Positions 1 to 64,000 of a stretch of DNA of 64,000 bases are shown here, one piece after another (position 1 is the first letter of the stretch; the number at the start of each line of letters is the position of its first letter). The stretch lies in the NCBI GenBank assembly GCA_020247395.1, contig JADCJC010000007.1, forward strand, positions 2,434 to 66,433. The letters run 5' to 3'. This stretch comes from Rhodocyclaceae bacterium (lineage in GTDB: Bacteria > Pseudomonadota > Gammaproteobacteria > Burkholderiales > Usitatibacteraceae). The notes beneath the pieces were generated by a model. The model saw only the letters and a list, made by a program, of their open reading frames with translations. It did not search any database and was not told where the DNA came from. The position numbers were made by a program, and so were the translations under genes.

Positions 1-1
1 G

Positions 2-1672
2 CGCTCCGTTATTGTGAAAAGACTCTCAGCCATTGAGGACTTGGGTGCGATGGACGTGCTTTGTACCGACAAGACCGGTACACTAACCGAAGCCCGGGTC
101 GCGCTGGTGGAAAGTCTGGACCTCGATGGCCAGGCGAGCTCGCATGCGCATACGCTGGCCTTCCTCAACAGCAACTTTGAAACCGGTGTGCGCACGCCAA
201 TGGACGATGCAGTGTTGGCTTACGCGACACCCGAGCACACAGGGTGGCACAAGCTTGGTGAGATTCCGTTCGACTTTGACCGGCGCCGCGTGTCGGTGCA
301 TGTGGCGCGCGAAGTGGTGGGTGAGACGGCCACTGAGCACGCGTCATTGCTTGTCACCAAGGGCGCGCCCGAGGATGTGCTAAGCCTTTGCAGCGCATAC
401 GAGCGCCGCGATGCGGGCAACGATGGGCAGGAGAGCCAGCTGCCGATGGAGGATGCGGAACGACAACGCGCGCGCGCACTCTACGACCGGCTCGGCAATG
501 AGGGCTTTCGTGTGCTGGCGGTAGCGTGGAAGGCTTTGCCCACTGAAATGCACGCCGATTTGGCCGCTGCAGAGAACGCCATGGTATGCGCTGGCTTTCT
601 GGCCTTTCTTGATCCACCCAAGGTCAGTGCGGCGAACTCGATTCGTGAGCTGGCGACGCGGGGCGTTCGTGTCAAGGTAGTGACCGGCGATAACGAATTG
701 GTCACGCGCCGCGTTTGCCACGCCCTAGGCATGCATCCTCAGCGCATTATGTTGGGCAGCGAACTTGTTGTCATTGACGATGCGCAGCTCGACGCGCTGG
801 TGGAGGGCATCGATGTGTTTTGTCGCATCAATCCTGCGCAGAAGAAGCGCATCGTCGAGGCATTGCGTCGCCGCGGCAACGTCGTGGGCTTTTTGGGTGA
901 CGGTATCAACGACGCACCGGCGTTAATCGCGGCTGATGTGGGCCTCTCGGTCGACAGCGCAGTCGACATCGCCAAGGAAGCGGCAGACATGATTCTGCTC
1001 AAGCCTGATCTTGTCGTGCTGCGCGACGCGGTGGTCGAGGGACGCCGCACGCTGGTGAACATCCGCAAGTATGTCCTGATGGGAACCAGTTCCAATTTCG
1101 GCAATATGTTCAGCATGGCTGGTGCCTCGCTGTTTCTCCCCTTCTTAGCGATGCTGCCCACGCAGATACTGCTCAATAACATTCTTTACGACCTTTCGCA
1201 GGTGGCGATTCCGACCGATCGCGTCGATGAAGTGGAACTTGCCAGCCCGCAGCACTGGGACATGTCTGTCATTCGTAACTTCATGCTGATGATTGGCCCC
1301 GTCAGTTCGCTGTTTGACTTCGTGACCTTCTATTTGCTTCTCAAGTTTCTCGATGCCAACGAATCCATGTTTCAAACCGGCTGGTTCATCGAGTCGCTCG
1401 CCACGCAGGTATTGGTGATTTTTGTGATTCGCAGCCAGTACCCGGCATTCGGCGCGCGGACCAGTCGTCCTGCATGGCCGGTGGTTGTTGCCACGCTGTC
1501 GATGCTATGTGTGGCCTGGCTCCTCACAGTGACGCCCGTCGGCCATTACTTCGGCTTCTCAACTTTGCCCGCGCATGCCTTCGCAGTGCTGGTGGCGCTG
1601 GTACTGATCTACCTCGTTCTAGTGGAAATCATGAAGATGTTTTTTTACCGGCACTTCTCGACCAATCCTTGA
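2..1672 (+). CDS. mgtA: Mg2+-transporting P-type ATPase, C-terminal ~556 aa (5' end outside window)
   Basis: The frame is open from base 2 (RSVIVKRLSAIEDLGAMDVLCTDKTGTLT). It carries the phosphorylation motif DKTGT, the hinge GDGINDAPAL, and an MgtA-type C-terminal membrane segment (LLNNILYDLSQVAIPTD...GPVSSLFDFVTF). Confidence 0.8.
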   Translation, partial: RSVIVKRLSAIEDLGAMDVLCTDKTGTLTEARVALVESLDLDGQASSHAHTLAFLNSNFETGVRTPMDDAVLAYATPEHTGWHKLGEIPFDFDRRRVSVHVAREVVGETATEHASLLVTKGAPEDVLSLCSAYERRDAGNDGQESQLPMEDAERQRARALYDRLGNEGFRVLAVAWKALPTEMHADLAAAENAMVCAGFLAFLDPPKVSAANSIRELATRGVRVKVVTGDNELVTRRVCHALGMHPQRIMLGSELVVIDDAQLDALVEGIDVFCRINPAQKKRIVEALRRRGNVVGFLGDGINDAPALIAADVGLSVDSAVDIAKEAADMILLKPDLVVLRDAVVEGRRTLVNIRKYVLMGTSSNFGNMFSMAGASLFLPFLAMLPTQILLNNILYDLSQVAIPTDRVDEVELASPQHWDMSVIRNFMLMIGPVSSLFDFVTFYLLLKFLDANESMFQTGWFIESLATQVLVIFVIRSQYPAFGARTSRPAWPVVVATLSMLCVAWLLTVTPVGHYFGFSTLPAHAFAVLVALVLIYLVLVEIMKMFFYRHFSTNP

Positions 1673-2130
1673 GGCTTGCGATAGAACAATTAGTATGGCG
1701 GCCGCATCCTGCAATTGTGCGGTGGGCGCGCACCGTGAGGATGACGAACTTGCGTTCTTTCCCGCTTCTTGCATATGTCGTTGCCCATCAAGGTCTGCGT
1801 GTTCACTTAGAGCGAGTGGTTGCGGAGTTGCAGGCGGATTTTTGCATGCTCGTCGGCGGCTGGCAGGATTTGCTGCGCAAGCTGATTTCGTTCTGCGAAC
1901 GTAGTATGAGCAATCTGCATGTGGATGTCACGACTTTTGTCACGATGCATCGACACCTATTGAAGGGCGCTGACACGGGCTTACTATCAATCGCACCTCG
2001 TGACTTTAACTAGGATGTGCTGAACGGGAGTTGCGCGGCGCAACTGGCGAGGTGGCGTTGGCGACACCGAAAGATAAGTAGCGGTTAGATTCGCTGACTA
2101 TCTCTATTTGATGTCGTCATTCGTCTTAGG

Positions 2131-3219
2131 CTATAGCGGTACCACAATGCCAATACGTGTGCCCTGGCCTGTGACGGACTCGACGGTAACGGTTCCGCCC
2201 ATCGCCATAGCGCGTTCACGCATGCCGACCAAGCCGAATGAGTCCGACGATGGCGCTAATGCTGGATCCATGCCAACGCCATCGTCCCGCACCGAGACGG
2301 CCAGAGAGCCGCTTTGGTGCGTAAGCTCCACAGACACGATTTTAGCCTGCGCATGTTTGACAATGTTGTTCAGAGATTCCTGCACCATGCGGTAGATGGG
2401 GGACGCGATTTCGTCGGGTATTGTCATTTCGTCGGGTGGCAACGCGACACGAATTGTCAGCCCATAGCGGCGGCTGATTTCTTCGCTCAATAGTGTCAAT
2501 GCAGCAGGCAAGCCTAGGTCGTCGAGCGGACGCGGGCGCAGATCAGCCGAAATGCGACGCACGGCAGTGATGGCCGTATAGAGCAACTCGTCGATGCCCG
2601 TGACGCGGTTAAGCAAGTCATTACGGTCCTGCGGAAGTTCACCACGCAGCAACATCAAGTCGATACGTAGCGCCGCGAGCATTTGCCCGAGGTCGTCGTG
2701 CAGTTCGCGGGCGATGCGTTTGCGCTCTTGCTCCCGCACGTCCTGCATACCGTCGTAGAGGGCACGCAGCGATTCTTGAGAGGCTTCAAGTTGCCGCAGC
2801 ATCTGCTTGCGGGTCGTAATGTCGCGTAGGATGATAGTGAAATAGTGTTGATCGTCCTCGATCACATGTGAAATGGATGCATCGATGGGGAACTCTTCCC
2901 CTGAGGCCCGGACGCCGACCACATTGGCTTCGCCACCCATTCGACGCACGCTTTGGCCCGTTTTGCTGAAGTGCTCAATATGTTCGGCATGTGCGGCATG
3001 AAAGCGCATCGGGATCAACTTTGAGATGTGTGCGTGCATAAGCGTATCGGCTGCGTAGCCAAACACTTGCTCGGCAGCCTTGTTCGCAAACGTGACGTAA
3101 TGCAGGTGGTCGACCATGATGATCGCATCGGTGGTCGTGTTGACCAGCGCAGCCAAACGCCGCTCTCGCGTACTGGCACTCTCGTTGGATTGGGGATTGC
3201 CGACGTTAGACATGGTCAT
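2131..3219 (-). CDS. PAS-domain sensor histidine kinase, HisKA_3 (NarL-partner) type
   Basis: N-terminal PAS-like region (TTDAIIMVD...FPIDASISH), H-box ELHDDLGQ, and a C-terminal HATPase (VRDDGVGM...GLVGMRERA). Confidence 0.8.
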   Translation of the reverse strand: MTMSNVGNPQSNESASTRERRLAALVNTTTDAIIMVDHLHYVTFANKAAEQVFGYAADTLMHAHISKLIPMRFHAAHAEHIEHFSKTGQSVRRMGGEANVVGVRASGEEFPIDASISHVIEDDQHYFTIILRDITTRKQMLRQLEASQESLRALYDGMQDVREQERKRIARELHDDLGQMLAALRIDLMLLRGELPQDRNDLLNRVTGIDELLYTAITAVRRISADLRPRPLDDLGLPAALTLLSEEISRRYGLTIRVALPPDEMTIPDEIASPIYRMVQESLNNIVKHAQAKIVSVELTHQSGSLAVSVRDDGVGMDPALAPSSDSFGLVGMRERAMAMGGTVTVESVTGQGTRIGIVVPL

Positions 3220-3532
3220 CGCTCCGAGTGTCGCAAAGTAGCTATCGGACGTTTTTTGGGGCGCGCCTGCGTACGCACGGCATCCGAAAGATGCTTACAA
3301 ATCTGTGGGAGGTAGTACAGGACAGGGGAAAACGACTACTTTGCGGCAGGCAACAATGTGACGATCAACAGCGGTGCCTCTCCCTGACGTATTATACGTA
3401 GTGGAACCGTGCTTATTGATGGCGAAGTCGATGGGAATGTCATCACCCTCAGCGGTAACCTGCGTGTCAATCTAAAGGTGGCGAATGCGCTGTACGCGGC
3501 TGGTGGTCAGCTTTGCGTCAATGGCGTGTCGG

Positions 3533-4573
3533 TCAGGCACGCCCCGCTTCACGTTGCCCGGCTGGTTTCTCCTCATCAATTTCAGACTCGCGAGACGTGA
3601 AGATATCGCTGCACAAGCGCTGAAGTAGCGGCACGCCGCGCACCTCGGTCTCATAAAGCGGCACGATGGCGCGCACGTTATCGCCAAATTCGCGCAAGAT
3701 GGTCTGCATGTGCTCCTGCTGCATCGCTAGACGGTTCTTGACGAAGTCTGCGGCATCGGCACCGACCGTCTTGGGGTCGATCACCATGTTGACAAGTACA
3801 CCACCGACCGGAATGCCGAAGTCCTTGAACCACTGCATGAAGCGCGTCACCACTGCGATTGGCAGCGCCTCTGGCAGCGTGATGAAATAGAAAGCAGTTA
3901 GTTTAGGGTCGGTGAGCAGTACACGCGCCTTGTCCATGCGATCACGGAACGAGACCAAGTAGTTCATCAACGGGTCTTCTTCTTTTTTCTTGGTAAAAGA
4001 GAGCATCTCACGAAGGCTGCGCGCTTCTTCACGGCTCTTCAGCATCTTGTTGACCCATAATGAATAGACCGAGGACATGCCGAGAAGTCGCCGCGCGTTC
4101 GCGGTTGGTGCGGTGTCGAACACATACACGTCGTATTCGTTCTTCAGCATCAGATCGACCATGCTTTCAAACATAGCTGATTCTTCGAAGGCGGGATTCA
4201 TGGTGGCCGATTCGACGAAGTCATCCGCCTTGGTCGTGATGTCGGCAAATTTCAAAAACCAGCGAATTTTTTCTCGAATCTCCACCTTATTGCGCTCGAT
4301 GCTTTCGCGTGTGTCGATCTCATTGGCCCACAGATTGGGAACACCGTCGATGGCCACGTGTTTGCCGAGCATGTCGCGGCTGAACAGGCCACTTAGACTG
4401 TGTACCGGATTGGTCGAGACCAGCAGGGTACGTTTTCCCTGACGCGCAATACCAATCGCGGCGGCAGCTGCAAACACAGTCTTTCCGACGCCACCTTTAC
4501 CGCCGAAGAATAGATACTTTAGCGACGGATGCTCGCGCAAATGGCGGTTCATGTTGATGGTGATTTCGGGCAT
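3533..4573 (-). CDS. ArsA/Get3-class P-loop ATPase, single-domain (copy B)
   Basis: P-loop FFGGKGGVGKT, the motifs TNPVHSL and DTAPT, and only one Cys. The ATG at 4573 is preceded by GGGGAGAG. Confidence 0.75.
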   Translation of the reverse strand: MPEITINMNRHLREHPSLKYLFFGGKGGVGKTVFAAAAAIGIARQGKRTLLVSTNPVHSLSGLFSRDMLGKHVAIDGVPNLWANEIDTRESIERNKVEIREKIRWFLKFADITTKADDFVESATMNPAFEESAMFESMVDLMLKNEYDVYVFDTAPTANARRLLGMSSVYSLWVNKMLKSREEARSLREMLSFTKKKEEDPLMNYLVSFRDRMDKARVLLTDPKLTAFYFITLPEALPIAVVTRFMQWFKDFGIPVGGVLVNMVIDPKTVGADAADFVKNRLAMQQEHMQTILREFGDNVRAIVPLYETEVRGVPLLQRLCSDIFTSRESEIDEEKPAGQREAGRA

Positions 4574-4605
4574 CGCCACTCTCCCCGTTTAAGTCAGTTC
4601 CGCCA

Positions 4606-5577
4606 TTAAGCGAACATTGCAGCGGACATTTTTTCGATCATGGCGAGTCCCGTCACATCGCGTTCCATCTCGGGTACTTGCGCCATCAACTGCTTGCCGA
4701 ACGCAGTCTGCAGGTGCCCCATATGCTCATCCTGCATGGCGATACGGTTACGCAGGTACTCGGGAATGTTCTGCTTCAGCAAATCGCGCGGGATGACGCG
4801 ATTGACCACATAGCCCGCTACTGGCACGCTGAATTGTTCGAACATGAGTGCCGCTTTCTTTGTGTCATCAATCACCATCGCTTCCGGCACCACAACAAAA
4901 TAGAACGCAGTCTTTTGTTTGTCGGTGAGAATGCCAGCCGAAGTATTGATGCGGTTTTTTATGTAAAGGAGCTCATTGAGTATCTGGTCCTGTTCATTGG
5001 TCTGGTCACGACGGATACGGCGCACCATCTCCTCGTATTCACGCATCTCCTCGCGCAACTTGGTGACCTTGTTAATCCATTCATCGTACACCTTCGCCAT
5101 CGACAGGTAGTAGAGCGCATGTCCCAGTGGTACCAGATCGTAAATGTAATAGTCGAAATCGCCTTTCATCACTACATCAACCACCGCGTCGAAGATGGCG
5201 CTTTCTTCCATGGCCGGTTCCGCACTAGCGGCTTGAATGTAGTTTTCAATTTCCTCCGGCACGGCGGGCATGCCGTACATGTCGAGAATCTTCCTGCGAA
5301 TTTCGTCTTGATAGGTTCGGATGTGGCTGTCGGCGTCGATCTCCTGTGCCCACAGGTTCTGCATGATCGGCACAGGCCCTTTGCCGAAGATATCTTTCTT
5401 AAAAATGTCGGTAAGAGACGCCTGCGGATCGACCGAGAACAGCAGCACTTTTTTACCCTGGCTCGCCAGCCAGAAAGCGGCGGCGGCCGAGAAAGTGGTT
5501 TTACCGAGTCCGCCCTTGCCGCCGAACATGATGTAGCGGCGCTCGGGATGGTCGAGAAACGCTTGTTTTAGTCCCAT
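4606..5577 (-). CDS. ArsA/Get3-class P-loop ATPase, single-domain (copy A, divergent switch motif)
   Basis: P-loop FGGKGGLGKTT. It has DPQASL in place of DPAHS and DLVPLGH in place of DTAPTGH, and contains no Cys. The ATG at 5577 is preceded by GAGGGAG. Confidence 0.75.
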   Translation of the reverse strand: MGLKQAFLDHPERRYIMFGGKGGLGKTTFSAAAAFWLASQGKKVLLFSVDPQASLTDIFKKDIFGKGPVPIMQNLWAQEIDADSHIRTYQDEIRRKILDMYGMPAVPEEIENYIQAASAEPAMEESAIFDAVVDVVMKGDFDYYIYDLVPLGHALYYLSMAKVYDEWINKVTKLREEMREYEEMVRRIRRDQTNEQDQILNELLYIKNRINTSAGILTDKQKTAFYFVVVPEAMVIDDTKKAALMFEQFSVPVAGYVVNRVIPRDLLKQNIPEYLRNRIAMQDEHMGHLQTAFGKQLMAQVPEMERDVTGLAMIEKMSAAMFA

Positions 5578-5588
5578 GACGTGCTCCC

Positions 5589-5870
5589 TCAACCGAACAT
5601 TGCATCGGCCACGTCTTTTTCACGCAGCATGCGTCGCTTCCAAGTGGCAATCTGCGGCACCACATAGGGCAGCAAGCGCAGGCTGTAGTAGGGCGGCAAA
5701 ATCGGAATGCCGAGCAGGTCGCCCATTGTTATGAGAATGAACAGGTGCTCCATCGACGCACGTGTACGCAAAGCGGCGCGGCTCATATCGTGCGCGGCCA
5801 TGCCGTAAACCGTATCGCTAAGGTTGTGCCAAATACGTTTTGCCAAGGCTTCTTTCTCTTCGTCGGTCAT
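5589..5870 (-). CDS. small conserved hypothetical protein (93 aa), paralog 1 of the ArsA-linked pair
   Basis: An AAGGAG Shine-Dalgarno sequence lies 9 nt before the ATG at 5870. The core GIPILPPYYSLRLLPYVVPQIATWKRRMLRE is shared with the next ORF. The stop lies 11 nt upstream of the ATG (5577) of ATPase copy A. Confidence 0.6.
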   Translation of the reverse strand: MTDEEKEALAKRIWHNLSDTVYGMAAHDMSRAALRTRASMEHLFILITMGDLLGIPILPPYYSLRLLPYVVPQIATWKRRMLREKDVADAMFG

Positions 5871-5909
5871 GTTCATTACTCCTTTGAAATCAGTCACATA
5901 AACAGAAGA

Positions 5910-6158
5910 TTAAATGCCGTGCAAGTGATGTTCATGGTCACTGCCCAACTCGCGCTCGCGTAGCACACGTCGCTTCCAGCCTTCGAGTTGCGGCACAACG
6001 TACGGCAACAAGCGTAGCGCGTAATAGGGCGGCAGGACGGGTACGCCCACTATCTCGCCATGTAACGCGAGCAGAAACAGTGTTTCGAGTGAGCCGCGCA
6101 TTTCGCGAGCCTGCTGCACGATTTCATAAGTGGCAAAGCCGTAGAAGAACTCGCGCAT
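5910..6158 (-). CDS. small conserved hypothetical protein (82 aa), paralog 2, His-rich C-terminus
   Basis: Internal Met of track ORF 5910..6629. The core GVPVLPPYYALRLLPYVVPQLEGWKRRVLRE is paralogous to 5589..5870, and the protein ends DHEHHLHGI. Confidence 0.55.
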   Translation of the reverse strand: MREFFYGFATYEIVQQAREMRGSLETLFLLALHGEIVGVPVLPPYYALRLLPYVVPQLEGWKRRVLRERELGSDHEHHLHGI

Positions 6159-6225
6159 GGCGGTGCGCCAGCGCTCACCACTAGATGTTGTGGCTTCGTG
6201 TGCTGTGCTATCGTACGGAAACATC

Positions 6226-6840
6226 ATGGAACCTATCGGAATTATTGCGGTTATCATCGTCGCCTGGTTTGCGGCCGGTACGATTTGGAACGTGCACAAG
6301 GGCCGCGAAGTCATGCGCTGGTTGCAGCAGGGATTGCCGCAGCTCGGGGCGCGTACGACGGTGCGCTGGCTCGGCTCCAGCGTCGTAGAGTTGGTGATAC
6401 AAAATCCCGTCGCGCCGTTCTCCGCGATCACGCTCATTGTATTCTTGCGCGCCCGCGATCTGCCCTGGGGTTGGTTCGGTCGCCGTCGCGATGCGCTGAT
6501 CGTGCGTGCCATGCTTAACAGCGCACCAACGCAAGAATGCGAAGTGCTCGACGAATCCACTTGGTCTGGGCATGAAGCGCGGTCGCGCATACCGCAAGCA
6601 TGGCGCAAACGAGATGACGCCAAGCTCACGATCTATCATGCGCATCCCGCAGCGCCGCCACACCTGAATCAGATGCTGACGAGATTGCGCCAGAGCGGCT
6701 ATGTGTTGCACCGCCTGTCGCTTCGCGCCGCCGCGCCGCACTTTCAGATTCATATCGCGATGCCAAATGTTGAAGTGCCGACCAAGTCTTCGCGCGAATT
6801 GGCTGGACTGATGCGTGATGTTGCACAACATATGGCGTGA
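6226..6840 (+). CDS. hypothetical protein with N-terminal transmembrane anchor, divergent from the ArsA module
   Basis: The ATG at 6226 gives MEPIGIIAVIIVAWFAAGTIW (hydrophobic). Third codon positions are GC-rich, whereas the overlapping minus-strand ORFs are Arg-rich junk. Confidence 0.5.
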   Translation: MEPIGIIAVIIVAWFAAGTIWNVHKGREVMRWLQQGLPQLGARTTVRWLGSSVVELVIQNPVAPFSAITLIVFLRARDLPWGWFGRRRDALIVRAMLNSAPTQECEVLDESTWSGHEARSRIPQAWRKRDDAKLTIYHAHPAAPPHLNQMLTRLRQSGYVLHRLSLRAAAPHFQIHIAMPNVEVPTKSSRELAGLMRDVAQHMA

Positions 6841-6931
6841 GCCGATTGTTTGAGCGGTCTGCATTGCAATGCGCCTGAGTTATGCAGTGGCTGTCGCGTT
6901 GATTGTCGCTGTTTGACGCCGTTGGCTAGCC

Positions 6932-8854
6932 TCAGGCCTGACGCGTCGCTACGCTCGGTGGCACCGGTGCAGCGGGTGTTTGACCGTAGCGCATGTAGGC
7001 CTTGTAGCCATCCCACCCAATCATCAATGCGGCAATGAACAGCAGCACCGACACACCGATCATCGCCCATGCTCCTGCCACCGGCAACCCGCTCATCTCG
7101 GGATTGGCAGCGATGGTCACGTAGAGGTTGCGCGCCGTGACGATGGTGGCTGCAAGCGTAGTGATGTACATGAACACCATTGGGACAACCGCGTAGGCCG
7201 GGCTGCGTTTTTCCGAGCGCAGCCAGACGGACACCACGATCAGACTCAGTGCAGCCATCAGCTGATTGGAGGCACCGAACATCTGCCATAGATAGACCCA
7301 AGTTCCCGTCAACACCAGCGCCAGCGTGAGGCCCATCGAAATCACGCTCGACACATGCATATTGCGAACTGGTGGAATCAGATCGCCCACCCACTCGGTC
7401 AGCGTGACACGCATGACACGGAACACTAGCTGCGTCACCGTCAATACGATCACGACGAACGTACCGAAGCCCAGTGCGGTGCCGAAAATTTCCGGAGTCG
7501 CGCCGAAACTGCCCGCGTAGACGAGCTTTCCCACACCTTGCGCAAAGCGTCCACCGCCACCACCAGCACCGGCGATCGACACAGCCGTCAATGAGAGCAA
7601 TGCGAGAGTGTTTTCTCCTAGCATGCCGCCTGCACCTACCGGCAGCGCATCGGTCTCGTATTCAAGTTGCCGGGCGGTGCCCACCGAGCCAACCAGCGCA
7701 TGCCAACCGGAGATAGCACCACAAGCGATTGTCACGAATAGCATTGGCCACAGCGGCTGCCATGCTTTGCCCTCCTGCACGGTGAAGCCCATGTCTTTCA
7801 AGGCGGGCAATGCGAATTGTCCGATCAAATTGCCAGCCGCATCCTTGGTGTCGAGTAGTGGGGCGACGACCATGCCGACGGCGCTCAGCAGGATCGTAAT
7901 CAGCATCACCCAGAAACCGATATACGCAACGGGCTGCGCGAATCGCCAGATCGGTAGATTGGCACCCATGTAGCTGAAGCCGAACAGAAACACCAGCCAT
8001 AACAAATAATTGGGCAAGGTTTTCAGTAGTCCAGTTTCAGCATCGTAAGCAGGCGTGGATACACGTTTTCCGTCTTTGCCCGGCGCGGGAATGCGTGGAT
8101 CAGCAGCTGTCGGGTCGACGACTGTAAATAAAGCCTTGTGATCATTGATGCTGTCGACACTGCTGTTCAAGGAGGCGACGACCGCTGCAACCGGGCCGTT
8201 TACCAACGCCCCCTTGTCATCGCGGTGTTGCCCCCACGGGCCGGCCGCCATGCCCACTAAAGTAAGCGTGACGACCAGAGCAGTGACACCTACTATGCTC
8301 AACTTCCAGCGGTACATCATTTGCCCGGCGAGTAATCCCATCAGCGCGAGTACCACAATGCCAAAGGGCACATCGGGCCGCGCAGAGAGAATCGCTGCAA
8401 GAATGCCGATGAAGGCACCCGCCAGCAGCATCAGGTAAAAAAAGATGAACACGAACAGTATCGTGCGCGTGCGTGGCGCTATGAGCCGGTGGGCGATGGC
8501 CGAAAGACTGTTCCCGTCGTTGCGCACCGCCACCATGATCGCCGAGTAGTCGCTGACCCAGCCGATGAAACTCACCCCCAGCACAAGCCATGCAAGTGCG
8601 GGAGACCATCCCCACAAGTTGGCTGCCGTGATCGGACCGACGATCGGCCCGGCCGCCGCAATGGCCTTGAAGTGATATCCGAACAGCACGTTGCGGCTGG
8701 TCGGCATGAAGTCCACACCATCCATGTACATCCGTGCCGGCGTGGCGCGCTTTGGATCGGCCTGAATGACGTCGCGGTCGATGCGCTTGGCGTAGAAATT
8801 GTATGCAACGTAAATGGTGATAACACCGATCACCACAATCCAGAGAGTGTTCAT
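6932..8854 (-). CDS. cstA: carbon starvation protein A family transporter
   Basis: CstA-type N-terminus (DGVDFMPTSRNVLFGYHFKAIAAAGPIVGP) in a polytopic membrane protein. The ATG at 8854 is preceded by CAGGAGG. Confidence 0.85.
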   Translation of the reverse strand: MNTLWIVVIGVITIYVAYNFYAKRIDRDVIQADPKRATPARMYMDGVDFMPTSRNVLFGYHFKAIAAAGPIVGPITAANLWGWSPALAWLVLGVSFIGWVSDYSAIMVAVRNDGNSLSAIAHRLIAPRTRTILFVFIFFYLMLLAGAFIGILAAILSARPDVPFGIVVLALMGLLAGQMMYRWKLSIVGVTALVVTLTLVGMAAGPWGQHRDDKGALVNGPVAAVVASLNSSVDSINDHKALFTVVDPTAADPRIPAPGKDGKRVSTPAYDAETGLLKTLPNYLLWLVFLFGFSYMGANLPIWRFAQPVAYIGFWVMLITILLSAVGMVVAPLLDTKDAAGNLIGQFALPALKDMGFTVQEGKAWQPLWPMLFVTIACGAISGWHALVGSVGTARQLEYETDALPVGAGGMLGENTLALLSLTAVSIAGAGGGGGRFAQGVGKLVYAGSFGATPEIFGTALGFGTFVVIVLTVTQLVFRVMRVTLTEWVGDLIPPVRNMHVSSVISMGLTLALVLTGTWVYLWQMFGASNQLMAALSLIVVSVWLRSEKRSPAYAVVPMVFMYITTLAATIVTARNLYVTIAANPEMSGLPVAGAWAMIGVSVLLFIAALMIGWDGYKAYMRYGQTPAAPVPPSVATRQA

Positions 8855-8944
8855 ATCGGCCTCCTGTTCTCTGTGGTGCCGCATGATTGCAACACCGGTA
8901 ATGACTACCTAGGAAGTATTGTGTCCCTGTGAGCTAAGGCGCTA

Positions 8945-8958
8945 TTGATCGTTATCAA
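8945..8958. promoter_or_regulatory. perfect FNR/CRP-family box TTGAT-CGTT-ATCAA upstream of cstA
   Basis: Read directly as ttgatcgttatcaa. The centre lies about 97 bp upstream of the cstA ATG. It overlaps a second palindrome, TGATCGTT-ATC-AACGATCA. Confidence 0.6.
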
Positions 8959-8968
8959 CGATCATGCA

Positions 8969-9238
8969 CTATGCGCCCTTGTTCGCTGCCGCCGTCGCAA
9001 CGTAGCGCACACAATCGTCGATGGTCATGAGCTTGGCATAAGCGCTTTCGGGAATCTCAATCTCGAAGGTTTGATGCAGACCGATCATGAAATTCAGTGC
9101 GTCCATCGAGTCCATATCGAGTTGGTCACGCACTGGCTTATCCGATTTCAGTGTCTGCTCTTCGAGTTCGGGCACCACTTTGGCAAGCGCCTCCAGAATG
9201 TTTTTGCGGATTTCTGCTTCAGTCATAGCCTGCGTCAT
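8969..9238 (-). CDS. acyl carrier protein-like (phosphopantetheine-binding) protein
   Basis: 89 aa with the PP-attachment motif DQLDMDSMDALNF. The start overlaps the E2 stop by 4 nt. Confidence 0.7.
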   Translation of the reverse strand: MTQAMTEAEIRKNILEALAKVVPELEEQTLKSDKPVRDQLDMDSMDALNFMIGLHQTFEIEIPESAYAKLMTIDDCVRYVATAAANKGA

Positions 9239-10425
9239 AGCGCCTCCGGGGTTTGCAGTAGTCTTGAAATGGCGGCGAGGTAAAGCGCACCGCAGTGACC
9301 ATCACTCGCGCGATGGTCGGCTGCGAGGGTGATCGTCACCACCGGATGCACGCCGACATGTCCATTGATTGCCCAGGCCCGTTCAACGATGCTTCCAAAC
9401 CCCACCAAGGCCAATTGCGGTGGATAGATCACACCGAACACGGCCTCCACTCCGCGGTCGCCGAGGCTGGTGAAGGTGATGGTGCTGTCGGTGATTTCGC
9501 TGCTGCGCAGTCCGCCCGAACGGGCGCGGCGCACCAATTCGGACAGTGCCTGCATCAAGGTGGAAAGGGGAAGGGTATCCGTGTTGTGAATTGCAGGGGC
9601 AATCAAACCGCCGCCGCGTATCGAGATGGCGTTACCTGCATGAATTTCACTGCTCAACACGGCACGCCCGTCGCGCCAAAAACCGTTTAGCTCAGGCACT
9701 TCGCGCAGCGCCAGCGCGGCGGCCTTAACCAGCAACACCCCAGTGGTGATGCGCTTGGTAATCGGTGATCCTTTGTTGTACGCATGCAGCCACTCAAGTG
9801 CCGTGCGCATGTCTACCGTGGTGGCAAGGTAGTAGTGCGGAATCTCACGTTTCGAGCGCGCCATCGCCGTCGCGATCGCTAGACGCATCTGGTCTGGATC
9901 AAAGCCGTGCAAACGGCGTGGCGATGCGGGCGTGGGTACAGATGCCGCGGCTGCCGCAGCGCGTTCGACATCAGAAACGGTGATCGCTCCGTTGATACCG
10001 CTGCCACCTATAGCGTTGATATCGATACCAAGTTCTCTCGCGCGTTTGCGAGCGGCGGGACTTGACTTCGTAACGTAGCTGCCCGGTGCTGGAGCCGTAG
10101 GCGCGACAGTTGGCACAGCAGCGCCGACAAGCGAGGGCGCGGGGTTAGGATGCGGCAATGGTGTTGCCGGTTGTGCCGTAGCTGCCAGTTCGCCTGCAAC
10201 ACGCACATGCGCAAGCAGGGCACCGACCTTGAGCTCAACATCGAGCGGCACGAGATCCTCAATGATGCCGTCGAGGAAGATCTCGACATCAATTGCGCCT
10301 TTGTGTGTTTCCACCACCGCAACCACGTCACCCGACCTGACTTGCGCCCCCGGCTGCACCAGCCATTGCACGACCTTGCCCGTCTCCATATCGGCTCCGA
10401 GTGAGGGCATCAGGAAATCAGCCAT
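9235..10425 (-). CDS. dihydrolipoamide acyltransferase (E2) of a 2-oxo acid/acetoin dehydrogenase complex
   Basis: Lipoyl domain (VVAVVETHKGAIDVE), a Pro/Ala linker, a peripheral subunit-binding domain (SPAARKRARELGIDINAIGGSG) and a catalytic domain (AADHRASDG). Confidence 0.85.
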   Translation of the reverse strand: MADFLMPSLGADMETGKVVQWLVQPGAQVRSGDVVAVVETHKGAIDVEIFLDGIIEDLVPLDVELKVGALLAHVRVAGELAATAQPATPLPHPNPAPSLVGAAVPTVAPTAPAPGSYVTKSSPAARKRARELGIDINAIGGSGINGAITVSDVERAAAAAASVPTPASPRRLHGFDPDQMRLAIATAMARSKREIPHYYLATTVDMRTALEWLHAYNKGSPITKRITTGVLLVKAAALALREVPELNGFWRDGRAVLSSEIHAGNAISIRGGGLIAPAIHNTDTLPLSTLMQALSELVRRARSGGLRSSEITDSTITFTSLGDRGVEAVFGVIYPPQLALVGFGSIVERAWAINGHVGVHPVVTITLAADHRASDGHCGALYLAAISRLLQTPEAL

Positions 10426-10452
10426 GTTGTGCTGTGCCTTGGGCGTCGTCAA

Positions 10453-11460
10453 TCAGTTCGACCGCACCAATCGATGCGCTTCACGAACGATATCGGCTAC
10501 CTTCGGCAATGCTGCTTCTTCCAAATGTTCGGCATAGGGCATCGGCACCTCGCGCGCGCAGATGCGGGCAATCGGCGCGTCGAGGTCAAAGAAGGCATGT
10601 TCCGCGAGCCGCGCGGCGATTTCGGCGGAGATCGAGCCACTTTTCCAGCCTTCATCGACAATCACGCAGCGGCGTGTTCGCCTCACGCTATCGAAGATCG
10701 CCGCTTCATCGAGTGGCCGCAGGACTCGCAGATCGAGTACTTCGGCCACGATACCATCGCTGGCCAAGATGTGGGCAGCATTGAGACACTTCGGCAGACT
10801 GTTGCCGTAGGTGATAAGACTCACGTCGGCGCGTCCACCGGCGCCAGCGTGCATCAACCTAGCGTGCTGAATGTCGACACTCTTGACGTTTGAATCAAGC
10901 GTAGCCTCCGCGTTGTAGAGCACGATGTGTTCGAAGATTAGCACTGGGTTCGGGTCTGCGAGCGCCCTCGCGAGCATGAAGCGTGCATCTTCCACAGTGC
11001 CCGGTGCCAACACCTTAAGGCCCGGAATGTGCGCAAACCAGCCCTCCAGACTGTGGGAGTGCTGTGCGCCTAGTTGTCGTCCACCCCCGGTGGCCATGCG
11101 AATGACCAACGGCACCGCGAATTGACCGCCCGACATATGCGGAATGGTTGCCGCATTGTTGAGGATCTGGTCAAGGGCGAGCAAGCTAAAGTTGCAGGTC
11201 ATGATTTCGACAATCGGCCTCAAGCCCGCCATCGCCGCACCGATGCCCACGCCGACAAAACCGTTTTCTGCCAGCGGCGTATCGACGATGCGCTCGGGGC
11301 CGAACTCCTCAAGCAGACCTTTCGTCACACCATAACATCCGCCATACTTGCCAACGTCTTCTCCCATCACGAAGGTACGCGGGTCGGCCAAGAGCGCATC
11401 GCGGATCGCCTGCTTGCAGGCTTCACGGTAGGTCAGACGTTGCGGCACGCTAGTACTCAT
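10453..11460 (-). CDS. 2-oxo acid/acetoin dehydrogenase E1 beta subunit
   Basis: Transketolase-like pyrimidine-binding and C-terminal domains ([10 protein letters not shown]...[11 protein letters not shown]). An ATGA overlap couples it to the E1 alpha stop. Confidence 0.85.
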
Positions 11461-12491
11461 CGCGATGCTTCCCATCTCGCTGCTTCAGGCTCTGCGTCCA
11501 TAAGCACAAAACGCTCCAAGTCGGCTAGTGGCTCAAGCGTTCCTGCCGCTGCGAAGGCGACGGCATTGTCAAGTTCGGCATCGATCTCAGCGTCGATGCG
11601 CGCGAGCTCGGCCTCCGTGATCTGTTGGTTGCTGGACATCCAACTCTGCAGTTTCTCGATCGGATCGAGGTGCCTCCAACGTTCAACCTCGTCACGCGTG
11701 CGATAGGCTTGTGTGTCAAACATCGAATGCGCACGGAAGCGATAGGTTCGGCATTCGAGAAACACCGGCCCGGCATCGTCATTCGCGATATTGTCCCGAA
11801 TGCTCTCAACTGCGGCTTGCGCCGCCACTTGCACGGCCACCGGATCCATGCCATCTACTTGTTCCGACCTCATGCGATAACACGCCGCCTTTCGCCAGAC
11901 ATCCGTTTGCACGTCGGCATCGCTGAAGGGCACACCCATCGAGTACAGATTGTTTTCGCAAATGAAGAGTACGGGCAGCTTCCAGAGCTGGGCCAGATTC
12001 ATCGTTTCGTGGAATACACCCTCGCCAACTGCACCTTCGCCGAAGAAACATGCGGTGACCGCGCCACGCTTCAGGCGTTTGTCCGCCATCGCAATGCCAG
12101 CGGCAAGCGGCAGTCCGCCACCGACGATCGCGTTGCCACCAAAGAAACGCGTCCTAGCATCGAACACGTGCATCGATCCGCCGCGCCCGCGGCTGGTGCC
12201 TTCGAACTTGCCCATCATCTCAGCCATCAACGCATTCATTGACACGCCGCGCGCGAGCGCCTGCCCGTGTTCCCGATAAGTGGCGACTACCGCGTCTTGC
12301 GGCTTCAGAGCACTCATGACACCTGCCGCGATCGCCTCTTCACCATCGTATAGATGCAAGAAGCCGCGAATCTTTTGCGCTTGATAAAGCTCAACGCACT
12401 TTGCCTCAAAGCGACGGATTCGCAACATCTGCCGGAGAAGTTTGTGCAGATGTGCACGGTCGAGGTGAACTCTGGCCTTGTTCATATGCAT
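11457..12491 (-). CDS. 2-oxo acid/acetoin dehydrogenase E1 alpha subunit (TPP-dependent)
   Basis: TPP-binding region ([19 protein letters not shown]...[10 protein letters not shown]). The start is taken at the ATG at 12491 to avoid overlapping acsA. Confidence 0.85.
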
Positions 12492-12504
12492 TCCGTGATC
12501 GTGA

Positions 12505-14265
12505 TCATGTGCTCGTTTCCAGCGTTGAGAGATCGCCTTCGGGTAAGCCAAGCTCACGTGCCTTCAACAGACGGCGCATGATTTTGCCGCTTCGCGTCTT
12601 CGGAAGGCTCTGCGCGAATTCCAGCTGTTTCGGTGCAATCGCAGCGCCGAGACGGTGGCGCGCATGGGCGAGCAGCGCGCGTCGTAATTCTTCGTTTGCC
12701 GCATAACCGCTCTTCAGCGAGACGAAGGCTTTAATGAGTTCAAAGGCGACTGGATCGGGCTTACCAATCACGCCCGCCTCCGCGACGGCGGGATGCTCCA
12801 TCAACACGCTTTCGACTTCGAACGGGCCGATGAGATGGCCAGATGTCTTGATCACGTCATCCTTGCGCCCAATAAACCAGTAATAGCCATCGCAGTCACG
12901 TTTGGCAAGATCGCCAGTGAGATACCAGCCGTCGGCAAAACATGTCTTGTACCGATCGGATTGATTGAGATAGGCGCGAAACATCGATGGCCATCCTGCC
13001 TTCAACGCCAACTCGCCCTGTTCGTCCGGGTTTTCGATCACGTTGATACGGCCCGCTTTGTCCTGCGCCACCAATGCGGCCTCAATTCCGGGCATGGGCT
13101 TGCCCATCGAACCGGGGCGAATATCCATCGCGGCAAAATTCGCTAGCATGATGCCGCCGGTTTCGGTTTGCCACCAGTTGTCGTGAAACGGCAGTCCGAA
13201 CGCGTCCACGCCCCAGCGCACTGCTTCGGGATTGAGTGGCTCACCGACGCTCGCCAGAAATCGCAGGTCCGGCGTGCGATGCTGCCGCACAAGATCGAGC
13301 CCAGCCTTCATCATCATGCGAATCGCGGTCGGTGCCGTGTACCACACACTGACACGGTGATTTTGTAGGATGTTGTACCAGCGCTCTGCGTCGAACTCTG
13401 CTTCATCGACGATGCTGGTCACACCATTGGTGAGCGGCGCAATGATGCCGTACGAAGTGCCGGTAACCCAACCCGGATCGGCCGTACACCAGTAAATGTC
13501 GTCAGGGTGCAAATCAAGCGCGAGCTTGCCGGTGATGTGATGCGCGACCACCGCTTCATGCACATGCACCGCGCCTTTGGGTATGCCAGTGGTGCCGCTG
13601 GTGAAATGCAGCAGTGCTATGTCGTCAGGACGCGTTGGTGCGATAGTGTAAGCGTCGCTGCTCGCTTCCATTAAGGCATCCCAAGAAAGCGTGTTTGGTG
13701 GAGGCGCGCCTTCATTCTCGCTGACCAGAATCACGTGCTTTAAGGTAGGCAGGTCAGCGCGCACCGGTATGATCTTTCTTTTGTAGAGCGCTGGCGTTGT
13801 CACCAGTACTGAAGCTTCACCGAGATTCATGCGTTGACGGATCGGTTCCGGACCGAACGCGGAGAACAGGGTGCAGAAGACGGCTCGGTGCTTCCATGTA
13901 CCGAGGGCGGCCAGATACAACGCCGGAATGCGGCCCGTCAATGCAAACACGCGATCTCCAGCATTGATGCCCAATGAAGATAATGCGTTTGCAAAGCGGT
14001 TCGAAAGCAGGCTCAGTTCACCAAACGTAAACTCACGTTTGCTGCCGTCGCGCGCCAGCCAGCGAATCGCAGCATGTATCGCTCGCACAGTGTGTGCATG
14101 GCGGTCAACAGCTTCATAGGCGATATTGAGACCTTGGCTGCCAGGAAGTCCATCGAGTTCTTGGCGCGCACGCGCCCAAGTAAACTGCCGCTTGTAAGCC
14201 GCATAATCGGCGAGATTCGGTGCAACGCCCAAGCCTACAGATTTGCGGATGACGTCTGACACCAC
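12505..14265 (-). CDS. acsA: acetyl-CoA synthetase, Bacillus AcsA-like AMP-forming ligase
   Basis: AMP-binding motif [13 protein letters not shown], then [11 protein letters not shown] and [10 protein letters not shown]. It is colinear along its length with the AcsA-type N-terminus ([11 protein letters not shown]). Confidence 0.8.
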
Positions 14266-14303
14266 TTGCTCCTAGGCTTTGCGCGCCGTTGCTCTGACGT
14301 GTT

Positions 14304-14783
14304 CTATTTCCAGCAGCCGTGAAAGCGATGTTCGACGGGCGGCTCCTTGGCAGGATCGCGCGCCTCACCAGCCGGCTCGTTTGACCAGAAGAGCTTGAAG
14401 GTTGCAGCACCCTTGCCACTGATGCTCACTGCGCGTTTCTGCGACTCACCTTTGTTGACTGCGCTCAGATTGTACGCACCGTCCGGTAGCTTAGCAAAAA
14501 GGCATGGTCCGTCGGAGACCGTATCAAGCACCGTCTTTCCTTTATCATCGACAACGCTCACGCGCACAGCAGCCAGATAAGCGCCGGACTTGGTGGCGAA
14601 CTGCAGGCGCAGGTTGTAGTCCTTTGCCGTCGCCTGCATTTCACCCTCCTCGTCATCACCCACACCACCTGAAACATAGGTGATATTGCCGACTGTCACG
14701 GGCGTGGGCTTTGCCCACCCGCCGACCGCTACGCTCGCGAGGACGATCGCAAGCACTATTTTGACCATTATTCTCATCTTCAA
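14304..14783 (-). CDS. secreted hypothetical protein, CarboxypepD_reg-like beta-sandwich
   Basis: Signal peptide MKMRIMVKIVLAIVLASVAVGGWA, followed by a region resembling carboxypeptidase-regulatory domains (LPDGAYNLSAV). Confidence 0.55.
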   Translation of the reverse strand: MKMRIMVKIVLAIVLASVAVGGWAKPTPVTVGNITYVSGGVGDDEEGEMQATAKDYNLRLQFATKSGAYLAAVRVSVVDDKGKTVLDTVSDGPCLFAKLPDGAYNLSAVNKGESQKRAVSISGKGAATFKLFWSNEPAGEARDPAKEPPVEHRFHGCWK

Positions 14784-14843
14784 CTCCTTGGCTCACAATA
14801 TAAATCAGTGCGAGCCATGCTACAGACGCCAGGAGAGATGTTG

Positions 14844-14857
14844 TTGCGCAAAGTCAA
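14844..14857. promoter_or_regulatory. degenerate FNR/Dnr-type box TTGCG-CAAA-GTCAA
   Basis: The centre lies about 67 bp upstream of the start at 14783. It shares the 11-mer TTGCGCAAAGT with the box at 27505. Confidence 0.35.
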
Positions 14858-14886
14858 ATAATCACAAAGCAGATTACACAACAGGG

Positions 14887-15300
14887 TCAGTCGGCGCGAA
14901 TGATGACGATTGGGGTCTTTCCCACTTGCGGCGGTTTCCTCGTCGAGCCAAGGACCGCGCTTTGGATTGCGCCGATGCCACGCGCACCAACGTAGATGAA
15001 ATTAGCTTTTTGTTCTTCGGCGACTGAGGCTACCATCGACGGCGCGTCGCCTACTGAGTGACCGCTGGTAAATGGAACACCAGATGTGTCGAAGAAACGT
15101 TTGCCCCTCGCACGTGCAAGTTCGGCGTTTCCGCCGACAATACTTTCAATCGTTAGTGTATCGACGACCATGTGTGTGCCGTATAGCGGCGGTATCGGCG
15201 GGCAAATGTGGATCAGATGAATACGCAGCGTTTTCTTGAACATTAAACGGTGTTTTATCAAGGCGCGCCGTGCTTTAGTCCTGAGTCGCTTTAATGTCAC
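14887..15300 (-). CDS. universal stress protein family, possibly N-terminally truncated
   Basis: C-terminal USP motif (FIYVGARGIGAIQSAVLGS...PIVIIRAD). The usual first beta-strand/ATP-binding N-terminus is not recognisable. Confidence 0.5.
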   Translation of the reverse strand: MTLKRLRTKARRALIKHRLMFKKTLRIHLIHICPPIPPLYGTHMVVDTLTIESIVGGNAELARARGKRFFDTSGVPFTSGHSVGDAPSMVASVAEEQKANFIYVGARGIGAIQSAVLGSTRKPPQVGKTPIVIIRAD

Positions 15301-15390
15301 TAATGCTTAAATGCCGTGTTGTGTCGCGGTACGGGTTGATCGCCTGCCTAGGTTGCTAAGCGATGAACGACACGCCACATACCGCGTTTG

Positions 15391-16005
15391 CTACAGCATT
15401 CCGCTCCTTTCGAGTTCACGCATGATGATGTGTACGAGGGCCTTAGCCTCGCGTTCGACCATGCTATCTCCATCGGTTCGCGTTCGTGCCGTCCACGCGA
15501 TTTTTCCCGAAGCTACATCGGTTACACTGGTAGCAACCGCGAAGCGCTCGACCGCGAAGCGCTCGAATAACCGAATTTCCGTGCGAACGTAGGCGTAAGG
15601 CCAATGGTGCACATACCATCCGTCGAAGCTGCTGCCGAACTGCGCGCCAGGCTCGGCGATGATGCGCTAGACGTGTTCGCGTGCAATGACAACGTTTGAA
15701 ACGATTGCCGAAACATTGCGAGCACGCGCCGCCATTAACAATGGCACCGTGCCATTCAGGACGAGATGCCCGGACAGTACTTCGTAGCTCCGCACAGAGG
15801 CGATGCCGCGTTCTTTGAGGTGATCCACCAGAGCATCCTCATATAGCCTACGTAGAGTCTCGTCGCGCGTGAGACCAACCACCATGATAGTTCCACTCAG
15901 CTTTCGACCGGCAAACTCGGGGTTTGACCACTGCGCATCGAGGCGCGTGGTATTGCAGGCCGAGAGCAGAAACAACACCCACACGGCGGCGATCAAATAG
16001 GTCAA
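15391..16005 (-). pseudogene. lipoprotein gene interrupted by one in-frame TAG
   Basis: Lipobox LLSAC at the N-terminus. ORFs 15667..16005 and 15391..15612 are in the same frame and are separated only by the TAG at 15667-15669. The read-through sequence (RIIAEPGAQFGSSFDGWYV) is protein-like. Confidence 0.55.
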
Positions 16006-16196
16006 ATTGATAATGGCTCGATTGAGGTTTGCTTGTCGTCTCAGTATTTCCTCAAACGTTCACCCGTCTGAAAACTCACGGCGTCGGGCTATTTGAGCGA
16101 TTTTTCCTCGGGTCTATGTTGAGTATCCTCAAGTCTGGGCTGAAATGCGCCTCGTAGTCGCATTTGACGGACGCTGGCGACATATTGACAACAATC

Positions 16197-17072
16197 TCAG
16201 CCCGCACCAGCTGCCGGTAGCCGTGGCAGCAATGCGGAGGCAGGATGCTGACGCCAAGACGGCGGCGTCGTACGCATACTGTCGATGACGACCAGATAGC
16301 GACCAGACCACGGCGTTGGATTGCGATCCGGTGGCAAAACCCAAAATCGCCGTTTGCCTTCACGCATGGCGCGATCGTAGTCCGCATCGAGCGCACCGTA
16401 GTGATCCAGAAAGTGATTCAGTGTCGCCGGAATGCGAATGCAGCCTTTCGAGGTAGGCGCGCCCAGTCTCGGCTCAAGTAGGCGGGGATCGGTTGCGTGC
16501 ATCTGCAATCGCATCAACGTCTCCACTGGTGTTCCCCAGCCTCTCGTGGTACGTACCCAACCAAAGTCGTAGACGCGCATCCCCTTGGCACCATAGCCCC
16601 GCACACCGAACTCATTCGGCGTACCCTCTGCGCGAAAGTCCGGATTTGCAAGAGAATGCTCAAACACACCCACTGGTGTGGCGAAGTGCTCGAAGGTACC
16701 AGGTTTTCCCGTGGAGACGGGCGAGGCACCGATAAAATAAGAGATGCTCGACTCAGAACGCCAGAGTAGCACCGCGACCTGCGAGTATGGATCGCGATCG
16801 ACCAAGACAACAAACTGTGCAGATAGTGCGGCATTGCCTGCGTCGCTGAGTGCTCGGTCAAGGCTTCGCGTGTAGGACAGGCGCTCCTCATCTGACATCG
16901 CAATGCGTTTGTTAACTTCACGCGCAAAGACGGGGATCAAGTCAAGCCCCGATTTCCACTGATTCTCCGAGGCGGTGGCGAAAGTCGTGCCAAATAGCAT
17001 GACAAAACAGACCGCGTCCAAGGTTACGCCCGATATCGCAGCTCGGAAGTGTAAACGCTGCGCCATGTTCAT
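16197..17072 (-). CDS. L,D-transpeptidase (YkuD) family protein
   Basis: Catalytic motif SKGCIRIP and an N-terminal hydrophobic signal. The start overlaps the stop of the upstream P-type ATPase. Confidence 0.7.
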   Translation of the reverse strand: MNMAQRLHFRAAISGVTLDAVCFVMLFGTTFATASENQWKSGLDLIPVFAREVNKRIAMSDEERLSYTRSLDRALSDAGNAALSAQFVVLVDRDPYSQVAVLLWRSESSISYFIGASPVSTGKPGTFEHFATPVGVFEHSLANPDFRAEGTPNEFGVRGYGAKGMRVYDFGWVRTTRGWGTPVETLMRLQMHATDPRLLEPRLGAPTSKGCIRIPATLNHFLDHYGALDADYDRAMREGKRRFWVLPPDRNPTPWSGRYLVVIDSMRTTPPSWRQHPASALLPRLPAAGAG

Positions 17073-19609
17073 TCTGCTTTGACCGCCCGTCGGAAAAGAC
17101 GGTGCTTTGTGATGAGCATCACAATTGTCAAACCGATCATGGCGATGCTTATCGCAAGTGCGCTGGTGCTAAGCGGCGCGAAGTGAAAAATCTCGCGCGC
17201 CGACGGAAGGGTCAAGGCAACACCCATTGCCGTCAACGCCACAGTAGTTACGATCCACAAGGCCCAGTTTTGCGGGCCGCGTGAATGCGCCTTCTTGTTG
17301 GCTCTCCCAAGCGCGTAATGCCCGCGCTGTGCAAAGATCAACGCCAAATTGGTACACACCATGACTGCGAATATGGCGGCGCGCAGCTCTGTATCATCCG
17401 TATCAATAGCGCGCAGCAGTGTCAGAGAGGCGAGTACACCGGCCAGTGCGATGCTGCCATCGATCACGGCATGAAGCATGTTCGGCCACGACAGCACAGA
17501 TTCGTCGAGTCGCCTCGGTGCCTGCTCCATGAGATCGTGCGCGGCTGGTTCAGCCTCGAATACGACGGAGCAGGCCGGGTCGATCACGAACTCAAAAAAC
17601 ATGACGTGCACCGGCATCAGTATCGACGGCAAGCCAGGAATGAGCGGAAGTGCGGCAAGCCCGATGATTGGCACATGCACGGCCACCACGTATTGCAGCG
17701 CATGGCGCAGATTTTCAAACATGCGCCGCCCCGCGCGAATGGCGATGACGATTGAGGCGAAGTCGTCGTTCACCAATACCATCCCTGCCGCTTCTCGAGC
17801 CACATCCGAGCCGCGCTTGCCCATTGCGATGCCGATAGTCGCCGCCTTTAGTGCAGGCGCGTCGTTGACGCCGTCACCAGTCATGCCGACGACAACATGC
17901 GTTGATAGCAGCGCATTAACGATGCGAAGCTTTTGCAACGGCGCCACGCGCGCGACCGCGTGTACCTCGCCCAGCATTCGCTGCAGTTCCGCTTCGTCGA
18001 GTTGTTCGAGTTCATTGCCGTTCATTACGACAGGCGAATCTGTCAGCTCTACCAACCCTGCGTCGCGTGCGATCTGCCGAGCCGTACCCGGGTAGTCGCC
18101 AGTGATCATGATGACGCGAATCCCGGCGCGGCGACATTCGTTGAGGGCGTAGGGGACTTCCCTGCGAAGAGGGTCCTGGAAGCCCAGCAAAGCGACCATC
18201 TCTAAGCGCACGTCGCGTAGATGCGCAGGCAGCTTGCTGTTGTTTGACAGTCGAGCGCTCGCCAGCGCCAGCACGCGTAATCCCGAATTTGCAAGTGTGT
18301 CAATACGCCGCAGCCACTGACTACGTTCAGTTGCAGGCAGGTCGCACTTTGCTAGTACTGTCTCTGGGGCACCTTTTACCGCTAAGAGACAAGCGTTCTC
18401 GCTTTCCCACGTCTTCCAAACATAGCCGACTGCGGCGAATCCGGACTGCATCGGGTAGCGTTTCAACAACATCCCAGTATGAAGCGGCGTGCGACCCTCT
18501 GGCGGTAGCAATGACAGCGCTTGCAGACAGGCACGATCCATCGGGTCCACTGCCTGCGGATTTGACGCCGCGGCACCCATAGCGATGATGTGCGCGAGGC
18601 CTTCGCGCATGGCTGACTGGTCAGGGAGCGGGAACAGTACCGTGCCTTGTATATCGGTCATGGCGGTGAGCTGCATACGGTTTTCCGTCAACGTGCCGGT
18701 TTTATCGACACAAAGTACGTTTACCGCACCGAGCGCTTCGATGGCATCGTTGCGCCTAGCCAGCACACCGGCCTGTGCGATGCGCCACGCGGCTAGGGCT
18801 AGAAATACCGTGATGACCAGTGGAAACTCTTGGGGAAGGATCGCCATCGCCAGCGTAAGGCCGGCGAGGACGGCGGCGTACCAATCGCGTTGCTGAAATC
18901 CCAAGATCAACATGAGCACGAGGCACAGCACGATCGCCATTGCGCCAAAGCGCGTGGCGAGCCGTGCAGTATCACGTCGTAACGGTGTGTCGCCACTGTC
19001 GATGTCTGCGACGGCCGCGCTGATGCGGCCAAACTCGGTATGTCGGCCCAACGCCGTAATCGTAGCAAGTCCATGACCAGCGACCACCATGGTGCCAGCG
19101 TACACGCAGTGATTTCGTGCCTCGTGTGGTGCCATGTCTGCGTAGCTCATGGAATTCGCCGTGGACATCGGTGTCTTCATCACGGCGGCCGATTCACCGG
19201 TAAGCAAAGATTCATCGACGCAGAGACCATCGCATTCGATCAGTAAGGCATCTGCGGCGACGCGGTCACCTTCGCTGAGAATCATGCAATCGCCGGAGAC
19301 AAGTTCCGCAGTCGCGACGCGCACCGGGTCGCCGTTGCGAAGCACCATAGCACGCGGCGCCGATAATTCGCGCAGCCGATCTAATACGCGGTCGGTTCGG
19401 TAGCACTGAACCACGTAGATTCCTGCGGCGACGGCAGCTGAGGCTAGCAGTACGGCGGCGTCAGTACTCTCGCCGATGAGCAGATACACGACGCCAGCCG
19501 CAAACAGCAGGAGGAACAATGGCTCGACCAATAATTCGCCGACCGTTTGTGCCAGTGACATCAGCGCGCTTTTGCGCCAGCGGCCGGTACTGTCGCGGGA
19601 AGGGAGCAT
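17069..19609 (-). CDS. cation-transporting P-type ATPase (P2/Ca2+-type-like)
   Basis: Motifs TGES, DKTGTLT, TGDYPGTA and GDGVNDAPAL, plus about 10 predicted TM segments. The start may instead be the Met at 19561. Confidence 0.8.
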   Translation of the reverse strand: MLPSRDSTGRWRKSALMSLAQTVGELLVEPLFLLLFAAGVVYLLIGESTDAAVLLASAAVAAGIYVVQCYRTDRVLDRLRELSAPRAMVLRNGDPVRVATAELVSGDCMILSEGDRVAADALLIECDGLCVDESLLTGESAAVMKTPMSTANSMSYADMAPHEARNHCVYAGTMVVAGHGLATITALGRHTEFGRISAAVADIDSGDTPLRRDTARLATRFGAMAIVLCLVLMLILGFQQRDWYAAVLAGLTLAMAILPQEFPLVITVFLALAAWRIAQAGVLARRNDAIEALGAVNVLCVDKTGTLTENRMQLTAMTDIQGTVLFPLPDQSAMREGLAHIIAMGAAASNPQAVDPMDRACLQALSLLPPEGRTPLHTGMLLKRYPMQSGFAAVGYVWKTWESENACLLAVKGAPETVLAKCDLPATERSQWLRRIDTLANSGLRVLALASARLSNNSKLPAHLRDVRLEMVALLGFQDPLRREVPYALNECRRAGIRVIMITGDYPGTARQIARDAGLVELTDSPVVMNGNELEQLDEAELQRMLGEVHAVARVAPLQKLRIVNALLSTHVVVGMTGDGVNDAPALKAATIGIAMGKRGSDVAREAAGMVLVNDDFASIVIAIRAGRRMFENLRHALQYVVAVHVPIIGLAALPLIPGLPSILMPVHVMFFEFVIDPACSVVFEAEPAAHDLMEQAPRRLDESVLSWPNMLHAVIDGSIALAGVLASLTLLRAIDTDDTELRAAIFAVMVCTNLALIFAQRGHYALGRANKKAHSRGPQNWALWIVTTVALTAMGVALTLPSAREIFHFAPLSTSALAISIAMIGLTIVMLITKHRLFRRAVKAE

Positions 19610-19693
19610 ATGCGAGTGTTTGACTGAAACTGCAACGCTACCGCACTCTGGCGCTGGGCGTGCTGAGAAACATCAAGCCAGACTGAAAAATCA

Positions 19694-20089
19694 TTGACAG
19701 CAGGCAATATCCGCGAATCGCAACGCGTTAAACTTGCCTTGCAAGGTGAGATCAGGCGCCAGTGCGCGGTCATGTCGCGCCGCCGCAAAGCTTACTCGGC
19801 GTTACGCCCGCCTATTCCAGTGGCGGGTAGGGCGGTAATTGTCGTCGATGACGGCCTTGCAACGGGCGCGACTATGCGCGCCGCCTTGACGACCGTTCGT
19901 GCCCAACAGCCCGGAGAACTTGCTTGTGCGGTACCGGTTGCGTCAATTCAAGCGGCAGCCGATGTGGGGCCACTTGCGGATGTTTTCGTTGCGCTTGAGA
20001 CGCCCGCCGAATTCCAAGCAGTCGGACAGTTCTACACCCACTTTCCGCAGGTGTCCGACCGTGAAGTGGCGGCGATCCTGCTGTCGTAG
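19694..20089 (+). pseudogene. phosphoribosyltransferase, C-terminal remnant only
   Basis: A PRPP-binding loop (VIVVDDGLATGATMRAAL) is present, but the roughly 100-aa N-terminal half of the fold is missing. Upstream is only the divergent ATPase promoter region. Confidence 0.5.
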
Positions 20090-20137
20090 TGGTACTTGAC
20101 CGACGCTAAAAACCAAATGCAAATCAAGTTTGCGCAT

Positions 20138-20845
20138 TTACAACGAAGGGAAATTCTGTGCCTGAACGATGCGGCCATCGATCACCTCAATGATTCGATC
20201 ACAACGTCGCGCAAGTGCCGGATTGTGAGTAACAAACAGAACGGCCATGCCTTGACTACGATTGACTTCGCGGATTAGCGAGAAGACGGTGTCGGCAGAT
20301 TTTGTGTCGAGGTTGCCAGTGGGTTCGTCTGCCAGGAGGAGTGATGGTTTCATGGCAAGCGCCCTCGCAACTGCAATCCGCTGCTGCTCGCCCCCGCTCA
20401 AATTGGTAGCGAGACTATCGCGGCGATGCGCCAATCCCATGATTCCCAGAAGGCTCTCCGCCCGTGCGAGCATGGCGTCGGACGCAAATCCGGCATCCCC
20501 TAACATCGGCATCATAATGTTTTCTACGGCTGAAAACGCGCTGAGCAGATGGTGATATTGAAAGACAAAGCCAATTTCATGCGCGCGTAGATGCGTGAGT
20601 GCCGCTTCATCGAGTTCGGTGGTCTCCTGTCCGCCGATGGCGAGCCGACCCTGGGTAGGCCGATCCAGCAGGCCGACAATGTGCAACAAGGTGCTCTTGC
20701 CAGACCCGGACGGACCCATCACCGCGCAGAATTCGCCGCGCGGCAATGTGAGATCAATGCTGTGCAGAATCTCGGTCTCCAGGGGAGTAGCGATGTTGAA
20801 GGACTTGCAGAGCCCCTCCATGAGTACGACAGGCGCATCAGCCAC
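20138..20845 (-). CDS. ABC transporter ATP-binding protein (MacB/LolD type)
   Basis: Walker [10 protein letters not shown], signature LSGGEQQR, Walker B LLLADEPT. Confidence 0.85.
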
Positions 20846-22085
20846 GGATCGCCACCAATGGATCGAGTCGTGCTGCGCGCATTGCCGGTGCTGACGCGGC
20901 GACGAGACCGGCCAGCAATGCCAGCGCGAGTGCTGCGGCGAATAGGGGCACTTCCAGCGTGATCGGCACCAATGGTAGTCCGTCTGGACCGACCGCGATG
21001 CGGTGCCATAAAATCAATGCCGCCGCGCCGATGGAAGAGCCGGCGATCGAACCCAGAAGACCGAGCAGACCACCTTGCAGCAGGAACACCCGCATAATCT
21101 GGCCACGCGAAATGCCCATGGCACGAAGAATGCCGATTTCCTTGGACTTTTGTACGACCGAAACGAACAACACGCTCGCGATTCCGAACGCAACCGACAG
21201 CCCGACGAAAAAGCGAATGGCAGTGTTGGCCGTCATTTGCGCTTGTATTGCGCTGAAAAACTGCGCGTTGGCAGCGATCCAGCTGTCCGCCTGAACACCC
21301 GTTTTTTCGGTGATTTCACGTGCAACAACCTCAGCCGCATATACGTCGCGCACAGTGACGTCAATGTTCGACACGCCTCCTGGAAGGCCAAGCAGACTCT
21401 GGGCGGTGTGTAGTGCGACGAAAGTGCTCCGCTGATTGGCACCCTTGTTGCCCAGATCAACAATCCCGCTGATCGTTAGGATGTTGCTTGCGCCCGCCGC
21501 AGTCGTCACGCGGAGTTTGTCTCCTGAGTCGAGGCCGAGATCGCTCGCAAGTTCCATCCCAATGATGATGTCACCCGCGTTTAAGCGCGCGCTACCGTGC
21601 ACGACCTTGCTCGGCAATGCGACAATGCGGAAGTACGTGTCGGGCTCGACGCCATTCAAAGTGATGGCGCGACTTGTGCTGCCGCGCAAGACGAGCGCCG
21701 AGCCACCCGCCGCTGGTGAGACCACGAGGACCTGATCCATCGAGCGTATCTGGGCTACCACAGCCTGCCACTGATCGATCGACTTCAGACGCTGCAGCGG
21801 CGGCTGTAACTCCGCGCTTTCAACGACGTTTTTTCCTTCGTCACCATCGTAGTTGTGGCCACGCAGTGCTCGGACTACCTCCTTTGGCGGCAGCAATTGG
21901 ATGTGCGGCTGCGCGGTGAGGACGCGACGAATGAAATTTCCCTGCATTCCCGCCAACAGCGCAGACATGAAGACGATTACAGCAACACCAATGGCGACGC
22001 CACCAGTAATGAACAAGGTTTGCAAACGGCCTTCGCGGAGAAAACGCGCGGCGATGATCCATTCAAACGGCACCCACGATTTCAT
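20838..22085 (-). CDS. ABC transporter permease, FtsX/MacB-type
   Basis: Four-TM FtsX-like architecture with a large periplasmic loop. It overlaps both neighbouring genes. Confidence 0.75.
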
Positions 22086-23326
22086 CAGCGCAACGACCCG
22101 CGCGCGACGCGAAGCCGCGAGCCTTCGTTTATAGGTGAGGCGACCGGGATGACCTCTTCACCCGGACTCAGGCCCCGCTTGACTTCCGTTACGCCGTTGC
22201 TGATCATTCCCAGCTCCACTGCACGCTTCCGGGCATGTCCCGCTTCTGCAACCAGCACCCATGGTTTTCCGCCTGATACCTCTCGCAAGGCATGAGTGGG
22301 CACCAAGACGGCACCGACTCGCCGTGCCACCTCGATATCCACTGAAACCGTCATATCCTGACGTAGATAGTCGGGTGGATTGGGCACCCGGAGTTTCACT
22401 TCCACGGAGCCGCGCTGCGGGTCCACGCCCGGGTTGATATAAACCAGTTCAGTCGGAAAGCGCCTGTCAGCGAACGCGTCCGCTGATGCCAGCGCCCTCT
22501 GGCCGACCGCTAGCGCGGCAAGATTCTTTTCGTCGATGAGTACCACCAGCTGCGTTTCTCCGCTCGGCGAGAGAGTCATCAGCGTCTTGCCCGGTTGCAC
22601 CGCGTCTCCAGGTTCGACATCGCGGCTAATCAGTACACCCGCACTGGGCGCGCGCACGACAGCGTAACGCAGCCGCGCACGCGCAGCTTCAGCGCTTGCC
22701 TCGGCTTGGGCCAGTGCTGCTTGCGCAAGCGCGGAGTCGCTGCCGGTCGGTTGAAAGCTCTTCAGTTGTTCACTCGCGCTACGAAGCTGTGCCTCGGCAA
22801 GATCGACCGCCTTGCGGGCATCATCGAGGACGGCTTGCCCAATGAATCCTTGTTTGAACAAATCCTGCTGACGTTTCAATTGGGTGCGCGCGCTGTCTGC
22901 GGTAACTTCCGCTTGCCTTCTTGCCTCATCTGCCACTGGCACTGTCGCTTCACGCAGCTGGCGTAAACGCGCCTTCGCTTGCATCACTGTGGCGTCGGCC
23001 TGTGAAACCGCAGCGCGTAGCTCGGCGTTCTCAAGCTCGATCAGCGCCTGATCCGCGCTAACGGTCTGCCCCTCGGCAACCGGGACTCGCGCGACCGTAC
23101 CTACAATTTGGGTTCCCACGCCGACGCGATGCGGCGACACAACCCGTCCTGTTGCGACAATGGTTCGCACCAACTCACGTTGCGTGACGGTAATCGTAGA
23201 CACTCGCGTGCCCAACAACCAATCTTGGCCCAACCAAACTGACGCTGCAAACGCAAAAACGGTTGCGAGCAGCAGGTAGCGGTAGGGGCGAACCTTGCCC
23301 CAGACGAGCTTCAGATCGGTCGCCAA
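22085..23326 (-). CDS. efflux periplasmic adaptor (HlyD/MacA family)
   Basis: N-terminal TM segment, a long Ala/Gln/Arg-rich coiled-coil hairpin and a beta-barrel C-terminus. Confidence 0.75.
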   Translation of the reverse strand: MATDLKLVWGKVRPYRYLLLATVFAFAASVWLGQDWLLGTRVSTITVTQRELVRTIVATGRVVSPHRVGVGTQIVGTVARVPVAEGQTVSADQALIELENAELRAAVSQADATVMQAKARLRQLREATVPVADEARRQAEVTADSARTQLKRQQDLFKQGFIGQAVLDDARKAVDLAEAQLRSASEQLKSFQPTGSDSALAQAALAQAEASAEAARARLRYAVVRAPSAGVLISRDVEPGDAVQPGKTLMTLSPSGETQLVVLIDEKNLAALAVGQRALASADAFADRRFPTELVYINPGVDPQRGSVEVKLRVPNPPDYLRQDMTVSVDIEVARRVGAVLVPTHALREVSGGKPWVLVAEAGHARKRAVELGMISNGVTEVKRGLSPGEEVIPVASPINEGSRLRVARGSLR

Positions 23327-23351
23327 TCTGTGCGTCTTTCAGGGCGTGAGG

Positions 23352-23771
23352 TTAGCTTGGCCGCGCCAAACTTCGAGAGCCGGGCCGCAGCTGCGGGAGC
23401 CCAAAGAAGCGGCGTGCATGGTCAAGTAGCTCGCCGTCCGTGGCACGGTCGAGCGCTTCCATCTTGACTACACGTCTAGAAAAATCGCGCTGATGTTGTT
23501 CCGCGAAATGCATCAGTTCCTGTTTCGCGTCAGCAGGCCCCGTCAGCAAAATCTTTGCGGCCGGATTCACCCCGTCAATGACGGCACGTAGGAACTCGCG
23601 GTCGAGCGACGCATTGCCGTTGCCATGCGTGAGCGATTTGTGCGCCTTAACATGAAGCTGTTTCGTATCGTGCTTCGAGTCGATGACGCTGACTTCGCCG
23701 ATATCATGGCCCACGTGGATCAGCTTGGCTTTGTGGTGATCGATCCATATCAAACAATGTCTTGAAGTCAT
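23352..23771 (-). CDS. hypothetical protein (139 aa), possibly host-attachment/eRF1-like fold
   Basis: The start is taken at MTSRHCLIWIDHH. The family assignment is only a resemblance from memory and is not verified. Confidence 0.4.
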   Translation of the reverse strand: MTSRHCLIWIDHHKAKLIHVGHDIGEVSVIDSKHDTKQLHVKAHKSLTHGNGNASLDREFLRAVIDGVNPAAKILLTGPADAKQELMHFAEQHQRDFSRRVVKMEALDRATDGELLDHARRFFGLPQLRPGSRSLARPS

Positions 23772-23802
23772 AACTGTCCCCGATAAAAGCTGTGTATGCT
23801 GA

Positions 23803-24240
23803 TTAAACAGCAGCGTGCGGACTGGCGTGTGCACGACCCCGTTCCGCCCGTGCTTGACAGGGGTTACATCGCACGGCGCTCGGATTGGCTTTCAGGCGTC
23901 TGATGCCGATGTGCCGATTGCAATCTTGGCAGCTGCCGTAGGTTCCGGCCTCAATCGCGTCGAGACTTTCTTGTATGGCGCGCAACGCGCTGCCCGCACG
24001 GGCGAAGCTGGATACTCGTTCATCGCTCAATGCATCTACGGCGGCACCATCGTCAGACTTTTCGCGGTACGGTGGCGCGCGCTCTGGCAAGATTGTATCT
24101 ACGGTCTCCGCAGACGCGGCATTGGCAAATTGCTTGTGCATCCCGCGCCGAACTTGTGCAGCTTCAGATTCCAAACGATGTTTCAACGTTACGATTTCCT
24201 GGTGCGTCAGGCCGTTCATTGCTTTCATCAGCGTGCCCAA
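23803..24240 (-). CDS. DksA/TraR family C4-type zinc-finger protein
   Basis: A coiled-coil N-terminal half, then CQDC-N17-CNPC. Confidence 0.7.
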   Translation of the reverse strand: MGTLMKAMNGLTHQEIVTLKHRLESEAAQVRRGMHKQFANAASAETVDTILPERAPPYREKSDDGAAVDALSDERVSSFARAGSALRAIQESLDAIEAGTYGSCQDCNRHIGIRRLKANPSAVRCNPCQARAERGRAHASPHAAV

Positions 24241-24284
24241 ATCAACCCAATACTGAAAGCTTAACGCATCATTCGCCTTGTAGC

Positions 24285-24298
24285 TTGATCAGCGTCAA
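24285..24298. promoter_or_regulatory. FNR/Anr-Dnr-type box TTGAT-CAGC-GTCAA
   Basis: A 9/10 match to TTGAT-N4-ATCAA. The centre lies about 52-67 bp upstream of the DksA/TraR gene start. Confidence 0.5.
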
Positions 24299-24377
24299 CA
24301 GTCTGCGCGATTGTGCGCGGCTGCCCAATCCTCACTGCTGTGAGCGCGGTTGGCGCTAAAGGTCGAACCGTCTCGCA

Positions 24378-25232
24378 TCACACCGTGGCGAGCGACGACC
24401 AAATCGATTGATCTTTTGCCGTTACAGGCGTTGCCTGTTCGCGCAATTCGACGTCGGCGTGTTTGGTCGCGGTCGGCAGGCGCTGCATCGTGCGCAGGAC
24501 GTCGAGAGCCTTGATTACCAGTGCGCGCCGATTGACTTCGATGTATCCAGCATCGTGCATCGCCGACAGCGATCGACTCACTGTCTCGAGCGAAAGGCCG
24601 AGGTAATTGCCGATTTCCTGACGCGTCATGCGCAGATGGAATTGCGTTGCAGAAAAACCCATCGCCTTAAAACGGTCTGACATCATTACGAGGAAACGCG
24701 CCACACGCGCTTCCGCACCCAAGGTGCCTAGAAGGCCGATGACCTCGTGCTCGCGCACCAATTCACGGCTGATGGTGCGATACAACCAATTTTCCAGTGT
24801 CGAGTACTCCTTGCCGAGCTGGCTCAATTCATTGAATGGAATCACCACCAGTTCGCTGTCGCAAATCGCAACCGGTTGCGATACGTATTTGTTTGCGCAG
24901 AGTCCATCCATGCCGAGCACATCGCCCTTCATTGGGAAACCTAGGATTTGCTCGTTGCCAGACTCGTCGACAAGCACCATCTTGAGAAAGCCGGAAAGCA
25001 CGATGTACAAGGCGTCAAAAGTCTCGCCGATGCCGTAGACCCAGCGACCGGCCTTAGTGCGCTGTCGGCGAAAGCGGAGTTCTGCGTTGGCATCCGGTGC
25101 GGGCACCGTCAGAAGGGCGCACACCTCTTTCAAGCTGCTCCAACCAAATGCCAGCGGTGGAGCGTCTGGCGTGCGCACGGCTTTGGTTCCGATTTGACGT
25201 GTGCCAACGGCGGTGGCGTAAATTGCGTTCAT
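24378..25232 (-). CDS. Crp/Fnr family transcriptional regulator
   Basis: cNMP-binding-like beta-roll and a C-terminal HTH (RMTRQEIGNYLGLSLETVSRSL). There is no N-terminal Cys cluster. Confidence 0.8.
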   Translation of the reverse strand: MNAIYATAVGTRQIGTKAVRTPDAPPLAFGWSSLKEVCALLTVPAPDANAELRFRRQRTKAGRWVYGIGETFDALYIVLSGFLKMVLVDESGNEQILGFPMKGDVLGMDGLCANKYVSQPVAICDSELVVIPFNELSQLGKEYSTLENWLYRTISRELVREHEVIGLLGTLGAEARVARFLVMMSDRFKAMGFSATQFHLRMTRQEIGNYLGLSLETVSRSLSAMHDAGYIEVNRRALVIKALDVLRTMQRLPTATKHADVELREQATPVTAKDQSIWSSLATV

Positions 25233-25323
25233 GGCGTTTCTCCGGGTAGAGGTGAATTAGGCATCCTGCGAAATAACAAAGAAAGGCTGATGCGAGGCAA
25301 TGCGTTTATATGACCGCTGCGTT

Positions 25324-25719
25324 TCAGAGGCTTGCGGAGGCTACTATTTGCGCCGATCGGTGTTTTGCCCATCCGTTGAGAATCAACAACAGCATCCCGA
25401 ACTCGGTGGATTTGTCCAGAAAGTGATCGGCACCAGCGGCGAAGGCGGCGCGACGATATGGCTCTCCGGTTGAATTGGTGAATACGACGCTGCGTACCTC
25501 CGGGCGGGCACTTTTGGTGGTTTTCAGTACTGCTAAGCCATTGCCGTCTGGCAAATGGATATCCACCACGAAGGCATCAGGTTCAACGGCTTCGATGGCT
25601 CTGACGGCGCGCGACGCTTTGTTCGCTGAACCCACAACGGTGACACCGGAAATGCTCAGAGCAGCCTGCGCAACGCGGGCGATCATCAGCACTGAGTCTT
25701 CAATGATGAATAGCTTCAT
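25324..25719 (-). CDS. single-domain response regulator (receiver only)
   Basis: MKLFIIEDS...VVDIHLPDGNG...VVFTNS, a CheY-like pattern with no output domain. Confidence 0.75.
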   Translation of the reverse strand: MKLFIIEDSVLMIARVAQAALSISGVTVVGSANKASRAVRAIEAVEPDAFVVDIHLPDGNGLAVLKTTKSARPEVRSVVFTNSTGEPYRRAAFAAGADHFLDKSTEFGMLLLILNGWAKHRSAQIVASASL

Positions 25720-25822
25720 GTGAGCTCCTCTGGTGTTACTGTTTCCTCAATCATGCGTTGATCACTTTTGACTAGTATTACCATTCGCCGATTAAGGAAC
25801 TATCGGCAGATGCTGAAAACGG

Positions 25823-25864
25823 CTGTAGGAATCAACGGATCGTCTCGTAGGAATCGTCCTACAG
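25823..25864. repeat. nested inverted/direct repeats of GTAGGA
   Basis: CTGTAGGAATC (25823-33) and CGTAGGAATC (25846-55) are both complementary to TCCTACAG (25857-64). Confidence 0.6.
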
Positions 25865-26189
25865 TCATCAGCGTTTTCCAATGTCCAAGTGGTCACGTGC
25901 AAGGCGATAACTGTTTGCTCGCGGTCAGACTTGCTCTTTGTGCGCCCGGTACGATTCAAATTTTGTCTTTTTTGTGAAACTAAATAGAGTAAGTAAAGTC
26001 TCGAGCAATCGCCGACAATGCGAGCGGTGGCCAATTAATTGATTTGCGATTGCGTAATCATCGGAGAAGCAGACTACCCAAATCGTCGCTGGCATTGATG
26101 GAATCTCGGCGGACCGTCCATGCAGGCGAACGCAGCGATGTCATCACACCGTTAGCCATTCTTGAGGCAACGTAGGGCGTACAAGAGCT

Positions 26190-26735
26190 GATGTAGTTTC
26201 TCTCGGCACTACTGCGGCGGACTACTTCTCGCACGCGAAAGTCGAGTCGAATCTCAGTCAGGCGTAACGCGCTCATACGCGGGTGGAACTCGCCGATTGG
26301 ATTCGCTGGACCAAGGCCGATGAGCTGCACTTTCGTAGCGGATAGACGTCGGTGAGCACGGATATCACCGGCCCGGTGGGGCGGCATGTACGCAACTTCT
26401 ACGATCGCGAAACGGTGTTGAGGTGCTGAGTAAGTCGTTTCGTGAAGCGGGCAGCAAGCTGGTAGTTACCAGGGTGAGGAAGGGGGGTTGGCTGGTGTTG
26501 ACAGGTCGACCGGATGTCACTGGATCGGTCAAAGCGGGGCGGAAGCTTCAGCGAATGTGGTTGAAGCTGAGTGCGCACGGCATGTCAGTTCACCCGAGGA
26601 CCCCGCTGCTAGGGGAGGGTGATGATGCAGCTGGGGTGTCGATGGAGCTTGGCTTGGAAGCGGTGCCACAATTGTTGCTTACAATCGGATATGGGTCGCA
26701 CTATCATGCGCCGATTAGCACACGTAGCCAGTGGC
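26190..26735 (+). pseudogene. nitroreductase (Acg-like) family gene, fragmented by stops and frameshifts
   Basis: Nitroreductase-like segments lie in three frames. The first, ...VELADWIRWTKADELHFRSG, has an in-frame TAA at 26265 and TAG at 26343. The second is VSTDITGPV...ETVLRC*. The third is GGWLVLTG...AGRKLQRMWLKLSAHGMSVHP...LLLTIGYG. Confidence 0.45.
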
Positions 26736-26770
26736 TTGGTGCACTAGCGCAGCATAGCGCGGGGATACAT

Positions 26771-27415
26771 TCAGTCGGCGTCTTGCAGGCCGTGGGCGAT
26801 GGCGTACTTGACCATGTCAGCGAGCGACTTGGTGTCGAGCTTTTGTGCGATGCGCGTTTTGTGCGTGCTCACCGTTTTAACGCTCAGGTGCAGTTCATGG
26901 GCAATGCCGGATACTGATTGACCGGCTGCGAGCTTGCGAAAAATCTGATATTCGCGGTCGGACAATTGTTTGTGCGGCGTTTCAGCATCACTGCTACCGA
27001 CGCTCAAGGCAAGTTGTTCAGCGACAGCGGGGCTGATGAAAAGCCGCCCAGACGCAACGCGCCGGATGGCGTCTACCAACATGGTTGCCGCTGTCTCTTT
27101 GGTGATATAGCCGGAGGCTCCCGCTTTGATGGTGCGAACCGCGAACTGTTCTTCCTCGTGCATCGTGAGCACCAATATCGGCAGGCGCGGTGCTATGCGC
27201 CGCACCTGACGGATCAACTCAACCCCACTCTTCCCTGGCATGGAAAGATCGAGCAGCAGCACATCAAACCCACCCTTGCGCACCCAAGTGACAACTTGGT
27301 TGCCGTCTGTTGCTTCGCCGACCACCTGCAGGTCACCATGCCCCTCAAGAATGCGCTTGAGGCCATCGCGCATGATCGTGTGGTCGTCCGCAATTAGCAG
27401 GGTAATCATAGCCAT
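26771..27415 (-). CDS. NarL/FixJ-family response regulator (receiver + LuxR HTH)
   Basis: LIADDH...LLLDLSMPG... receiver domain and a C-terminal LSDREYQIF...LSVKTVSTHKTRI HTH. Confidence 0.85.
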   Translation of the reverse strand: MAMITLLIADDHTIMRDGLKRILEGHGDLQVVGEATDGNQVVTWVRKGGFDVLLLDLSMPGKSGVELIRQVRRIAPRLPILVLTMHEEEQFAVRTIKAGASGYITKETAATMLVDAIRRVASGRLFISPAVAEQLALSVGSSDAETPHKQLSDREYQIFRKLAAGQSVSGIAHELHLSVKTVSTHKTRIAQKLDTKSLADMVKYAIAHGLQDAD

Positions 27416-27498
27416 GGGAAAGTCAAGTGACTAACGCATTATAAGGTAAGCAAGGCGGGGTGCCTGCATGCCCGACACGCCAACGACATTGCACAGAG

Positions 27499-27512
27499 TT
27501 GATTTTGCGCAA
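27499..27512. promoter_or_regulatory. FNR-type box TTGAT-TTTG-CGCAA in the divergent response-regulator/hsp20 promoter region
   Basis: An 8/10 match to consensus. It contains the palindrome TTGCGCAA and the same 11-mer TTGCGCAAAGT seen at 14844. Confidence 0.4.
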
Positions 27513-27631
27513 AGTGTTTTGCGGCGAGCGGCATACACTGCATCAAACGTAGGCGAAGCTGATGTGCTGTATGGCCATCAACTTTCCAACCATCTCAACA
27601 TCGTTTAACTTCACATTTACAGGAGCAGGCT

Positions 27632-28057
27632 ATGAACAATATCAAATTGTATGATCCATTCAGTGCAGAACCGTTTGAAAATGTTTTCCGCGGTTTTCTA
27701 CAACCGATTCGTTTCAACATTGATACCAATGAGCCGCAGATCAAGATTGATGTCGAGGAGAGTGACGATGCTTACACGATCCGGGCCGAAATTCCCGGTG
27801 CGAAAAAAGACGACATCGATATCGAAATCAATGGAGGGGTCGTTTCCATCAGCGCCGAAGTGAAAAATGAGCGCGACGTGAAGGACAATGGCAAGGTGCT
27901 TCGTAGCGAACGCTACTATGGCAGGGCGCTGCGCCAGTTGTCGCTCGCGCAGGAAATCGACGAGGCCAAGGCCGACGCCAAATACGAAAATGGCGTCCTG
28001 CAATTGAAATTGCCGAAAAGAGCCAACGCCAGAGCCAAGCGGCTCACTGTAAATTGA
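27632..28057 (+). CDS. Hsp20/alpha-crystallin small heat-shock protein
   Basis: Alpha-crystallin domain (IDVEESDDAYTIRAEIPGAKKDDIDIEI...YENGVLQLKLPK), with an AGGAG Shine-Dalgarno sequence. Confidence 0.85.
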   Translation: MNNIKLYDPFSAEPFENVFRGFLQPIRFNIDTNEPQIKIDVEESDDAYTIRAEIPGAKKDDIDIEINGGVVSISAEVKNERDVKDNGKVLRSERYYGRALRQLSLAQEIDEAKADAKYENGVLQLKLPKRANARAKRLTVN

Positions 28058-28237
28058 GAGCGTTTAGGAAAAGGGCGCATATGAACCACCTGTGTTTTCA
28101 TGACTGCCTAGTTTCTGTCATTTTGTCGGTAAGTAGCGCTATTGATGAACTAGCCCAAGTCGCTTTCCCGCTGTGAGTGGCCAAGCGCTGAGCGACACAC
28201 CACGTCATGACCTGACATTATGAGTGGGTAGAATCCA

Positions 28238-30046
28238 GTGTGTGACACTGTCTTTAGCGCCTTCACTCAGCCCATTTCCGAATGGGTTTGGAGAAACCGC
28301 TATCGCGCTGGGCGCGACGCGGGGATTAGCTTGGAGACACGCATCGAGGACACGTGGGAGAGAGTTGCGCATGCACTTGCTCAAGCCGAGGCTTCGCATC
28401 AAGACGAATGGGCGCGACGCTTCCTGCACGCGCTGAAAGATTTCCGTTTTTTACCTGGCGGGCGTGTGCTTGCCAATGCAGGCATAAGCGGTTCGGTTGA
28501 AACCACGCTTTTCAACTGCTTCGTCATGGATCAGATTCCGAGCGAGACGCTGACGATGATGGAGCGGCTGCAAGAAAGCATGCTCACCTTGCAAGCTGGC
28601 GGTGGCATCGGCTGCAATTTTTCGCTGGTATCACGCGAAGCATATGCCTCCCTAGATGCAGAGCATGCTTCGGGCAGAGTGGAGGCGGTGATGAAACTTT
28701 GGGACGCCGCATGCGCGGCGACTACAGACAGTCGCCCCCGGCGCGGCGCGATGATGGCGACGTTACGCGACGATCATCCTGATGTTTTGGCGTTCATCGA
28801 TGCCAAGCGATCACGGCATGGGCGTAGCCAAACGCTCACACATTTCAATCTTTCTGTACTGGTTTCTGATGCATTGATGCATGCAGTGGCAAACGATGCC
28901 GCGTGGCCTTTGGTGTTCGCCACAGCGGGCACCGTGAATCGAACGGTTTGCGTGATGCGGGCGCGCGAACTCTGGCAGCGCTTGATGGATGCGGCATATG
29001 AGTCTGCCGAGCCTGGGGTAATTTTTATCGACCGCGTGCGTCGCCTAAATAATCTCGCCTATTGCGAACAGATTCATGCGACCAATCCCTGCGGAGAAGT
29101 GCCGTTGCCTGCGTATGGCGCGTGCAATCTAGGTTCGATAAATCTGGCAAAGTTTGTGGTTGACGCATTTGAGAGGAATGCGCATCTCGACTTCGCCGGC
29201 ATCGCCAGTACTACAGTTATTGCGACGCGCATGCTCGACAACGTCTACGAAGTTTCAGCGTTTCCACTTGCAAAGCAAGCCGAGGTGGCGCGCAGTGCAC
29301 GGCGTCTCGGTATCGGCATCACCGGACTTGCCGATGCATTGGCAATGCTCGGCCTGCAATATGGGTCGACCGAAGCGCGGGATGCTGCAGAGCATGTCAT
29401 GTCGTTGATTTGCCAAACCGCCTATCGTGCATCGACCGTGTTGGCGCGAGAGCGCGGCGCGTTTCCAGCGTTTGACGTTGAATCGTATTGCGCGGCACCA
29501 TTCGTCTCTGCATTGCCTGCTGATATTGTTGCGACCATTCGCAAATATGGCATTCGTAACAGTCATCTGCTCGCCATCGCTCCAACCGGGTCGATCAGTC
29601 TGCTGGCGAATAATGTGTCGAGTGGCATCGAGCCGGTCTTTGCTGGAATAGCGAAGCGCAACGTCGTCGATCGTCATGGCAACATGCGCGAATGGGAAAT
29701 CGAGGACTACGCCTGGCAACAACTTCATACTCGTTTCGGACGTGGGGCGAAGCCGACACCAGCTCTCCTCGCCGCAAGCGGTGTCGATGCTGATTCACAG
29801 TTGGCGATGCAGTCCGTGCTGCAGCGGTATGTAGATAGTGCGATATCAAAAACCATCAGTGTCGCACAAAGCATCGACCGCTCACGATTTGATGACCTCT
29901 ATCGACAAGCCTACGGGCTTGGTTTGAAAGGCTGCACGGTGATCCGCCAAGGCAGCCTCGCAAGCGAGGTTGTGACGCCACTGTCGGCTACCGAGCCGGA
30001 GTTTTGCGATTTCTCAATGCGGGACTGTCTTCCGCGCGTATCGTGA
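28238..30046 (+). CDS. nrdJ: class II (adenosylcobalamin-dependent) ribonucleotide reductase, short form
   Basis: Active-site TNPCGE (ATNPCGEVPLP) and RNR barrel segments (LFNCFV, ISKTI). GTG start. Confidence 0.75.
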   Translation: MCDTVFSAFTQPISEWVWRNRYRAGRDAGISLETRIEDTWERVAHALAQAEASHQDEWARRFLHALKDFRFLPGGRVLANAGISGSVETTLFNCFVMDQIPSETLTMMERLQESMLTLQAGGGIGCNFSLVSREAYASLDAEHASGRVEAVMKLWDAACAATTDSRPRRGAMMATLRDDHPDVLAFIDAKRSRHGRSQTLTHFNLSVLVSDALMHAVANDAAWPLVFATAGTVNRTVCVMRARELWQRLMDAAYESAEPGVIFIDRVRRLNNLAYCEQIHATNPCGEVPLPAYGACNLGSINLAKFVVDAFERNAHLDFAGIASTTVIATRMLDNVYEVSAFPLAKQAEVARSARRLGIGITGLADALAMLGLQYGSTEARDAAEHVMSLICQTAYRASTVLARERGAFPAFDVESYCAAPFVSALPADIVATIRKYGIRNSHLLAIAPTGSISLLANNVSSGIEPVFAGIAKRNVVDRHGNMREWEIEDYAWQQLHTRFGRGAKPTPALLAASGVDADSQLAMQSVLQRYVDSAISKTISVAQSIDRSRFDDLYRQAYGLGLKGCTVIRQGSLASEVVTPLSATEPEFCDFSMRDCLPRVS

Positions 30047-30071
30047 ATGCTTTTCAAGATGCGTGTAGGGG

Positions 30072-31421
30072 ATGATCGTGGTGCCACATTCAACATCGGT
30101 ATCGATTGCGCTGGAGCGTAACGCCGCTTTGACCAGATTTGTCGAGCTGCTATTTGACGGCTATCCGCAAACGATGGCAGTCAGACTTGGCAGTGGTCAA
30201 ACGGTAACGATGGGCGCGGGCAAGCCCGACTTTACGTTGGTAGTGCAATCACCTGCGGTACTTAGCAGCCTAGCTTTGTTTAGAAACCCGTTACGCCTCG
30301 CAGAAGCCTATTTTTGCGGCGAGATTGACATCGAAGGCGACCTTTATCGTGCGCTCGGTTTGCGCAAGAGTTTGATGGCAGGCATACGCACCCCGCAACA
30401 TTGGTTGTCGACGCTGATGGCGCTGCCCCGGTTGCCGCAGGAGGAAAAAGCTAGCGACGCACTATCAGGGGGAGGCAATGCGCTGCGTCGGCTCGGTCAT
30501 CACGATGCGAAACGCCGGCCTGCGAAAGCTATCGCATTTCACTATGACGTCTCCAATGACTTTTATCGCACTTGGTTAGACGAAGAAATGGTGTATTCGT
30601 GTGCCTACTTCACAAGCGACACCGATACGCTGCTGGATGCACAGCGCAACAAACTCGATCACATCTGCCGCAAATTGCGTCTGAAGCAGGGTGAGCAGAT
30701 GCTAGACATTGGTTGCGGTTGGGGTGCACTGGCCATTTGGGCGGCGCGACACTATGGCGTCAGGGTAAAAGCAATCACATTGAGCCAGCGCCAGTACGAA
30801 TTTGCTACTCACCGGGTCGCGGCGGAAGGGCTAAGCGAATTGGTTTGCGTTGAAAAACGAGACTACCGAGATCTTAATGTCACGCAGGAATTCGACAAGG
30901 TCGCCAGCGTTGGCATGTTTGAGCACGTCGGATTAAGCAACTTGGGAGGGTACTTTTCTGCGGTATACCGGATGTTGAAGCCGGGTGGGCTGTTCCTCAA
31001 CCACGGCATTACGCACGATGAGGAAGGCTGGCGTGCACAATTATCGACGCGCTTTATCAATCGCTATGTATTTCCCGGCGGCGAACTCGATACCATCAGC
31101 AATATTTTGCGCGAGATGGAGCGTGCGCAGTGGGAGGTCTGGGATGTGGAAGGGCTGCGACCTCACTATGCGATGACCCTGCGGCACTGGGTTTCGCGCC
31201 TTGAGCAGTCGCACGATGAGGCAGTACGCTACGCGGACGAAAGCACCTATCGCATCTGGCGGCTCTACATGGCGGCGTGCGCATTACATTTTGAAGAGGG
31301 TGATGTCGGCGTCTATCAGGTACTGCTATCCAAACGCGGTGCCGCTGCCAACGTCTTACCGCTGACGCGTCGCGATCTATACGTTGCCAATAATCTAAAG
31401 ATACAGGGAGTTTGCACATGA
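30072..31421 (+). CDS. cfa: cyclopropane-fatty-acyl-phospholipid synthase family SAM methyltransferase
   Basis: HYDVSNDFY, SAM motif LDIGCGWG, and the C-terminal RIWRLYMAACALHFE. Confidence 0.8.
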   Translation: MIVVPHSTSVSIALERNAALTRFVELLFDGYPQTMAVRLGSGQTVTMGAGKPDFTLVVQSPAVLSSLALFRNPLRLAEAYFCGEIDIEGDLYRALGLRKSLMAGIRTPQHWLSTLMALPRLPQEEKASDALSGGGNALRRLGHHDAKRRPAKAIAFHYDVSNDFYRTWLDEEMVYSCAYFTSDTDTLLDAQRNKLDHICRKLRLKQGEQMLDIGCGWGALAIWAARHYGVRVKAITLSQRQYEFATHRVAAEGLSELVCVEKRDYRDLNVTQEFDKVASVGMFEHVGLSNLGGYFSAVYRMLKPGGLFLNHGITHDEEGWRAQLSTRFINRYVFPGGELDTISNILREMERAQWEVWDVEGLRPHYAMTLRHWVSRLEQSHDEAVRYADESTYRIWRLYMAACALHFEEGDVGVYQVLLSKRGAAANVLPLTRRDLYVANNLKIQGVCT

Positions 31422-31876
31422 AGATTTCCAGACCGAACAAACGTCCGGTCGTGACCGGAACGCGTGATATGAATATCAGGGATGCGGCGGCGTTGATGCG
31501 AGCGGAGCATGTCGGCACTCTGGTAATCATGGATGACCAAGACGAGACCAAACCCGTCGGCGTACTGACCGACCGCGATATCGTGGTTGGCGGTATCGCT
31601 TTGGGACTCGACCCAGAAGTGGTGACGGCGGAAATGTTGATGACCGATCAGCCCGTCACAGTGCGTGACACTGCGTCGCTTGAGGACGTGATGGACAAGA
31701 TGTGCGAGTACGGCGCACGCCGTCTGCCGGTAGTCAACAAGACTGGCGCATTGGTCGGCGTCGTCAGCATGGATGATTTGGTAGAAAAAATCGGCAAGGT
31801 ACTGACCAAGCTCGGCAGCACCGCGACACGCGCGGGCGAGCGCGAAGCCAAGCGCCGTCTCCACTTTCCTGCTTAG
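31418..31876 (+). CDS. CBS domain pair protein
   Basis: Two CBS repeats (HVGTLVIMDD..., ARRLPVVNKTGALVGVVSMDDL). An ATGA overlap couples it to cfa. Confidence 0.75.
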   Translation: MKISRPNKRPVVTGTRDMNIRDAAALMRAEHVGTLVIMDDQDETKPVGVLTDRDIVVGGIALGLDPEVVTAEMLMTDQPVTVRDTASLEDVMDKMCEYGARRLPVVNKTGALVGVVSMDDLVEKIGKVLTKLGSTATRAGEREAKRRLHFPA

Positions 31877-32319
31877 CGCAGTACCCGGCATTGAAGAGCG
31901 CAAGGCCTTGTTCGGCTTGGTCGCATAGGGTGCTCGCCAGTAATTCGGCGACATTCGCTTTCTGCTCGAACTGGCGGCGTAGCTGCATCGTTCGCGCGGG
32001 CGCGATGGCCTCGCTACATTCACTACCGAAATGCAGAAGCTTATCGATTTCGCAAAGCCAGTGACGTCGCTAGCCATCCTACCTTTGATATCGGCGAGGG
32101 AAGGGCAGTGCACCACCTCTTCGCCTTGTTGGCTATTCGGCATCCCGATTTGTTTAACGAAATCGTAACAGCCTGAGACAGGGGACGGTGAATTTGGCTC
32201 CCTATGATGAAGAGCCGGACTACTACTTTCTTAAAACCGTGGTTCCGAGTAGAAAAGCGACTCGGCTTTACTTGAGGAGCTAGACAGATGAAAAAATTGA
32301 GCCCTATGATCAAGAAATT

Positions 32320-32619
32320 TTGAGCAAGTACGACAAAGGTATGATGAAGTCCGTTTCGCCATCAAAAGCAAAATTGGCCAGATTCAAAGCAGCTGCTTCT
32401 GCTACCTTTATCAAGGATAGGCGAATTAATATTCGGCTATCTTCGCCAGATCTCTTGGATATTCAAGCACGGGCCTTGGAAGAGGGTATTCCATATCAAA
32501 CGTTCATCGCCAGTGTCCTACATAAACATGCTTCTGGCCGCTTGATCGAAAAACCGTCGAGTTTGGCTCCACGCTCAGCTACACGTGGCGACAAAAGACG
32601 TGCCATTAAAAATGTCTGA
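32320..32619 (+). CDS. CopG/RHH-type antitoxin-like protein (BrnA-like), no intact toxin partner
   Basis: INIRLSSPDLLDIQARALEEGIPYQTFIASVLHKHASGRL matches the antitoxin family remembered as ...RVNIRIS..DLE.IQ..ALEEGIPYQTLI.S.LHKY. TTG start. The local sequence is AT-rich. Confidence 0.55.
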   Translation: MSKYDKGMMKSVSPSKAKLARFKAAASATFIKDRRINIRLSSPDLLDIQARALEEGIPYQTFIASVLHKHASGRLIEKPSSLAPRSATRGDKRRAIKNV

Positions 32620-32844
32620 AATTCATGTCATGCGCTTATGCTTTAATCATGTTGCCATGCGTAAAGCATCTTTTTGGTCCGTGCTTGCCGTGCCAGTCGT
32701 TCGTTCCATTATCGGCAAAGCTTTTCTAACCAGGTGTTGCAGCAAATTGACGCATAACGCCGCGTCAACCGCTGAACTTCGTTGGGTCTCGCAATCCGCG
32801 CTTCCGGCTCGCCGCAACATCGCCAGTCCGTTTTACCCAGTCCC

Positions 32845-33585
32845 ATGTATTCGCCAGTTCAAGATGGATTCTCGGTTAGAGGATCGGATGTGCGCTACAC
32901 AGAGCTTCGGCCTATTGATGACCTGACAGACGTTGTGCACTGCTTTTGGGAGCTCCGCACGCTGGCAGAACTGTCCGAAGAGTTCCAGTACCACGCACTA
33001 CCGGATGCGTGTGTGAATCTGTTGCTCAATCTTGTGGATACCAGTATTGCAGGAGTTACAGCGCTGCACTCCGAAGCAACGACACTCAACCTGGGCAAGT
33101 CGTTCCACTACGTTGGCGTGCAACTCTTTCCAGGGGTATGGCAGGGGGACGCCACCGAACTCTCGAGCAGCTACGTAGGCTCGCCGTACAAAGGGGCGTT
33201 ACCGTTAACGCAGACCGGACGACGACTCATTGGCATGAAGTTCGAAGACATGCCACAGCTCCTGTCGGAACTTTTGCGTTGGTGTCTTGCGCATGGCTTT
33301 GTCCGTGCGAATCCACTTACGGCGCGCATCTTGTCGAGAGTCGACGCCATACGGTCGGTGGCGGACATGGCGGCGCTGGCTGAATTGTCTCCGCGGCAGC
33401 TACAGCGCAAACTCAAGGAGGTTACCGGCTTCGCTCCGCATGACTTCCTCAAGGTCCTGCGCTTGCAGCAATCCTTCCGAAAGCACTACCTCGACTTGTA
33501 CGCCGATCAGGCCCACTTCACGAACGCGTTTCGGCATGCCGTAGGCTACACGCCAGTACAGTACCGCAAGCGGTTCGGTGTCTGA
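32845..33585 (+). CDS. AraC family transcriptional regulator
   Basis: C-terminal double HTH (LAELSPRQLQRKLKEVTG...HFTNAFRHAVGYTPVQYRKRF). Confidence 0.75.
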   Translation: MYSPVQDGFSVRGSDVRYTELRPIDDLTDVVHCFWELRTLAELSEEFQYHALPDACVNLLLNLVDTSIAGVTALHSEATTLNLGKSFHYVGVQLFPGVWQGDATELSSSYVGSPYKGALPLTQTGRRLIGMKFEDMPQLLSELLRWCLAHGFVRANPLTARILSRVDAIRSVADMAALAELSPRQLQRKLKEVTGFAPHDFLKVLRLQQSFRKHYLDLYADQAHFTNAFRHAVGYTPVQYRKRFGV

Positions 33586-33652
33586 TTTGTACAAGACTGC
33601 TTGTCGCGAGCCCGCTATCGTCCAAGTTCCACTTTCACTCAAGGAGTTTGCG

Positions 33653-34033
33653 ATGGGTAAGCCGAACGCGATTGGCTGGTTCGATTTGTATGTAGACGAC
33701 ATCGAACGCGCAACGCATTTTTACGAAGCTGTCCTTCAAGTCCGGTTGGAGCCGATTGGCGATCCGACTGGAGAAACCACAATGCGAAGCTTCTCCGGCG
33801 ATATGGGCGCTTATGGCGCAGCAGGGGCGCTTGTCAAATCGCCCCACGCTCGTCCGGGCCTTGGCGGGACCATGGTCTACTTCAGCGTAAATGACTGTGC
33901 AGTTGAACAAGCACGCGTAGCAGCTGCAGGCGGCCAAGTATTGCGCCCGAAGTTCTCCATCGGTCAGTTCGGCTGGGTAACGATGTGCATGGATACAGAG
34001 GGAAACGCGTTCGGACTAAACTCTATGCAGTAG
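33653..34033 (+). CDS. VOC (glyoxalase/bleomycin-resistance) family protein
   Basis: The ATG is preceded by AAGGAG. The N-terminus is IGWFDLYVDDIERATHFYEAVL, and GWVTMCMDTEGNAFGL lies near the C-terminus. Confidence 0.7.
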   Translation: MGKPNAIGWFDLYVDDIERATHFYEAVLQVRLEPIGDPTGETTMRSFSGDMGAYGAAGALVKSPHARPGLGGTMVYFSVNDCAVEQARVAAAGGQVLRPKFSIGQFGWVTMCMDTEGNAFGLNSMQ

Positions 34034-34049
34034 TGTCGGCCATCGAGCG

Positions 34050-34177
34050 AGGCCTGACCCTCGCTTAAGCTGACCCGCTGCGGCCTTGGTCGGAAACGTG
34101 TCGGAAGCGTAGAGTGGTGGCGATACCTTCTTGACTTCGGCCTGCCATGCGTCGCCGCGCTTCCTGAAATACGCCAT
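34050..34177 (-). pseudogene. tyrosine integrase, N-terminal stub only
   Basis: The minus strand from the ATG at 34177 reads MAYFRKRGDAWQAEVKKVSPPLYASDTFPTKAAAGQL..., a typical integrase arm-binding N-terminus. The frame stops after 52 codons and no catalytic domain follows. Confidence 0.45.
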
Positions 34178-34187
34178 GCCTCACCTT

Positions 34188-34228
34188 TGTCGGAATCTCT
34201 GTCGGAGCTATGTCGGAGCTATGTCGGA
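34188..34228. repeat. four direct TGTCGGA heptamers at 11-12 bp spacing
   Basis: TGTCGGA occurs at 34188, 34200, 34211 and 34222. Two further copies (GGTCGGA at 34088, TGTCGGA at 34099) are 11 bp apart. Confidence 0.7.
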
Positions 34229-34318
34229 GAGATTAACGTAAACAAGCCGTGATAAGTGGCGGTTTGTGTATTGCTCACTCTCACAAACCTACACTAATCA
34301 CCGCTTTTCATACCGTAC

Positions 34319-34338
34319 TGGTGCCAGGAAGGGACTCG
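34319..34338. repeat. partial direct copy of the tRNA-Leu 3' end (att-like)
   Basis: tggtgccaggaagggactcg here versus tggtgcccaggaagggactcg at 34493-34513. Same orientation, one 1-nt indel. Confidence 0.65.
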
Positions 34339-34459
34339 GTCACCTCCGGCGACCCCGCTGCGGCGGCTCGTCGCTTCACGTTGTTCGCTCTGAGTATCGC
34401 CGTCAGCTTTCGAGCCCCTTGCGCGAATGCCGCAGGGCATTCGCTCCCTGTCACAAAAT

Positions 34460-34481
34460 GAAAAAAGCCGCTTTCGCGGCT
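34460..34481 (-). terminator. rho-independent terminator downstream of tRNA-Leu
   Basis: The minus strand reads AGCCGC-GAAA-GCGGCT followed by TTTTTT. Confidence 0.6.
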
Positions 34482-34492
34482 TAATTTCATTT

Positions 34493-34579
34493 TGGTGCCC
34501 AGGAAGGGACTCGAACCCCCACAGTGTTGCCACCGCTAGGACCTGAACCTAGTGCGTCTACCAATTCCGCCACCTGGGC
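34493..34579 (-). tRNA. tRNA-Leu (anticodon CAG), class II with long variable arm, CCA encoded
   Basis: The minus strand reads GCCCAGGTGGCGGAATTGGTAGACGCACTAGGTTCAGGTCCTAGCGGTGGCAACACTGTGGGGGTTCGAGTCCCTTCCTGGGCACCA. Acceptor stem GCCCAGG/CCTGGGC, anticodon loop TTCAGGT, and a GGTTCGAGTCC T-arm. Confidence 0.9.
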
Positions 34580-34707
34580 ATAAACTCGTGAACGTATCAG
34601 GTATGGCTCGTTCACTGGGACAACGATTCTCTGACGCCAGAAATACCCAAGTACTAGTGGGACTATCCGCGTAAAATGAACGCAGATAATAGCCAAAAGC
34701 CAGCCAC

Positions 34708-37434
34708 TTGTCCACTAAAAAGCCGAAGACAACCAAAGCCCAACAAAAGCGCAACGCCCACGCGGTGATTGCGAAGCAGCCTGCCCGCACGCGCAAACTG
34801 AGTGACACAGAGGTTGCCTTCGCGGCACCAATGCTGATAAAACCAGCGAGTGTTGCCCATGCACCAAGTCGTGGCCGCGATCCACACGCCACGCGCGAAG
34901 CGGAGAAGTACGAGAACCCAATACCATCGCGCGAACTCATCATGGACGTGCTTACCCAAGCCGGTGTGCCGATGATGGAAGATGAACTCGCCGTCGCGCT
35001 TGAGATCAGTGAGGCGGAAATTGATGGGTTTACGCGGCGCCTGAATGCCATGGAGCGCGACGGGCAGGTGATGAAGAATCGTCGCGGTGCGATTGGCCTC
35101 TCGGAAAAGATGGACCTCATCGCAGGGCGTGTACAAGGGCACCCAGATGGTTTTGGTTTCTTGGTGCCGGACGACAAATCAGAAGATTTGTTCCTCGGCC
35201 CGAAACAAATGCAAAAAGTGCTCGACGGTGATCGTGTACTGGTGCGCGAGATCGGTGTCGATCGCCGCGGGCGTCGTGAAGCGTCGATCATTGAGATCTT
35301 AGAACACAAGAACACTCGGGTTGTTGGACGCTTGTTTGAAGAACACGGTGTGCTGTTTGTGGTTGCTGAAAACAAGCGCATCAGCCAGGACATCCTCGTC
35401 GAACCCGGCTATGACATGAAAGCGGCACCCGGCCAAGTAGTGATGGTCGAACTGGTCGCGCAGCCGTCGAAGAATTCAGAGCCGGTGGCGCGTGTCATCG
35501 AAGTATTGGGTAATTATGCGGACCCCGGTATGGAAATCGAGATTGCGTTACGCAAACACGATCTGCCATACGAATGGTCTGACGAAATTCTCACGCTCGA
35601 AAAGAAGCTGCCGAAAAGAGTTACCGCGAAGGAATGTGAAGGGCGACAGGATCTTCGTGCTCTGCCGTTTGTCACCATAGATGGTGAGACAGCAAAGGAT
35701 TTTGACGATGCGGTATACGCCGAGCGCCAGGGTAAAGGCTTTAAGTTATACGTCGCGATTGCCGATGTCTCGCACTATGTGAAACATGGCGGTGCGCTCG
35801 ATCGTGAGGCACGGCTGCGTGGAAACTCGGTTTACTTTCCTCGCCGCGTGATTCCGATGCTGCCCGAGGCGTTGTCCAACGAAATGTGTTCGTTGAATCC
35901 GCACGTGGATCGTCTGGCGCTGGTTTGCGAAATGCAAATTTCGGCGCAAGGCGAGGTTAGGCATTACAAGTTTTATGAGGCGGTGTTTCATTCACAGCAG
36001 CGTCTGACCTACACCAAGGTGGCGAAGTATCTCTATGAAAATGAGCCGGATCATGGCATTGAGGAAAAGCTGCTCCCGCACATCCGTCATTTGGATGAGG
36101 TATTTCAGGTGTTACTTGCGGCGCGTCACAAACGTGGCGCAATTGATTTCGAAGCTTCGGAAACGGAAATGCGATTTACCGAAGACGGCAAGATTGCCGA
36201 AATCGTGCCGCTAAAGCGTAACGATGCGCACCGCCTGATTGAAGAATGTATGTTGGCGGCAAACGTGTCGACGGCGAACTTCCTTATTAAACACCAACAC
36301 CCCGCGTTGTACCGTGTGCATGAGGGGCCGAACGAAGAGAAGTTGGCACAACTGCGCAGCATGCTGAAAGATTTTGGTTTGTCGCTTGGTGGCGGCAAGA
36401 GCCCGAGCCCCTCGGACTATGCGGCCTTGATTGTCAAGATTAAAGGCCGCCCGGATGAACCTTTACTGAATACCGTGTTGCTGCGCTCGTTACGCCAGGC
36501 GGTGTACTCGCCAGAGAATGTCGGACATTTTGGTTTGTCATATGAGGCATATACGCATTTCACCTCGCCGATCCGCCGTTACCCGGATTTACTGACGCAC
36601 CGTGCGATTAAAGCCATCCTGCGTAACGACGTCTACGACCCAAAAGAGTCGTGGGACGCGCTGGGGCAGCAATGTTCGATGACCGAGCGCCGTGCCGACG
36701 ATGCCACCCGCGACGTGGTGGCGTGGCTCAAGTGTTATTACATGAAGGACCGCCTTGGCGAGACCTTTGCCGGAACGATCTCCTCAGTCACGAGTTTTGG
36801 TATTTTTGTGGCGCTTGATGATGTATACGTCGAAGGCTTGGTGCACATTTCGGACCTCGGTCAAGACTATTTCAAGTTCGACAAAGACCGGCATCAGATT
36901 GTTGGTGAACGTACCCGCAAGAAATACCAGTTGGCCGACCGCGTTAACATCAAGGTGGTGCGGGTGGATATTGAGACGTCGAAGATTGATTTCACACTCG
37001 CCGCTGAGCGCATTCGTTCGCGCGCAGAAATTGCTGCGATGGACGCGCCTGATTACAAACCCGGTGTCGTTTCCACTTCACCCAAAGTTGCGCTGGCGTT
37101 ACCGCAGCGACAGGAAGGCCGTGCCAGCTTGAATCCACCGACGTTGGTCGCGCCACCCGCAGCGATATCTCCCGCTCTTCCTGCCGACGGCGCAAGCCAG
37201 AAAATCGTAATGACGGTTTCGAGCGCGAACCCGCCTACTACCCCGCTCGCCGGCCTGGTTGGCGGCACGCCACCCAGTCGTTACGGCAAGATTTCGCCGA
37301 AAAAATTGCCGCAAGCGGCATCTGCGCGAGCATCCACGTCGACACCGAAAGTGGCGGAAAAAAGCGCCAAGCCCGCATCGCGAAAGTCAGCTGGCGCAAG
37401 AAAATTGTTTGCTCCCCCGAAGAAGATTAGATAA
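34708..37434 (+). CDS. rnr: ribonuclease R
   Basis: N-terminal HTH/CSD region (PIPSRE...[11 protein letters not shown]...[12 protein letters not shown]), RNB domain (DFDDAVYA...[11 protein letters not shown]), S1 domain and a basic Lys/Ala/Pro tail. The TTG start is uncertain. Confidence 0.85.
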
Positions 37435-38192
37435 TGAAGCCCCAAGTGTTGTTTGGATTTCACGCGGTGGCATCGCGTCTGAAGACGCGCGCTGATACGG
37501 TTGAAGAAATGTTTATCAGTGCCGCGCGCGAAGGGCGTAGCGACGCGAGGCTCGACCGTCTGCTTGCGATTGCCAAAGAAAAAAAAGTTCGCGTGTTGGC
37601 GGTTGACAACAAGCGGCTTGACGGCATGACGGGAAACGCGCGGCATCAGGGCGTGGTGGCCATGGCGCGCCCATTTCAGCTGCCGCAGTTTGTTGATGAC
37701 GTCCTCGAAACCGTACAAGGCCCGCCGCTATTGTTGGTGTTGGATGGGGTGACCGACCCGCATAATCTTGGCGCTTGTTTGCGTGTTGCTGATGCCGCCG
37801 GTGCACATGCCGTCATTGCTCCCAAAGACCGCTCGGTCGGACTCAACGCAACGGTGATGAAGGTGGCCAGTGGTGCGGGCGAGAACATGCCCTACATCGT
37901 GGTGACCAATCTCGCGCGCACCCTGCGCGAGCTCAAGGATCGCAATATCTGGGTAATTGGTGCCGATGAGGGGGGCGAACACACCCTGTACCAATCCAAA
38001 CTCGCCGGGCCGCTCGCCTGGGTCCTTGGGGCGGAAGGCGAAGGATTGCGGCGACTCACGCGCGAGACATGCGATGAAATTGTTTCCATTCCAATGTCGG
38101 GCTCGGTCGAGAGCCTGAACGTCTCGGTCGCCTCGGGCGTATGTTTGTTTGAGGCACGGCGGCAACGAATCGCGCTGCCCAGTAGCCGCTAA
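37434..38192 (+). CDS. rlmB: 23S rRNA (guanosine-2'-O-)-methyltransferase RlmB (SpoU/TrmH family)
   Basis: SpoU motifs ([31 protein letters not shown]). It sits in the conserved rnr-rlmB position, with a TAATG overlap. Confidence 0.8.
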
Positions 38193-38414
38193 CCTCGCGC
38201 CGCGAAGATGATTGTCAGAATTATAAACACGCCAAGGAGCGGATAGTTTGGGACGAAAATGCCTGAAGATGCCCGCAGAATGGCGAGTTTGCCGGTTTGC
38301 AGGGTGACCAGCCTGCATTTCATCGCGCGATAATGGGGGTTGATCACAAACCTCGTCGATGCGCGGCCGGTGTAAGGCTAAAATCCCGCTACCTTACTTC
38401 CTGAAGGATCGTCC

Positions 38415-41267
38415 ATGTCTGCAAAACGTAGCCTACAGCGTCTATTCGTCGCACCGTCGGCACTCGCATTGGTCGCCGCTCTTACCGTCTCCGGCGCTTG
38501 GGCGCAGAAAGTGGAGTCGGCTGCTGCGGCGGTCAGCAAACCGGCGGCCAAGTCCGCCGCATCGTCAGTTGCAAAACCGCCCGTTGCCGCAAATAAGCCG
38601 CTGGCACCGGAGAAAGTGGCTTCGGTTGAAGGCATTACCGAGTATCGCCTGCCCAATGGCCTGACGGTTTTGCTCTATCCAGATCAGTCTAAACCGACGG
38701 TTACCGTCAACATCACCTATCTCGTGGGTTCTAAACACGAGAACTACGGCGAGACCGGCATGGCTCACTTGCTTGAGCATCTACTGTTTAAGGGCACGCC
38801 GAAGAATCCCGATATCGCGCAACAGCACAACAAACGCGGCATGCGTTGGAACGGCACGACCTGGCTGGACCGCACCAACTACTACCAGCTTTTCCAAGCC
38901 AGTGATGAGAATCTCGAATGGGCGCTGCAAATGGAAGCGGACCGGATGGTGAACTCGTTTATCGCGAAAAAGGACCTTGACTCGGAAATGACCGTGGTTC
39001 GCAATGAGTATGAGTCCGGCGAGAATCAGCCGTTCCAAGTCATGATCAAGCGCATGCAATCGGTCGCCTATGACTGGCACAACTACGGCAACGCGACCAT
39101 CGGTAACCGCTCCGATATCGAGAACGTCAAGATCGAAAACCTACAGGCCTTTTATCGCCAGTACTATCAGCCGGATAACGCCGTGTTATTGGTCGCAGGT
39201 AAGTTTGACGAAGTAAAAGTACTCGGTTGGGTGGGGAAATACTTTGGCGCGATTGCGAAACCCACGCGTGCGCTGCCAAAGCTCTGGACGGTCGAGCCGA
39301 CCCAGGACGGCGAACGTCAGTTTTTTGTCCGTCGCAAGGGAGATATACAGATTGTCATGTTCGGCTACAAAGTTCCGTCGAATTTGCATCCGGACAAGAG
39401 CGTCGTCGACTTCGTCAACTTTGTACTGACTGATTCCCCGACAGGAAGACTGCACAAGGCCTTGGTTGAAACCGGCAAGGCAGCACAAGTCTTTGGTTTC
39501 CCCTACCCCGGGGCGGACGGCGGTTTGCACTTAATCGCGGCCATTGTGAAGAAGGGCGAGCCGGTTGAGCCAGTGCAAGCCGAAATGACCAAGATCGTCG
39601 AGGAGTTTTTCAAGAATCCACCGTCGCCCGACGAGATGGAGCGGGTACGCAAGAATGCCGCCAATAGTGCCGAGCGTACACTGAACAACCACGAGCAGAT
39701 CGGTCTTGAATTATCCGAATTCATTGCGCTGGGTGACTGGCGCCTGTTCTTCAAAGATCGTGACGACGCGCAGTTGGTGACCGTTGATCAGGTCAAGACG
39801 GCCGCGGCGAAGTACTACAAACGTGACAACCGTGTGGTGGGTATCTTCCAACCGGAGGACAACCCGCAGCGCGCTGAGATTCCCGCACCACCGACGGCCG
39901 CCGAGGTGCTGAAGGGCTTCAAGGGTAAACAAACCGTGTCCAATGCAGAGGCATTTGATCCGTCGCAAGCCAATATCGATAAGCGTACCAAGCGCGTGGA
40001 TATTGGTGGCATCAAGGTCTCGCTGCTGACGAAGAAAAACAAAGGCGAACAGGTTAACTTCAGCGTGCGCTTCCGTAGCGGCGATGAGAAGTCGTTATTC
40101 GGACAAGCGACTGTGGCGGCGATGACTGGTCAGATGTTGTCGCGCGGCACCACCAAGTTCACGCGTACGCAGTTGGCCGATGAACTTGAGAGGTTAAAAG
40201 TCGCGGGTGGCATCAATGGTCTTTCTGCCAGCGGGCAAACCACGCGCCCGAACCTGGTAGAGACAATCAAGCTCGCTGCACACGTGATGCGTGAGCCATC
40301 GTTCCCGGAAAGCGAGTTTGAACAACTCAAGAAGCAAACGCTGACGGGAATCGAATCACAGAAGAGCGACCCTCGGGCGCTCGCGAGTGTGATGTTGGGG
40401 CAGCACTTCAACATCTTCCCGAAGGGCGACGTGCGTTACTCTAGCTCCATTGAGGAAGCCGAAGCCGACACCCGTGCGGTTACGCTTGAGCAGATTCGCG
40501 CATTCCACAAAAAGTTCTATGCGGCGGAGAAAGGCGAGATTGCGATTGTCGGGGACTTCGACGAAGCTGAAGTGCTGAAGGCGATTCGCGAGTCGTTTGC
40601 CGATTGGAAGGGCGGTGTGCCGTATGTGCGCTTGAGTTCGCCGTACAAAGACATCGCGCCCGTTAATCGCTCTATCGAGACGCCAGACAAGGAAAACTCA
40701 ATGTTCCTGGCGCGCGTGAATATCGACATGCAGGATACCGATCCCGACTATCCCGCGTTGTTGATCGCCAACTACATCATGGGGCAATCCGGCTTTGATT
40801 CGCGTCTCACGGCACGTATCCGCGTGAAGGACGGTTTGAGCTATGGCGCAGGATCACAGCTCAATGTGGGTTCGACCGATCGCGGCGCCGCTTGGATCGG
40901 CTTCGCCATATCTGCGCCGCAGAATACCGAGAAGGTTGAGCTGGCATTTAAAGATGAGGTCAACAAAGCGATCAAGGATGGCTTCACACCGGTTGAAGTT
41001 GTCGCTGCCAAGTCGGGATTGCTCCAGCAACGCCTGCAAGCTCGTGCTCAGGACGACAGCCTAGCCAGTGGACTGGCGTCGAACGCGTATCTGGGGCGTA
41101 CCTATGCTTTCAGCGCCGATATTGAAGCGAAGATCAGTGCACTCAAAGCCGAAGATGTATCGGCGGCGTTCCGCAAATACATCGACCCATCCAAGATCAC
41201 CTTCATCAAAGCAGGTGATTTTGCGAAGGTCGCAAAACAGGCGGCTGCCGGTGAACTGAAGAAATAA
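38415..41267 (+). CDS. secreted M16 (pitrilysin/insulinase) family zinc peptidase, double-unit
   Basis: Signal peptide, inverted zinc motif HLLEHLLFKG, and four M16 half-domains over 950 aa. Confidence 0.8.
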   Translation: MSAKRSLQRLFVAPSALALVAALTVSGAWAQKVESAAAAVSKPAAKSAASSVAKPPVAANKPLAPEKVASVEGITEYRLPNGLTVLLYPDQSKPTVTVNITYLVGSKHENYGETGMAHLLEHLLFKGTPKNPDIAQQHNKRGMRWNGTTWLDRTNYYQLFQASDENLEWALQMEADRMVNSFIAKKDLDSEMTVVRNEYESGENQPFQVMIKRMQSVAYDWHNYGNATIGNRSDIENVKIENLQAFYRQYYQPDNAVLLVAGKFDEVKVLGWVGKYFGAIAKPTRALPKLWTVEPTQDGERQFFVRRKGDIQIVMFGYKVPSNLHPDKSVVDFVNFVLTDSPTGRLHKALVETGKAAQVFGFPYPGADGGLHLIAAIVKKGEPVEPVQAEMTKIVEEFFKNPPSPDEMERVRKNAANSAERTLNNHEQIGLELSEFIALGDWRLFFKDRDDAQLVTVDQVKTAAAKYYKRDNRVVGIFQPEDNPQRAEIPAPPTAAEVLKGFKGKQTVSNAEAFDPSQANIDKRTKRVDIGGIKVSLLTKKNKGEQVNFSVRFRSGDEKSLFGQATVAAMTGQMLSRGTTKFTRTQLADELERLKVAGGINGLSASGQTTRPNLVETIKLAAHVMREPSFPESEFEQLKKQTLTGIESQKSDPRALASVMLGQHFNIFPKGDVRYSSSIEEAEADTRAVTLEQIRAFHKKFYAAEKGEIAIVGDFDEAEVLKAIRESFADWKGGVPYVRLSSPYKDIAPVNRSIETPDKENSMFLARVNIDMQDTDPDYPALLIANYIMGQSGFDSRLTARIRVKDGLSYGAGSQLNVGSTDRGAAWIGFAISAPQNTEKVELAFKDEVNKAIKDGFTPVEVVAAKSGLLQQRLQARAQDDSLASGLASNAYLGRTYAFSADIEAKISALKAEDVSAAFRKYIDPSKITFIKAGDFAKVAKQAAAGELKK

Positions 41268-41290
41268 TCGGTTGGAGATTTCAGCAATTG

Positions 41291-41316
41291 GCCCGCCAAT
41301 CGGCGGGCTTTTTTTT
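41291..41316 (+). terminator. rho-independent terminator after the M16 peptidase gene
   Basis: GCCCGCC-AATC-GGCGGGC followed by TTTTTTTT. Confidence 0.8.
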
Positions 41317-41456
41317 GCCAGGTGTTTTGCCGCTGTGATCGGCAACCATGAAGTGTTTGATTTTCTTGGTATTTCCGGCCATAATGATGGGCTTGGCTAA
41401 ACGTCGGCAACGGCTTTGGCACAAGAACAACCTGAAACACAACCTGAAACCCCTTG

Positions 41457-41523
41457 CCTGACGGCGGTGCGCATTGCCGCAGGCTTAACCGGTACGAATC
41501 GTGAAATTCCTGTGAGTTTCACG
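41457..41523 (+). promoter_or_regulatory. structured rpsF 5' leader (two hairpins before the SD)
   Basis: Hairpin 1 is CCTG-A-CGGC/GCCG-CAGG (41457-41483). Hairpin 2 is CGTGAAA/TTTCACG (41500-41523). The AGGAG Shine-Dalgarno sequence is at 41541. Confidence 0.4.
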
Positions 41524-41550
41524 TAAGTGCCTGACCCAGAAGGAGATTTT

Positions 41551-41922
41551 ATGCGCCATTATGAAATCGTTTTTATCGTGCACCCGGATCAGAGCGAGCA
41601 AGTTCCCGCCATGATCGAGCGCTACAAGGCATTGGTCGCTCAAGGTGGTGGCAAAGTCCATCGCATTGAAGATTGGGGCCGTCGCCAGATGGCATATCCG
41701 ATCGCCAAAGTGTTCAAAGCCCACTATGTGTTGATGAACATCGAAATCAACCAGGCCACCCTGGAAGAACTCGAGCACGCATTCAAATTCAACGACGCCG
41801 TTCTTCGCCACCTCACTGTGGCGAAAGAATCTGCTGAAGTTGGTCCGTCACCGATGATGAAGGAAGAAAAGTCGAAGTCGGTTGATGTCAAAGATGCGTC
41901 TAAAGAAGCTGCCGCCGCTTAG
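41551..41922 (+). CDS. rpsF: 30S ribosomal protein S6
   Basis: [18 protein letters not shown]...[10 protein letters not shown], with an acidic tail. Confidence 0.95.
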
Positions 41923-41978
41923 TCATCTTTGACTCAGCGCGCCTTCGGTTCCCAACAAACTAAACAAAGAGGTTAAAC

Positions 41979-42272
41979 ATGCCACGTCCCGGACCCCGTC
42001 GCGGTAAGGATAGTAAGAAAGATGACAAGCGCAATCCCAATCGCGGATTGTTCCGTCGCAAGAAGTTCTGCCGTTTCACCGCTGAAAAAGTTGTACAAAT
42101 TGATTACAAAGACATCGGCGTCCTGAAAGACTTTATCAACGAAAATGGCAAGATAATCCCGGCACGTATTACCGGCACCAAAGCCAAGTATCAGCGCCAG
42201 CTGGATGTCGCAATCAAGCGCGCGCGCTTCTTGGCGTTGCTGCACTACACCGATCTGCACCCAAATCGCTAA
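41979..42272 (+). CDS. rpsR: 30S ribosomal protein S18
   Basis: [20 protein letters not shown]...[25 protein letters not shown]. Confidence 0.95.
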
Positions 42273-42295
42273 GCAGAACGGAATAGGAGAAAAAC

Positions 42296-42748
42296 ATGCA
42301 GATCATTTTGATGGAAAAAGTTGTAAACCTTGGTTCGCTAGGCGATGTCGTGAATGTCAAAAACGGCTATGCCCGTAACTTTCTGATCCCGCAAGGCAAA
42401 GCCAAACGCGCCACCGAATCTGCCAAGGCAGAGTTCGAAGCCAAACGCGTTGAGCTGGAAAAGAAAGCGGCTGAAATTCACGCTGCCGCAGTCGGTCGTG
42501 GCGAGAAGCTAGAGGGTTACTTGGTGCAAGTCACGCAGAAGGCGGGGGTTGACGGTCGTTTGTTTGGGTCGGTGACGAACTCTGACATCGCTGAGGCGCT
42601 CACCAAACAAGGCTTTGACGTGAAGAAGGGAGAAGTTGTTATGCCTAATGGTCCGTTGAAGACCATTGGTGACTTCCCGATCACCTTGAACTTGCATACC
42701 GATGTAAAGGTGCACATCACGGTTTCCGTTCTCGGCGAACACGTATAA
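42296..42748 (+). CDS. rplI: 50S ribosomal protein L9
   Basis: [36 protein letters not shown]. Confidence 0.95.
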
Positions 42749-42899
42749 AGCTTCGTCTTTGAGCGTGATGCTGCGTTGCTCGTCGTTTTGCTCGCTCATT
42801 ACCCAAAACGGCAATGTCGCTGCGCAAAACTTCCTCGTGCCTTGCCTGACGCCCAAATACTCGCTTTAGCGCGAAGTCAGCTGTTTGTGGATGCATCAC

Positions 42900-42932
42900 A
42901 AAAACGCCGGTCAATGACCGGCGTTTTTGTTT
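42900..42932 (+). terminator. rho-independent (potentially bidirectional) terminator after rplI
   Basis: AAAAA-CGCCGGTC-AAT-GACCGGCG-TTTTTGTTT. Confidence 0.8.
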
Positions 42933-42955
42933 CGGCTAACTGGCGCGAGCGAAAT

Positions 42956-42964
42956 TTATCCACA
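42956..42964 (+). promoter_or_regulatory. consensus DnaA box TTATCCACA
   Basis: An exact 9-mer, about 135 bp upstream of the dnaB start. Confidence 0.55.
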
Positions 42965-43001
42965 GGTTGTCCGCCGAAAAAACACCGACTTGTGCATTGA
43001 A

Positions 43002-43010
43002 TGTGGATAA
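43002..43010 (-). promoter_or_regulatory. consensus DnaA box TTATCCACA (inverted)
   Basis: TGTGGATAA on the plus strand. It forms an inverted pair with the box at 42956, spaced 37 bp apart. Confidence 0.55.
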
Positions 43011-43096
43011 CTCTAGGTGCACAATAGCAGTGGTTTGGTAGGCATCACATACCGTTTTTCTCATTCCCGTAACGCCAAAAAATCCCCATAAATACA

Positions 43097-45562
43097 ATGG
43101 CTTCAGTATTTTCCCAACCATCCTCGCCGTCGCATTACGGCACCGACAGCATCGTTTCATCGCTGAAGCTCCCGCCGCACTCCATTGAAGCCGAGCAATC
43201 CGTTTTGGGGGGCTTGTTGCTCAATAACGAAGCGTGGGATCGCATCGGCGATATGGTGGCTGATGTCGATTTTTATCGAGATGATCACCGCAAGATTTAT
43301 CGTGCCATCTCCAGGCTTATCGAGCAGAACAAACCTGCCGATGTGTTGACCGTCGCCGAGTCGCTGCAGCTGGCCGGTGAGTTGCAAAACATTGGCGGCA
43401 TCAACTACTTGCAGAACCTCTCTGAAGGCACACCATCGGCGGCGAACATTCGCCTCTACGCCGAGATCGTGCGTGAGCGTTCGATCATGCGCTCACTCGC
43501 ACGCGCCGGAGAGGAGATCGCTGACTCGTCCTACTCACCGAGTGGCCGCGAGGCGCGTCAGTTGCTTGATGATGCCGAGAAGAAGATTTTCGACATCGCC
43601 GAGATGGGGCGCAAACATTCGCAGGGCTTCCAATCAATGGAGGATTTGCTCGGTGAAGTCATGACGCGTCTGGATGAGTTATCCAAGAACCCAACTGCGG
43701 TTGTCGGAAAAGAGACCGGCTTTGTTGATCTGGACAACATGACTTCCGGCATGCAGGACGGCGACCTCATCATCGTTGCGGGAAGGCCCTCAATGGGCAA
43801 GGCGCAGCCGCTCGACGCACGTATCAAAACCACCACCGGCTGGAAGGCGATGGGGCAATTGCAACTCGGTGATGCGGTGGCTTCGGTCGACGGCGACCAG
43901 TCCATTGTTACGGGTATTTTTCCACAAGGCGAGCGGCAGGTTTATCGCATTAGCTTCGCGGATGGGCGGTCTACAGAATGTTGTGACGAACACCTTTGGA
44001 CTGTTCGTTATCGTGACTGGAGCCAGGCGCGTACAGTGACTACCGCCAAATTGCGCGAGATGCTCGGCAAGAAGCGTTACAAAAACCGCCTCTGGGTAGA
44101 TGAAGTCAGCGGAGAGTTTGGGCATGACGAACCGCTAGCGCTTGACCCATGGGTGCTCGGTACCCTTCTGGGAGACGGTAAGCTGTCTGCGACGGCGGTC
44201 ACTTTCTCCGCAGCGGACGAAGAGATGGCAGAACGCCTGCAATCCCGCATCGGTGGCGGGTTGCATGTGAAACACGCGCACCACGATGACTGGCGCGTGG
44301 TTGGGCCGACCGCCGCTGAGTTTGCCCTAGCCGAGAAGCCGGCAATGATTGGTGCACAAGTCACCCCGTTGATGCACGCGCTGCGTCAGCTCGACCTATG
44401 GGGTATTTCCCGCGTCGAGAAATTTATTCCAGAAATCTATCTGCTCGCCAACCGCAAAGCTCGTCTCGATCTTTTGCGCGGCCTGTTGGATACCGGTGGT
44501 TGGGTTGAGAAGTGGGGGGCGGTACGATTTGCGACGTCAAGCTGGCGGCTCGCAAACGATGTTTTGACGTTGGCTCGCTCGTTAGGGGCATATGCCACGC
44601 TCAAAGATAAACGGACGAGATTCACGCACCCTGGTGAAAACAAGCAGGGCGAACATTCGTTTATGGTTAACATCAGCCATGCCAACCCAAAATCGCTCTT
44701 CCTGCTCTTGGCTAAACAGGCGCGGGCGGTGGAATCATGCCAGCGCAGAAAACGGCTGAACATTTCGAGCATCGTGCCAACCCGTGTGGCCGCGACGCAG
44801 TGTATTTCCGTTTCGCATCCCTCACGTCTGTATGTCACAGATGAATACATCCCGACTCACAACACCGCGTTCAGCTTGAACCTCGCCGAACACGTCGCGG
44901 TGAATCTTGGCTTGCCTGTTCTGATTTACTCGATGGAGATGGGTGGCACACAGATCGCCGGACGTTTCTTGTCGTCGATTTCGAAGGTCGACCAGCAAAA
45001 GTTGCGTACCGGACAGCTTGATGCGCGTGACTGGGATCGCCTTAGCCAAGCGATGGTAAAACTCAACACTGCGCCGATTCACATCGACGAAACGCCGGCC
45101 TTGAATGCGCTGGAGCTTCGCGCGCGCGCACGCCGCATGTGGCGCATGTACGACGGCCTTGGCTTGATTGTGGTTGACTACTTACAACTGATGTCGTCCA
45201 CTGCTTCCGGCGAGAATCGCGCAACGGAAATTTCGGAAATATCGCGTTCGCTAAAAGCGCTGGCAAAGGAATTAAAAGTACCGGTGGTAGCCCTTTCGCA
45301 GCTGAACCGCTCGTTAGAGCAACGCCCTAACAAACGCCCCGTCATGTCGGACCTGCGCGAATCGGGTGCCATCGAGCAAGATGCCGACGTCATTATCTTC
45401 ATCTACCGTGATGAGGTCTACAACCCTGATACGCCGGACAAAGGCACGGCCGAGATCATTATTGGCAAGCAGCGTAACGGCCCGATTGGTACGGTGCGCC
45501 TCACGTTCTTGGGGCAAAACACGCGCTTTGAAAACTACGCCGGTGGTGGAGGCGGGTATTAG
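43097..45562 (+). CDS. dnaB: replicative DNA helicase DnaB, intein-containing precursor (821 aa; 467 aa after splicing)
   Basis: DnaB N-domain (PPHSIEAEQSVLGGLL). Walker A GRPSMGK|T is split by the insert. The C-terminal RecA-like motifs are intact (VVDYLQLM, LSQLNRSLEQR, ESGAIEQDAD). Confidence 0.95.
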   Translation: MASVFSQPSSPSHYGTDSIVSSLKLPPHSIEAEQSVLGGLLLNNEAWDRIGDMVADVDFYRDDHRKIYRAISRLIEQNKPADVLTVAESLQLAGELQNIGGINYLQNLSEGTPSAANIRLYAEIVRERSIMRSLARAGEEIADSSYSPSGREARQLLDDAEKKIFDIAEMGRKHSQGFQSMEDLLGEVMTRLDELSKNPTAVVGKETGFVDLDNMTSGMQDGDLIIVAGRPSMGKAQPLDARIKTTTGWKAMGQLQLGDAVASVDGDQSIVTGIFPQGERQVYRISFADGRSTECCDEHLWTVRYRDWSQARTVTTAKLREMLGKKRYKNRLWVDEVSGEFGHDEPLALDPWVLGTLLGDGKLSATAVTFSAADEEMAERLQSRIGGGLHVKHAHHDDWRVVGPTAAEFALAEKPAMIGAQVTPLMHALRQLDLWGISRVEKFIPEIYLLANRKARLDLLRGLLDTGGWVEKWGAVRFATSSWRLANDVLTLARSLGAYATLKDKRTRFTHPGENKQGEHSFMVNISHANPKSLFLLLAKQARAVESCQRRKRLNISSIVPTRVAATQCISVSHPSRLYVTDEYIPTHNTAFSLNLAEHVAVNLGLPVLIYSMEMGGTQIAGRFLSSISKVDQQKLRTGQLDARDWDRLSQAMVKLNTAPIHIDETPALNALELRARARRMWRMYDGLGLIVVDYLQLMSSTASGENRATEISEISRSLKALAKELKVPVVALSQLNRSLEQRPNKRPVMSDLRESGAIEQDADVIIFIYRDEVYNPDTPDKGTAEIIIGKQRNGPIGTVRLTFLGQNTRFENYAGGGGGY
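43802..44863 (+). mobile_element. 354-aa intein with LAGLIDADG homing-endonuclease domain in the DnaB P-loop
   Basis: The insert lies between Lys235 and Thr of GKT. It starts AQPLDARIKT and ends YIPTHN|T. LAGLIDADG motifs are VLGTLLGDGKL and LLRGLLDTGGWV. Block B is CCDEHLW and block F is TQCISV. Confidence 0.85.
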
Positions 45563-45587
45563 TCGCCGAGAGGTGCTGTCAATTGAT

Positions 45588-45633
45588 GTCGTCTCGGCTC
45601 ATTTGGGTAACCCCGTCCGGGGCCCAATTTCGC
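45588..45633 (+). repeat. 46-bp direct repeat, copy 1 (upstream of alr)
   Basis: gtcgtctcggctcatttgggtaaccccgtccggggcccaatttcgc. It matches 47576-47621 with 2 mismatches. Confidence 0.85.
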
Positions 45634-45702
45634 AGTGCATCAAGGCATCCAAAACTAGTCCCCGGCCCAAGCATGCCGCGACAGGCCACTAAAACGCTGA
45701 CA

Positions 45703-46806
45703 ATGACACGTCCCATTCGCGCCGACATATCGCTCTCCGCCATCGCGCACAACTACGCGCTGGCCAAGCGCACCGCGCCGAAATCGAAAGTCTTTGCGGT
45801 CGTCAAAGCCAACGCTTACGGTCACGGCCTCGCGCGCGTGGCTAGGGTGCTGAAAGACGCGGATGGCTTCGCCACGCTGGAACTCGATTCCGCAATTCAG
45901 CTACGAAAGCTTGGCATCGAGTCGCCGATCTTGATGCTCGAAGGTTTTTTTGGTGAAGAAGAAATCAACATCTTCGCCAACTACAAACTCACCACCTCCA
46001 TCCGTGATGTAGAAGCCGCGAAGCAATTGGCGGATGCCGACATTCAGTCGCCGCTCGACGTATTTTTGAAATTCAATACCGGCATGAATCGCTTGGGCCT
46101 TGCGGGCCCGATGTCCGGCTTCGCAATTGAGCTTGCCGCCATCCACAAAAATTTTCGCAAGGTCACATTGATGACGCACTTCGCCACCGCCGATGGTGTG
46201 CAGGGCGTGGCGTGGCAAATGAAACGCTTTGATGAAATCGTCAAAGCGGCCAAACCCGTGTTGGCAGCAAAGGGCTTCACGCAAAGTGTGGCCAACTCCG
46301 CCGCGCTACTTCGCTTCCAGAAAACGCACCTCGACTGGGTGCGCCCCGGCATCATGCTCTACGGCTCCTCACCATTTGCCGATCGTACCGCCGAGGACAT
46401 CGGCTTGAAGCCGGTGATGACGTTGCGCTCTGAAGTGATTGGCGTGCAAACACTCGAGAAGGGCGATATCGTCGGCTACGGCGCTACCTTTATCGCGCAA
46501 AAGAAAATGCGCGTTGGGATTGTCGCGTGTGGTTACGCCGACGGCTATCCGCGTCACGCGCCCGGCACGAATGAGCACGGCACACCGGTGATTGTGAGCG
46601 GCAAACGAACGCGGACCATCGGTCGTGTGTCGATGGATATGCTGGTCGTCGATCTCACCGACATCCCGCACGCCAAAGTCGGCGCGCCGGTGTGTCTGTG
46701 GGGCGAAGGTCTGCCGGCGGATGAAGTGGCGGCGGCCGCAGGAACGGTGGCGTATGAATTGTTCTGCGGCGTTGCACCGCGGGTGCCGATGGCGGAGGTC
46801 GAGTAG
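45703..46806 (+). CDS. alr: alanine racemase
   Basis: PLP-Lys motif AVVKANAYGHG and colinear Alr motifs (RPGIMLYG, VSMDM). The start is taken at MTRPIRADI. Confidence 0.9.
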   Translation: MTRPIRADISLSAIAHNYALAKRTAPKSKVFAVVKANAYGHGLARVARVLKDADGFATLELDSAIQLRKLGIESPILMLEGFFGEEEINIFANYKLTTSIRDVEAAKQLADADIQSPLDVFLKFNTGMNRLGLAGPMSGFAIELAAIHKNFRKVTLMTHFATADGVQGVAWQMKRFDEIVKAAKPVLAAKGFTQSVANSAALLRFQKTHLDWVRPGIMLYGSSPFADRTAEDIGLKPVMTLRSEVIGVQTLEKGDIVGYGATFIAQKKMRVGIVACGYADGYPRHAPGTNEHGTPVIVSGKRTRTIGRVSMDMLVVDLTDIPHAKVGAPVCLWGEGLPADEVAAAAGTVAYELFCGVAPRVPMAEVE

Positions 46807-46808
46807 TT

Positions 46809-47471
46809 ATGAGCCAACCAAGTGGGATCAACAAAGATAAAAATGCGCTTGACCTCGTTTCGACTTTTTCCGAGTTTGCGTTAGACCGTGCGTTAGTGAG
46901 TTCAGGCATCGCAAACGACTTGTTCTTGGGAGAGCTTGCTAAGGAAGTGCCGGTGATTGGCACGGTCGTGCGTCTGGCGGATCTTGCGACTGGAGTACGA
47001 GATAGACTTTTTCTCGAAAAGATGTGTCGGTTTGCCCAACCCGCAGACAGTGTCCCGCCGGAGGAGCGTGAGAAGTTTGGAAAAATGCTCTCAGAGGATT
47101 TGGCGCTGCAAACTAGGGTTAAGCAGAACCTGCCACTCCTGATCGACCAACTGTCCGAGATGGAGAAGGCGACCATTGTGGGCTGGTTTTTTGCGGCGCT
47201 CGTGCAGGGAAGAATCAGCTATCGGCAATTTGTGTCGCTGTCGAACTGTGTTTCTAGAGTTACGTATTCTGATATCTGCACCCTTGTCGAATCCTCCATA
47301 AAGAATGACAATAACGTGCTCGATTCGGCAACTCGTGAAAGCCTCGCAGCTGGAGGATTGATGCGCTCAATGGGCCACGCCATGGGCGACCACGTTCACA
47401 ATTATTACGTTCCGAACGAGGCGGCAGAGTTAATGCTTGAGCTTATCAAGCCGCATCTCGCTAAGGAGTGA
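46809..47471 (+). CDS. hypothetical protein (220 aa), no recognisable family
   Basis: The ATG is 2 nt after the alr stop. The sequence looks AT-richer than its flanks, and a hairpin terminator follows. Confidence 0.55.
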   Translation: MSQPSGINKDKNALDLVSTFSEFALDRALVSSGIANDLFLGELAKEVPVIGTVVRLADLATGVRDRLFLEKMCRFAQPADSVPPEEREKFGKMLSEDLALQTRVKQNLPLLIDQLSEMEKATIVGWFFAALVQGRISYRQFVSLSNCVSRVTYSDICTLVESSIKNDNNVLDSATRESLAAGGLMRSMGHAMGDHVHNYYVPNEAAELMLELIKPHLAKE

Positions 47472-47499
47472 CGGCCATTCCCACCAAGGCCGTGGCACT

Positions 47500-47519
47500 G
47501 CCTGATTTAAGAATCAGGC
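47500..47519 (+). terminator. hairpin terminator candidate after the orphan ORF
   Basis: GCCTGATT-TAAG-AATCAGGC followed by GCTTTCTG, a weak U-tract. Confidence 0.45.
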
Positions 47520-47530
47520 GCTTTCTGCGA

Positions 47531-47550
47531 TACTGTATACATTAACAGTA
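47531..47550. promoter_or_regulatory. LexA (SOS) box TACTGTATACATTAACAGTA
   Basis: CTGT-N8-ACAG with flanking TA/TA, a close match to the E. coli-type consensus TACTGTATATATATACAGTA. It lies about 105 bp upstream of the radA ATG. Confidence 0.65.
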
Positions 47551-47575
47551 TAAGAGTCAGTCGCCCCTGTAGCCC

Positions 47576-47621
47576 GTCGTCCCGGCTCATTTGGGTAACC
47601 CCGTCCGGGCCCCAATTTCGC
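47576..47621 (+). repeat. 46-bp direct repeat, copy 2 (upstream of radA)
   Basis: gtcgtcccggctcatttgggtaaccccgtccgggccccaatttcgc. Confidence 0.85.
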
Positions 47622-47652
47622 CTAAACCATCTCCATCGCTAACTCACACCGA

Positions 47653-49017
47653 ATGGCCAAATCCAAAACCATCTACTCCTGTACCGAATGCGGCGGTCAG
47701 TCGCCGAAGTGGCAGGGCCAGTGTCCGCACTGCCAGGCGTGGAATACGCTGGTGGAGTCCGTCGCGGAAACCGCAAGCAATAACCGCTTTGCCACACTCG
47801 CTGGCGTGAATGCCGAACGCGGACAGGTGCTCAACTTAAGCAAAGTCAAAACGCAGGACATCCCACGTCAGCCCACCGGCATCGGCGAATTCGATCGCGT
47901 GTTGGGCGGCGGCTTGGTCAGCGGCGGCGTGGTGCTCATCGGCGGGGATCCTGGCATCGGCAAATCCACCATGCTCCTGCAGGCGCTGTGCGCCATCTCG
48001 GCGTCATCGAGCGTGCTGTATGTGAGCGGCGAAGAAAGTCCGCAGCAAATCGCCATGCGTGCGAACCGCCTCACGTTGGATACCCACGACGTCAAGCTGC
48101 TCGCGGAAATCGAACTCGAAAAAATCGTCGCGACACTCTCGGCAGAAAAGCCGCAAGTCGCCGTCATCGATTCGATTCAAACCATCTACTCCGCCGCACT
48201 CACCTCGGCACCCGGCTCGGTCGCACAGGTGCGCGAGTGCGCGGCGCATCTCACGCGCTTTGCCAAATCCACCGCCACCACCATCGTGTTGGTCGGCCAC
48301 GTCACGAAAGAGGGCGCTCTCGCCGGGCCACGCGTGTTGGAGCACATGGTCGATACGGTGTTGTATTTCGAAGGTGACACCCACTCCAGCTTCCGATTGA
48401 TTCGCGCCGTCAAAAACCGCTTTGGTGCGGTCAATGAAATCGGCGTCTTCGCCATGACTGAAAAGGGCTTGCGCGAAGTCACCAACCCATCGGCGATGTT
48501 TCTCTCGACACACAGCGCGAATGTGCCCGGCAGCTGCGTGATGGTCACGCAAGAAGGCACACGGCCGCTGCTGGTGGAGATTCAAGCGCTGGTCGATGAA
48601 GCGCACATGAACCCCAAGCGGCTCTCGGTGGGCTTGGAGCAAAACCGATTGGCGATGTTGTTGGCCGTATTGCACCGCCATGCCGGCATCGCGTGTTTTG
48701 ACCAAGACGTTTTCATCAACGCTGTCGGCGGTGTGAAGATCGACGAACCTGGCGCGGACTTGGCCGTGTTGCTCGCCATCGTCTCAAGCCTCAAGAACAA
48801 ACCGCTGCCGATCAAGCACGTCGTGTTCGGTGAGATCGGCCTCGCCGGTGAAGTGCGGCCGGTACAACGCGGGCAAGAGCGATTGAAAGAGGCTGCCAAG
48901 CTCGGCTTCACCCACGCCATCATCCCGAAGGGCAACAAGCCCAAGCAGAAGATTGATGGCATCGAGATTATTGCGGTGGAACGGGTGGAGCAGGCTGTGG
49001 AGGCGATGCGTGGCTGA
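47653..49017 (+). CDS. radA: DNA repair protein RadA/Sms
   Basis: Zinc finger CTECGG...CPHCQAWNT, Walker A GGDPGIGKST, the KNRFG motif and a Lon-like C-terminal domain. Confidence 0.95.
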   Translation: MAKSKTIYSCTECGGQSPKWQGQCPHCQAWNTLVESVAETASNNRFATLAGVNAERGQVLNLSKVKTQDIPRQPTGIGEFDRVLGGGLVSGGVVLIGGDPGIGKSTMLLQALCAISASSSVLYVSGEESPQQIAMRANRLTLDTHDVKLLAEIELEKIVATLSAEKPQVAVIDSIQTIYSAALTSAPGSVAQVRECAAHLTRFAKSTATTIVLVGHVTKEGALAGPRVLEHMVDTVLYFEGDTHSSFRLIRAVKNRFGAVNEIGVFAMTEKGLREVTNPSAMFLSTHSANVPGSCVMVTQEGTRPLLVEIQALVDEAHMNPKRLSVGLEQNRLAMLLAVLHRHAGIACFDQDVFINAVGGVKIDEPGADLAVLLAIVSSLKNKPLPIKHVVFGEIGLAGEVRPVQRGQERLKEAAKLGFTHAIIPKGNKPKQKIDGIEIIAVERVEQAVEAMRG

Positions 49018-49050
49018 GCATAAACATAAATTAGCTTTTAAGCTACAATA

Positions 49051-49377
49051 ATGCTGTTTGACGTCAGGCGCTATCTTAGTGACGCTGGGCGAGATTTCGT
49101 TGAGGAGTGGCTGGAATCACTCGAAGATCCCGCAACAAGGGCGCGCGTTGAGATTCGCATTCAACGGGTATCGCGGGGCTTATTTGGTAACACAAGGTAT
49201 TTGCAGAACGGCGTTCATGAGCTGAAGCTCGACTTTGGTCCTGGCTACCGCATTTACTTTGGCAAGGACGGTAGCCGGATCATATTGCTGCTTTGTGGTG
49301 GCGATAAATCCACACAAAAGAAGGACATACGCAATGCCATCGAATATTGGAAAGACTATGAAGCGCGCGGCGACTAA
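49051..49377 (+). CDS. RelE/ParE-superfamily toxin (addiction-module killer type)
   Basis: 108 aa, with ...HELKLDFGPGYRIYF...RIILLLCGGDKSTQKKDI typical of this toxin family. Confidence 0.7.
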   Translation: MLFDVRRYLSDAGRDFVEEWLESLEDPATRARVEIRIQRVSRGLFGNTRYLQNGVHELKLDFGPGYRIYFGKDGSRIILLLCGGDKSTQKKDIRNAIEYWKDYEARGD

Positions 49378-49687
49378 GTCGAGCCTTGCCGTCGCGCCTC
49401 GAAGCACGAGCCACACGGACGCTACCCTCGCGTGGATAAAGCGCGACGCCAAGCACGCGACCGCATTGCTTGAAGCCGCATTAGAGACTGGCGATGCGGG
49501 AGACTTTATGGCAGCCCTTCGCCTCGTGACGGCGGCTAGGGGTGGCGTGACGAAGATTGCCGATGAGACGGGGCTCAATCGCGAAACGCTTTATCGCACG
49601 CTTTCAAAAAAAGGCAATCCGCAGCTATCTAGTTTGCTGCCCATTCTGCAAGCAGTTGGGCTGAGGCTCACCGTGCGGGCGGTGTGA
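49358..49687 (+). CDS. addiction-module antidote protein (HigA-like HTH)
   Basis: LLEAALETGDAGDFMAALRLVTAARGGVTKIADETGLNRETLYRTLSKKGNPQLSSLLPILQAVGLRL. It overlaps the toxin 3' end. Confidence 0.7.
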   Translation: MKRAATKSSLAVAPRSTSHTDATLAWIKRDAKHATALLEAALETGDAGDFMAALRLVTAARGGVTKIADETGLNRETLYRTLSKKGNPQLSSLLPILQAVGLRLTVRAV

Positions 49688-50043
49688 TGTGGTTTGCGGG
49701 ACAACGGGTCGGAACACTAGTGGCACCTCCCTATTGTTCTAATGCTGAGAGCAGCGGCAATGTTTTTGCTGATCTGGAATTGCCAAACGCTGAAACGCTA
49801 AAGATAAAATCTGGCTTGGCGATCAAAATTAGCGAAGCGATTGATCAACTTGGCCTCACGCAGTCTGAAGCCAGTGAGCGTATGGGGCTTCCGCGAGCAA
49901 AAGTGTCGCTGATGTTGCGCGGTCAGTTTCAGATCATCTCTGAACGCAAGCTCATGGATTGTTTGAATCGCTTGGGTTATGACATCGAGATCAAGGTTAA
50001 ACTCGCCAAGAAAGCAGTGGGGCATCTGTTGCTGGCAGCGTAA
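49684..50043 (+). CDS. XRE-family HTH protein (antitoxin-like), start uncertain
   Basis: NVFADLELPNAE...LGLTQSEASERMGLPRAKVSLMLRGQF...LGYDIEIKV. Confidence 0.6.
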   Translation: MMWFAGQRVGTLVAPPYCSNAESSGNVFADLELPNAETLKIKSGLAIKISEAIDQLGLTQSEASERMGLPRAKVSLMLRGQFQIISERKLMDCLNRLGYDIEIKVKLAKKAVGHLLLAA

Positions 50044-50334
50044 TTGGATAAGCAGCTATTTCAAGACCTTGCGCAAAACCTGAAGCAGGCCACGGCGATA
50101 TCAAAAGGCAAAGCGAAGGCATCGCGCCGCTTCAAAGTTGAGCCAACCGACGTCAAGGCGATACGGGAGGGCGTTGGGCTCACCCAAGATGAATTTGCAA
50201 AACTCATGCGCGTGAGCATCAAGACACTACAGAACTGGGAGCAGCAACGACGCCAACCGATCGGGCCTGCGGCGGTGTTGCTCAAGATTGTGTCAACTTC
50301 TCCGGAGTTGGCGTTGGAATCGCTGCATGGGTGA
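50044..50334 (+). CDS. XRE-family HTH protein (MqsA-C-terminal-like antitoxin type)
   Basis: IREGVGLTQDEFAKLMRVSIKTLQNWEQQRRQPIGPAAVLLKIV. TTG start immediately after the previous stop. Confidence 0.6.
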   Translation: MDKQLFQDLAQNLKQATAISKGKAKASRRFKVEPTDVKAIREGVGLTQDEFAKLMRVSIKTLQNWEQQRRQPIGPAAVLLKIVSTSPELALESLHG

Positions 50335-50523
50335 GGCGAGAAAAGTCGAGCCTGTCACCTTTTGTTGCGCTTTTGCGAGAAACACCAAAGCGCAGCTTAA
50401 GCAAATGTTTGATGCGCTGCGTGAACTGATGGCAACGCCGGAGCCAATCAAGCGCCCAATCGGTTTTGTTCATCCTTCGGAGAAACCTAGCGATACCAAG
50501 GGGCGGAGAAAATAATGGTGGTA

Positions 50524-50555
50524 CGTCCCCGATTATTCACGTCCCCGATTATTCA
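50524..50555. repeat. perfect 16-bp tandem duplication CGTCCCCGATTATTCA x2
   Basis: Read directly from the sequence. It sits at the start of a stretch of about 460 bp with no convincing ORF. Confidence 0.9.
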
Positions 50556-50980
50556 GCTCATCCAGTTCATCTGGGAAGCCTTACTCTAGTGGCAGTTAGC
50601 CTACTGAAAAGCCCTAAGGTTGGAATGCAATATGCTCTCTCCTTGCTAGTTTTTGCTCGGGAGGAGCTGAATGGCGACTTTGGTGCGTACTGCATTCCTG
50701 CGATTTGGTCTGGTGGTCACCGGCAAGGTGGGCTTGCCCGCTTCCACGGGCAGTATGGAGTTTCTTAACCTCAGGAGTGTTTTGCACCAAATTAGTGCTG
50801 ATGGATTCTGGGTCGATCTGGGTCGTTATCGGCACTAGGGCGATAGAGAAGATCTGGGATAACGTGGCGCATAAGCCGGGAAACAGGAAAGAAAAAAATG
50901 TTTGAGAATTTTTACCCCTAGATTATTTGCACTTCATGGATTGGTAATTAAGATGGCATTTTTTTGAACGGAGACTTTCA

Positions 50981-51397
50981 ATGCCAAGAGCAAAAAAGAC
51001 TTGGGCTGACAAGATGCGGGCTAAACCACCTCATGCGGTGATTTTGGATAAGGCGTTTGCCGGTGTTCCGCAAGGAGCCAAGTTGTTGATTTCTAGCCCA
51101 CAGGAAATAGCCGACTTCCTCAAGACGGTTCCGGCAGGCCGCAGTTTGCCGATTCAGCAACTGCGCCGCGAATTGGCGGCACGCCAGCATTGCGATGCGG
51201 CCTGCCCTGTATCGACGGCGATTTTTCTGCGTACGCTCACTGAATACAGCTTCGAGCAGGTGCAGGCGGGGGTGGCGTTGAAAGACATCCCCCCGGTCTG
51301 GCGCGTGATCGAGCCAAAATCACCGATCTTAAAGAAACTCAGCTTTGATGCGGCGTGGATCACAACCATGCGCGAACAGGAAGGATTGGCCGTATGA
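50981..51397 (+). CDS. MGMT-family-like protein lacking the acceptor Cys motif
   Basis: The MPRAKKTWADKM... N-terminus and PPVWRVI in the position of PCHRV resemble short proteins annotated as 'MGMT family'. This is recalled from memory and not verified. Confidence 0.45.
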   Translation: MPRAKKTWADKMRAKPPHAVILDKAFAGVPQGAKLLISSPQEIADFLKTVPAGRSLPIQQLRRELAARQHCDAACPVSTAIFLRTLTEYSFEQVQAGVALKDIPPVWRVIEPKSPILKKLSFDAAWITTMREQEGLAV

Positions 51398-51909
51398 AAA
51401 CAACCCTCTTGATCTTAGTTGGGATGGTCGGCGTATTGCTGCTTGGTTTTTTGCTTTGGACGATGAGTTTGCCCAAAGAACGTCAAGGCCAAGCAACTCA
51501 GTTGGTGAACGCCCCCGCTGCTGTGGTGATGGCGACCTTGCTTGACGTACAAGGGCAGCCTCGCTGGAGGCCAGATGTCCAGCGCATTGAGATACTCGCA
51601 GGTGACCAGTGGATTGAGCACAAAGCCGACGGAGATACCATACAGTTCACCCGTACGCTGCAGACAGAGCGAGAATTGCACTTGAAATTCAGCAGCCCTC
51701 GCGGCTACAGCGGTCAGTGGCTGGGTAATGTAGAAAGCCAAGGCAACGCGTCGCGTATTGCAGTCACAGAGTCTATAAGCACATCCGCTTGGTTGCCACG
51801 CGTTTTGGGGGTAATTTTTTTTGATCCGGAAAAGTTTGCTCGACAGTATCTTGAGCGCTTGGCACAAGAAGCACAGCGCCGCGCGACAAGCACGCCCACA
51901 CCCAGTTAA
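51394..51909 (+). CDS. SRPBCC (START/polyketide-cyclase-like) family protein with N-terminal TM/signal
   Basis: MKTTLLILVGMVGVLLLGFLLW, then VNAPAAVVMATLLDVQGQPRWRPDV. An ATGA overlap couples it to the previous gene. Confidence 0.5.
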   Translation: MKTTLLILVGMVGVLLLGFLLWTMSLPKERQGQATQLVNAPAAVVMATLLDVQGQPRWRPDVQRIEILAGDQWIEHKADGDTIQFTRTLQTERELHLKFSSPRGYSGQWLGNVESQGNASRIAVTESISTSAWLPRVLGVIFFDPEKFARQYLERLAQEAQRRATSTPTPS

Positions 51910-52420
51910 CCACTTTGTCAGTGTGTAGGTTGCGTGGAATAAAAAGCATGGAATAAAAGGGGTCTACTCTCCGAATTTGCGAGATGAACGCGCATCGGGC
52001 GGGGTTTTGCTACCCGCCGAGGAATCGGTGGGCATGGCTTTAAAACGTAAGTCATCGAAGCGTTAAAGCAACTGCGACTGGGAGCATATTCGAATTTGTA
52101 TAAACCCTAGCATCCACGGGCGTTTCCAGCCAAAAACGCTTTCGAGCACAACGTCAGCCGTTCAAGGGGTGAGTTAGGCTTTGCCGATTGACCGCATCAA
52201 AACCGAGTTTGATATCCGGATGATGATTTGAAGGCCGAGATGATTGACGGCAAATGGCGTTTTAGCCATCGTGACGGTGTGCCGTACGTATGAAGCTGCA
52301 CAACGGCCGTGGACAGATACGCCTGCGCTGGTTTAACGTCGCTGCGCCGTTCTCACCATCGTACTGTCGACGCCAATGGGATGCAGTCGAATGTTTTTAT
52401 GGCTTTTGGCTAGGTGCTTG

Positions 52421-53389
52421 ATGAAGATAATCCTCGCTCTCGCTTTGTCAGTGTTGCTCGGCAGCTGTAGGGGCTTGCCGCCGAAACAGGGCATACCAAC
52501 GAATTCGGTTGACCATACGCTGCCATCCGCAACGGCGTTGGGTTCGGCGTGGGTCACAGAGCCGGTCGGCGCGCAACAGGTGCAGTACCGCATCTTTCAG
52601 AGCACTGCGGCGGGTGCTGCAGTGAGTTATCACGTTTATGTTCCGGCCGCCTATGACAGGCAACCCAATGTCCGTTTTCCCGTCCTCTACTGGTTGCACG
52701 GCACCGGCGGCGGCGTACGCGGTATCGCGCCCATCAGTCGGTATTTTGACGACGCGATTCGTGCCGGCAAGATCGCGCCGATGTTGGTAGTGTTTGCAAA
52801 CGGTTTGCCGGAAGGCATGTGGTGCGATTCGGCCGATGGCAAAACGCCGGTGGAAACCGTGCTCATCCGTGAACTGATTCCGCACGTCGACGCCAATTTT
52901 CGCACCCACGCGCGACGTGAGGGGCGCTTGCTGGAAGGTTTCAGTATGGGCGGATACGGCGCAGCAAGGCTGGGCTTGCGGTATCACGATCTATTTGCCG
53001 CCGTATCGATGCTCGCCGCTGGGCCGTTGGATCCCGACTTCATGGGGCCACGTGCAACGTCCAACCCCGCCGAGCGGTCACGTATTCTTCGTAACGTATA
53101 CGGCGGCAGCGCGGCTGGCGACCTCGGTAATTTCCGCGCGCAAAGCCCTTGGGTGATTGCAGAGCAACTCAGCGAACGCGCACGCGCTTCTGTGAGGCTG
53201 CGTGTGATGATAGGCGATGGAGATTTCACGCTTGAGGCAAATCGCCAGTTCAGCGCACACCTTAGGCGCTTAGGAGTTTCACACGAATACATCGAGCTTA
53301 GTGGTGTCGCGCATGACACAATGGCGATCTTGAAGGCAGTTGGTGAATCGAATTGGCGTTTTTATCGGGACGCGCTGTTAGGGAACTAG
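52421..53389 (+). CDS. lipoprotein esterase (esterase D/enterochelin-esterase-like alpha/beta hydrolase)
   Basis: Lipobox LLGSC, nucleophile elbow GFSMGG, and YWLHG upstream. Confidence 0.6.
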   Translation: MKIILALALSVLLGSCRGLPPKQGIPTNSVDHTLPSATALGSAWVTEPVGAQQVQYRIFQSTAAGAAVSYHVYVPAAYDRQPNVRFPVLYWLHGTGGGVRGIAPISRYFDDAIRAGKIAPMLVVFANGLPEGMWCDSADGKTPVETVLIRELIPHVDANFRTHARREGRLLEGFSMGGYGAARLGLRYHDLFAAVSMLAAGPLDPDFMGPRATSNPAERSRILRNVYGGSAAGDLGNFRAQSPWVIAEQLSERARASVRLRVMIGDGDFTLEANRQFSAHLRRLGVSHEYIELSGVAHDTMAILKAVGESNWRFYRDALLGN

Positions 53390-53620
53390 CGGCAAAGGGT
53401 GGGGACCATCGGCCCAACCCAACACGCCACGGCTTGTTTAGGTGAACCATCCTGTTCACGCCCTCTGGCCAACGCAACGTATAGCGCGACAAATATTCAG
53501 CCGCTCGTTCGCAATGCCCTGCTCGTGCCTGCGGTGATGCGTCGTTCTGGCCAAGCGGCTTGGAGGCAAGCGCGTGCCCCCTGTTAAAATTCGCGTACAC
53601 CCAGACGAGTTTCCAACGCT

Positions 53621-54898
53621 ATGAATTTTGTTTCGCCCCTCCTGCAAGATTTACAAGCCCGCGGCCTGATTGCACAAACGACCGACGCCGCCGAACTCGA
53701 TGCACTGCTGCAGAAGGGGCCGATCACGCTCTATGCCGGGTTTGACCCGACGGCAGACAGCCTGCATGTGGGCTCGCTGGTGCCAGTGTTGACGCTACGC
53801 CGCTTCCAGCAGGCGGGGCATAAGCCGATCGCGTTGGTGGGTGGGGCGACCGGCATGATCGGTGACCCGAGCTTTAAGGCGGCTGAGCGCAAGCTGCTTA
53901 CCCCAGACGTGATCAACGAGTGGGTCGCGAAGATCCGCCTGCAAGTCATGCCGTTCCTCAATTTTGATGGCGGCAACGGCGCGATCATGACCAACAATCT
54001 CGATTGGTTCGGCAGCATGGGTGCGTTGGACTTTTTGCGCGACATCGGCAAACACTTCTCCGTCAATGCAATGATCAAGAAAGAGGCGGTGCAGCAGCGC
54101 CTCGAACGTGATGATCAAGGTATTTCGTTTACCGAGTTTGCTTATAGCCTGCTGCAAGGTTACGACTTCGCCGAGCTCTATCAGCGCCACCGGTGTGTGT
54201 TGCAGATCGGTGGCTCGGATCAGTGGGGCAATATCGTTGCCGGCACGGACTTAACGCGGCGGCTGCATCGTGCGCAAGTGTACGGCCTGACGTTGCCGTT
54301 GGTGGTGAAGTCCGACGGCACCAAGTTTGGCAAAACCGAATCAGGCACCATTTGGCTCGACGCCAGGCGCACATCGCCCTATGCCTTCTACCAATTCTGG
54401 CTAAACACGGCGGACGCAGATGTCTACAAGTTCATGCGTTACTTCACCTTCCTGCCAGTGGCGGAGATCGCGGCAATTGAGGCGGCCGACGCGGCGCGCG
54501 AAGGTAAACGCGATGGCCAGAGAGTGCTGGCGGAGCAGGTGACTGAGCTGGTGCATGGCAAGGCGGCACTCGAAGCGGCACAGCGCATTAGTGAAAGTTT
54601 GTTTTCTGGTGACATTACCGCACTCACTGAGTCAGACCTGGCGCAACTCGCGCAGGACGGCATGCCGGGCGCGCAGGTTGAGAGTGCGCAAAATGCAATC
54701 ACCGACGTGTTGGTTGCAAGCGGCCTCGCCAAATCCAAGACTGAAGCGCGCACCTTCATCACCAGTGGCAGTGTGGCCATCAACGGCAACAGGGTCGAGG
54801 CGATTGATCACAAGATCGAGGCAGCCGAGCGATTGTTTGGTCGATACACCTTGCTGCGGCGGGGCAAGAAAAACTACAGCCTAGTTTGCTGGCAGTAG
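53621..54898 (+). CDS. tyrS: tyrosine--tRNA ligase
   Basis: HIGH-type motif LHVGSL, KMSKS-type KFGKT, and a C-terminal S4 domain. Confidence 0.95.
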
Positions 54899-55019
54899 CC
54901 TATTCTAGGCGGCGACCATCGCAGCCTTTGCCGTAACGTGGTGCAGCAAAGCCGCCGGGGCGCACATCTGCTGCTGCTATACTTTGTCGCGCTGTTGCAT
55001 CCACCAGACGCTCTAGACT

Positions 55020-55586
55020 ATGCCACCTGAGATAAACGCAGATCTCACCACCATGCTCAAGCAATGGCGCGACGGCAGCGGAACGGCATTTGCTGACCTA
55101 ATCGACCGTGTATACGACGAGCTCAAGGTGATTGCCAAACGCCGGCTGAGTCAGTCGGGCAACTCGGCCACGGTGTCGCCGACCGAATTGCTGCATGAAG
55201 CGCTCGTCGCGGTGATGCCATCAACGATGGATTTCAAAAACCGCGCGCATTTCTTTGCGACGATGTCCTTGGCCATTCGCTCCATTTTGGTTGATCAAGC
55301 TCGGGCGCGAGCGGCACAAAAGCGTGGTGGCGGCGTGGTGCGGGTGACGATGAACGACCTCGATATCGGCGAGGAATCGATGGCTGTCGACTTGATATCG
55401 ATGGATCAGGCGCTAACCAAACTAGAGGAACTCGACCCGCGTGTGGGGCAGGTGATGCATCTGACCTACTTTGGTGGGCTCGAACAGACCGACATCGCTG
55501 CACTGCTGGAAATCTCTGTGCCGACGGTCAAACGTGACTTACGCTTCGCCCGAGCCTGGCTGACGCGAGCGATGGGCGAAACCTGA
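55020..55586 (+). CDS. ECF-type sigma-70 family factor (kinase-associated subgroup)
   Basis: N-terminal LKQWRDGSGTAFADLIDRVYDELKVIAKRRL, a region 4 HTH (EQTDIAALLEISVPTVKRDLRFARAWL), and a 1-nt gap to the kinase gene. Confidence 0.8.
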   Translation: MPPEINADLTTMLKQWRDGSGTAFADLIDRVYDELKVIAKRRLSQSGNSATVSPTELLHEALVAVMPSTMDFKNRAHFFATMSLAIRSILVDQARARAAQKRGGGVVRVTMNDLDIGEESMAVDLISMDQALTKLEELDPRVGQVMHLTYFGGLEQTDIAALLEISVPTVKRDLRFARAWLTRAMGET

Positions 55587-55587
55587 G

Positions 55588-58542
55588 ATGACAGAAGCGG
55601 AGCGTTTTCAGAAAGTTCGCGAACTCTTTGACGCGACCGCCGAGTTGCCGGCAGCCGAGCGCCCTGAGAACCTGCGGCGCCTCACCGACGATGAAAGCAT
55701 TGTGGCGGAGGTGCTGGCACTGTGTCTGGGCAATGATGAAGACAGCACCACCCATTTTTCCAAGCCGCTGAGCAGTGCCTTGCAAAGCGCCACCGCCCCG
55801 GCGCTGAAAGCCGGCGACAAGTTGGGCGTCTGGCAGGTCGGGCGCGAAATCGGTCATGGCGGCATGGGCAGCGTTTACATGGTGGAACGGGTCGATGGCC
55901 ACTTCACGCAGACGGCCGCACTCAAGTTCATCAAGGGTCTACCGCGTTCTGAAACGCTCAAATACTTTTCGCGTGAACGCCAGTTACTCGCCAAGCTCAC
56001 CCATCCCAACATCGCGCGGCTGCTTGATGGTGGTGCCACCACACAGGGGCAGCCCTATCTGGTGATGGAATACATTGATGGTATTGCCATTGATATCCAC
56101 TGCCATCGTCAACGGTTAACCACAACCCAAATTCTGAAGCTCTTTGCGGTGGCCTGCGATGCCGTCGCCTTTTCGCACCGCCAACTGATTGTGCACTGCG
56201 ACTTAAAGCCGTCGAATATCCTCATCAATCAGGAAGGTCGTCCAATCCTGCTCGACTTTGGTATCGCACGCCTGCTGGACCGCGTGGGCACACAGGCCGA
56301 CGACGCCGCCATTGGCTCGTCGGCGGCCTATACGCCGCGTTACGCTAGCCCAGAGCAGCGCGAACATGGAACGGTGACGACCGTTAGCGATATTTATAGT
56401 CTGGGCGTGATGTTGGGTGAATTGCTTGGGGATGCCGTAGCCGCAGACATTGAGCTCAAGGCCTTGTTGGCGAAGGCGACGGCGGCGGACCCGGCGCAGC
56501 GCTACGCCACGGTTGAAGCGTTTACCGCTGACATCGAACGCTATCGGCAGAAGCTTCCGCTGAGTGCATTGCCAGCGGCGACGGGCTATATCGCCCGCAA
56601 GTTCATCGAGCGGCGCTGGCCCTTGGTGTTGGTCGGCGCGGCGTTTGCCGCCACGGTCGTGGGCTTCACGATCAAGGTAGTTGTTGAGATCGAGCGTGCG
56701 ACTGCGGCAGAGAAAACGGCGCTAACGGAACGGGACCGTGCGCAGCTTGCCGAGGCCGAGGCGATCCGCGAGCGAGATGCTACTCAGCGCGCTCGCGCCG
56801 AGGCGGTGGTCGAACGGGATGCGGCGGCGCGCGAACGTGACCGTGCCACATCTGCGGAAAGTGCTGCGGCGAGTGAACGTAACAGCGCGCGCCGTGCTGA
56901 GGCGGTCGCAATCCGGGAGCGGGACCGGGCGACACAGGCGGAGCGACAAGCGCGGGACGATCAGGCGCGAGCAAATCAAGCAGAGGCGGGGGCAAGGCAA
57001 ACGAGCGAGTTCCTCGTTTCCATCTTTGACAGTAGTAACCCTAACGCTGATTCCGGTGACATCCCTACATCAAGGTTGATTGCGGCAGCTGAGAGCAGGC
57101 TTGCTGCTGAGTTGAGCGCGCAGCCCGGTGTACAGGCCGAGCTCTACAGCGCGCTCGCGAGAGTGCAAGCGAACATGGGCAATACGCTTAAAGCGAACGA
57201 GAATTTTCAGCGCGCGCTTGAGTTTGAGCGAAAGCAGAATCGTCCGCTGGAGCTTGCGCAAATTCTCAACCGAGTAGCGAATCTCCGAGGTGCCAATTTT
57301 GGCGTGGCGCAAGCCGAGCCCTTCGCGCGCGAGGCATTGCAACTACGGGAACGCTATGCGGCGCCGAATTCTGATGCTCTCGCCGAATCTCTGGCAACAC
57401 TGGGCGGGATTCTGACGAGTCGCGGGCGGCGGGAAGAGGCGTTGCAATTACTGAGACGCTCCCAACAGATCCGCGAACAGAACGATCCTAACAGCAATGG
57501 TATGGCGACATCGCTGCATCTGCTGGCGCTACACTCGGTACGCTACGAACAATACGAAAAGGCGCTGGGAGAGTTCGAGCGCAGTATGGCGATTCGCTCT
57601 GCGTTAGTAGGGCAAGGGCATCCTGACTATCTTGCCTCGCTTGAGGAGTATGCGAACACATTGAATTCTATGCGTCGATACGCCGATGCCGAAGCGGCGA
57701 TTCGGCGTGCGATTGAGGCGCGTCGAAAGCTACACGGTCATCGTAATGAAAAAGTGGCCTTTGGACTCAACGTGCTCGGCAACATCGTAACTCGTCAGGG
57801 TCGCTCGCGTGAGGCAATCTCAATTTTTCGCGAGGCGCTATCGATTGTGGAGGCGCAGTTCGGTAAGCGCTCGATGCCGTATGCGTCGGTCGTCAATAAT
57901 CTAGCGATTCCACTGCAGAACGTGGGCGATTTGGTCGGAGCAGATCAGGCTTACACGGAGGCGATGACAACCTTCGCAAGCATTTGGCCCGACACCGATT
58001 TAACACTTGCTCGCACGAGGTTCAATGTGGCAAGGATTCGTTTGCAAATGGGCAAACTCGAGGGCGTTGAAGACTTACTGAACAGATCCTATACGACTCG
58101 ACAAAAGGCGCTGGGCGACAATCACGGTGAGGTTATCGAGACGGCGCTGTTGGTCGCGGAGTGGCGTTTAGCGAACGGCGATCTCAAGGGCGCACGCGCA
58201 ATGTTTGATCAGATCGCGCCATCAATGCCAGTAAAGGATGTCTTTACAGAGATTAACTTCGAACGCCTCGCCGCCCGGATCGCGATAAAGCAGGGTGAGC
58301 GCAGCGAGATATTGCAGCGGCTAGACGCGGTCGAGAGCAAGATCGCAAAAGCATTCGGTGAAGCCTCGCCGCGATTCCGCATTGCACGAGCGGAACGCGC
58401 CGAATGGCTTGCCACCACCGGTGACGCCGCGGATAGGTCCGCTGCACGCGATCTGGCGCGCAGCCTTCTCTCCCACCTGAACGAGCAACTCGATCCAAAC
58501 GCACCCGTGTTGGCCCGCTTGCGCGCGCTGACCACACCGTAG
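55588..58542 (+). CDS. Ser/Thr protein kinase with TM segment, charged coiled coil and TPR repeats
   Basis: GxGxxG (GHGGMGSV), catalytic loop HCDLKPSNIL, DFG, the APE-like YASPE, a TM segment (WPLVLVGAAFAATVVGF), then ERDRA-type repeats and about 450 aa of TPR. Confidence 0.85.
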   Translation: MTEAERFQKVRELFDATAELPAAERPENLRRLTDDESIVAEVLALCLGNDEDSTTHFSKPLSSALQSATAPALKAGDKLGVWQVGREIGHGGMGSVYMVERVDGHFTQTAALKFIKGLPRSETLKYFSRERQLLAKLTHPNIARLLDGGATTQGQPYLVMEYIDGIAIDIHCHRQRLTTTQILKLFAVACDAVAFSHRQLIVHCDLKPSNILINQEGRPILLDFGIARLLDRVGTQADDAAIGSSAAYTPRYASPEQREHGTVTTVSDIYSLGVMLGELLGDAVAADIELKALLAKATAADPAQRYATVEAFTADIERYRQKLPLSALPAATGYIARKFIERRWPLVLVGAAFAATVVGFTIKVVVEIERATAAEKTALTERDRAQLAEAEAIRERDATQRARAEAVVERDAAARERDRATSAESAAASERNSARRAEAVAIRERDRATQAERQARDDQARANQAEAGARQTSEFLVSIFDSSNPNADSGDIPTSRLIAAAESRLAAELSAQPGVQAELYSALARVQANMGNTLKANENFQRALEFERKQNRPLELAQILNRVANLRGANFGVAQAEPFAREALQLRERYAAPNSDALAESLATLGGILTSRGRREEALQLLRRSQQIREQNDPNSNGMATSLHLLALHSVRYEQYEKALGEFERSMAIRSALVGQGHPDYLASLEEYANTLNSMRRYADAEAAIRRAIEARRKLHGHRNEKVAFGLNVLGNIVTRQGRSREAISIFREALSIVEAQFGKRSMPYASVVNNLAIPLQNVGDLVGADQAYTEAMTTFASIWPDTDLTLARTRFNVARIRLQMGKLEGVEDLLNRSYTTRQKALGDNHGEVIETALLVAEWRLANGDLKGARAMFDQIAPSMPVKDVFTEINFERLAARIAIKQGERSEILQRLDAVESKIAKAFGEASPRFRIARAERAEWLATTGDAADRSAARDLARSLLSHLNEQLDPNAPVLARLRALTTP

Positions 58543-58945
58543 CCGAGGGTCGCGTCTGGGCGCTGCAGGTGATTGCAGGCTCCCCTCGATGCATTTCTAG
58601 GACTCACCGGTCGACCTGCGTCTGCCAAAGGGCGTTGATGGAACCCATCGATTCGGTGTGGTTGATTGCGTGGTTCGATATGCTCACCACGAACGGAGCA
58701 AGGGTTTCGAGAGGTGCCGCTCGGTGATCTCGCAGATTGGCGTGCAGTTTGGGATGTTTTGGCTTGAAAACGCCCGCCAAAACTTGTGTTTGGTTCTTCG
58801 GCGCACATCCGCAATTGGGCGCATGCTGGCGAGTTCAGATATTCACCAGCCATAAACATTTTGTGAGAATGATCCATCACCCCATCAAAAAACGATAACG
58901 AAGGTACGCGCTCTTTTGCGGCGCTCGACCACGGAGATCACGATC

Positions 58946-61900
58946 ATGGATGCCACGCTTAATCGCCAACAAAATCCCTTCCAGACCATGCTTTCGAACA
59001 GCGATGGCGGAGGCGTTTGGACAAGATCTCTACGCGCCACGTTGGCGGTTGTGTCTTTTTTTGGCTGGTTAGGTGCACGCAATTGCGCAAGTTGTCTGTT
59101 TCTGATGATGCTATTCGCGGGGACGTCCGTGTTCGCCCAAAACATCACTACCCTCGCAGGCAATGGTCTCGGGGGCTTTGGCGGTGATGGCGGACCGGCG
59201 ACAAGTGCCAGCTTGTATTACGCTCAAGATGTTGCCGTTGATAGTGCGGGCAACCTCTACGTCGCGGACTCAGCCAACAATCGCATTCGCAAAATCACGG
59301 CCGCTACTGGCATCATCACCACGATCGCAGGCGATGGAACGCCGGGTTTCTCAGGTGACAATGGGCCGGCAACCAGCGCGCGGTTAAACGATCCCCGAAA
59401 TGTCGCTGTCGATGGCGCGGGCAATGTCTACATTGCGGACTCGAGTAACAACCGCATTCGCAAGATCACAGCGGCGACCGGCGTCATCACGACCTTTGCT
59501 GGCAATGGCACGTCGGGGTTTTCAGGGGATAACGTTCTGGCCACTTCAACGCGCTTGGCTGGTCCTAAGGGGGTGGCGGTCGATAGCGCGGGTGATGTCT
59601 ACGTCGCGGATTTCGCAAATAGCCGTATCCGTAAAATCTCGGCGACCACCGGCATCATCACCACGGTTGCCGGTAATGGTACGTCGGGGTTCTCAGGTGA
59701 TGGTTTGTCAGCGATCGACGCCAACACCAGCTTGAACTTTCCGTGGGGTGTGGCCGTCGATGGCGCAGGCAATATCTATGTGGTCGACGCAAGTAATAGT
59801 CGAGTTCGCAAAATAACTGCCGCGACGGGTGTTATCAATACCGTGGCAGGTAACGGCACTAATGGATACTCGGGCGACAACGGCGCTGCGACAGGCGCTA
59901 GTATTTCGGCCCGAGGAATCGCGGTTGATAGCGCGGGCAACCTGTATATCGCAGATTACGGCAACCATCGCATACGGAAGGTTGCAGCAGCCACCGGCAT
60001 CATCACTACTTACGCTGGCAACGGCCTCGCGAATTTCGGAGGTGACGATGGACCGGCCATCAACGCTAACTTGAATTTGCCTTCAGGCGTTGTTGTTGAT
60101 GGCGCGGGCAAACTCTATGTGGCCGATGCGCAAAACTTTCGCATCCGCAAGATAACGCTCGTCGCGCCCGATGCGCCCACAATTGATGCGGTGACAGGGG
60201 GGGATCAGCAGGTAACGGTTTCATTTACCGCACCTACCAGTGACGGCGGTTCGTCAATCACTGGTTACACGGCAACCTGCGGCACGCGCAGCAATACCGG
60301 CACAGCTTCCCCGATTGTTGTGTCAAACCTGACCAATGGTGTCTCGGTGACTTGCCGCGTCAGCGCCACCAATGCGATTGGCACCGGCGCGTTGTCGGCA
60401 GCTTCGAATGGGGTGGTGCCGAATGTCCCACAGACGATTACTTTTGCCGCACAGCCTGCGCAGACGTATAGCAACGGTGGGGTTTTTTCATTAACCCCGT
60501 TTCCAACGGCGTCGTCCGGGTTATGGGTCACGCTGAGCTCGACCACTCCGAGTATTTGCACAATAAGCGCGGTCAGCAACATTGAAATTGTTGCCGCCGG
60601 AACTTGCGTGATCAACGCGGACCAGTCGGGAAACGCCGCCTTCATGCCCGCGCCGCAGGTCTCGCGATCTATCACCATCAATAAGCGAGATCAAACCATC
60701 AGCATCTTCGACTGCTCTGGTTGTCCGCTGTTTGCGACTGGCCAAGTCGGCGCGCTCAGCACATTCATCGCCGGCAGCAGTTTGCCCGTCACCGTTACGA
60801 GCCTTACGCCTAGTGTTTGCTCAGTCACCAATTCTTCAGGCTGGCGGGTTCAAGGCCTCATCGGAGGTACCTGTACCCTCGCGGCAAATCAGGCCGGAAA
60901 TGCCAACTACAATCCCGCATCGCAGGTGACGCTTGACATCACCGTGAATAAGCTCCCGCAATTACCACTTTTCAGCCTTAATGTTGATCTTCCCCTTACT
61001 TTTGGACAGCCAGCAAGGACGGCTAGTGTCAATGGGGGGTCGGGTACCGGCGCAATCACTTTTTCGGCTACCGGCAACTGCGCGATCACTGGCAACTCGG
61101 TGGTGGCGACAGGAGCAGGCGCTTGTACCATCACCGCCACCAAAGCTGCGGATGCTGTTTACGAGTCCGCGTCTGTCTCGCAAACGTTTACAGTGCAGAA
61201 GGCGACCCAATCGCCGATCTCAGTAGTGTTCGCGACGAATCCGATCGGCTTCGGCGCTTCGACAACAATGTCGATTACTGGCGGCGGCGGTTCGGGGGCG
61301 GTCACCTTTTCCACTAGCTCTAGCGCATGCACCATCAACGGGACGACTGTAACGGCCGTATCGCTCGGAGGCTGTACCGTCATCGCCACAAAAGACGCTG
61401 ACGCCAACTACTTGAGCGGAACGGGATCAGGCGGTTTGAGCATTGTCCAAGCAACGCCAACTCTCACGTTCCCTGTCATTGCGGATCAGATGATGGGAAG
61501 CGCGTCATTTGTTGTGACCGCCAGCAGCAATTCGGGTGTCACACCGGCGATTTTCTCGGTCACACCAAGTGCCTGCACTGCTTCCGGCAATGGCAGCGCC
61601 ACGGTTGTCTTGCTAAACGTCGGCACATGCACCTTGAGGGCCAACGTTAACTCGACCACGAATTACACCAACGGGCAGCTCGACCGAAGTTTTAACATTA
61701 CCCAAGGTACACAAACTATCACGTTCGGCACGCTGCCCACCGTGGTGGTCGGCGGAACTGGCACACTTTTGGCGACGGGTGGTCAATCGAGTTTGCCGAT
61801 TAACTTCGCGAGCACCACACCGGGCGTTTGTACCGTCGCCGGGTCAACGGTGACCGGGGTCAGTTTTGGAAGTTGTGCGATCACAGCAAACCAAGCGGGT

Positions 61901-64000
61901 AACGCAAATTACGCAGCCGCGTCGCAGGTTTCGACCAGTCTGACAATTGGCCGCGCCAACCAGACGATCAACTTCGGCGCACCGCCATCAATTTCCAATG
62001 GGCAGAGCGATACTATCTCGGCGACCGGCGGGGCATCGGGAAACCCGGTTGTGTTTGCGAGTACCTCGCCATCGGCATGTTCGGTTTCGGGAAATACGGT
62101 TACGGCAGGTTATACCGGCACATGCGTGATCATCGCCAATCAAGCAGGCAACGCGAACTACAACGCGGCACCGCAGGCCAGTTTGAGCTTTGATATTGTG
62201 TCGGGAAGTTGGACATCGACGGCATCAATGTCGATCGCGCGGGTTGACCACACGATGACAAGACTCGCCAACGGCAAAGTGCTTGTAAGCGGAGGAGCGG
62301 ACGGTCCTGCTAGCTATGGAAGTACCGCAATCTCCAGTGCAGAGCTCTACGATCCGGCGACCGGCTTGTGGTCAGCGGCGCCCAATATGGCGGTCTCTCG
62401 CAGCTTACACACCGCAACGTTGTTGCTGGACGGCACGGTGCTTGTGCTTGGTGGCTGGGATCCCTTCACGGGTGTTGCGCGAAGCAGCGGAGCTCGTTAC
62501 AACCCGACGACCAATACTTGGACCAATGTTGCCAATATGCCGTCAGCACGTAGAAGTCACACGGCCACGAGACTCGCGGATGGTTCGGTGGTGGTCATCG
62601 GTGGCTATGATGACTTGCTAGGCAATGTCGATAGTATCGTGCGTTATGACCCCGGGACGAATGCTTGGACGACGCTAGGCACCTCTAGTCAATCGTTCTT
62701 TGGCCACACGGCGACAATGCTCCAGAACGGAAAAATTCTACTCGCCGGAGGGCAGCAAGATCAGTCAGGTCTGTACGATCCGGCGTCGAACAGTATGAGT
62801 GTCCCAGCCGGCGCGAGCTACTTTTCCGCACAATATCCGACCTCGCAGTTGCTGCCTGATGGAACAGTCGTGCTGTTCGGCGATAGCAGCAATGGCAACG
62901 TAATGTTGTATAACGCGAGTACGAATACATGGAGTACACGAGCGGTATCGCCCAACAGCCCAGCGGTGAGTGCTCTGCTTGGGAGTGGGAAGGTGCTTAC
63001 AGCTGCTTGGAACTTCATTAACGGTGGCGGAAGTGCCGCTCTCTACAATCCCGGTCTCGACGCTTGGCAGGCGACGGGCAACATCGTCACGGCCCGGTAC
63101 GGTGGCGCTAGCGTCGTGCTAGACAGTGGGCGCGTGCTGGTTGCCGGCGGAGCCGATGGCAGTTACGCGGCTATGGCGCTCGCAGAGGTGTATGACCCTG
63201 GTAACATCGTGCCCTCCGCTCCAAGAATCGGAACAGCGGCGGCGGGGTCGGCCAGCGCGACGGTTACATTTACCAGTCTTCCAGGGCAAGGGATCACCAG
63301 CTTTACCGCGATTTCGGCGCCCGGTGGATTTACGGGCAGTTGTGCGGCGCCTTGCTCAAGTATCACCATCAATGGGTTAGTCGGTGGGCCGTTTACCTTC
63401 ACTGTCACCGCGACAAATCCAATCGGCACAAGCGCGCCGTCGGCGGCGTCGAATGCTGTCACGCTACAAGCGGGCAGCCAGGCGATTGTGCTCGGCACCA
63501 ACCCCGGTCCTGTCACATACTCGCTCGGCGGTACGTTTGCGGTCAGCGCGACGGGTGGCGCGTCCGGTAACCCGGTAACCTTTAGCAGCACGACAACGGG
63601 GGTGTGTACCACTGGCGGCACCAACGGTTCGACCGTGACGATACTGACGGCGGGAACATGCACGATTGCAGGAGACCAAGCGGGTAATGCCAGCTACACC
63701 GCGGCACCGCAGGTCACACAAACGATTGTGATCAACAAGGCGAATCAGTCTGCGCTCACCGCGACATCGACTTCGACAAGTCTTGTGATTGGGCAGACTG
63801 CAACGCTGGGCAGCACGGGGGGCAGCGGTATTGGTGCTGTATCGTTTAGCAGCAACAACGCCAACTGCACGGTGAGCGGGAGCAACCTGACTGCGGCCGC
63901 TGTCGGTGGATGCATCATCACCGCGACCAAAGCTGCCGACAGCAACTACAACCAAGCCGTCAGTGCTGGTCTCGCCATCACGGTGAACGCCGCACCGCTG
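58946..64000 (+). CDS. giant secreted repeat protein: signal peptide, 6 NHL repeats, Fn3, 7 Ig-like modules, Kelch propeller, Fn3, more Ig-like modules (3' end outside window)
   Basis: Hand translation gives 1685 uninterrupted codons from ATG 58946 (GGAG 9 nt upstream) to base 64000. It is absent from the ORF track because there is no stop in the window, and no frame-matched ORFs are listed there. NHL period (G..LY[VI]AD..N.RIRKIT) spans 59138-60160, and Kelch (LYDP..W) spans 62201-63205. Confidence 0.85.
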   Translation, partial: MDATLNRQQNPFQTMLSNSDGGGVWTRSLRATLAVVSFFGWLGARNCASCLFLMMLFAGTSVFAQNITTLAGNGLGGFGGDGGPATSASLYYAQDVAVDSAGNLYVADSANNRIRKITAATGIITTIAGDGTPGFSGDNGPATSARLNDPRNVAVDGAGNVYIADSSNNRIRKITAATGVITTFAGNGTSGFSGDNVLATSTRLAGPKGVAVDSAGDVYVADFANSRIRKISATTGIITTVAGNGTSGFSGDGLSAIDANTSLNFPWGVAVDGAGNIYVVDASNSRVRKITAATGVINTVAGNGTNGYSGDNGAATGASISARGIAVDSAGNLYIADYGNHRIRKVAAATGIITTYAGNGLANFGGDDGPAINANLNLPSGVVVDGAGKLYVADAQNFRIRKITLVAPDAPTIDAVTGGDQQVTVSFTAPTSDGGSSITGYTATCGTRSNTGTASPIVVSNLTNGVSVTCRVSATNAIGTGALSAASNGVVPNVPQTITFAAQPAQTYSNGGVFSLTPFPTASSGLWVTLSSTTPSICTISAVSNIEIVAAGTCVINADQSGNAAFMPAPQVSRSITINKRDQTISIFDCSGCPLFATGQVGALSTFIAGSSLPVTVTSLTPSVCSVTNSSGWRVQGLIGGTCTLAANQAGNANYNPASQVTLDITVNKLPQLPLFSLNVDLPLTFGQPARTASVNGGSGTGAITFSATGNCAITGNSVVATGAGACTITATKAADAVYESASVSQTFTVQKATQSPISVVFATNPIGFGASTTMSITGGGGSGAVTFSTSSSACTINGTTVTAVSLGGCTVIATKDADANYLSGTGSGGLSIVQATPTLTFPVIADQMMGSASFVVTASSNSGVTPAIFSVTPSACTASGNGSATVVLLNVGTCTLRANVNSTTNYTNGQLDRSFNITQGTQTITFGTLPTVVVGGTGTLLATGGQSSLPINFASTTPGVCTVAGSTVTGVSFGSCAITANQAGNANYAAASQVSTSLTIGRANQTINFGAPPSISNGQSDTISATGGASGNPVVFASTSPSACSVSGNTVTAGYTGTCVIIANQAGNANYNAAPQASLSFDIVSGSWTSTASMSIARVDHTMTRLANGKVLVSGGADGPASYGSTAISSAELYDPATGLWSAAPNMAVSRSLHTATLLLDGTVLVLGGWDPFTGVARSSGARYNPTTNTWTNVANMPSARRSHTATRLADGSVVVIGGYDDLLGNVDSIVRYDPGTNAWTTLGTSSQSFFGHTATMLQNGKILLAGGQQDQSGLYDPASNSMSVPAGASYFSAQYPTSQLLPDGTVVLFGDSSNGNVMLYNASTNTWSTRAVSPNSPAVSALLGSGKVLTAAWNFINGGGSAALYNPGLDAWQATGNIVTARYGGASVVLDSGRVLVAGGADGSYAAMALAEVYDPGNIVPSAPRIGTAAAGSASATVTFTSLPGQGITSFTAISAPGGFTGSCAAPCSSITINGLVGGPFTFTVTATNPIGTSAPSAASNAVTLQAGSQAIVLGTNPGPVTYSLGGTFAVSATGGASGNPVTFSSTTTGVCTTGGTNGSTVTILTAGTCTIAGDQAGNASYTAAPQVTQTIVINKANQSALTATSTSTSLVIGQTATLGSTGGSGIGAVSFSSNNANCTVSGSNLTAAAVGGCIITATKAADSNYNQAVSAGLAITVNAAPL

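Follow-up and report, generated by a model that had tools for sequence, protein, structure and literature searches.

Paired ArsA/Get3-class ATPases and DUF7990 proteins as the possible cytoplasmic half of a cassette with a CstA-family permease

In the ArsA-ArsB arsenite pump, the ATPase is of the ArsA class, has two nucleotide sites that are not equivalent, and is believed to attach to a secondary carrier. A different partnership emerged from the in silico work of Castillo & Saier (Int J Microbiol 2010:187373; PMC2963123), who reported clusters of the form cstA-cstX-(cstY)-arsA. In that survey, cstX was present in 24 of the 26 cstA-arsA clusters, the trees co-evolved, with CstX diverging more slowly than ArsA, and CstY was reported in five archaea only; ars and cst genes were never found in one operon (PMC2963123). 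It was proposed that CstX couples the ATPase to CstA, which the ATPase would energise (PMC2963123). Another two-gene ArsA-like pair, mycobacterial BagA/BagB (Rv3679/Rv3680), has no known client and has been linked to glycerol and NO stress (PMC10597346).

Here, we analysed a 64,000-nucleotide stretch of DNA from a Rhodocyclaceae bacterium (the window), in which the genes for small protein 2, small protein 1, ATPase A and ATPase B follow one another on the minus strand, separated by 39, 11 and 32 nt (Table 1). The first-pass annotation of this DNA had described this tight packing of two paralogous small proteins with two single-domain ArsA/Get3-class ATPases, as well as a divergent membrane-anchored ORF, and all of these were confirmed. 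It had missed cstA, which lies outside the coordinates it considered; this gene belongs to the unit and is its most informative part. We tentatively regard the four genes, which encode the two CstX/DUF7990 proteins and the two ArsA-like ATPases, as the cytoplasmic half of a cassette of six genes that also includes cstA and the gene for a CstY-like anchored protein.

Table 1 Coordinates of the cassette members in the window
Feature	Position	Strand	Supporting match or architecture
ATPase B, single-domain ArsA/Get3-class, 346 aa	3533..4573	-	Pfam ArsA_ATPase, E 4.1e-67
ATPase A, single-domain ArsA/Get3-class, 323 aa	4606..5577	-	Pfam ArsA_ATPase, E 6.6e-66
Small protein 1, CstX-type, DUF7990, 93 aa	5589..5870	-	PF25952 on identical protein
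Small protein 2, CstX-type, DUF7990, probably 104 aa	5910..6224	-	PF25952 on identical sequence
CstY-like accessory protein, 204 aa	6226..6840	+	N-terminal transmembrane helix, then cytoplasmic alpha/beta domain
cstA, CstA-family multi-pass permease	6932..8854	-	Pfam CstA, E 1.4e-102

The clusters of Castillo & Saier resemble this locus in several respects: their ArsA homologues are single-domain proteins of ~330 aa, at times in adjacent pairs, and are accompanied by a CstA permease and by no ars genes; their CstX, like the small proteins, has ~90 aa, one hydrophobic segment and at times two paralogous copies; and their CstY, like the anchored ORF, is a single-TMS protein of ~210 aa (PMC2963123). 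The size and position of CstX, together with a Cytobacillus cluster, suggest that it corresponds to DUF7990. The match of the module to these clusters follows from the homology between DUF7990 and the cory-CC-star family (NCBIfam NF041419, e.g. WP_169215302.1 of Cytobacillus spongiae), whose gene is likewise flanked by cstA and a gene of the ArsA family. In cultured Cytobacillus, cstA is followed by a 95-aa ORF and then by the genes for a cory-CC-star protein and a lone ArsA-family ATPase, so that a single small protein of this type and a single canonical ATPase (STDPAHN, DTAPTGHT) stand where the window has two of each. A DUF7990 (small protein 1) profile aligned to Cytobacillus cory-CC-star by hhalign with a probability of 96.9% (E 1.8e-10), the cory-CC-star profile matches small protein 2 at E 8e-7, and the families share the core LF.L...GD.LG.P...YY.L.L.PY; however, the window proteins reach only 29 and 36 bits where the NF041419 cut-off is 80, and they have no C-terminal Cys-Cys. 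The small proteins, which at first could be placed in no family, are thus members of Pfam DUF7990 related to cory-CC-star.

Related genomes keep all six of the region's proteins, which makes the arrangement of the four genes more than chance. Among the 80 related genomes or loci compared, the CstA permease and the divergent ORF accompany the four genes in about 60-64, while no further gene family is common to more than 19. CstA occupies the same position in 64 of the 80 (58-85% identical) and the anchored protein keeps its place and orientation in 59 (31-52% identity). The recurring order, cstA, the anchored ORF on the opposite strand, small protein 2, small protein 1, A and B, spans at least five phyla and was seen in Beta- and Alphaproteobacteria, in Acidobacteriota, Chloroflexota and Myxococcota, and elsewhere. 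Linkage outlasts both rearrangement and divergence, because the rearranged clusters L083 and L084 retain a CstY-like gene and a convergently oriented cstA beside two DUF7990 and two ArsA genes, and L086 retains cstA with two DUF7990 and two ArsA genes, although identity in these three clusters is only 47-63% for the ATPases and 31-44% for CstA. The small proteins always adjoin the ATPase pair, a co-occurrence that the first-pass annotation had proposed to examine. Whereas CstY was reported in archaea only, the CstY-like gene is a fixed member of this bacterial cassette.

The two ATPases, preceded by GAGGGAG (A) and GGGGAG (B), are 36% identical, both match TIGR00345 (215 bits for A), and have archaeal Get3 structures (3UG6 and 3ZQ6; E 1e-52 to 1e-57) as their closest solved relatives. 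Every motif read at first pass was confirmed: the P-loops GGKGGLGKTT and GGKGGVGKTV, the DTAPT of B, and, in A, both DLVPLGH and DPQASL. ATPase A retains the switch I Asp (SVDPQAS) and has a variant switch II, YDLVPLGH, both invariant in 71 orthologues; its P-loop signature Lys is missing in 16 of 72 sequences (the window plus these orthologues), whereas that of B is invariant. ATPase B carries STNPVHS at switch I in place of the canonical STDPAHS, a change previously overlooked, and FDTAPTAN at switch II, and neither motif varies among about 70 orthologues or within the diverged clusters. When B is aligned with 3UG6 and 3ZQ6, its Asn falls on the catalytic Asp, AN stands opposite GH, and ADFV replaces the CxxC of the zinc site. 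This Asn occupies the position of D57 in yeast Get3, whose D57N mutant is hydrolysis-dead. The complementary degeneracy of A and B is thus fixed in about 70 orthologues and maintained in the diverged clusters, which agrees with the earlier suggestion that the asymmetry marks an obligate heterodimer. Judged from these motifs, A is probably the catalytically competent subunit and B would bind nucleotide without hydrolysing it, the two probably forming an obligate asymmetric heterodimer.

Small protein 1, whose gene has AAGGAG 8 nt before its ATG, contains a nearly invariant 71-residue core ending in DAMF, with a mean identity of 95% and 45 of 71 columns invariant across 78 genomes; its 5607 homologues fall into only 421 clusters at 50% identity. 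Since the anchored proteins of these cassettes share only 31-52% identity, this conservation reflects constraint and not recent transfer, and it fits a multi-contact subunit. The two small proteins are 48% identical (E 6e-29), in keeping with the shared core described at first pass, and the AMF endings of small protein 1 and ATPase A are also present. Orthologues of small protein 2 are 55-72% identical in the 80 loci. The gene and its DHEHHLHGI tail stand as annotated, but its start probably lies upstream of the ATG at 6158, at ATG 6224 (104 aa) or 6227 (105 aa): W[RK]xA[LVI]REF is conserved ahead of 6158, most orthologues have L, V or I at the window's Met, and the public gene call for an identical sequence gives 104 aa with PF25952. 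The length of 82 aa and the 67-bp gap to the divergent ORF given before are therefore probably wrong, and the upstream start would overlap, head-to-head, the ATG of that ORF (6226-6228). DUF7990 proteins have one borderline hydrophobic stretch in the C-terminal half (Kyte-Doolittle hydropathy, KD, 1.6; 1.28 in Cytobacillus), which contains Gly, Asp and Pro; about 30 further residues, WKRRxLRE among them, come after it. The AlphaFold2 model of small protein 1 is all-helical (pLDDT 73, pTM 0.36).

The anchored protein, transcribed divergently from small protein 2, has its hydrophobic segment at residues 3-21 (KD 2.13), and a Pfam profile search found no family for it. Its AlphaFold2 model is confident (pLDDT 91, pTM 0.85), and the predicted fold bears a remote resemblance to CCDC47 and TtfA: the top Foldseek match is chain 7 of 6W6L (E 5e-4, TM 0.51), presumably CCDC47, followed by TtfA (6T84, E 0.03), with weak TM-scores of only 0.42-0.51 and no significant sequence similarity. 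Like these two, which are accessory factors in multi-pass membrane protein machines, it has an N-terminal membrane anchor and then an alpha/beta domain. The L083 homologue has a weak Pfam CCDC47 match (E 8.5e-4), whereas the window's own family has none. The cstA product has 640 aa when translation begins at the conserved MNTLWIV, with a GTG at 8884 as another candidate start, and is distantly related to the pyruvate/H+ symporter CstA of E. coli, scoring 168 bits where the cut-off is 1188.

The best reading of these data, still a tentative one, is an ATPase-permease complex. The A-B heterodimer would have a single catalytic nucleotide site on A, completed by the invariant signature lysine of B, and a second, degenerate and non-hydrolysing site on B. 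The two helical DUF7990 proteins would serve as permanent adaptor subunits linking the ATPase to the CstA-family permease on its cytoplasmic side, with the anchored CstY-like protein as an additional accessory subunit, and ATP binding and hydrolysis would energise or gate the CstA-mediated transport of a small carbon substrate. This reading is favoured because the cassette is co-conserved across phyla and stays linked in diverged clusters, because Cytobacillus has a minimal version of it, because the ATPase asymmetry is fixed (DPQAS in A, Asn at the catalytic Asp of B), and because Castillo & Saier proposed such coupling independently. An adaptor role for the small proteins, suggested at first pass alongside that of clients, is still reasonable and dates from the 2010 paper. 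The analogy is with ArsA turning the carrier ArsB into an ATP-driven pump; however, ArsA of E. coli R773 joins two fused halves in one polypeptide where the window has two genes, and the window has small adaptor proteins, an unrelated carrier family (CstA, not ArsB/Acr3), no metalloid-binding cysteines and no arsenic regulon. Several observations speak against an ATPase-permease complex. E. coli CstA and BtsT are proton symporters that need no ATPase (PMC7730263, PMC5847655); an oppositely oriented gene separates cstA from the ATPases, which therefore do not share a transcription unit; the small proteins are borderline hydrophobic and their model has a low pTM; the one CstA::DUF7990 fusion encountered (P0190) is a lone fragment with no entry in the contig index; and the ArsA-ArsB precedent is an exporter whose substrate is bound by the ATPase in the cytoplasm, which offers no obvious model for energising an importer from inside.

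Alternatively, though this seems unlikely, the heterodimer may be a Get3-like machine dedicated to biogenesis, holding hydrophobic segments of DUF7990 or CstA and delivering them to the membrane, where the CCDC47/TtfA-like protein would act as receptor or intramembrane chaperone. Consistent with this, the ATPases lie closest to archaeal Get3 tail-anchor chaperones, sharing their fold class, P-loop and overall length, and not to E. coli ArsA; DUF7990 offers one hydrophobic stretch; and the fold matches of the anchored protein, with the weak Pfam hit in L083, point to CCDC47, a chaperone subunit of the multipass translocon (PMC7505659), and to TtfA, an accessory factor for the MmpL3 transporter. 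Yet Get3 is a zinc-linked homodimer, whereas the window ATPases, the proposed heterodimer, have ADFV or IPEY at its CxxC site, B lacks the catalytic Asp, and in A the stretch corresponding to the Met-rich groove is shorter and rich in charged residues (REEMREYEEMVRRIRRDQTNEQDQ). The DUF7990 stretch, with its Gly, Asp and Pro and the residues after it, makes a poor tail anchor, the fold matches are weak, the window's anchored-protein family does not match Pfam CCDC47, and a one-client chaperone encoded beside its client's gene would be unusual.

Metal delivery is very improbable. ArsA-class proteins share their P-loop class with metal-delivery NTPases, and the first-pass annotation had considered a metallochaperone system; in such a system the pair would deliver Ni, Zn or Co, bound by the His tail of small protein 2, in the manner of HypB, UreG or CooC. 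That idea rests on the tail, which is conserved at the extreme C-terminus (HEHHLHG[ILVM]; [DE]H[DE][HY]HL[HED]G[ILVM] subfamily-wide) but limited to the small protein 2 subfamily: its His content is lower in Chloroflexota (EHDYHLEGL), and small protein 1, the third subtype and the first-copy proteins of the diverged clusters do not have it. Moreover, Cys is essentially missing from all four proteins, no above-threshold Pfam or NCBIfam match to HypB, UreG, CooC or MeaB was found, and no metalloenzyme or metal transporter is conserved nearby in the 80 loci, where the conserved partner is CstA. An arsenite/antimonite resistance ArsA with its transporter encoded elsewhere, which might be read from the name of the Pfam family and from B's partial DTAPT motif, is effectively refuted, in line with the earlier doubt about an arsenite pump. 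Both ATPases are single-domain, not tandem; they score 97 and 120 bits against the ArsA equivalog cut-off of 650; the Cys triad of ArsA is absent, A having no Cys (none in 69 of 71 orthologues) and B one, as first counted; and no arsB, acr3, arsC, arsD or arsR was found within ~10 kb. Castillo & Saier, too, saw no operon with both ars and cst genes (PMC2963123). The comparison with BagAB holds as a two-gene ArsA-like pair, but only as a loose analogy, the similarity being remote (52 and 35 bits, with cut-offs at 400 and 521); DUF7990 and cstA neighbours are a feature of the window's cassette.

Overall, the cassette is spread over soil-bacterial phyla, and to the clusters of Castillo & Saier, whose paper describes neither the A/B catalytic asymmetry, nor the near-invariance of the CstX core, nor a CstY fold (PMC2963123), it adds a fixed asymmetric ATPase pair, a small protein 1 core about 95% identical across phyla, a confidently modelled anchored protein and a probably longer small protein 2. 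Should the biogenesis alternative be true, the ATPases would be needed for building the CstA complex and not for running CstA.

The four same-strand genes that the first-pass annotation had described as a tightly packed run were confirmed on the minus strand, together with all the motifs, Cys counts and C-terminal tails quoted for them, and their intergenic gaps are 39, 11 and 32 nt. The length of 82 aa that it had given to small protein 2, and with it the 67-bp spacer to the divergent ORF, is probably wrong. In 80 related genomes, protein-level conservation reaches upstream of ATG 6158 (motif W[RK]xA[LVI]REF), most orthologues carry Leu, Val or Ile at the Met of this codon, and the public gene call on identical DNA gives a longer protein; the start was therefore placed at the upstream ATG listed below, which overlaps the ATG of the divergent ORF. 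With this start, the promoter of each of the two genes would be located within the other one. Scans for promoters and terminators matched less often than their shuffled controls and so were not used. No Rfam match was found in positions 2000-13000, and the divergent start region held no meaningful repeat.

Features of the cassette and its surroundings in the window
Feature	Position	Strand	Remarks
PAS-HisKA_3-HATPase_c histidine kinase	2131-3219	minus	313 bp downstream of ATPase B
ATPase B	4573..3533	minus	346 aa; GGGGAG in front
ATPase A	5577..4606	minus	323 aa; GAGGGAG in front
Small protein 1	5870..5589	minus	93 aa; AAGGAG 8 nt 5' of ATG
Small protein 2	start ATG 6224 (or 6227)	minus	104 aa in public gene call
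Overlapping start codons	6222-6228		Head-to-head (ATGATG/CATCAT): small protein 2 ATG at 6224/6227 (minus), CstY-like ATG at 6226-6228 (plus)
CstY-like anchored ORF	6226..6840	plus (divergent)	204 aa; one N-terminal TM helix
cstA	6932..8854	minus	Pfam CstA E 1.4e-102
PP-binding (ACP-like) gene	8969-9238	minus	89 aa; directly upstream of cstA
E1alpha/E1beta/E2 operon	9235-12557	minus	2-oxoacid or acetoin dehydrogenase type; followed by the ACP-like gene

This module belongs to a kind already described in silico in 2010. Castillo and Saier collected 26 examples from bacteria and archaea of cstA encoded together with single-domain ArsA homologues of ~330 aa, some of which form adjacent pairs 25-31% identical to each other, and found that ars genes never occur in these operons (PMC2963123). 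Two further proteins were named: CstX (~90 aa, single TMS), which occurs in 24 of these 26 examples, in some of them duplicated, and has a slower rate of evolution than the ATPase, and CstY (~210 aa, single TMS), which was seen in five archaea; the authors proposed that the ATPase energises CstA and that CstX is a linker (PMC2963123). By description, the window appears to agree with these published clusters feature for feature. ATPases A and B lie beside cstA, are in keeping with the reported length and both match Pfam ArsA_ATPase (E 6.6e-66 and 4.1e-67). Compared by description, the small proteins are like CstX in size, position, occurrence as two paralogues and slow rate, and the divergent ORF is like CstY in size and in its single TM helix. 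From size, topology, position and a Cytobacillus cluster considered below, we infer that CstX corresponds to DUF7990/cory-CC-star and CstY to the anchored ORF. The literature yielded nothing on cory-CC-star, PF25952 or DUF7990 and, besides spider-toxin matches, only PMC2963123 on CstX, and no later work on cstX/cstY-type proteins or on the 2010 prediction was found. A Park Grass metaproteome preprint names CstA, and its "Arsa" is an unrelated arylsulfatase.

A scan of one genome per GTDB species revealed more than 570 loci with a gene related to those of the small proteins, the best 80 of which were examined by tblastn with the window proteins. Where contigs allow, the arrangement in these loci is near-universal: cstA, the membrane-anchored ORF on the opposite strand, small protein 2, small protein 1, ATPase A and ATPase B. 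The small ORFs are thus kept beside an ArsA-like pair across related genomes, an association on which the earlier reading had depended, and the idea that they are chance ORFs was rejected. Among these best 80 loci, CstA-ATPase linkage was found in 64 (and also in diverged clusters) and the anchored ORF is conserved in 59, while a crude clustering of all flanking ORFs yielded no other flanking family in more than 19. Identity to the window proteins in the related loci is 74-93% for small protein 1, 66-88% for ATPase A, 64-87% for ATPase B, 58-85% for CstA in typical cassettes (~40% in two divergent loci), 55-72% for small protein 2 and 31-52% for the anchored protein. The cassette was seen in Beta- and Alphaproteobacteria, Acidobacteriota (Terriglobia, Thermoanaerobaculia), Chloroflexota (Anaerolineales, Caldilineales, Thermoflexus), Anaeromyxobacteraceae, Steroidobacterales and Acidithiobacillales. 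For the window itself, the match is to a Rhodocyclaceae MAG. Two diverged clusters, L083 and L084, hold two DUF7990 and two ArsA genes with a convergent cstA and a gene for a 232-aa anchored protein, and a DUF7990 protein of this cluster type is ~36% identical to small protein 1; a third, L086, holds cstA, two DUF7990 and two ArsA genes. The cstA/DUF7990/ArsA linkage outlasts rearrangement and deep divergence in these three clusters.

Variations in gene content were also seen. Many Chloroflexota cassettes carry, directly after ATPase B, a third DUF7990 gene whose product is 57-64% identical to small protein 1 (L052:10338-10583, L054:10402-10647, L058:10294-10533 and other Chloroflexota loci). 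Two otherwise intact cassettes contain an unrelated inserted gene, assigned by eye: a KatG-like catalase-peroxidase gene (737 aa) between small protein 1 and ATPase A (L012:5552-7765), and an M4-type metalloprotease gene (HELTH motif, 378 aa) between ATPases A and B (L065:7426-8562).

The small proteins, which the first-pass annotation could place in no known family and for which our local Pfam copy has none, do belong to one: precomputed PF25952 (DUF7990) is assigned to a protein identical to small protein 1, to the longer form of small protein 2 and to all listed homologues, and they have relatives among the cory-CC-star proteins. The two paralogues are 48% identical to each other (E 6e-29). 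Against NCBIfam NF041419 "cory-CC-star" they score 36.1 and 28.9 bits, below the 80-bit cut-off, and a Cytobacillus member scores 125 bits. The C-terminal Cys-Cys, which we take as a mark of that family from its name and from one member ending in RCC, is also absent, as small protein 1 ends in DAMFG and small protein 2 in HLHGI (78 of 80 small protein 1 orthologues have no Cys); membership in the cory-CC-star equivalog was therefore rejected. A link between the families emerged from a plasmid of Cytobacillus spongiae, reached by tblastn of ATPase A against plasmids (the same search with small protein 1 gave no match), which encodes in order carbon starvation protein A, a 95-aa hypothetical protein, a cory-CC-star protein (85 aa, C-terminus RCC) and an ArsA family ATPase. 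The DUF7990 profile aligned with this cory-CC-star protein at an hhalign probability of 96.9% (E 1.8e-10). Given this alignment and the gene order, DUF7990 and cory-CC-star form two branches of a single family located between cstA and ArsA-like genes. The DUF7990 family is numerous but narrow, with 5607 clusters at 90% identity and, among 1.84 billion proteins, just 421 representatives at 50% identity. In the search for a cultured host, cluster look-ups returned only hypothetical MAG proteins and a divergent-member profile search only MAG proteins.

Three DUF7990 subtypes were distinguished by their C-termini, namely ...REKD[VL][SA]DAMF for small protein 1, ...RERE[LF]xxxHE[HY]HLHG[ILVM] for small protein 2 and ...RERDLTDLCDQEI[TG] for the third. 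DAMF at the end of small protein 1 recurs in similar form at the end of ATPase A (x[IA]MF[AT] or IMYG[KD]) and at several ATPase B ends (GDA[ML]FA), and this motif on three cassette proteins may be a shared docking peptide. Across 78 genomes, the 71-residue core of small protein 1 has a mean identity of 95% to that of the window (minimum 82%), and 45 of the 71 columns are invariant. Since the anchored protein in the same cassettes shows only 31-52% identity, the constancy of this core points to extreme constraint rather than recent transfer, and it argues for a tight multi-protein complex. The AlphaFold2 model of small protein 1, built on a 79-sequence alignment, is all-helical with no compact fold (pLDDT 73.5, pTM 0.36); it has no fold match in the PDB, and the family profile has no sequence match there. 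The hydropathy of the small proteins is borderline (KD 1.61 and 1.64; 1.28 for the Cytobacillus protein), and their hydrophobic stretch, after which comes WKRRxLRE, includes Gly, Asp and Pro; for these reasons we doubt that it spans the membrane.

Several unusual DUF7990 contexts were encountered. At the related locus L088 (136-444), a gene for a ~100-aa domain with a weak Pfam Thioredoxin_3 match (E 0.004) overlaps the DUF7990 start, and this type of domain is fused N-terminally to DUF7990 in the representative homologues P0121, P0172 and P0195 (blastp E 1e-7 to 1e-19). The Cytobacillus 95-aa ORF (L089:5338-5625) resembles this domain by eye, with no significant similarity in blastp and family scans. 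A CstA::DUF7990 fusion (P0190), would-be "Rosetta-stone" evidence, was downgraded, as only one fragment, without a recorded contig, carries it. A 163-aa metagenome protein (P0001) is a small 1-small 2 chimera with an artefact-like join at the repeated WKRRxLRE region, and a 180-aa read-through small 2-small 1 ORF (L027:7737-8276) may be a frameshift.

The two ATPases are 36% identical, match TIGR00345 GET3/ArsA/TRC40 with 215 (A) and 224 (B) bits, and both have the deviant Walker A P-loop of the GKGGVGKT type (GGKGGLGKTT in A, GGKGGVGKTV in B). Their other motifs differ consistently. Among ~70 orthologues, switch I is invariantly SVDPQAS in A and STNPVHS in B, and switch II is invariantly YDLVPLGHALYYL in A and FDTAPTAN in B. 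When B is aligned with archaeal Get3 (3UG6, 3ZQ6), its Asn falls on the Asp of STDPAHS and its AN on the GH of DTAPTGHT. The catalytic switch I Asp is thus kept in A and replaced by Asn in B in ~70 of 70 orthologues. This Asp corresponds to the catalytic residue D57 of yeast Get3, an enzyme that the D57N substitution renders unable to hydrolyse ATP. Where deviant Walker A proteins dimerise, the first lysine of one subunit contacts the nucleotide of its partner across the interface. On these grounds, the site of A would be the catalytic one, served by the invariant lysine of B, and that of B would be a degenerate nucleotide-binding site. The obligate heterodimer proposed in the first-pass annotation is thereby supported and given a sharper form, at the level of sequence, with the A/B asymmetry invariant in ~70 orthologues and the motif states unchanged in the diverged clusters. 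The P-loops differ as well: GGKGGVGKT is invariant in B, and A reads GGKGG in 55 and GG[GA]GG in 16. Counting the window and 71 orthologues, the signature lysine of A is replaced in 16 of 72 (GGGGGVGKTT or GGAGGVGKTT, e.g. L012:7773-8861), a loss that would be tolerable because the site of B is degenerate.

Among solved structures, both ATPases are closest to archaeal Get3 and Chlamydomonas ArsA1, with E. coli ArsA more distant. Unlike Get3/TRC40, the pair lacks the CxxC for the dimer-bridging zinc, as ADFV of B aligns with the zinc-binding CxxC (CDFC, CEFC) of archaeal Get3 and A is without any Cys; the helices corresponding to the Met-rich client groove are, as a sequence impression, shorter and charged. 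The ArsA equivalog (TIGR04291) is a tandem two-domain protein of ~580 aa with a cut-off of 650 bits, a Cys triad and DTAPTGHT, whereas the window ATPases are single domains scoring 97.5 and 119.6 bits, with 0 and 1 Cys and the motifs YDLVPLGH and FDTAPTAN. The ORFs of positions 1-12000 (a P-type ATPase fragment, the PAS-HisKA_3 kinase, the cassette, the ACP-like gene and E2/E1beta/E1alpha) include no ars genes, nor do the conserved neighbours in the best 80 of >570 loci. An arsenic pump, already called unlikely in the first-pass annotation, is therefore effectively excluded. Orthology to BagAB was rejected on scores far under the cut-offs (52.6 and 51.6 versus 400 bits for BagA, NF053622; 39.2 and 34.8 versus 521 bits for BagB, NF053621), and BagAB is absent among the PDB matches of the ATPases at E 1e-10. 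HypB, UreG and CooC gave no family match, and MeaB only a sub-threshold one for A (13.6 versus 23.1 bits).

The anchored protein has no Pfam family and no sequence relative in the PDB. Its AlphaFold2 model is confident (pLDDT 91.2, pTM 0.85) and begins with an N-terminal helix (residues 2-34), within which lies the TM segment (KD 2.13), and continues as an alpha/beta domain, which should be cytoplasmic by the positive-inside rule, given the basic residues after the TM helix. The best Foldseek match is 6W6L chain 7 (E 4.7e-4, probability 1.0, TM 0.51), followed by mycobacterial TtfA (6T84; E 0.03, TM 0.42), an accessory factor for trehalose monomycolate transport, and by weaker matches to Bet v 1/PYL-like folds. 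The 6W6L structure is the human TMCO1 translocon, among whose described subunits CCDC47 alone combines a single TMD with a globular domain in the cytosol (PMC7505659); by elimination, chain 7 is probably CCDC47. The 232-aa cstA neighbour in L083 gives a weak match to the anchored-protein profile (E 1e-4 in a search of 11 targets) and a sub-threshold one to Pfam CCDC47 (PF07946; E 8.5e-4, 19 versus 27.7 bits), and 0 of 46 members of the window's anchored family match PF07946 at E up to 10. The CCDC47 resemblance is thus a lead, not family membership.

The transporter itself is related only distantly to E. coli CstA and BtsT (168 bits versus a cut-off of 1188), which carry out pyruvate/H+ symport independently of any ATPase (PMC7730263, PMC5847655), and a sequence search found no solved structure of the CstA family. 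The dehydrogenase operon and the ACP-like gene upstream of cstA recur in ~11-12 of the best 80 of >570 loci, all betaproteobacterial. At 18 of these 80 loci, a ~598-aa AMP-forming acyl/acetyl-CoA synthetase-like gene, recognised by eye from sequence (L003:10344-12065 and 17 others), is encoded on the other strand, downstream of ATPase B. These neighbours, which are not conserved over the range of the cassette, are weak hints suggesting small carboxylates as the substrate of CstA. The PAS-HisKA_3 kinase gene has no adjacent response regulator in the part read and is not conserved with the cassette, with one weak match (L070).

The reading we favour, tentatively and at somewhat less than even confidence, is that A and B form a heterodimer with one active site, that the two DUF7990 subunits would link it to the cytoplasmic face of CstA, that the CstY-like protein would be an additional anchored subunit, and that ATP would energise or gate CstA transport. 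Its main rival, a Get3-like machine assembling the permease complex, draws on the Get3 resemblance of the ATPases and the CCDC47/TtfA resemblance of the anchored protein; with the CxxC missing, the groove region charged and DUF7990 having poor tail-anchor character, we regard it as rather unlikely. Still more doubtful is a self-contained prokaryotic machine in which a Get3-type heterodimer, a CCDC47/TtfA-like membrane-anchored receptor or chaperone and the two nearly invariant small helical proteins would build or maintain a CstA-type permease. The metallochaperone function proposed in the first-pass annotation rested on the His tail of small protein 2, which is not general to the DUF7990 family, and no metal-related gene is found nearby, making that function very improbable; of the earlier interpretation, the heterodimer and the non-arsenite role stand and the metallochaperone part does not.

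Beyond the 2010 description, the present analysis adds the catalytic asymmetry of the ATPases, the almost constant sequence of one CstX paralogue, the wide spread of the cassette among soil phyla, a bacterial CstY-like protein with a fold lead, and the DUF7990/cory-CC-star/CstX link. The cassette bears on two questions, the functions that prokaryotic Get3/ArsA homologues have apart from arsenic resistance and the way in which CstA transporters operate, and is a good test case for them, with six co-inherited genes widespread in soil Proteobacteria, Acidobacteriota and Chloroflexota and one ATPase subunit that appears to be naturally hydrolysis-dead. Were it an assembly machine, eukaryotic biogenesis factors would have a counterpart in bacteria; if that machine were self-contained, it would link GET and PAT/multipass translocon factors in one bacterial operon and provide the first defined client for bacterial Get3 homologues. 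If instead the ATPase drives or gates CstA, this would be a second, independent recruitment of an ArsA-class ATPase to a secondary carrier, and could bear on carbon scavenging by oligotrophic soil bacteria. Overall, the cassette, though not a new discovery, offers a clean and neglected route to both questions.
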